Positions 1 through 25,704 of a DNA stretch of 25,704 nucleotides are shown piece after piece. The DNA is taken from IMG/VR virus record IMGVR_UViG_3300017965_000011, positions 1-25,704 of that record. One strand, given 5' to 3'. The notes under the pieces were generated by a model, which ran no database searches, had not been told where the DNA came from, and saw only the letters and a list, made by a program, of their open reading frames with translations. The position numbers and the translations under genes were made by a program. The DNA comes from a virus (taxonomy: Duplodnaviria > Caudoviricetes). Each line of letters opens with the position of its first letter. The first letter of the stretch is position 1.

Positions 1-2
1 CA

Positions 3-260
3 CCTACTACTCCGAGGGCTCCCTCAACCCCGTCGACCCCGTCGACGACGCGGACGCCAGCGTCGACCCCAAGCACGCCAAGCACACCGCCGACGTCCCC
101 GACACCCCCCAGCACGCCGAGTACGCCGAGTACACCGAGCACGCCCTCAACCCCGTCAACCCCAAGCACGCCCTCAACGATGAGTCTACAGGCCCGTCAG
201 GCGGCCCTGGGGATTCGTGTGCTCGACGGCGGCCGGGCTGGCCGGGCTGGCCAGGTCTAA
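3..260 (+). CDS. 3' end of a gene running in from upstream; Pro-Ser-Thr repeat tail (possibly terminase small subunit C-terminus)
   Basis: Frame 3 reads PTTPRAPSTPSTPSTTRTPASTPSTPSTPPTSPTPPSTPSTPSTPSTPSTPSTPSTPSTMSLQARQAALGIRVLDGGRAGRAGQV-TAA(258-260). The PST triplet is conserved through synonymous codon changes (ccg agt acg / ccc tca acc / cca agc acg), which indicates this is the coding frame. Not in the ORF track. The TerS identity is a positional guess only. Confidence 0.65.
   Translation, partial: PTTPRAPSTPSTPSTTRTPASTPSTPSTPPTSPTPPSTPSTPSTPSTPSTPSTPSTPSTMSLQARQAALGIRVLDGGRAGRAGQV
18..179 (+). repeat. Degenerate 9-bp tandem repeat encoding (PST)n
   Basis: Units such as ccgagtacg, ccgagtaca, ccgagcacg, ccctcaacc, ccgtcaacc, ccaagcacg. 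Confidence 0.8.
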
Positions 261-309
261 CCAACCAGGCGGGAGACGGCAGGTAGGAAAGGGCAGGGGA
301 GCCTGAGAC

Positions 310-594
310 ATGAAGGGACTGACGTTCACCGACGAACAGTGCCCTAAGCGCGGGCCGGGACTCACCCATCGTTCCCAATCTGCCAGTTCCAGCACATGTG
401 ACACATGCTCGGCGACCCTTACGCCGGCAGCCAATCGTCAAAAGGTGCTCCAGCGTCGGCTCGCCGCGTTCATCGAGGCCAAGGTCGCCGAACTGCTCGA
501 GAACGGGTACCCACCCGAAGACCGCTACGACCCACAAGCCGAAGCAGCGGAAGCAGAAGCGGAACAACGGAGTAACCCAAACAGTGCCCCCTGA
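310..594 (+). CDS. Hypothetical 94-aa protein, possible Zn-binding C..H..CxxC
   Basis: ATG preceded by GGGGAG. Contains CPKR...H...CDTC and an acidic helical C-terminus. Its stop overlaps the start region of the next gene. Confidence 0.6.
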   Translation: MKGLTFTDEQCPKRGPGLTHRSQSASSSTCDTCSATLTPAANRQKVLQRRLAAFIEAKVAELLENGYPPEDRYDPQAEAAEAEAEQRSNPNSAP

Positions 595-1417
595 CACAAC
601 CACCGACGCGACGGACGGAGTGGAGATGCGCGACGGTACAACCGTCCGCGATCGTCGCCTTGGGCGCCTGATCCACTTCGACCCACGATCCCTGGACCAT
701 TCCATCCGACCTCTCCTGGCCGCAGCTGGCGCCCCACGCCGACAACGGAGTTACTCCTGGGCTCTAGGCCGCTCAGGCCTGGACAGGGCACAGCCCGGTA
801 CCTACATCCCCTTGGGTTCCACCGGAGGTCCCAGCGGACTCCCGATGGATCAAGGCAACGAAGGGGCGTGCACAGGGTTCGGATGGTCCCACGAACTGCT
901 CGGGAAGCCGAAGCCGGCTAACCCACAGCAGGTGACAGCGCGCTATGCCCGTGAACAGATCTACTGGGAAGCGCAGAAGATCGATCCGTGGCCGGGTGGT
1001 GCGTATCCGGGGCATGAAGCGGATGGCCCATTCGAAGAAGGGTCCAGTGTCCTCGCCGCAGCAAAGGTCTGCCAGGGGCTCGGACACTTCAAGGAATATC
1101 GGTGGGCTTTTGGACTCGACGACCTTATTCTTGCAGTGGGTTATGCAGGCCCTGCCGTTCTAGGGATCGCCTGGTACGACGGGATGTACGAGCCTGACGC
1201 CGAGGGCTACATCCACCCCACCGGCGAATTCATGGGCTACCACTGCATTGCCACAACAGCGGTCAGTGTGAGGACGAAGAGCTTTTGGCTTCCGAATAGC
1301 TGGGGCGACTGGGGGCCACAACGAGGCTGGTGCCGCCTGAGCTTCGATGACATGGACCGCCTCCTCCACGAGGAAGGCGAAGCCTGCATCCCCATCCAGC
1401 GTAACCTGCTGAAGTAG
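584..1417 (+). CDS. Papain-like (C1 family) cysteine peptidase
   Basis: Motifs DQGNEGAC(TGF) (oxyanion Gln + catalytic Cys), GYHC (His) and PNSWGDWG (Asn). Start moved from 398 to GTG 584 (GGAG at 569-572) because 398-583 overlaps the previous gene. Confidence 0.85.
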   Translation: MPPDTTTDATDGVEMRDGTTVRDRRLGRLIHFDPRSLDHSIRPLLAAAGAPRRQRSYSWALGRSGLDRAQPGTYIPLGSTGGPSGLPMDQGNEGACTGFGWSHELLGKPKPANPQQVTARYAREQIYWEAQKIDPWPGGAYPGHEADGPFEEGSSVLAAAKVCQGLGHFKEYRWAFGLDDLILAVGYAGPAVLGIAWYDGMYEPDAEGYIHPTGEFMGYHCIATTAVSVRTKSFWLPNSWGDWGPQRGWCRLSFDDMDRLLHEEGEACIPIQRNLLK

Positions 1418-1514
1418 CGGGTACAGGAACCATAGCCGTAACGGGCAGAGCCCACTTAGTCGGTGGCGGTAGCCGCACCGGTCCAGGCAGTGAAGCAAGT
1501 GAAGGGGTAACCCA

Positions 1515-1892
1515 GTGGCCGGTTCATACACAGTCGCTCATACCAAGACTGGGCAGGTCAGGCGGATCACAATTACCGCCACCGCCGATGCCAGTAATGG
1601 CTCGTACCCCGCTATCCCGGTTCCCGGTATCGACGGGCGCCTGATCCAGGTGGCTACGAACCCGGGCTCACCTGCGCCGACCGCGAACTGGGATCTCGCC
1701 CTGAACGACGAGGACGGCTTCGACCTTACCGGCGGCAACGGACAGAACCGCCACACGACCAACACCGAACAGGTCGCCCTCGACAAGTACATCTCCAACG
1801 ACGAAGGCCTGAGCCTGGTGATCACGGGCAACTCGGTGAACAGTGCCGTGATCGTTATTCGGCTCAAGTACGTCTCCCTCCTGCCCTACTAG
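1515..1892 (+). CDS. Hypothetical beta-rich protein, possibly virion-associated
   Basis: GTG with GAAGGGG upstream, good GC3 bias, Thr/Gly/Asn-rich beta-strand pattern. Confidence 0.75.
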   Translation: MAGSYTVAHTKTGQVRRITITATADASNGSYPAIPVPGIDGRLIQVATNPGSPAPTANWDLALNDEDGFDLTGGNGQNRHTTNTEQVALDKYISNDEGLSLVITGNSVNSAVIVIRLKYVSLLPY

Positions 1893-1929
1893 GGGCCGGC
1901 AAGCAGCACAAAGTAAGGAGGCGCGTACG

Positions 1930-2418
1930 ATGCGCCGATTCTATCTCGACCGCCAGCAGGACGTCTCAGGACGCTCGGGTACTGGCTACGTCGCCGAAGG
2001 AGTCGAGTACTCCGACGGCATAGTGGCGATGCGGTGGACGACCGCTACAGCCACTACCGTCCTCTTCAAGTCGATGGACGACGTCGAGAAGATCCACGGG
2101 CACGAGGGGCGGACAGTCATCTGCTACGTCGACGCCGTCCATTCCACTCCAGCCGATACCCAGAAGGACGCGTACGCAGTGGCCCAGGCCGAACTGGAGA
2201 CTGCCGAGGCAGGCGGCGGCCAGGCAAGCGGTAACGGCGCGATCGAACTGAACTACACCATGGCCGAGGGTACCGATCCTGAGGCACTCGCGCAAGGTAT
2301 CGCAGAGGCGCTGGGTCAGCAATTCCCTACGGTGCTCACCGACAGGACCCCCGAGATCGAAGTGGAAGCGATCCCTGAAGCAGAGATCGAGGAGTGGGTT
2401 GCTGCCGCGGCTCGCTAG
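1930..2418 (+). CDS. Conserved phage hypothetical protein with acidic C-terminal extension
   Basis: Strong RBS TAAGGAGG. The N-terminal pattern F.L.R..DVSG.SGTG.VAEGV.YSDG...RW...IHGH.G.T resembles a recurrent small actinophage-type family (from memory, not searched). Confidence 0.8.
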   Translation: MRRFYLDRQQDVSGRSGTGYVAEGVEYSDGIVAMRWTTATATTVLFKSMDDVEKIHGHEGRTVICYVDAVHSTPADTQKDAYAVAQAELETAEAGGGQASGNGAIELNYTMAEGTDPEALAQGIAEALGQQFPTVLTDRTPEIEVEAIPEAEIEEWVAAAAR

Positions 2419-2460
2419 CGCCAGCGTTCGCGCGACGCACCCACGTCGGACCGACTAACT

Positions 2461-4086
2461 GTGTTCGTCCCCGCGCCGGCGCTCGAAACCGAGGTTCCGC
2501 ATAAGAAGGCTCGCCCGTTCGAGCTACCTGAAAGTTACCACGGTTCGGTCTTTGGCTCGATTGCCGACCTCCTGGATCCTCCCATTGACTTGTGGTGGAT
2601 GGATCCGAATGCCTGGGCGGCAGCGAACATCGATGGTTGGGACCCCGCGCCTTACCAGGCCGAGTGCCTTTTGCACTTGGCAACACATCACCGCGTTAGT
2701 GAGCGTGGTCCCCACGGACTGGGCAAGTCGTCGATGGCTGCCATTGCGGTCCTGTGGTTCGTGGATACGCGCGATCGGCGCGGAGTTGACTGGAAGGTTG
2801 TCACTACAGCCTCGGTGTGGCGCCAGCTGACTCACTTCCTCTGGCCTGAGATTCGGAAGTGGGCTGGTAAGCTCAAGCACCGGAAGTTCACCAAGTTCGA
2901 ACTTCTGACACTCGAGATCAAACTCAAGACCGGCAGCGCTTTTGCCATTGCCTCAGACGAGCCCGAGAACCTTGAAGGTGCGCACGCGGATCATATCCTC
3001 TACGTGATTGACGAGGGTAAGAATGTACCGACACCTACCTGGGACGCTATCGAGGGTGCCCTCAGCACGGGTGAGGCGTACTGTCTTGCTATTTCCACAC
3101 CTGGTAAAGCAGAAGGCCGATTCTACGAGATCCAAACCCGTAAGCCCGGAACCGAAGACTGGTGGGTCAAGCACGTAACTCTCCAGGAGGCCATTGACTC
3201 CGGTCGAATCAACCCAGCGTGGGCGGAGCAGCGTAAGAAGCTGTGGGGTGCTACTTCACAGACTTACCTGAATCGTGTGCTCGGTGAGTTCGCTACGGAC
3301 GATGCCCTTACGAACGTCATCCCGCTGACGTGGGTCGAATCGGCCAACGAGCGGTGGCTTGAGCTTTACGCCCGGGACAGGCACACCCGCACGTCTCTTC
3401 CGAGACATCCCGACCCAGAGGTCATGTTCGAGCAGGTCTACTTGCGGAACATTGGTGTCGACGTTGCGTATATGGGCGACGACATGACGATCCTCGCCCC
3501 CCTGTACAGTAACGATTCCATTCCGTACATCGAGTCGTTCAGCCGTATCGACACCCAGAACACTGCAGGTAAGGTCGCCGCGAAGTTGAAGAGGGCGAGG
3601 ATCCTGGCAGATGAAGCAGCGACAGCAGGGCTTTCGCGACCCCCGGAAGCGTACGCGACCATCGACATCATCGGTGTTGGTACGGGCGTTGTCGACGCAG
3701 TACGCGTCCAGGGACTGGCGGTGGATGCGTTCAACGGCTCGGAAGGGTCCGACAAGACCGACATCACGCGCGAACTCGGGTTCATCAACAGGCGGGCGGA
3801 AGCGTGGTGGAAGCTCCGTGAGGCACTCGACCCTGCGTTTCATCCCACCTTGGCCCTTCCCCCGGATGACGTCCTCATCGGAGACCTGACCGCTCCGACT
3901 TGGAGTACGACGGCCCGAGGTAAGGTCCAGATCGAGACTAAGGACCAGATCAAGGCGCGCCTCGGACGATCCCCGGACAAGGGAGACGCTGTAGCCCAGG
4001 CTGTCGACGGCCGGTCTCCTCAGGGTCCGCTTACCACTCTCAGCTTCGTGTCGTTCGACAAGACCTCAGCGTGGGGCACTACCTAG
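2461..4086 (+). CDS. terL: Terminase large subunit
   Basis: Walker A GPHGLGKS, Walker B LYVIDEG, motif III ISTP, nuclease motifs GVDVAYMGDD and GRSPDKGDA. Start codon uncertain (no clear RBS). Confidence 0.95.
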   Translation: MFVPAPALETEVPHKKARPFELPESYHGSVFGSIADLLDPPIDLWWMDPNAWAAANIDGWDPAPYQAECLLHLATHHRVSERGPHGLGKSSMAAIAVLWFVDTRDRRGVDWKVVTTASVWRQLTHFLWPEIRKWAGKLKHRKFTKFELLTLEIKLKTGSAFAIASDEPENLEGAHADHILYVIDEGKNVPTPTWDAIEGALSTGEAYCLAISTPGKAEGRFYEIQTRKPGTEDWWVKHVTLQEAIDSGRINPAWAEQRKKLWGATSQTYLNRVLGEFATDDALTNVIPLTWVESANERWLELYARDRHTRTSLPRHPDPEVMFEQVYLRNIGVDVAYMGDDMTILAPLYSNDSIPYIESFSRIDTQNTAGKVAAKLKRARILADEAATAGLSRPPEAYATIDIIGVGTGVVDAVRVQGLAVDAFNGSEGSDKTDITRELGFINRRAEAWWKLREALDPAFHPTLALPPDDVLIGDLTAPTWSTTARGKVQIETKDQIKARLGRSPDKGDAVAQAVDGRSPQGPLTTLSFVSFDKTSAWGTT

Positions 4087-4096
4087 TCGTCGTCGT

Positions 4097-4131
4097 GCAG
4101 GGCAGTTCTTCCTCCATCCGGACTGCCCTGC
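4097..4131 (+). terminator. GC-rich hairpin after terL (12-bp stem, loop TTCCTCCATCC); terminator or regulatory
   Basis: GCAGGGCAGTTC / GGACTGCCCTGC with one G-U pair. No classical U-tract. Confidence 0.6.
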
Positions 4132-4147
4132 TCCCTTAAAGGACGTC

Positions 4148-4177
4148 TTGGCATTCGCTGGGGACCTGTTATATAAT
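4148..4177 (+). promoter_or_regulatory. Sigma70-type promoter, probably giving a leaderless mRNA starting at ATG 4184
   Basis: TTGGCA (4148-4153), 18 nt, TATAAT (4172-4177). An in-frame ATG starts 7 nt after the -10 box, with no SD. Confidence 0.75.
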
Positions 4178-4183
4178 GATGAC

Positions 4184-5029
4184 ATGACCGGGATGACCTA
4201 CCGGGAGCCTCGGCTCCAGCAGCAGATCAACCAGTTCGACCCGTATGGCGGAAAGAACTGCACTGCGTATTGCGCCGCAATGGCAGCAGACGCAGACAGT
4301 CGCGGTAAGTACGCCTACACGGGGGCGCAGGTTCGTCGGTCGACAAACGAGCCGTACCCCGACCCCGACTCTCCAGGATTGACACTCGGCCAGGTCGATA
4401 CTGCCCTTTACAAGATGTCTGGGGGCGACGTCAACCTCGACGTCCACTACGGCATCTCCGACGACACCACGATGGCACGACTCCGCGCAGGGCAGTGGGC
4501 GATCGTTCAGGTGCAGCGATCCGTCCTCCGCAAGTACGGGTACGGCGAAGAGAAGCCGTTCGGTGCCGGGCACGCCATCATCGCCGGATACCGACAGACG
4601 GATAAGGTCCCGATTATCGGCGACCCGCTGATCTCGTACTGGATGCCGTTGGAGAAGTGGTCTCACCTCTTCGAGGCAGCAGGGCAGCTGGTCATCCGTC
4701 CTCGAACAGGCGAACGTCTTGGATATGGGCGAGTTTACGCCGCCTTTACGCGCGACGTCTACAGTGTGTCGGTGCCGACACCAGTCCCGTCCCATTACAA
4801 CGCCTTCTTCGAAGCCGGTTCCTTCTGGCTCTACACCGTTGTTAACGGCGTCATCACTAAACGTGAGGCACGCCGGTTCGAGCAGGACACCAGCGCCCCA
4901 TGCACAGCGGCAACGTTTTTCCCGTGGCCAGGCAACACTCAGCGTCGGTTGGCGCGCATCCTTAAGGGCGTTCTAGCCGGGAGTTATGTCGAACCCGGCT
5001 CGACCAACGTCGTCGTACGGGCAGCATAG
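4184..5029 (+). CDS. C39-like (papain-fold) peptidase with C-terminal domain; putative endolysin
   Basis: Q...NCTAYCAAMA (Cys), GHAIIAGY (His), IIGDPL (Asp); PTPVP linker then a ~75-aa C-terminal domain; lies upstream of a holin-like gene. Start reassigned to ATG 4184. Confidence 0.7.
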   Translation: MTGMTYREPRLQQQINQFDPYGGKNCTAYCAAMAADADSRGKYAYTGAQVRRSTNEPYPDPDSPGLTLGQVDTALYKMSGGDVNLDVHYGISDDTTMARLRAGQWAIVQVQRSVLRKYGYGEEKPFGAGHAIIAGYRQTDKVPIIGDPLISYWMPLEKWSHLFEAAGQLVIRPRTGERLGYGRVYAAFTRDVYSVSVPTPVPSHYNAFFEAGSFWLYTVVNGVITKREARRFEQDTSAPCTAATFFPWPGNTQRRLARILKGVLAGSYVEPGSTNVVVRAA

Positions 5030-5041
5030 GGAGGTCTGCAC

Positions 5042-5191
5042 GTGGGGACAAGGGACACGAGGATTCACACCGAGCCGGAGCCCGGAGGGGCATGGCCTGA
5101 GCCCGGTGACGAGTCCGAACTGGATCCGGACCCGGCTACTGAGGACGACGGTCCGAAGAATGACGAAGTGCCTGTGGAGGAGAACGGTTAA
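5042..5191 (+). CDS. Unannotated 49-aa highly acidic, Pro-rich peptide
   Basis: RBS GGGAGGT (5029-5035), GTG 5042, MGTRDTRIHTEPEPGGAWPEPGDESELDPDPATEDDGPKNDEVPVEENG. Its TAA overlaps the next ATG (TAATG). Confidence 0.75.
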   Translation: MGTRDTRIHTEPEPGGAWPEPGDESELDPDPATEDDGPKNDEVPVEENG

Positions 5192-5745
5192 TGCTCGAGC
5201 AAGATCCCGTAACAATCATCATCTACGCGTTCGTGCCGCTGATCGCGTCGCTGGTCAAGCAGTCGGGGTTCACGCCGCAGGTTAACGCGCTGATCGCGTT
5301 CGGCGTGTACATCGTGGCAGGTATCCTCGGGGTGATCTATTCCGGTGTGGAGCTAACGGCTACAACGGCCATCTCCGCGATCGCGATGTCGACGATCACC
5401 GGTTCGGTTGCCTACAAGCTGTTCTGGACGAACCTTGGCCGGACGTCAGAGGGCGACCAGAGCGTCGAGGAGCGGCTGACGGAGATGACCTCGATCGTCA
5501 AGCCCGCCGTCAATGAACGGGAAGCTAACGCCGTCGTTCAGCCGGCGATCTCCGGAACACTGACGGCCGAGCAGGCAGCCGAGGTTCAGGCCCTCATCCA
5601 GGACGCCGTGTCCAAGACGCAGCGGCCATCAGACCCAATCATGGTGGCGACGACGAACCCGGAGGGCCTAGCAGCCGCGAGGGCGGCTGCGAAGGCTCCC
5701 AGTCGACCCCGTGGTACTGGCGGTAAGTTCACCAAGAACCAGTAG
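5191..5745 (+). CDS. Holin-like membrane protein with long soluble C-terminal tail
   Basis: Three hydrophobic segments in the first ~80 aa, RBS GGAGGAG, follows the putative endolysin. Confidence 0.7.
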   Translation: MLEQDPVTIIIYAFVPLIASLVKQSGFTPQVNALIAFGVYIVAGILGVIYSGVELTATTAISAIAMSTITGSVAYKLFWTNLGRTSEGDQSVEERLTEMTSIVKPAVNEREANAVVQPAISGTLTAEQAAEVQALIQDAVSKTQRPSDPIMVATTNPEGLAAARAAAKAPSRPRGTGGKFTKNQ

Positions 5746-5752
5746 ACCTCGT

Positions 5753-5792
5753 CGGTGGCGTCCCGGTTGCCCCCTCCTCCGGGACGCCACCG
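5753..5792 (+). terminator. Perfect 14-bp hairpin after holin (loop TTGCCCCCTCCT)
   Basis: CGGTGGCGTCCCGG / CCGGGACGCCACCG followed by TTAACTT. Confidence 0.7.
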
Positions 5793-5850
5793 TTAACTTA
5801 GCCGGTTCGGTACACTCCATCCACTAGTCCCTCTTAGCCGGTGAGATAAA

Positions 5851-7722
5851 GTGCCCGAACTGCCCCAGTCACAGCAAGGTGTTCTCGGTGTAACCGGGCT
5901 CCCCATGTGGGGCGGTCTCGTCCAGAACGAGTATCTTCGGGAACTCGAGGGCGACCGAGCAGTCCACGTCTTCCGGGAGATGTCAGAGGATCCCATCATC
6001 GGTGGGATCCTCTTGGCTATCGAGCTCCTGGTCCGTCGCGTTACCTTCCCCGTCGTACCGGCAAACCTTGGCGACAGTGCATCTGAGGCCGATAAGCAGA
6101 AGGCCCTCGATACCGCCGAGTTTGTCGACCAGTGTCTCGGGGATATGCGCCCCGACTGGGGTACTACGCTCTCCCAGATCCTGTCGATGATCCCCTACGG
6201 GTGGTCGTACTTCGAGACGGTGTACAAGGTTCGCGAAGGGCAGGTTCTGGACAGCCGAGGAATCCCCGACCCGTTTATCAGTTCCAAGTATGATGACGGG
6301 CGAATCGGTTGGCGGACATGGGCAGTCCGAGGACAGGAAACCCGAGACCGTTGGGAATACGATCCGGGTACCGGTGATACTCTCGGTATGTGGCAGCTGG
6401 CCCCACCGGAATACAAGCAGGTCTACATCCCGATTCAGAAGGCCCTGCACTTCCGGCTACGTGCAGTCGAGGGGAACCCGGAAGGCTACTCCCTTCTTCG
6501 CCATGCCTATCGCCCCTGGTACTTCAGGAAGAACATCGAGAAGGTCGAGGGCATCGGCATTGAGCGCGACCTTGCCGGTCTTCCGACTGCCTGGCTTCCT
6601 CCTGAGTATATGGCCGATGATGCCGATGATGGCAAGAAGGCCTTGTACGCTATGGTCAAGAAGATCGTCACCCAGATCCGGCGTGACGAGAGCGAGGGCC
6701 TAGTCTTCCCGCTGGCCCATGACGATAAGGGGCACCAGCTCTTCGACTTCAAACTTATGACCTCTGGTGGGGCGCGGCAGTTCGACACCAACAAGATCAT
6801 CATGCGGTACGACCAGCGTATCGCGATGTCCTTCCTGGCCGACTTCCTCCTTCTTGGCCACGAGTCCGTTGGGTCGTTCGCTCTTGCCTCAAGTAAGACC
6901 GAACTCTTCGCTCGCGCAGTCGGGGCCATCCTCGATTCCATGTGCGACACCATCAACATTAACGCGATCCCGACCCTGATCGCGTTCAACAACATCTCGC
7001 CGAAGTACATTCCCACCCTTACTCACGGCGACATGTCCGCGCCGGATCTCAACGAGCTGGGTACCTTCATTCAGCGCCTGTCGTTGGCAGGGTTCGACTT
7101 CACGAACGAGCGGGCGGTATCCCAGTACCTCCTGGAGGCGGCGGGCCTTCCGACCCTCAGTGACGAAGGCGAGGAACTGGATCTTCTGCCCTCCGGATAT
7201 CCGGGGACGGATCTTCGAGGCGACCCGTATAAGATCGGGCCTGATGCCACCCGCGTTCCACCACCGGTGCCGGTTACCGTTGTTCCGGCTGAAGCACCTG
7301 CGGCCGGAGGAGCAGGAGCTGGTGCCGGTGGTGGAGGTGGGGCACAGAATAGGCGTGCTCCTACTCGTACGCGGTCTCCTGAGACCCAGGCCAAGCCCCC
7401 GGCGCCCCCTGCAGCACGAAATGCCGCCGAGCCGGATGGCGTAGAGGAAGAGGAATTCGCCGCCGAGGTGATCATCGAGAAGATCCCCGGTCAGACGGCA
7501 TCCATCATCCACGCCCTCCTCGATGCGGGGTTTGCCGCTCCGGTGATCACGAAGGCCCTTCGTGTCCGACCCCAACACGTCCACGAAGTACGCCGCCGGA
7601 GGGCCAGGGCGCGGGCTCGTCAGGATGCGATGAGTCCGGCAACCATGCAGTCGGTCATGGATGCCATTGCCGGGGCTGAGCCGGACTCCGAGCCGAACTT
7701 CGACCTGGACCGCGACCTGTAG
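5851..7722 (+). CDS. Portal protein (Mu gp29/DUF935-like) with low-complexity linker and C-terminal HTH-like domain
   Basis: Position after terL. Motifs YGWSYFETVY, GNPEGYSLLR, GIERDLAGLP, GSFALASSK. The last ~190 aa are Pro/Ala/Gly-rich followed by a helical basic segment. Confidence 0.9.
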   Translation: MPELPQSQQGVLGVTGLPMWGGLVQNEYLRELEGDRAVHVFREMSEDPIIGGILLAIELLVRRVTFPVVPANLGDSASEADKQKALDTAEFVDQCLGDMRPDWGTTLSQILSMIPYGWSYFETVYKVREGQVLDSRGIPDPFISSKYDDGRIGWRTWAVRGQETRDRWEYDPGTGDTLGMWQLAPPEYKQVYIPIQKALHFRLRAVEGNPEGYSLLRHAYRPWYFRKNIEKVEGIGIERDLAGLPTAWLPPEYMADDADDGKKALYAMVKKIVTQIRRDESEGLVFPLAHDDKGHQLFDFKLMTSGGARQFDTNKIIMRYDQRIAMSFLADFLLLGHESVGSFALASSKTELFARAVGAILDSMCDTININAIPTLIAFNNISPKYIPTLTHGDMSAPDLNELGTFIQRLSLAGFDFTNERAVSQYLLEAAGLPTLSDEGEELDLLPSGYPGTDLRGDPYKIGPDATRVPPPVPVTVVPAEAPAAGGAGAGAGGGGGAQNRRAPTRTRSPETQAKPPAPPAARNAAEPDGVEEEEFAAEVIIEKIPGQTASIIHALLDAGFAAPVITKALRVRPQHVHEVRRRRARARARQDAMSPATMQSVMDAIAGAEPDSEPNFDLDRDL

Positions 7723-7765
7723 AATAGTAGAACAACAGTGTGCTAGGTAGGCCGTAAAGGCCCTA

Positions 7766-7795
7766 TTGCGTTTTCCCTGTGGACCCCGCTATAAT
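7766..7795 (+). promoter_or_regulatory. Sigma70-type promoter for head genes, embedded in a long hairpin
   Basis: TTGCGT (7766-7771), 18 nt, TATAAT (7790-7795). RBS GAGG at 7818-7821. Confidence 0.75.
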
Positions 7796-7828
7796 GGGGG
7801 TAGAGCGGAACCCACTTGAGGAAACGCA

Positions 7829-9091
7829 GTGACGGAACAGGTTGTCGGGGATAGGATCTTCGTAGACGTTCACCGCGTCTTCGCATCCGCGTCTACCGAC
7901 GTCCCCACCCGCATTCCGTTTATTCCCAGGCCAGGGCGCTACAAGCACCCTACATACGGTGAGATCAACCTGACCGCAGAGCGGATCATCCGTATGATCG
8001 CCGGGGTCACGGACAAGATCTACCAGGAACACATTCCCCTCGACCTCGAGCACGACACGAAGCAGTCGGGGGCTGTTGGCTGGATCCGCGCGCTCCACCT
8101 CAACGAGGACGGCAGCGCCGATGCCGAGATCGAGTGGACTCCGCGAGGAGTCAAGGCGATCTCCGAGGACCGGTTCCGTTACGTCAGTCCCGAGTGGTTC
8201 GAGTCGTGGCCCGATCCGATCTCCGGAAAGGTCCATCGGGACGTAGTCGCGGGAGGTGCCCTCACTACGCGTCCGTTCTTTAAGGACGGAGTCCTGCGTG
8301 CCCTTGTGGCATCGGAGGACGGAGTGGCGCTCATGGTGGCTCCGGATAACTCCCGGACCACAACGGAAGGAGAAGGAGAACCAGTGGAGTCGATCCAGAA
8401 CCCGACCCCGTCTTCGGCGCCGATCGATCCGGCTACCGCCCCGGCCGCGCCGGTTGCGGCTCCGGTTCAGGCACCGGCTCCGGCGGCCCCGGGTGTCCCC
8501 GCTGCCCCGACCGCTCCGGCGGCGACGCAGCAGTCGAGCGAGCGCATCAGCCTCACGCTCGGCGAGTACAACGCTCAGCTCGATGCGGCACGCGCCGCAG
8601 CCCGCGAGGCGGCTCGCTCCGAGGTCGTCCAGTCGTTCAGCAGCCAGCTGGCGCAGCTCAGCGAGCGGGCCCGGAACGCCGAAGAGGCGCTCACGACCCT
8701 TCGTAAGAACGAGCGACAGCGCCGGTTCACCGACCGCGTCATGGGTCGCGGCGAGTTCGATGGCCAGCCGCGGTGGATCGGGAAGCCCGAAGAGTACATC
8801 GCCACGATGGACGCGCTTGCGTCCCAGTTCGGCGAGGACTCGGACGTCTTCCAGGGCTACTGCAACCAGATGACCGATGCGGCCCAGAAGGTCCGGGTCG
8901 GTGAGTCGTTCACCGAGCGCGGCTCGACCGCACGCTCGACGAGCCCGCAGGACCCCCAGTCCCGCCTCGACCAGATGGCGCGCGGCGAGATGGCCAAGGA
9001 TCCGTCCCTGACCTACTCGGACGCCTACAACAAGATCATGGCGACTCCCGAGGGGGCTCGCATCTACGGCGACATCCCGGTTCGCAGCTAA
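7829..9091 (+). CDS. Capsid maturation protease fused to scaffold (Mu gpI-like)
   Basis: DLEH, AVGWI, EIEWTPRG, FRYVSPEW, GGALTTRPF motifs; Pro/Ala linker and coiled-coil C-terminal half. Confidence 0.88.
   Translation: MTEQVVGDRIFVDVHRVFASASTDVPTRIPFIPRPGRYKHPTYGEINLTAERIIRMIAGVTDKIYQEHIPLDLEHDTKQSGAVGWIRALHLNEDGSADAEIEWTPRGVKAISEDRFRYVSPEWFESWPDPISGKVHRDVVAGGALTTRPFFKDGVLRALVASEDGVALMVAPDNSRTTTEGEGEPVESIQNPTPSSAPIDPATAPAAPVAAPVQAPAPAAPGVPAAPTAPAATQQSSERISLTLGEYNAQLDAARAAAREAARSEVVQSFSSQLAQLSERARNAEEALTTLRKNERQRRFTDRVMGRGEFDGQPRWIGKPEEYIATMDALASQFGEDSDVFQGYCNQMTDAAQKVRVGESFTERGSTARSTSPQDPQSRLDQMARGEMAKDPSLTYSDAYNKIMATPEGARIYGDIPVRS
8384..9091 (+). CDS. Probable nested in-frame scaffolding protein (Mu gpZ-like internal start)
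   Basis: In-frame GTG 8384 preceded by GGAAGGAGAAGGAG, exactly at the protease/scaffold boundary. Confidence 0.65.
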   Translation: MESIQNPTPSSAPIDPATAPAAPVAAPVQAPAPAAPGVPAAPTAPAATQQSSERISLTLGEYNAQLDAARAAAREAARSEVVQSFSSQLAQLSERARNAEEALTTLRKNERQRRFTDRVMGRGEFDGQPRWIGKPEEYIATMDALASQFGEDSDVFQGYCNQMTDAAQKVRVGESFTERGSTARSTSPQDPQSRLDQMARGEMAKDPSLTYSDAYNKIMATPEGARIYGDIPVRS

Positions 9092-9140
9092 CGCCACGGG
9101 CGTACCGACCAGGAAGCACTGAGTACAGGAGGCCCACCAA

Positions 9141-9701
9141 GTGGCGACGGGCGCTTTCGAAGTCCCGGGGTTCAAGTACACCCGCCTTACGGCGGCTGAC
9201 TTGTCTACCCACCAGTACAAGTTCGTCGACATCGACGCCACCGGCAAGGTCAACCTTCCCGGCGCAGGCGGCCGCGCTCTGGCGGTTCTCCAGGGCAAGC
9301 CCGGTAGCGGGCAGGCCGCTGAGCTCATGTTTAGCGGCATCAGCAAGGTCGTGGCCGGTGGTGCGATCACCGCGGGCGATGGCCTGAAGGTCGATGCGTC
9401 AGGTCGCGTCGTGACCGCAGGTGCGGACCCCGACGTTGTCGGTATCGCACTGATGGCCGCGTCCGGCGCGAATATCGTGATCTCGGTGCTCTTCGGCTTC
9501 GGCGGAGGAGCAGCGACCGGTGCGGGTGGCCAGGGTGTCGCAGTCGCCGATGTGGCGGCCATGACCCAGGCGGCGATCACCGGCGGTGAGTCCCCGACGG
9601 AAGCGGAGTTCAACGCTCTGCGTGCCGATGTCGCGGCGATTCGCACCACCGTCAACGCACTTCTGGCGTCCCTCCGGACGGCTGAGGTCATCGCAACCTA
9701 A
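9141..9701 (+). CDS. Capsid cement/decoration protein (DUF2190-like) with C-terminal head-fibre-like helical domain
   Basis: RBS AGGAGG. Motif GISKVVAGGAITAGDGLKVDASGRVV...VVGIAL; tail PTEAEFNALRADV...VNALLASLRTAEVIA. Confidence 0.8.
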   Translation: MATGAFEVPGFKYTRLTAADLSTHQYKFVDIDATGKVNLPGAGGRALAVLQGKPGSGQAAELMFSGISKVVAGGAITAGDGLKVDASGRVVTAGADPDVVGIALMAASGANIVISVLFGFGGGAATGAGGQGVAVADVAAMTQAAITGGESPTEAEFNALRADVAAIRTTVNALLASLRTAEVIAT

Positions 9702-9754
9702 TAGCGGCACGGGCCGTTCGTCAACGTCTCGTCCTGAACAGGAGGTAATCGGCA

Positions 9755-10732
9755 GTGCCGCAGCCCGTCGGGAGCGACCTTCACGTCAACGTGCCGTTGA
9801 CGAACGTCTCGGTCGCCTACCTGCAGTCCCTGGACACCTTTATTGCCGACCGGGTCTTCCCGGTCGTCCCATCGGACGCTCGTTCCAACTCGTACTGGAA
9901 GTACAAGAAGGGCGAGTGGAACCGGACCGTCGCGGAAGAGCGAGCTCCGGCTACCGAGTCGGTCGGCACCGGCTGGACCGTGGAGTCGGATACGTTCAAT
10001 ATCCGGGTCTTCGCGGTCCACAAGGACATCGCCGACCAGGATCGTTCCGCCGCGGACAACGTCTTCAACCTCGACCGCGACGCGACGATCCTCGTCATGC
10101 GAGACCTCATGCTTCGGCGCGAGCTCTCGTGGCTCGCGACGTACTTCAGCCCCTCCGTGTGGTCGAACACCGACCAGGTGGGCGTCACGTCGGGCGTCGG
10201 CGCGGACGAGTTCCTCCGGTGGGACGAGACGGCCTCCAGCCCGATCGTCGACATCCGGGCCCGCGTGCGGGCGATGGCCGAGCAGACCGGCTACAAGCCG
10301 AACGTGCTCGTGCTTGGCCCGTACGTGTTCGATGCGCTCCTCGACAACCCGTCGATCATCCAGCGCATCCAGTACACCCAGGCCGGCTTCGTGACCGAAG
10401 ACCTCCTGGCCCGTGCGTTCGGCGTCGAACGCGTCCTTGTTCCGGAAGTGATCCAGAACATCGCCGCGGAAGGCTCCGCCAACGACATCGGGTTCGTGTA
10501 CGGCAAGGCGGCGCTCCTCGCGTACGCAGCTCCGGCCCCGAGCATCCTCGCGCCTTCAGCCGGCTACACGTTCGTGTGGACGGGCTACCTCGGCGCAGCC
10601 GCCCGCGGCCAGCGGATCAAGAAGTTCCGCATGGAGCCCATCGCCTCCGATCGCATCGAGGGCGAGATGGCTTACGACATGAAGCTGGTGTCGGCTGACC
10701 TCGGTCAGTTCTTCACGGACGTCGTGAGCTAA
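9755..10732 (+). CDS. Major capsid protein
   Basis: RBS AGGAGGT, very strong GC3 bias, LTNVSVAY...FIADRVFPVV, TGYKPNVLVLG; position after scaffold and decoration genes. Confidence 0.92.
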   Translation: MPQPVGSDLHVNVPLTNVSVAYLQSLDTFIADRVFPVVPSDARSNSYWKYKKGEWNRTVAEERAPATESVGTGWTVESDTFNIRVFAVHKDIADQDRSAADNVFNLDRDATILVMRDLMLRRELSWLATYFSPSVWSNTDQVGVTSGVGADEFLRWDETASSPIVDIRARVRAMAEQTGYKPNVLVLGPYVFDALLDNPSIIQRIQYTQAGFVTEDLLARAFGVERVLVPEVIQNIAAEGSANDIGFVYGKAALLAYAAPAPSILAPSAGYTFVWTGYLGAAARGQRIKKFRMEPIASDRIEGEMAYDMKLVSADLGQFFTDVVS

Positions 10733-10735
10733 GTC

Positions 10736-11521
10736 ATGGGGAAGTACCGGGTCATTCAGCGGGGTAAGTTCGGAGGTTACCCCGCGTTCCCCGGCGATGT
10801 CATCGAGGACCCGTACCGAGCCGAGCAGCTTGTGGCTTCCGGCTTCATTATGGCAGTCCGCGACGACGAGCAGGTGACCGCTTCCCTCCGCCGATTCGAG
10901 AACCGTGAGAAGAAGCGGACAGAGGAGAAGGAGGCCGACCGTCTTCAGGACGAGGCCCTCACTACTCCTCCGATCCCGCTCGATGAGACGGGGGCGGAGA
11001 TCGAACCCGCCCGTGATCTCACCGAAACCGGTGAGCCTGCAGAGGTGGTTCCTAATGAGGATCCGCGCTCTGCTCCAGTTGGAGGTCCAGGCTCCATGAG
11101 TGACGGCACCGGGCGCGAATCGCCCAACGAGCCGAACGACCCCGAAACCGGAGAGCAGTTCACCGGCGGCAAGCCCCTCGCGGAAGAGGAGCACGATTCG
11201 TCGGGTCGAGAATCTCCGAACGAGCCGGATGACCCTGAGACACAGGAACAGTTCACCGGCGGTAAGCCCCTCGCCGAGGAGCACCAGGACACGTCAGGCG
11301 GGCGCGAGTCTCCGAACGAGCCGGACGACCCCGAGACGCAGCCTCAGTTCACCGGTGAGAAGCCGCTGGTCGAAGAGGAAAGCCCGAACGCACCAGCTGG
11401 CAATTCAGCCGAGGGTGCTTCCGGGGATTCCTCCCGCTCCGGAAGCTCCTCGGGCTCCACAAGCCATTCGGCTGGAACCAGCCACAAGGCAGGTGGAGCT
11501 CCCGGCAAGGCCAAGAAGTAG
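10736..11521 (+). CDS. Hypothetical acidic low-complexity protein with three internal repeats
   Basis: Short N-terminal domain (PGDVIE..RAEQLVASGF) typical of small post-capsid genes, then three GRESPNEPDDPET.EQFTGGKPLAEE repeats. Confidence 0.8.
   Translation: MGKYRVIQRGKFGGYPAFPGDVIEDPYRAEQLVASGFIMAVRDDEQVTASLRRFENREKKRTEEKEADRLQDEALTTPPIPLDETGAEIEPARDLTETGEPAEVVPNEDPRSAPVGGPGSMSDGTGRESPNEPNDPETGEQFTGGKPLAEEEHDSSGRESPNEPDDPETQEQFTGGKPLAEEHQDTSGGRESPNEPDDPETQPQFTGEKPLVEEESPNAPAGNSAEGASGDSSRSGSSSGSTSHSAGTSHKAGGAPGKAKK
11111..11380 (+). repeat. Three tandem 93-96-bp coding repeats
   Basis: Units start at 11111, 11204 and 11300. Amino acids are nearly identical while synonymous sites differ. 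Confidence 0.9.
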
Positions 11522-11527
11522 GCGATC

Positions 11528-11998
11528 GTGCCGAACGGTACTTGGACGTACACTGGCGACCCGAACTCGTCTCCTAAGGACGCCGTTCGGTTCTACCTCG
11601 GGGACACCCAAGAGCTCAACCCTGAGCTCTGGGACGAGGAAATCTACTTCCTCCTGAGTGAGGAGGGTGACGTCGTCATTCGGGCGGCGGCTCGGGGCGC
11701 CAGCGCACTCGTTGCAAAGTACGCCAAGGTCGTTGATAAGCGCGTTGACCGACTCGACCTCAAGTCAAGTGACAAGTTCGAACACTACAAGGAACTTGCC
11801 ACCTACCTTTGGGGTCGAGTCTCGTCTACTGGACTTGGGGTGCCAATGCCCTATGCGGGTGGCATCAGCAGGACCGACAAGCAGTCGTACGTGGACGACT
11901 CTGACCTGACGAATCCGTTCTTTACACGGCTCGTCCACGACATGCGACCACCTGTTACAGTGGATCCGCGTTACAGCTCATCGTACTGGGACGCCTAA
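11528..11998 (+). CDS. Head-tail adaptor
   Basis: WTYTGDP...KDAVRFYLGDT...L.DEEI.FLL pattern; synteny. Confidence 0.8.
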   Translation: MPNGTWTYTGDPNSSPKDAVRFYLGDTQELNPELWDEEIYFLLSEEGDVVIRAAARGASALVAKYAKVVDKRVDRLDLKSSDKFEHYKELATYLWGRVSSTGLGVPMPYAGGISRTDKQSYVDDSDLTNPFFTRLVHDMRPPVTVDPRYSSSYWDA

Positions 11999-12020
11999 CG
12001 GCGTATAGTAAGGGTGAAGA

Positions 12021-12425
12021 GTGCCTCTTCCTTCTCCTGTATCGCAAGGGAAGACGGAGCTCGTCCCGGAGACACGGGTTGACCCCGACCTCTGGGAGCT
12101 GTTTACTGCCGAGATCACCCTTGAGCCGTACGTAGGTGAGGACAAGCACCTCAACCCTATCTACGGTCCCGGAGTAACGCTTCGCGCACGCCCATCGGAA
12201 GCAGACGTCGCAGTTCGCGGCGTCGGGACGATCGAGCAGTTGTCCACCGGACGCGTCCATGTACTCACCACCAGGTACATTGACATCCGGGATCGCCTGA
12301 CTCTCCCCAACGGGACTCAGCCGCCGATCCTGCAGGTCGACCTCCACTACGACGAGAACGGCCCGTACTTCAGTACGCTGTACACCGGTATCGTCGGCTT
12401 CCGCCAGACCACCACTTCTGCCTAA
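12021..12425 (+). CDS. Head closure/stopper protein
   Basis: Synteny; motifs G.P.YG and DRLTLPNG. Confidence 0.7.
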   Translation: MPLPSPVSQGKTELVPETRVDPDLWELFTAEITLEPYVGEDKHLNPIYGPGVTLRARPSEADVAVRGVGTIEQLSTGRVHVLTTRYIDIRDRLTLPNGTQPPILQVDLHYDENGPYFSTLYTGIVGFRQTTTSA

Positions 12426-12431
12426 ACGACC

Positions 12432-12821
12432 ATGAACTTCGACATCCGTGTTGTGGGGCCAAACATCGCGCAGGTGTTTCAGACTGTCGGCCTGAAGGCC
12501 AATGCAGCGCTGGTCCCCGCAGTTCGGGAGGAACTCGAAGTCATCCTGGCCCGCTCTCTGCAGCAGGTTCCGGTCGCTACTGGAGCCCTGGCAGCAACAG
12601 GACGAGTCGAAGGTCCAGAATGGTACGGAACGAACCTCCGGGGCGGAGTAGCGTACGGATCCGACGCAGTCCCGTACGCCCTTTACGTCCACGAGGATCT
12701 CCTTGCCATCCATCCTCAGGGCAAGGCAAAGTACCTTGAGGATCCTGCACGCGAAGAGTTCGAAAGCGGGCGCAGCGAGGTCAGGATCGGTAACCGAATC
12801 CGATTCGGTGGATTCCGATGA
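12432..12821 (+). CDS. Neck/tail-completion protein (HK97 gp10-like)
   Basis: VPVATGAL, PYALYVHE and GKAKYLEDPA motifs. Confidence 0.8.
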   Translation: MNFDIRVVGPNIAQVFQTVGLKANAALVPAVREELEVILARSLQQVPVATGALAATGRVEGPEWYGTNLRGGVAYGSDAVPYALYVHEDLLAIHPQGKAKYLEDPAREEFESGRSEVRIGNRIRFGGFR

Positions 12822-13213
12822 ACCTGACAGTTGACGACCTTGCGGACTACCTGGCCACCAACGGAATGGGTACTGTTGCCCACGATATCTGGCCTGGACA
12901 GCGTCCTGAAAGCCCCGACGAGGTGCTCACCCTAATGGAGTATCCGGGCGGGGCCCCTGGCTATACCCAGTCTGGTGTCGTGAGTGAAAACCCGCAGGTC
13001 CAAGTGAGTACTCGCGGCAGAGACTACGAGGAGACCCGTAAGCGCTGTCAGCGCGCATGGGCACTCTTCTCAATGTTCGTTAACCGGAACCTCAATGGGG
13101 TATGGTACTACCGAATCATGCCCCAGCATAGTGTCTTCTTGGCAGGACGAGACCAGAACGGAAGACACATCTTTGCGTTCAACATGTCGGTGTCCAAGGA
13201 GGTTGAAGCGTGA
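12818..13213 (+). CDS. Tail terminator (minor capsid 3-like)
   Basis: ATGA overlap. Motifs P.VQVSTRG.DY and GRDQNGRHIFAFN; synteny. Confidence 0.8.
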   Translation: MNLTVDDLADYLATNGMGTVAHDIWPGQRPESPDEVLTLMEYPGGAPGYTQSGVVSENPQVQVSTRGRDYEETRKRCQRAWALFSMFVNRNLNGVWYYRIMPQHSVFLAGRDQNGRHIFAFNMSVSKEVEA

Positions 13214-13710
13214 CGGACGGACAGACTGAGGGCGCCCCCGCGACGCCGTCGAAGCCCAAGCCACCGGAGGCGGATCATTCCGGAACGATTCCGGCAGCTA
13301 CGGTTCCGAGCGATGTGACGGAGCCCATGCGTACCGTCACCGCCATCCCTACGGACGATGTCCTTCAGGGAATGAAGCGGGACGACCTCCGAACCCTCGC
13401 TGAGGGTGCGGGCCTCGAGGTTGACGGCAACGCGAAGAAGGAGGACATCATCGACGCCCTGCAGGGTGCCGGACTCCAGGAGGTTGCCTTCACCGGCACC
13501 TTGGATGCCAAGGCGTTCGCGGAGGGACGACTGACAGCTGCCGGTGCGGCAGTGCTCGTCGCGGACGGCGAGTACCAGATCGGAACTTGGAGTGGGCTCC
13601 CGAACTACGGGTGTCCGTACTGTCCCTTTACCGCCGTGAAGACGGACGGAACGGGTGACGCACTCATCTACGACCACATCTCGAAGACCCACCCGGAGGA
13701 GATGGCTTAA
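13210..13710 (+). CDS. Hypothetical protein with HeH/Rho_N-like domain and C2H2-type Zn finger
   Basis: GTGA overlap, RBS AAGGAGG. LQGMKRDDLRTLAEGAGL....AKKEDIIDAL and CPYCPF...HISKTH. Confidence 0.75.
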   Translation: MTDGQTEGAPATPSKPKPPEADHSGTIPAATVPSDVTEPMRTVTAIPTDDVLQGMKRDDLRTLAEGAGLEVDGNAKKEDIIDALQGAGLQEVAFTGTLDAKAFAEGRLTAAGAAVLVADGEYQIGTWSGLPNYGCPYCPFTAVKTDGTGDALIYDHISKTHPEEMA

Positions 13711-14099
13711 TGGCGCGCCTTGCTGTTACGGCGTTCACGCCTCCGGGAAGCTACCCGGCGGCTCTTCCGCTCGTTGCGGATGCGGCCGACTTCACCTTTA
13801 CGGGTCCAGGGGTTGCGGCCGACGGGATTTCGTTCCTCAACGTCGGCCGTGAGATCCTCCTCGCCCGGAACATCCACGCCACGAACGCTGCGACCGTCAC
13901 GATCTCGAGCGTCGCGTACCTCGGGCGAACCGGTGACATCACCGCCTACTCACTTGCAGCCGGCGACTTCGCTGCCTTCGGCCCATTCGACCCGACGGGG
14001 TGGAATCAGTCCGGCGGTCTTGTTTATGCGGTCGGATCAGCGACCGACATCAAGTTCGCCGTCCTGAAGCTCGATTCGAACATCTTCCCGCGGGCGTAA
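13710..14099 (+). CDS. Small beta-rich virion structural protein (tail-associated)
   Basis: TAATG coupling, RBS GGAGGAG, strong GC3, lies immediately before the tail tube. Confidence 0.75.
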   Translation: MARLAVTAFTPPGSYPAALPLVADAADFTFTGPGVAADGISFLNVGREILLARNIHATNAATVTISSVAYLGRTGDITAYSLAAGDFAAFGPFDPTGWNQSGGLVYAVGSATDIKFAVLKLDSNIFPRA

Positions 14100-14111
14100 G
14101 AGAGGAGTCAG

Positions 14112-14540
14112 ATGACCGCCTATAGCTCCTTCGGTACCCTTCTCCAGGTCGATGACGGGGGAGGGGTAAGCTTCACGACCATCGCACACGTCCGTGATAT
14201 CACGGGTCCGGCGATGACGACCGACGTCGAGGACGTGACGAGCCACAGCTCGGCCGGAGGGTTCGAGGAGATCATCCCGACCCTCAAGCATGCCGGTGAG
14301 GTGACGTTCGACGTTCTCTTCGACCCGAACGATGCGACGCATGACGGCTCGACCGGCCTCGTGTCGCTCCAGAACAGCCGCGCGAAGCGTAGCTTCCGCA
14401 TGATCATGCCGACGTCGCCGGCGAAGCGCTGGAACTTTCAGGGCTACATCACGTCGGTGTCGGTCGCAGCTCCGGTTGCGGGTGTCCAGACGGCATCCGT
14501 TACCATCCGAATCTCGGGCCAGCCGACGATCTCGTCGTAA
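14112..14540 (+). CDS. Major tail tube protein
   Basis: RBS GAGGAG. DITGP.MTTDVEDVTSHSS.GGFEE.IPTLK.AGEVTF and ASVTIRISGQP are typical siphophage tail-tube patterns. Confidence 0.88.
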   Translation: MTAYSSFGTLLQVDDGGGVSFTTIAHVRDITGPAMTTDVEDVTSHSSAGGFEEIIPTLKHAGEVTFDVLFDPNDATHDGSTGLVSLQNSRAKRSFRMIMPTSPAKRWNFQGYITSVSVAAPVAGVQTASVTIRISGQPTISS

Positions 14541-14566
14541 CGCCGAACAGGAACAGGGAGGTTTCA

Positions 14567-14995
14567 GTGACGACTGGACGGGAGGCCAGCGCCACGGGTG
14601 TCAAGCGGCTTAGCGCTACCGACATCCTCGCGCAAGAAGACAGGCAGTTCGAGGACGTTTTCGTCCCGGAGTGGAACGGCATCGTCAGGATGCGTTCTAT
14701 GACGGGGCGAGAACGTGACGCCCTTGAGGCTTCGGCCATTCAGGGTCGGGGTAGGGACCGGCAGGCGAACCTTCGTAACTTCCGGGCACGAACTGTGGCA
14801 GCGTGCGCGATCGGCGACGACAACAAGCTCCTCTTCGACAGGACGCAGGTCGAGGCACTTGGAAACAAGAATGCCGCCGCGATCAACCGCCTCTTCGACG
14901 TGGCCCAGAAGCTTTCCGGGATCTCACGTGAAGACGTAGATGAGCTCACCATTGACCTGGGAAACGACCAGAGCGGCGAGTCTGGTTCCAGCTAA
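14567..14995 (+). CDS. Tail assembly chaperone (gpG-like)
   Basis: RBS GGGAGG, VPEWNG.VRMRSMTGRERD motif, slippery site near the end. Confidence 0.85.
   Translation: MTTGREASATGVKRLSATDILAQEDRQFEDVFVPEWNGIVRMRSMTGRERDALEASAIQGRGRDRQANLRNFRARTVAACAIGDDNKLLFDRTQVEALGNKNAAAINRLFDVAQKLSGISREDVDELTIDLGNDQSGESGSS
14959..14965 (+). promoter_or_regulatory. Programmed -1 ribosomal frameshift site G GGA AAC
   Basis: XXXYYYZ heptamer in the correct phase (ctG GGA AAC). The -1 frame is open to 15405. Confidence 0.88.
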
Positions 14996-15405
14996 CCAAG
15001 CACCTCGGACATAGGTCCGTCAAGGAGTGTCAGGCGTGGGTCGACTCCCTCGAGTTCGCCGAGTGGATGGCACTCGACAACATCGAACCGTGGAGCGATC
15101 GGCGCATCGACATTTGGTACGCTGCCGTAATCGCCGCGCTCGTCAATACCAGTATCAATGCCCCTAAAGAGAAGGTCAGCCCCGCTGCCTTTATTCCGGA
15201 CTGGTGGAAGGTTGTTCGGGACTTCATCGAACAGCAGGAAGCGGCTTCGGATATCGAACGTGCGGACGCTGAAGCATTGTTCGCCCCCGATGAGGTAGAG
15301 GTCGAGCAACAGTCCCAGGACATCGATGAGTTCTGGGCCAAGATCGTGCTCGCCAACAAGGCTCTAGGGGGTTCGGAGGTAACGGAGGAAACAGACTCCG
15401 CTTGA
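14959..15405 (+). CDS. Frameshifted extension of tail chaperone (gpT-like part of a G-T fusion 14567-15405)
   Basis: The -1 frame reads RPERRVWFQLTKHLGHRSVKECQAWVDSLEFAEWMALDNIEPW..., continuous with the track ORF 15067-15405. Confidence 0.85.
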   Translation, partial: GKRPERRVWFQLTKHLGHRSVKECQAWVDSLEFAEWMALDNIEPWSDRRIDIWYAAVIAALVNTSINAPKEKVSPAAFIPDWWKVVRDFIEQQEAASDIERADAEALFAPDEVEVEQQSQDIDEFWAKIVLANKALGGSEVTEETDSA

Positions 15406-18400
15406 GTACGCTTGCGGTCTTTGATGTCATCATCCGCGGCGACACTTCGGGGCTGCGTAAATCCCTCAACGACGGTCAGGCGCAGGTACAGGGCTTCTTT
15501 GGCTCGGTCCGGCGCCTGACTGCTGCCTTCCTTGGGGCAAGGGCGATTGAAAGCGCCATCCAAGGCATTGCACGTACGGCGACCCAGGCCATCATGGGTA
15601 CCAACGAACAGCTCGAGTCCGCAACATACAGGTTCGCAACGCTGTTCGGGGACTTTGAGAAGGCCAAGGCCCTTGTCGGGGAACTGGCGCTCGTTGCTGC
15701 GGAAACCCCTCTGTCCTTCCTTGAGGTTGTGAAGGGTGCGCAGTATCTGCTCCAGTTCGGTGGGGCTGCCCTTAACACCAAGGCGAACCTGATCCTCCTC
15801 CAGGACACTGCAGTTGCAACAGGTGCGAACTTCGAACGGATCTCGTTCTGGGTCGCTCGTGCATATGCCGCACTGCAGGCTGGACAGCCGTTCGGCCGCG
15901 CTCGTCTCTCCCTGATGCAGCTGGGCGTTATTCTACCACAGACTGCGGCCAAGATCGAGCACCTGCAGAAGACCGGCGCGAACTGGCGCGAGCTGTGGGA
16001 CCTGATGGTCAAAGACATGCTCCGGTTCCAGGGAGCAGGCCTCCGTCAGATCAATACCTGGAAGGGTCTGTCGGTCGCCGTTGCTGACTTCTTCGACCTT
16101 GCCGTTGCCCAGGCCTTCGAACCGCTGTTCCAGGCAGCGAAGCGACTCTTCGGCACCATCCTTGGGATCTTGCGGTCGGGCGATACCCAGTCCGCCCTCG
16201 GACAGTTTGCAGACGGGCTCGGAAAGGTTCTCGCCGTTGCTGAGCTGGTCGCCGGCGGACTTGGAGAAGTATTCCGGGGCTTTATTGCAGGAGCCCAGAA
16301 CCTTGCCGGGATTATCGTCAATACCGTCGGTGGGGCATGGGACGGGTTGATGCAGTTTGGGGCCGACCTGTACTCAGGCGGTCTCGCCGCGATCCAGTCA
16401 TACGCACAGGGCATTCTGGACGGCGCGGTTATGTACGTTCAGGAAGCCATCAGCTACGTCATCTCGTTCATTGCCGGGTTCCTCATTGGACAGTCGCCTC
16501 CGCCTAAGGGCCCCCTGAGCCAGATCTACAAGGGCGGTCGGAATACAATCGAGGCCTGGGTCGAAGGAGCCCTGTCCGCTGATCTCACCCCCGTTGAACG
16601 CATTCCGAAGGTCATTGCCGGGACGGTAAAGCAACTCGAGGCGGCCCTCGCATACGCTGACCGCCGAATCCGGTCTCTTGACGACTCCATCTTCGCGCTC
16701 GACCTGACCATCGCGAAGTTCGAGAAGCGGATCGAGAGTGTCCGGGAAGAGTTTACGGACAAGATGAAGCCGGCGCAGGATCGGATCAAGGCAATTGACC
16801 GTGAGATCAACGTTCTGCGCCACTCGTCCGAACAGCTTGAACGTCAGGTACGGGACATCAACGAGGCCTTTGAGGCAGATGTCAAGCCGTTCCAGGATGC
16901 AATCGAAGGCATCAACGATCAGATCGAAGGACTAGACCGGGCCTCCCGAAGCATCGACAAGCAGATGCGGGCGATTGAGAAGTCGGCCTCTGCAGTCAAG
17001 AAGCAGTACGACGCCCAGCTCAACTCCATGGAGAAGCAACTCAAGGCCGTTCGTAACGTCCTGAGTACCCAGGACAAGCTTAAGACGAACAGCCTGCGAC
17101 TCCAGCGGAATGAGTTGGAGATTGCCTTTATCCGGGCCGAGGGAAACGAGGCTCTTCAGGAACAACTTCAGGCGCAGATGGACTCGTTGGACAACGTGAT
17201 CCGGCTGAACGACCTGGAGAACGAGAACAAGGAACTCCGGGCCGAGATGGTCGCCATCCCCCTCGAGGAACAGCTCGAGGCAATGCAGGATGCGGCCGAA
17301 GGGATCATGGAGCCGTTCGATGCAGCCCTTGATGTCCTCAAGGGACAGCAGGACGCGATCGCCGAGAACCGTGAGGGACTCGAAGACCAGATCGGGGCTT
17401 ACGAGGACCTGATCGCCAAGGCTGAAGAGGCCCGCGATAAGTTGCTAGCCCCCCTTGAGGCCCAGATCGACACGATCGCCCGGCAGATTGAAGTTCTCGA
17501 GGACGAGCGGTACGCGCAGGAGCAGATCGTCCAGACCCTTCAGGACGAGATGGATGCCCTCATTACGCCCCTTGAGGACCAGCTCAAGATCTACCAGGAT
17601 CAGCGGGCTGAACTTGAGGAGCAGCGAAAGATCTGGACTGAGATTCGTTCCAGGATCCAGGATGCTTACTCCGTCGCTAAGGAGGCCGAGGAAAAGGCTA
17701 AGGCGGGGAAGAAGGGTGCAGGGGCGCCGGACTTTGGCCCCGACCCGTTCCGGCCCGACCCGGCCATCACCAAGGCTACCGTTGATGCAGCAGAGAAGGC
17801 GGCTAAGGCCGCGCATGAGGCAGCGCTTGCGGCAGCCAAGGACTTCGTCGATAGCTTCACGGGGTTCCTCCGAGATAACCTGCCTACCGTTGTAGGGGCG
17901 GTGTTCGGCTTCCTCACCGGAGGGTTTGCCGGGGCAGGGCTCGGTGCGGTAATCGGGGCAGCACTTCAGAATACCATCTTCGGCAGTATCGAGTTCGACA
18001 TGGAGGCAGTGTCCGGTCAGCTCGGTAGCGCTATCGGGGCGGTGCTCGGGTTCTTTGTGGCCGGCCCTCTGGGGGCGATTGTCGGGGCTACCTTTGGTAA
18101 TCTGGGGGGCCAGCTCCTCGAGCAGATCTTTGGTACACTGACCGCACCCGGGGCAGCAGAGTCGCTCGGCGGTCAGGCGAGTGGGATTGTCGACGGAATC
18201 GTCGTCATGCTCCAAGGGGCGATCGACGGTGCGATCCTCTGGCTCCAGAATGAAGGCCTTCCGATGCTGGGCAATCTCGTTACTGCCCTCATCACAGGCA
18301 TCCAGCAGTTCTTCCAGTCGATTGACTACCAGGGACTGCTCCTCGGGTTCTTGGATCTTCTGTCCCGCCTCCTGATTGCCGCTGGTAACTGGACCCTTAA

Positions 18401-19589
18401 CGAGGGGATTCCGCTTCTCGCGACCATCGTCACTAACCTTGTAGGTGGAATCGCACTCCTAATCTCCAGTATCGACTGGGCCGAAGTCGTCAACCTGTTC
18501 GGGGCATTCCTCGACAGGATGATTACATGGATCACCGACGTTGCGATTCCGAAGCTTGGTGAGTACGCACAGGAGCTTGGCAACGCACTCGGAAAGATCG
18601 ACTGGGAAGCGGTACTTACTCAGTTCGGTCAGTTCCTTGTAAGCGTTGGAATGTGGGTTGTAAACGACGTCATTCCGGAGTTTATCAGGGTCGGCCAGGA
18701 TGTAGGTGGCAAGCTCCTCACAGGTATGGGCGATCTGATCCTGGGCAGTGATGGCCTGATTGCAAAGTTCCTTGGGTGGATCGCATCAGTCGACTGGGGC
18801 AAGGTCTTCACGACGATCGTGGAGAAGGGCGGCGAGGTCGCGGAAAACCTCCTTACAGGCCTCGTTGACTTCTTCATCGCGGAAGACACGGGTATCATTC
18901 CGCAACTGGTCAATGCCATTACCAGCATCGAGTGGGGCGACGTCTACGACTCCATCCTGAAGATCGGCAACGAAGTTGCACTGAGCCTGATTGGGGGCTT
19001 CGGTGACTTCCTCTTCGGGAAGAACGGTTCGAAGGGGCTGTTTGCAACACTCTTCGGGGTCATCTTCGATCCGGGCGGACTGCAGGACCAGATCTTTGGG
19101 ATCCTGGGTAAGATCGGCCAGATCGGCATCGATATGGCAACCTCACTCGGGAAGGGGTTCGCAAACACCCTGGTGGAGATTATCGAAGGTGCCGTCAACG
19201 CAATGATCGACGGCATCAACGGCCTTCAGATCCACTTCAACGGGCTCGAGACTCCGTTCGGGAAGCTCGCAGAGTTTCACTGGAACGGTCTGGGAATCGG
19301 ACGGATCAAGCTTCCGCGGTTCCACGAGGGCGGATACGTTCCAGGCATGCGGAACGCAGAAGTCCCGATCCTCGCTAGGGCCGGTGAATTGGTTCTGACC
19401 GAGGCGCAGCAGAAGGGTCTTGGCGGGGCACTGATCGAGAACTTCCACTACCATGCAGGTCCAGGAGAAAGTAAGCTCGACCGGATGCGTAACGCTCGCG
19501 AGCTTACCGAGGCGATTGAGGAGCACCTGTACAACCGCGGCTACCCATTGAAGCCGCATCGACCAGGAACAGTGGCAGGAACAGGATAG
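15402..19589 (+). CDS. Tape measure protein
   Basis: 1395 aa after the chaperones. N-terminal tape-measure motif (AAETPLSF.EV), central coiled coil, Gly-rich hydrophobic segments, ID(W/Y) repeats, C-terminal FHEGGYVPG...EVPILARAGELVLT. Confidence 0.93.
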   Translation: MSTLAVFDVIIRGDTSGLRKSLNDGQAQVQGFFGSVRRLTAAFLGARAIESAIQGIARTATQAIMGTNEQLESATYRFATLFGDFEKAKALVGELALVAAETPLSFLEVVKGAQYLLQFGGAALNTKANLILLQDTAVATGANFERISFWVARAYAALQAGQPFGRARLSLMQLGVILPQTAAKIEHLQKTGANWRELWDLMVKDMLRFQGAGLRQINTWKGLSVAVADFFDLAVAQAFEPLFQAAKRLFGTILGILRSGDTQSALGQFADGLGKVLAVAELVAGGLGEVFRGFIAGAQNLAGIIVNTVGGAWDGLMQFGADLYSGGLAAIQSYAQGILDGAVMYVQEAISYVISFIAGFLIGQSPPPKGPLSQIYKGGRNTIEAWVEGALSADLTPVERIPKVIAGTVKQLEAALAYADRRIRSLDDSIFALDLTIAKFEKRIESVREEFTDKMKPAQDRIKAIDREINVLRHSSEQLERQVRDINEAFEADVKPFQDAIEGINDQIEGLDRASRSIDKQMRAIEKSASAVKKQYDAQLNSMEKQLKAVRNVLSTQDKLKTNSLRLQRNELEIAFIRAEGNEALQEQLQAQMDSLDNVIRLNDLENENKELRAEMVAIPLEEQLEAMQDAAEGIMEPFDAALDVLKGQQDAIAENREGLEDQIGAYEDLIAKAEEARDKLLAPLEAQIDTIARQIEVLEDERYAQEQIVQTLQDEMDALITPLEDQLKIYQDQRAELEEQRKIWTEIRSRIQDAYSVAKEAEEKAKAGKKGAGAPDFGPDPFRPDPAITKATVDAAEKAAKAAHEAALAAAKDFVDSFTGFLRDNLPTVVGAVFGFLTGGFAGAGLGAVIGAALQNTIFGSIEFDMEAVSGQLGSAIGAVLGFFVAGPLGAIVGATFGNLGGQLLEQIFGTLTAPGAAESLGGQASGIVDGIVVMLQGAIDGAILWLQNEGLPMLGNLVTALITGIQQFFQSIDYQGLLLGFLDLLSRLLIAAGNWTLNEGIPLLATIVTNLVGGIALLISSIDWAEVVNLFGAFLDRMITWITDVAIPKLGEYAQELGNALGKIDWEAVLTQFGQFLVSVGMWVVNDVIPEFIRVGQDVGGKLLTGMGDLILGSDGLIAKFLGWIASVDWGKVFTTIVEKGGEVAENLLTGLVDFFIAEDTGIIPQLVNAITSIEWGDVYDSILKIGNEVALSLIGGFGDFLFGKNGSKGLFATLFGVIFDPGGLQDQIFGILGKIGQIGIDMATSLGKGFANTLVEIIEGAVNAMIDGINGLQIHFNGLETPFGKLAEFHWNGLGIGRIKLPRFHEGGYVPGMRNAEVPILARAGELVLTEAQQKGLGGALIENFHYHAGPGESKLDRMRNARELTEAIEEHLYNRGYPLKPHRPGTVAGTG

Positions 19590-19590
19590 C

Positions 19591-19974
19591 ATGAGTGTAG
19601 TCCTTACCTTCCCCGATCTAACGGTGGTCACACTGCCTGCCCCTGCAGTGGCCTCTAACCCTTCCCGCGGCCCCGAAACACTTGAGGCACGCGAACGAAC
19701 GGTTGAAGGGGTGCTGCGCGTTAGGCGGACATCGTTTAACTGGATCTACCGGATGGGCTTCCGCGGAGCGGAGCGTAGCGTGTACGACGCCCTTGTGAAT
19801 GCATGGGCGGATGCAGCCTTGAGCGGGACGTTCCCAACGATGCTGGCTACCGACCATTTCCAGACCGCTGACAACGTTCAGGTGGCACTAGAGATCGGGG
19901 ATGACACCCTTATCCCCTTCAACCCAACTCTGTGCCACTTCAATATTACCGTGACGGAAGTATACCCGCGGTGA
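19591..19974 (+). CDS. Putative distal tail (Dit-like) protein
   Basis: Immediately after the TMP, 127 aa, beta-rich, ends FNITVTEV. Assignment mostly by synteny. Confidence 0.6.
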   Translation: MSVVLTFPDLTVVTLPAPAVASNPSRGPETLEARERTVEGVLRVRRTSFNWIYRMGFRGAERSVYDALVNAWADAALSGTFPTMLATDHFQTADNVQVALEIGDDTLIPFNPTLCHFNITVTEVYPR

Positions 19975-19981
19975 GGGCGTC

Positions 19982-20500
19982 ATGGTCCTAGCTCAGGCCG
20001 ACTTCGAACTTTACCTTACGGTCCGTGAGGGAGTGCAGGGCTTTTCTGTGCCGCAACCAGACCCCAGTCAGTCGCGCGGGCAGTATGTTTCGACTACTCC
20101 CCTTCAGTCCGGGAAGTTGCACGGGCTGTTCTCACGAATCAAGCCTCCGATGTCTGCCTCTGGACTTGTCGACTACAGGGCGATTGCTCTCCGGAACAAG
20201 TCGGTAACAGACCCAGCAAACGTTAGGGTCACCCTTATCGACGCGATGGCTGGTGCGCGGTACGCTTTCGGGTTTGACCCAGTTGGGCAGCGTCCTTACA
20301 ACTCTCCTATTTTCCAGGCCCAGTGGATTGCATCCCCTACACACAAGCCGACCAATGTAACGTTCACGAGTGGAACGGGGGCGCCACAGTTGGTGACGCT
20401 GCCTCCGAATACCGTGATCGTGATCTGGATTCAGCGAACAGTACTTCCTAAGACACCCGCCGTGGCAACCGATACAGCCCAGATCGTCGTGGACGCATAG
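19982..20500 (+). CDS. Hypothetical tail/baseplate protein
   Basis: RBS GAGG. G.VDYRAIALRN and IWIQRTV motifs; position in the tail module. Confidence 0.65.
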   Translation: MVLAQADFELYLTVREGVQGFSVPQPDPSQSRGQYVSTTPLQSGKLHGLFSRIKPPMSASGLVDYRAIALRNKSVTDPANVRVTLIDAMAGARYAFGFDPVGQRPYNSPIFQAQWIASPTHKPTNVTFTSGTGAPQLVTLPPNTVIVIWIQRTVLPKTPAVATDTAQIVVDA

Positions 20501-20501
20501 C

Positions 20502-21989
20502 ATGGCGATCCGTACAGTACCGGCACAGCACGCTACCATTGGTGCTGCTGTTACAGCTTCGACAACCGGCGACATCATCAACGTCTCAGCCGGTACGTAC
20601 CGCGAGCACGTCATCATCCCCTTGGCCAAGACCCTGGAACTTAACTTTGCCATCGGAGCGGTCATTGATGGTCGTGACGTAGGCGGAACTATGGTCCGGA
20701 GTCGCTGGATCGAAATCTTCTCCCCGAATACCATTGTCCGTAACGCAACGTGTATCTACGCGAACAACAACGTAGGGGGCGATGATCGAGGGGCGCTGTA
20801 CATCGACCCTTCAGCGGCCGGAACCCAGATTCTCGGTGGCGAGTACGCCTACGCACTCGGTCGTAATATGATGACCGGACGGGCAAGCAACACCCTCGTA
20901 GATGGCGTAAATACCCACCACGGCGGTTCGCTAAATATCCACTTCGGCGGAATTGGGACAGGGTGCGTTGTACGTAACTCGCTAATCCACCACGCGAATG
21001 AACCGCGTCCGTGGCAGCCCTTTATGGGGGGTACTGCCACTTCGCCGGCTGCCCCATACGTTCTGTATGCCGGTGGACCGCTTGTCATTGTGAGTACAGG
21101 CTGGGAGTCCGGGGGCACTAAGGGGATCAGCCACAGCGGTATGATCTTCGAGAACAACGAGGTATATAACAACATCGGTCCGGGGCTGTGGTCCGATAGC
21201 GTCCCGCCGAACCCCCAGACCGCGAATTGGATCGTCCGGCGCAACGACGTTCACGACAATGCGGGGAGCGGAATCTTCTGCGAGGTAACCGCAGGCGGAC
21301 AGATCTACGAGAACTACGCCCACCATAACGGCGGCTCCGCATCCCAGGCCGGCTCCGCATACTACGGTAATGGAAACATTACGGTGTCGTCGTCGAAGGA
21401 TGTTTCCGTTCATCACAACGTAGTCCAGGGTGGGTTGATCGGGGTCAACTTCTTCGCACAGAACCGCCCTGATCGTCCCGGAATCTCAGATGGGACAGCT
21501 GGACAGAACCTGTGGGCCTACGAGAACTGGTTCATCTCGGACGTGAACAACTGGATCGCACTGGGGTGGGCGAACGAGAGTGACCCCATCTTCACTACGG
21601 GTGGAGGGTGGCTGAACCAGTTCTGGTGGCCGACTGCTGACGGGACCTCCGGTTCGCGGTTTGCGTTCCTGGGTGAGAAGAGTACTATGGCTGCCCTCAA
21701 CTCCACTAATGGCGGTAACAGGAACGGGGCCGGAGCCAGCTTCTACATGACCACTGCTGTCAAGGATGGCATCCTGGCGGGAACGGGGCCTGGCGGGGCG
21801 GTGTTCGCGGCTGCAGGTCCCATCTCTGGCACGACACCGCGGACGCTTATTCCTACCGGAATTACAAGTGCCCAGACGTTCGGGACAGCCACCATCTACA
21901 TCTCCCGGCAGACCGTCTCTCCGGCTGGTATCGCCCCACCGGGCGGAACCACGGTTACCATCATCGCGTCAGACTCGTACTCTAGGTAG
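20502..21989 (+). CDS. Right-handed parallel beta-helix (pectin lyase-like) tailspike/receptor-binding protein
   Basis: N-terminal VP..HATI.AAV.A...GD.I.V.AGTYRE cap and repeated rungs (FENNEVYNN.GPGLW, VRRNDVHDN.GSGI, YENYAHHNG). The C-terminus carries fibre-type linker repeats. Confidence 0.82.
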   Translation: MAIRTVPAQHATIGAAVTASTTGDIINVSAGTYREHVIIPLAKTLELNFAIGAVIDGRDVGGTMVRSRWIEIFSPNTIVRNATCIYANNNVGGDDRGALYIDPSAAGTQILGGEYAYALGRNMMTGRASNTLVDGVNTHHGGSLNIHFGGIGTGCVVRNSLIHHANEPRPWQPFMGGTATSPAAPYVLYAGGPLVIVSTGWESGGTKGISHSGMIFENNEVYNNIGPGLWSDSVPPNPQTANWIVRRNDVHDNAGSGIFCEVTAGGQIYENYAHHNGGSASQAGSAYYGNGNITVSSSKDVSVHHNVVQGGLIGVNFFAQNRPDRPGISDGTAGQNLWAYENWFISDVNNWIALGWANESDPIFTTGGGWLNQFWWPTADGTSGSRFAFLGEKSTMAALNSTNGGNRNGAGASFYMTTAVKDGILAGTGPGGAVFAAAGPISGTTPRTLIPTGITSAQTFGTATIYISRQTVSPAGIAPPGGTTVTIIASDSYSR

Positions 21990-24900
21990 TAGTACATGCC
22001 GCTGACTCGCGTCCAGTTCGTCACGCACGAGGAGGCGGTCTCTCTCGTCGCCAACACGACTACGATCTCGGCGCCGGCCGTCGGGTCGTTGATCGTAGCC
22101 GCGATCGGCGGAGATAAGAACCTGGGCGCGGATCTGGCCGTACCGTCAGGTTTCACCCGGGTCGGCAGTCCGTACATCGGTGCGAGCACAACGCGCGACC
22201 TCGCGTGGAAGATCAGCGACGGCACCGAGACGAACATCGTCTGGGCGTACGGCGGGGCTGGCCAGACCGGCAACAACTCGCTCATGGCCGTTGCCGTCTA
22301 CACCGGCAATGCCGCATCACCGTTCGACGTAGCGGCCGCCAACGACAGCGCCAACGCCAACGTGTCCTCGCTCGCGACAGGCACGACCGGGGCCACGGCA
22401 CAGGCCGACGAGCTTGCTTTCGCCATCGCTACGATCGACTCTACGGGCGGCGGCAAGACGCCATCGTGGGATAGTGGTTTCACCCGGATCGGTACCGACT
22501 TCTACGGCAGCAACGCGGGACTGACGATCGCCGAGAAGGACCTGTCCTCGACGGGGGCAGTATCGGCAACAGTCACCTTGGCCGCAGGTAGCGACCAGAT
22601 GGCGGCAGCTGTTGTCACCTTTAAGGCGTCACTAACACAGACCATTTCCGGCGCAGGGGGCATTGCCAGCGCTGAGGCCCTCGGTACAACTGCCGTCGCT
22701 AACGTTCTAAGCATCCTGAACCCAAGCGCGATCGCCTCGGCAGAGGCCTTCGGCACTGCGGTATTCTCTACTGCCATTACACTCCTCCAGGATGGGTTCG
22801 ATCGGACTACAACGTCTCCTGTCGTTGGTACTCCTGATGTCGGACCGGCGTGGGTCGATGCCATCCTGGACACGGGAGACACAGGGGCGTGTAATGGGTC
22901 CGTCTTTGTACATACGGCCTCATCGAACGACTCCTACTGCTATGCCGACAACCCTGTGGACGGGGTTGAGGACCTCCTATTCGCCGTATCCTCGGACAAG
23001 CTGGCGAGCGGTGGTAACCCCCACATCGAGATGGTCGTGCATGCAGTCGGGGCGCAGAGCTTGCGTGCCGACTTCCGTATCCGTAACACCGACCAGCTAA
23101 TCTCGGCCCAAGCGCTTCACTGGAACGGCAGCTCCGACATCTCCGTTACCTCGATTACGGTCAGTAGTGTTACCCATACAATAGGGGTTAAGCACTGGTT
23201 CCGTGTCCAGGCGGTGCGTGAGTATTCGGGCGGTGTTGCTACAGGGGTACGGATTCGCGCTCGGGTTTGGAATGATGGAGACACTGAACCCGGAACCTGG
23301 CTAATTGACGCAGTCGATACAACACCCGCACTACTGTTCCCCAGCGAGATGATCGACGTCTCGACACGGCTGGGCAGCGGAACCAACAACGCTCCTGTCG
23401 TCTTTACCTGGCACTCCGTAGCTGCAACCAAGACGACACAAGTCATCAGTGCTTCGGGTATTGCCAGTACCGAAGCCTTCGGTACCGCGAAGCTAAACCA
23501 GATCATCGCACCCCCCTCCATTGACAGCGGCGAGGGGTTCGGTACCCCTACGTTCGCCGCTACGACGATTGCGCGTGACGCCTTTAATCGGGTCGAGGCG
23601 GCCGGCAGTATAGGTAATGCCGATGTAGGCGGGGCATGGACGCCCTACACATACGTTGAGCCAAGTACGGCGCTCCGGGTTAACGGCACTGCGTTCGAAT
23701 TCACCCATATGGTTGTCAATGACGGCGGAGGTGGAGCGACACTGCCGATCGCTACGCGGGACATGGAGATCAATCTCCGGTTCCGCCGCGACAAGATTGC
23801 CAGCTCAACTACCCAATACTTCTACCTTCTGTTGCGGGACGATGGGGCTGGGCATCGCTACCTTGTTACCATCCGTTACCGCAATAATGGGACCTTGACC
23901 CTTGAGGTTGGCGGGACGAGCAGCGTTGCAACTGCGGACATTACTGCACGTGAGGGGGCGCCGGAGCCAAACGTCTGGGTGTTGGTACGTGCCCGAATTT
24001 CGGGGGCAAACAATACCGTTCTACGGGTAAAGGCTTGGAAGGAAACGCACTCCGAGCCTGCTGGTTGGGACATCGATGTTACTGATACGGGCGACGTCGG
24101 GCCACAGGTCGCCGGCTCGTTCGCGTTCGAGTTCTACAAGGGGGCGAATACCGTCCCCGTCATCTCTGAACTCGACGACCTTGTTATTTCCTCCATCCCT
24201 GACCGGTTCATTACCAGTGTCGGGGCGATCACCTCACAGGAAGCATTCGGAACTCCGGCGACCTCGGGCACAGGGACCGTCGTTATTGATGCCGACACGG
24301 TCGGCATCGAGTCGGCAGAAGCATTCGGCACGCCATCGCTTGCCGGCTCCGGCCTGGGCACTTCAGATCTGGGTGGGGCGTACTCGGTATACACGGCCAC
24401 TGGATCACTACCCCCGGATGTAGTTCCACCTGACTTCGGCGGCGTAAGTGCCAAGAGCGAATCCAACAACGCGAACCTTACTGTTACGCTCCCCGCGGGA
24501 CTAGTCGCCGGCGACCTAATGGTTGCATGCGTGTACTTCCGTAACCGTACAGGTTCGATCTCCACTCCCGCCGGGTGGACGCTCCTCACTCCGCCGGGAG
24601 CCGGAATTCACGCTACCGGACCTCTGCAGGCTGGCGTTTACACCCGCTTCTGGCAGTCAGGCGATGCGGCACCAGTGTTCGTCCCCAGCGGGGGATCGGC
24701 AGGCGATACTCTCCTGGGACAGATCTTTATCGCCCGAGGTGCCAACGCTACTCCGATTACGGTCGCAACTGCGTGGTTCCAGGGAACGACGGCAACCAAC
24801 TCTGATCTCCCAGTTCCGGTCGGAGGCTCGCTTACGGCAGAAGCCGGAAGCATGGTTGTCCTCCTCGGTATCGTCCCAGATGACTATACGGCTCCGGACT

Positions 24901-25703
24901 CCGTCGACACGCTGACCGGTAACGGATTGACGTGGAATGAGATCAGTGAGGTAAACACTACACTCGGCCTGGACGGGTCGTTTGTTTGGGATTACGCCCA
25001 GATCGGCGGAGCCGCTGTCCCGATCTCCGACAAGACGTTCGCATCAACCGCACGTGCATCAGGAGGGTCTAACTCACCATACCTGAGCATCGGGTTCGTA
25101 ATTCGACCGGCGATTACACTGGCTCCGAGCATCGGAGCGGACTACTCGACCGATGGCTCTGTTGCTCGTGTTCGGCACAGTCTGCCTGATCAGTCCCATT
25201 TCGCCGCACTCATGTCTGCAACGGGGCAGGACGTACACGTTCAGGTATGGCAGCGCTTCCCCGGGGCTCCGAGCAGCGGGTTCTCCCATGCCGGAGTACT
25301 TGCCCGAGTCGTAGACATTGCGGGGACGTACTACGTCGGGCAGTTCTCCATCGACAGCTCGGGGAACTGCTTCCTCATCGTCGGGTACCATTCCGGAGGT
25401 GTCGCAACAACACTGTCGGCCATAGTCATTCCGGATCTCGAGTTCAATCCTGCGTCCCGGTACCTTATCGAACTTGAGACCGTAGGGACGAATCCGACGT
25501 CCATTCGTGCCCGAGCTACTGAGGAAGGGGCTGTTGCCGGTTCTTGGCTCATTCAGCTAGTAGACTCCGCCGCAGCACTGCAGGTTTCAGGAGGTGCGGT
25601 TGGATGGGCGAACTCGGCCGGTAACTACCCCTCATACCCCGTCTACTTTGAGGTAGACGACTTCTTCGCTACGGCTGCGACAGCTACGGCTGAGGCATTC
25701 GGA
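21858..25703 (+). repeat. Dispersed GIASAEAFG-type linker repeats, mostly in pairs
   Basis: Copies at about 21858 (GITSAQTFG), 21927 (GIA, interrupted), 22659, 22728, 23457, 23517, 24225, 24303 and 25686 (TAEAFG). Confidence 0.85.
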
Positions 25704-25704
25704 A
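21996..25704 (+). CDS. Very long modular tail fibre/adhesin-like protein, runs off the window (over 1200 aa)
   Basis: ATG 21996 (AGGT upstream), MPLTRVQFVTHEE...; I found no in-frame stop to the window end (...FEVDDFFATAATATAEAFG). Alternates beta-sandwich domains with paired (G/A/S)I.S.E(A/G)FG linkers. Absent from the ORF track because it lacks a stop. Confidence 0.88.
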   Translation, partial: MPLTRVQFVTHEEAVSLVANTTTISAPAVGSLIVAAIGGDKNLGADLAVPSGFTRVGSPYIGASTTRDLAWKISDGTETNIVWAYGGAGQTGNNSLMAVAVYTGNAASPFDVAAANDSANANVSSLATGTTGATAQADELAFAIATIDSTGGGKTPSWDSGFTRIGTDFYGSNAGLTIAEKDLSSTGAVSATVTLAAGSDQMAAAVVTFKASLTQTISGAGGIASAEALGTTAVANVLSILNPSAIASAEAFGTAVFSTAITLLQDGFDRTTTSPVVGTPDVGPAWVDAILDTGDTGACNGSVFVHTASSNDSYCYADNPVDGVEDLLFAVSSDKLASGGNPHIEMVVHAVGAQSLRADFRIRNTDQLISAQALHWNGSSDISVTSITVSSVTHTIGVKHWFRVQAVREYSGGVATGVRIRARVWNDGDTEPGTWLIDAVDTTPALLFPSEMIDVSTRLGSGTNNAPVVFTWHSVAATKTTQVISASGIASTEAFGTAKLNQIIAPPSIDSGEGFGTPTFAATTIARDAFNRVEAAGSIGNADVGGAWTPYTYVEPSTALRVNGTAFEFTHMVVNDGGGGATLPIATRDMEINLRFRRDKIASSTTQYFYLLLRDDGAGHRYLVTIRYRNNGTLTLEVGGTSSVATADITAREGAPEPNVWVLVRARISGANNTVLRVKAWKETHSEPAGWDIDVTDTGDVGPQVAGSFAFEFYKGANTVPVISELDDLVISSIPDRFITSVGAITSQEAFGTPATSGTGTVVIDADTVGIESAEAFGTPSLAGSGLGTSDLGGAYSVYTATGSLPPDVVPPDFGGVSAKSESNNANLTVTLPAGLVAGDLMVACVYFRNRTGSISTPAGWTLLTPPGAGIHATGPLQAGVYTRFWQSGDAAPVFVPSGGSAGDTLLGQIFIARGANATPITVATAWFQGTTATNSDLPVPVGGSLTAEAGSMVVLLGIVPDDYTAPDSVDTLTGNGLTWNEISEVNTTLGLDGSFVWDYAQIGGAAVPISDKTFASTARASGGSNSPYLSIGFVIRPAITLAPSIGADYSTDGSVARVRHSLPDQSHFAALMSATGQDVHVQVWQRFPGAPSSGFSHAGVLARVVDIAGTYYVGQFSIDSSGNCFLIVGYHSGGVATTLSAIVIPDLEFNPASRYLIELETVGTNPTSIRARATEEGAVAGSWLIQLVDSAAALQVSGGAVGWANSAGNYPSYPVYFEVDDFFATAATATAEAFG

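Follow-up and report, generated by a model that had tools for sequence, protein, structure and literature searches.

The two tail genes at the end of the window (the whole stretch of DNA analysed, 25,704 nucleotides) raise the question of whether one protein domain is encoded in separate pieces by adjacent genes and, if so, how the pieces arose and what they do. The source is a soil phage, and a scan of 26 window proteins revealed a siphovirus head-tail module only, the contig being partial. The upstream gene is termed X and the downstream fibre gene F; the latter runs past the contig end at 25704, so that its sequence is partial. Features of the region are as follows.

20502..21989, + strand: gene X (495 aa); residues ~12–429 form a right-handed beta-helix (PF13229), followed by 1.5 SAEAFG-type repeats and the putative donor strand
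21837..21887, + strand: complete linker repeat in X, with LIPTGIT-SAQTFGT (left half 13.5 bits, right half 11.2 bits)
21906..21935, + strand: lone left half-repeat RQTVSPAGIA (19.5 bits), with no right half after it in X
21936..21986, + strand: piece b, linker and first strand of the third fibre domain, B3 (profile positions 5–17), at the C-terminus of X (17.0 bits)
21987..21995, + strand: TAG TAG TAC, spacer between X and the ATG of F, read from the sequence; X and F are in the same frame
21996..24335, + strand: block c, N-terminal 780 aa of F, consisting of A1, two repeats, B1, two repeats, B2 and two repeats
from 22782, + strand: intact domain B1, starting LLQDGFDR (73.8 bits against the domain profile)
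from 23568, + strand: intact domain B2, starting IARDAFNR (118.8 bits against the domain profile)
24336..24407, + strand: piece d, B3 profile positions 18–38 (SLAGSG..GGAY..TGS; 10 bits alone)
24408..25136, + strand: block e, A2, a second A-type domain with Pro-rich linkers, inserted in frame in B3 (729 nt, 243 residues)
25137..25685, + strand: piece f, B3 profile positions 39–222 (103.6 bits in a six-frame search)
25686..25703, + strand: lone right half-repeat TAEAFG (16.6 bits), after which the contig, and with it the available part of F, ends

Pieces of domain B3 in genes X and F

An earlier examination of the letters alone (the sequence-only reading) had proposed that one domain is divided between two genes, X supplying the first strand. 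The division was confirmed, but the pieces are three rather than two, given the 243-residue insert at 24408–25136. As judged by sequence, B3, a lectin-fold domain, lies across the two adjacent tail genes as pieces b, d and f, which follow in order and are exactly complementary.

The landmarks of the earlier reading, TIIASDSYSR at 21957–21986 followed by TAG TAG, LLQDGFDR at 22782, IARDAFNR at 23568, SLAGSG at 24336 and TAEAFG at 25686, were found at these positions. Its claim that X ends with a homologue of the DxFxR strand agrees with profile alignment: the C-terminal 12-mer of X scores 17.0 bits at the strand-1 position of a profile built from 38 intact homologues of the domain. All 38 come from outside the window and were chosen by a D-x-F/Y-x-R motif, so that the profile favours this motif by design. 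The intact domains of the window score 13.9 and 19.6 bits at this position, and the fibre's own residues preceding SLAGSG −8.5 bits (best nearby 2.3). Thus, as had been claimed, the third fibre domain lacks its first strand in cis, at sequence level and within the incomplete F. The candidate strand extends the terminus of a different polypeptide, being the last 12 residues of X. A score of 17.0 bits was reached by 2 of 38,943 six-frame 12-mers of the window (the end of X and domain 2), and by none of 2,530 ORF C-termini and none of 487,112 12-mers in the background of fetched loci. No free strand-1 motif other than that of X was found in the six frames of the window.

Piece b adds 13 bits to pieces d and f against the domain profile. 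Jointly, the three score 138.3 bits with no large gap, which exceeds the scores of intact B1 and B2, and there is therefore no sign of decay of B3. The SL of piece d may be the tail of the preceding repeat (SL follows GTP in 11 of 203 repeats). A2 in block e is 30% identical to A1 and matched no Pfam family; most matches of a homology search fall on this block.

The linker repeats were evaluated by half-repeat scores built from 852 repeat units. No left half in X or the fibre scores higher than RQTVSPAGIA (compare a true median of 13.3 and a background maximum of 7.3 among 5,014), whereas the residues before TAEAFG score −12 to −26, and no left half directly precedes it. The earlier suggestion that TAEAFG at 25686 completes the repeat left unfinished in X is upheld by the scores of 19.5 and 16.6 bits, with one correction: TVSPAGIA starts at 21912, and 21927 is its G. 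The C-terminal ITLAPSIG of A2 was considered as the left half for TAEAFG, which would mean interleaving rather than nesting, and was rejected at −0.5 bits, as compared with 19.5 for the half in X. Of 73 repeat ORFs that end in a real stop, 5 likewise have a lone left half-repeat near the C-terminus.

A model of B2 (pLDDT 85.6) gives a ConA/GH16-like jelly roll. It aligns over its whole length with ConA-like, GH16 and PL14 jelly rolls (Z 15–17, rmsd ~3 Å, 170–205 residues; with 6kcv Z 17.1, rmsd 3.2 over 201 residues), including the CBM2 inserted in the evolved Dit of phage J-1 (5ly8). The matches are 5–14% identical and include tied rows, so that no ligand or activity can be assigned. The two-sheet jelly-roll sandwich is thus indicated for B2 by the model and for B3 by profile homology only. 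A single-sequence model of 24258–25703 gave no information (pLDDT 35.4), covariation over 81 domains gave no usable strand-pairing signal, and a PDB sequence search yielded no useful E-values for B1, the B alignment, X and two repeat proteins. The available part of F matched no Pfam or PHROG family, and no fold is assigned to its A domains. A calcium site bridging b and f, presumably as in GH16 enzymes, for which no literature source was found, was not used.

X matches PF13229 (E 1.2e-7, 31.9 bits against a cut-off of 25.9), which indicates a right-handed parallel beta-helix, and its residues 12–429 are 33% identical to the C-terminal domain of P0152, a hypothetical protein without trimer annotation. 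The beta-helix is probably a glycan-binding or glycan-degrading module; trimeric tailspike is a candidate label for X. Only 11 residues precede the beta-helix, which leaves no room for an N-terminal anchor domain, and no other attachment module is visible.

Split and interrupted relatives in other phages

Split pairs were sought in 160 loci from two hydrolase-seeded scans. In 23 of them (L247–L259, L261, L348–L353, L355, L356 and L358), a poly-gamma-glutamate hydrolase (PF05908) is fused to B-domain profile positions ~46–221, and in every case the upstream tail gene ends with profile positions ~8–46 and a stop. Each of the 23 upstream tail proteins has its match in the gene that follows the tape-measure gene of phage Dubu, Yara or Gibson. 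Among 20 distinct split loci, the upstream stops are TGA (14), TAA (4) and TAG (2), the next start lies −1 to 4 nt from the stop, and 13 pairs are out of frame; such varied stops and frames mean that readthrough cannot be the general explanation there. The dangling N-terminal fragment is 65% identical between split loci, as compared with 41% for the upstream body, and is the more similar in 187 of 190 pairs (in 12 intact controls, the same comparison gives 51% and 35%). The pN/pS, uncorrected, is 0.46 (46 pairs, 13 loci). The sequences thus point to a lectin-domain family that is kept cut, as a conserved trait, between adjacent tail genes in these loci. The enclosing tail domain is apparently split too, with motifs on both sides, and hence the interface under selection there may be larger. 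A split pair can also decay, as in L362, which has a short upstream ORF and a broken hydrolase frame.

The window and the hydrolase pairs share the domain family and the arrangement, in which the N-terminal part stays with the upstream gene and the C-terminal part passes to an inserted gene that has a start of its own. They differ in the cut (17/18 in the window, 45/46 in the pairs), in the donated piece (~12 versus ~45 residues) and in the host protein; moreover, the pairs lack SAEAFG repeats and are conserved over many genomes. Relatives of the pairs include intact forms (Dubu gp16 and Gibson gp24) and a nested one, Yara gp22, in which a whole second domain lies in frame after strand 1, in the same loop as the split of the window. 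L147 has an in-frame insert of ~280 aa at profile position 37. Two apparently complete proteins, P0076 and P0094 (43% identical to each other), have the domain only from position 37–40 and no known donor. As they lack positions 1–36, pieces of the f type may be able to fold, or be retained, in the absence of b.

In a quick tree, in which 3 split rows were mislabelled by a filter, P0076 and P0094 adjoin piece f (SH-aLRT 86), and the intact domain of L137 nests within the split clade. Piece f itself, with weakly supported placement, falls outside the branch of hydrolase splits, which fits an independent splitting event.

The sequence-only reading had proposed a search for phages with the X and F parts contiguous. 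No close relative with the same cut was found among viral contigs searched with piece f and with X or among protein clusters for F 760–1236, X and the 172-aa gene. Patterns of a repeat directly followed by piece d, with fixed codon or gap choices that can miss relatives, yielded 8 viral loci, all without a domain match, and 21 metagenome loci; of the latter, L332, identical to the window, is the sole real one.

Probable origin of the split and proposed role of the pieces

We consider it probable that an ancestral fibre gene was cut by inserted blocks and that the last strand of X completes the downstream domain in trans. Docking and insertion had been put forward earlier as alternatives; the two are compatible, insertion being the likely origin and docking the likely present function. 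On the sequence evidence, origin by nested gene insertion is well supported, because the strand and the half-repeat are complementary in a nested manner and insertions into the same two loops occur in other phages. Docking of X on F is likely by analogy with the conserved split of the same domain family elsewhere.

Beta-helix, repeat, half-repeat, B3 and the second half-repeat would formerly have been one gene. A2 would have entered in frame in the loop at profile position 38/39, and the fibre head A1-B1-B2, with its own stop and start, in the loop at 17/18 (an inferred insert of 2349 nt, counted from 21987 to comprise the stops and block c). Pieces d and f would fold in cis around the looped-out A2, X supplying strand b, and perhaps the missing half-repeat, non-covalently. 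The outcome would be a fibre shaped like a Y, in which the beta-helix and A1-B1-B2 form two N-terminal arms that share a stalk, the re-paired pieces attaching an extra enzyme-like arm to the tail fibre on the virion. More generally, the evidence is about evenly balanced as to whether this lectin-fold domain serves as a reusable socket, whose N-terminal loops are entered by genes with their own stop and start and whose pieces then re-pair, independently at 17/18 (the phage of the window) and 45/46 (prophages bearing the hydrolase) and possibly at 37/38 (P0076 and P0094).

A serious though unlikely alternative is that the fibre head was inserted recently, b is functionless, and B3 folds without b or is dispensable. 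This would agree with the short donor piece, the single genome with no relatives found, the survival of P0076 and P0094 without positions 1–36, and the decayed pair in L362. However, GC3 of most of the insert (0.60–0.64) matches that of the flanks (0.62–0.68), A1 alone deviating (0.80); X has no other visible attachment module; and the analogous split has been kept across 20 diverged loci. No relative sharing the cut was found, and a recent insertion would look alike.

It is improbable that the missing strand comes from the rest of F in permuted order or from another gene, with X at most one plug among several. F is open at 25704, but the six frames of the window hold no other free strand-1 motif and the half-repeat pairing singles out X. 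Quite improbable as well is readthrough of TAG TAG to give one X-F polypeptide completed in cis around a 783-residue insert. The shared frame, an insert that is a multiple of 3 and the in-frame insert of Yara gp22 at the same loop would suit it; nevertheless, two consecutive stops intervene, a shared frame occurs by chance in one third of gene pairs, and most split relatives (13 of 20) are out of frame. TAG also ends 11 of the 24 listed genes of the window, and in two of these cases the next start is in a different frame; TAG recoding was rejected.

The sequence-only reading had also entertained removal of the 2349-nt block at the DNA or RNA level, yielding an alternative fused fibre. Precise removal would restore one reading frame, but we regard this as very improbable: in-register junction homology is 0–1 nt with no terminal repeat >6 nt, Rfam gave no matches at E 1 over 19500–25704, the block is wholly protein-coding, and no joint was seen in sequencing run X1, although contigs drop rare variants. 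Neither intron RNA structure nor terminal recombination repeats were thus found.

Chimeric misassembly, one refutation foreseen by the same reading, is barely credible: although 24216–24306 is not covered among the listed run contigs and the c|d junction falls short of bridging (29 letters on the left against 31 needed), separately assembled contigs match without difference over 17901–23304 (piece b, stops and start) and 24307–25660 (pieces d, e and f), and a chimera of two phages would not yield a complementary strand and half-repeat on both sides. Run X1 is probably the source of the window and hence is not independent evidence on assembly.

Comparison with known assemblies

Chaperone-usher pili, with donor-strand complementation or exchange as in FimA (PMC5798934), resemble the proposed docking in that a terminal strand of one protein is homologous to the strand missing from the beta-sandwich of another. 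Their fold is Ig-like with the last strand missing and an N-terminal donor; here, the homologous intact domain models as a jelly roll rather than an incomplete Ig-like fold, and the first strand is missing, with a C-terminal donor. Pili employ a chaperone and an usher and form a polymer, whereas the window would give a one-off branch, and no dedicated chaperone or usher was found among the 26 scanned proteins of the partial contig. The acceptor here is itself in two pieces and would have arisen by gene insertion, unlike that of FimA-type pili.

In the branched receptor-binding proteins of Klebsiella phage KP32 and its kin (PMC13352976 and PMC6872550), a peptide of 7 to 29 residues fastens a second, anchorless beta-helix protein to the first; branched tailspikes use an N-terminal anchor (PMC13352976). 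X is likewise a second, anchorless beta-helix protein that would be attached via a short peptide. In the KP32 case, the peptide lies at the N-terminus and attaches to a T4gp10-like branching domain that is intact, whereas that of X is C-terminal, the beta-helix starting at about residue 12, and is a missing part of the acceptor fold.

No report of such a split was found in open-access papers. Among legume lectins, two-chain forms and the circularly permuted concanavalin A are known; both are produced when a single precursor is cleaved.

In the branched phage receptor complexes known so far, a peptide and a specialised branching domain have to become adapted to each other. If a gene is instead broken within a foldable domain, plug and socket would match from the outset, which would account for the addition of depolymerases to tails: a new enzyme or adhesin arm could be acquired in a single mutational step, without an evolved docking domain. 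It also suggests a natural short tag/catcher pair. Several split loci sit in Streptomyces genomes; the conserved form in these named genomes and the cultured relatives Dubu, Gibson and Yara make the proposal directly testable.

Organisation of X and F and the split lectin-fold domain

The window is a complete contig of 25,704 nt. It has a siphovirus gene order, with genes for terminase, portal, protease, capsid, connectors, tail tube, chaperone and tape measure, then two small genes, and then X and F. The best matches to the capsid protein among cultured phages are 43–46% identical. A tail hub/Tal gene was not recognisable between the tape measure and X (window:15402-20500), and may be located in the part of F beyond the contig end, or further on.

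20502-21989, +: X, beta-helix gene
21996 to contig end, +: F, fibre gene (1,236 aa, open at the contig end)
21996-22631, +: A1, an A-type domain of F

The GC3 of A1 is 0.80, compared with 0.60–0.68 in the remainder of X and F, and A1 is possibly a separate import.

A search with residues 755–1236 of F against 1.84 billion representatives gave two kinds of match, to the A-type domain and to the lectin-fold B domain. In the B matches, the domain start is one uninterrupted stretch, xxASDxFxR-(5 aa)-WGxADxGGxY-(5-8 aa)-ADYxVDG. A profile built from 38 intact domains of this form found B1 and B2 whole in F. For the third domain, B3, only profile positions 21–38 (piece d) and 39–222 (piece f) were found in F, 243 residues apart, and the final residues of X (piece b) align to positions 5–17. 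B3 scores 138.3 bits with all three pieces, 125.3 without the piece from X, and 124.8 when the residues of F just upstream take its place. As strand 1, the terminal 12-mer of X scores 17.0 bits, a value reached by 0/487,112 background 12-mers and 0/2,530 ORF ends, where the strand-1 profile was seeded by the same motif and the background was scored with the identical profile. These scores bear out the sequence-only reading that the C-terminus of X is the missing first strand of the third domain of F. The motifs cited for it were all located as described, apart from TVSPAGIA, which is offset by 15 nt. The split is real, and consists of three complementary pieces in two genes with real stops.

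A model of B2 (pLDDT 85.6) has a predicted strand at TIARDA, the homologue of the tail of X. The model matches ConA, GH16 and PL14 jelly rolls and the CBM2 inserted in phage J-1 Dit (Z 15–17, tied rows), as well as a Streptomyces phage minor tail protein.

Nested inserts and their origin

The GIASAEAFGT repeat marks a widespread phage minor tail protein family (118 loci), and phrog_13352 was matched in 29 of 30 proteins scanned; the exception is not a repeat protein. A solved structure for the repeat was looked for and none was found. The repeat unit is ~20 residues, with up to 45 copies (L003-L119), and domains are often inserted mid-repeat, as judged by eye in L051, L058 and L071. The repeat is N-terminal in some proteins (L004, L043) and ahead of a C-terminal structural part in others (L010, L030, L036); in L010 and L030 it is fused to a head-closure domain.

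A lone left half-repeat (a; 19.5 bits) is present at the end of X and a lone right half (g; 16.6 bits) after piece f in F, confirming that the repeat left unfinished in X is completed after the third domain. Hence the parse is nested, a[b (c) d (e) f]g: the repeat encloses B3, and B3 encloses two inserts, c (A1-B1-B2; 2,349 nt, containing stops and a start) and e (A2; 729 nt, in frame). An interleaved parse was tested and rejected. Both insertion sites are loops that are used elsewhere:

L428:1374-5918: Yara gp22 (Streptomyces phage), complete second B domain set in frame into another, immediately past its strand 1
L147:4860-8090, −: about 280 residues inserted in frame at B-profile position 37

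In Yara gp22, the first D lies 12 residues past GGE, as in 20/22 intact proteins; the outer domain picks up again at position 19. The L147 insert is glycoside-hydrolase-like by eye, with no Pfam call.

There is a strong case that fission of the gene by insertion would be the origin of the split, as one option of the sequence-only reading held. By analogy with L147, there is good reason to expect that d and f would fold around A2. Chimeric misassembly, which the same reading raised as an objection, was examined using contigs from one public soil metagenome run, probably the source of the window and so not independent. Run contigs match 17901-23304 and 24307-25660 without any difference, bridge the stops between X and F and both ends of e, and over these ranges show no joint that skips c. 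At the junction of c with d, only the 29 letters to its left are in run contigs and 24216-24306 is uncovered; the complementary pieces on either side of this gap argue for one genome. Removal of the block at the DNA or RNA level, also proposed, is disfavoured by the absence of excision signals in the split region.

The same domain family split by a hydrolase gene

Of the 61 distinct strong matches from a B-domain motif scan of viral contigs, 43 were intact, 14 ran into the end of the locus, 3 were divided between two genes and 1 carried an in-frame insert. Follow-up scans for the split form returned 160 loci. In 23 of these, a poly-gamma-glutamate hydrolase is fused to B positions about 46–221, and positions about 8–46 form the end of the upstream gene in every case (23/23).

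L247-L259, L261, L348-L353, L355, L356, L358; ~3950-5220 of each locus: post-tape-measure tail gene interrupted within its lectin-fold domain by a hydrolase gene

Nine of the 23 are in named Streptomyces genomes. All upstream proteins match the post-tape-measure gene of the cultured phages Dubu, Yara or Gibson, and ORFs still further upstream match tape measures in 4/5 tested. Stops and spacing differ among the loci. Between split loci, the dangling fragment is 65% identical versus 41% for its protein, and intact controls give 51% versus 35%; by this measure the constraint on the fragment, set against that on its protein, matches the intact controls. The split loci fall largely on one tree branch (support 94), which also holds two intact domains, and thus count as about one event held over long divergence, not 23. 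Piece f lies outside this branch in a quick tree. The hydrolase-split family stands as a separate finding, and is more amenable to experiment than the window.

An intact B domain at L137:4863-5513 (−) lies inside the branch, and the hydrolase motif is absent from its locus; re-fusion or recombination is possible. In a Micromonospora locus (L361:3893-6007), a long upstream ORF precedes a hydrolase that is joined to an intact B domain and another tail-like domain.

Proposed docking of X on F

The split conserved elsewhere and the lack of an N-terminal anchor in X suggest, by analogy, that X would dock on F via strand b, a proposal that we moderately favour. A branched fibre would result if docking holds. 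Pilus donor-strand complementation, as outlined in part of PMC5798934, has the same working principle and differs in fold, polarity and chaperone. The strand of X would play the same role as the KP32 conserved peptide (passages of PMC13352976 and PMC6872550), by different means, and strand exchange within capsids is known (from an excerpt of PMC7385642). The only donor-strand mention found in a virus paper concerns, in the portion matched, host fimbriae (bioRxiv 10.64898/2026.09.13.751334). No report of this domain split was found in the open-access literature searched. The arrangement would extend strand complementation to a phage tail and to a jelly-roll fold, with docking itself somewhat more likely than not.

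Against docking, the donated strand is short, and searches for relatives found none with the window's own cut. The homologous proteins P0076 and P0094, apparently complete and placed close to f in the quick tree, have the B domain only from position 37–40; they may represent a third split, or evidence that an f-type piece stands without b. Both carry an uncharacterised N-terminal domain ahead of the partial B domain.
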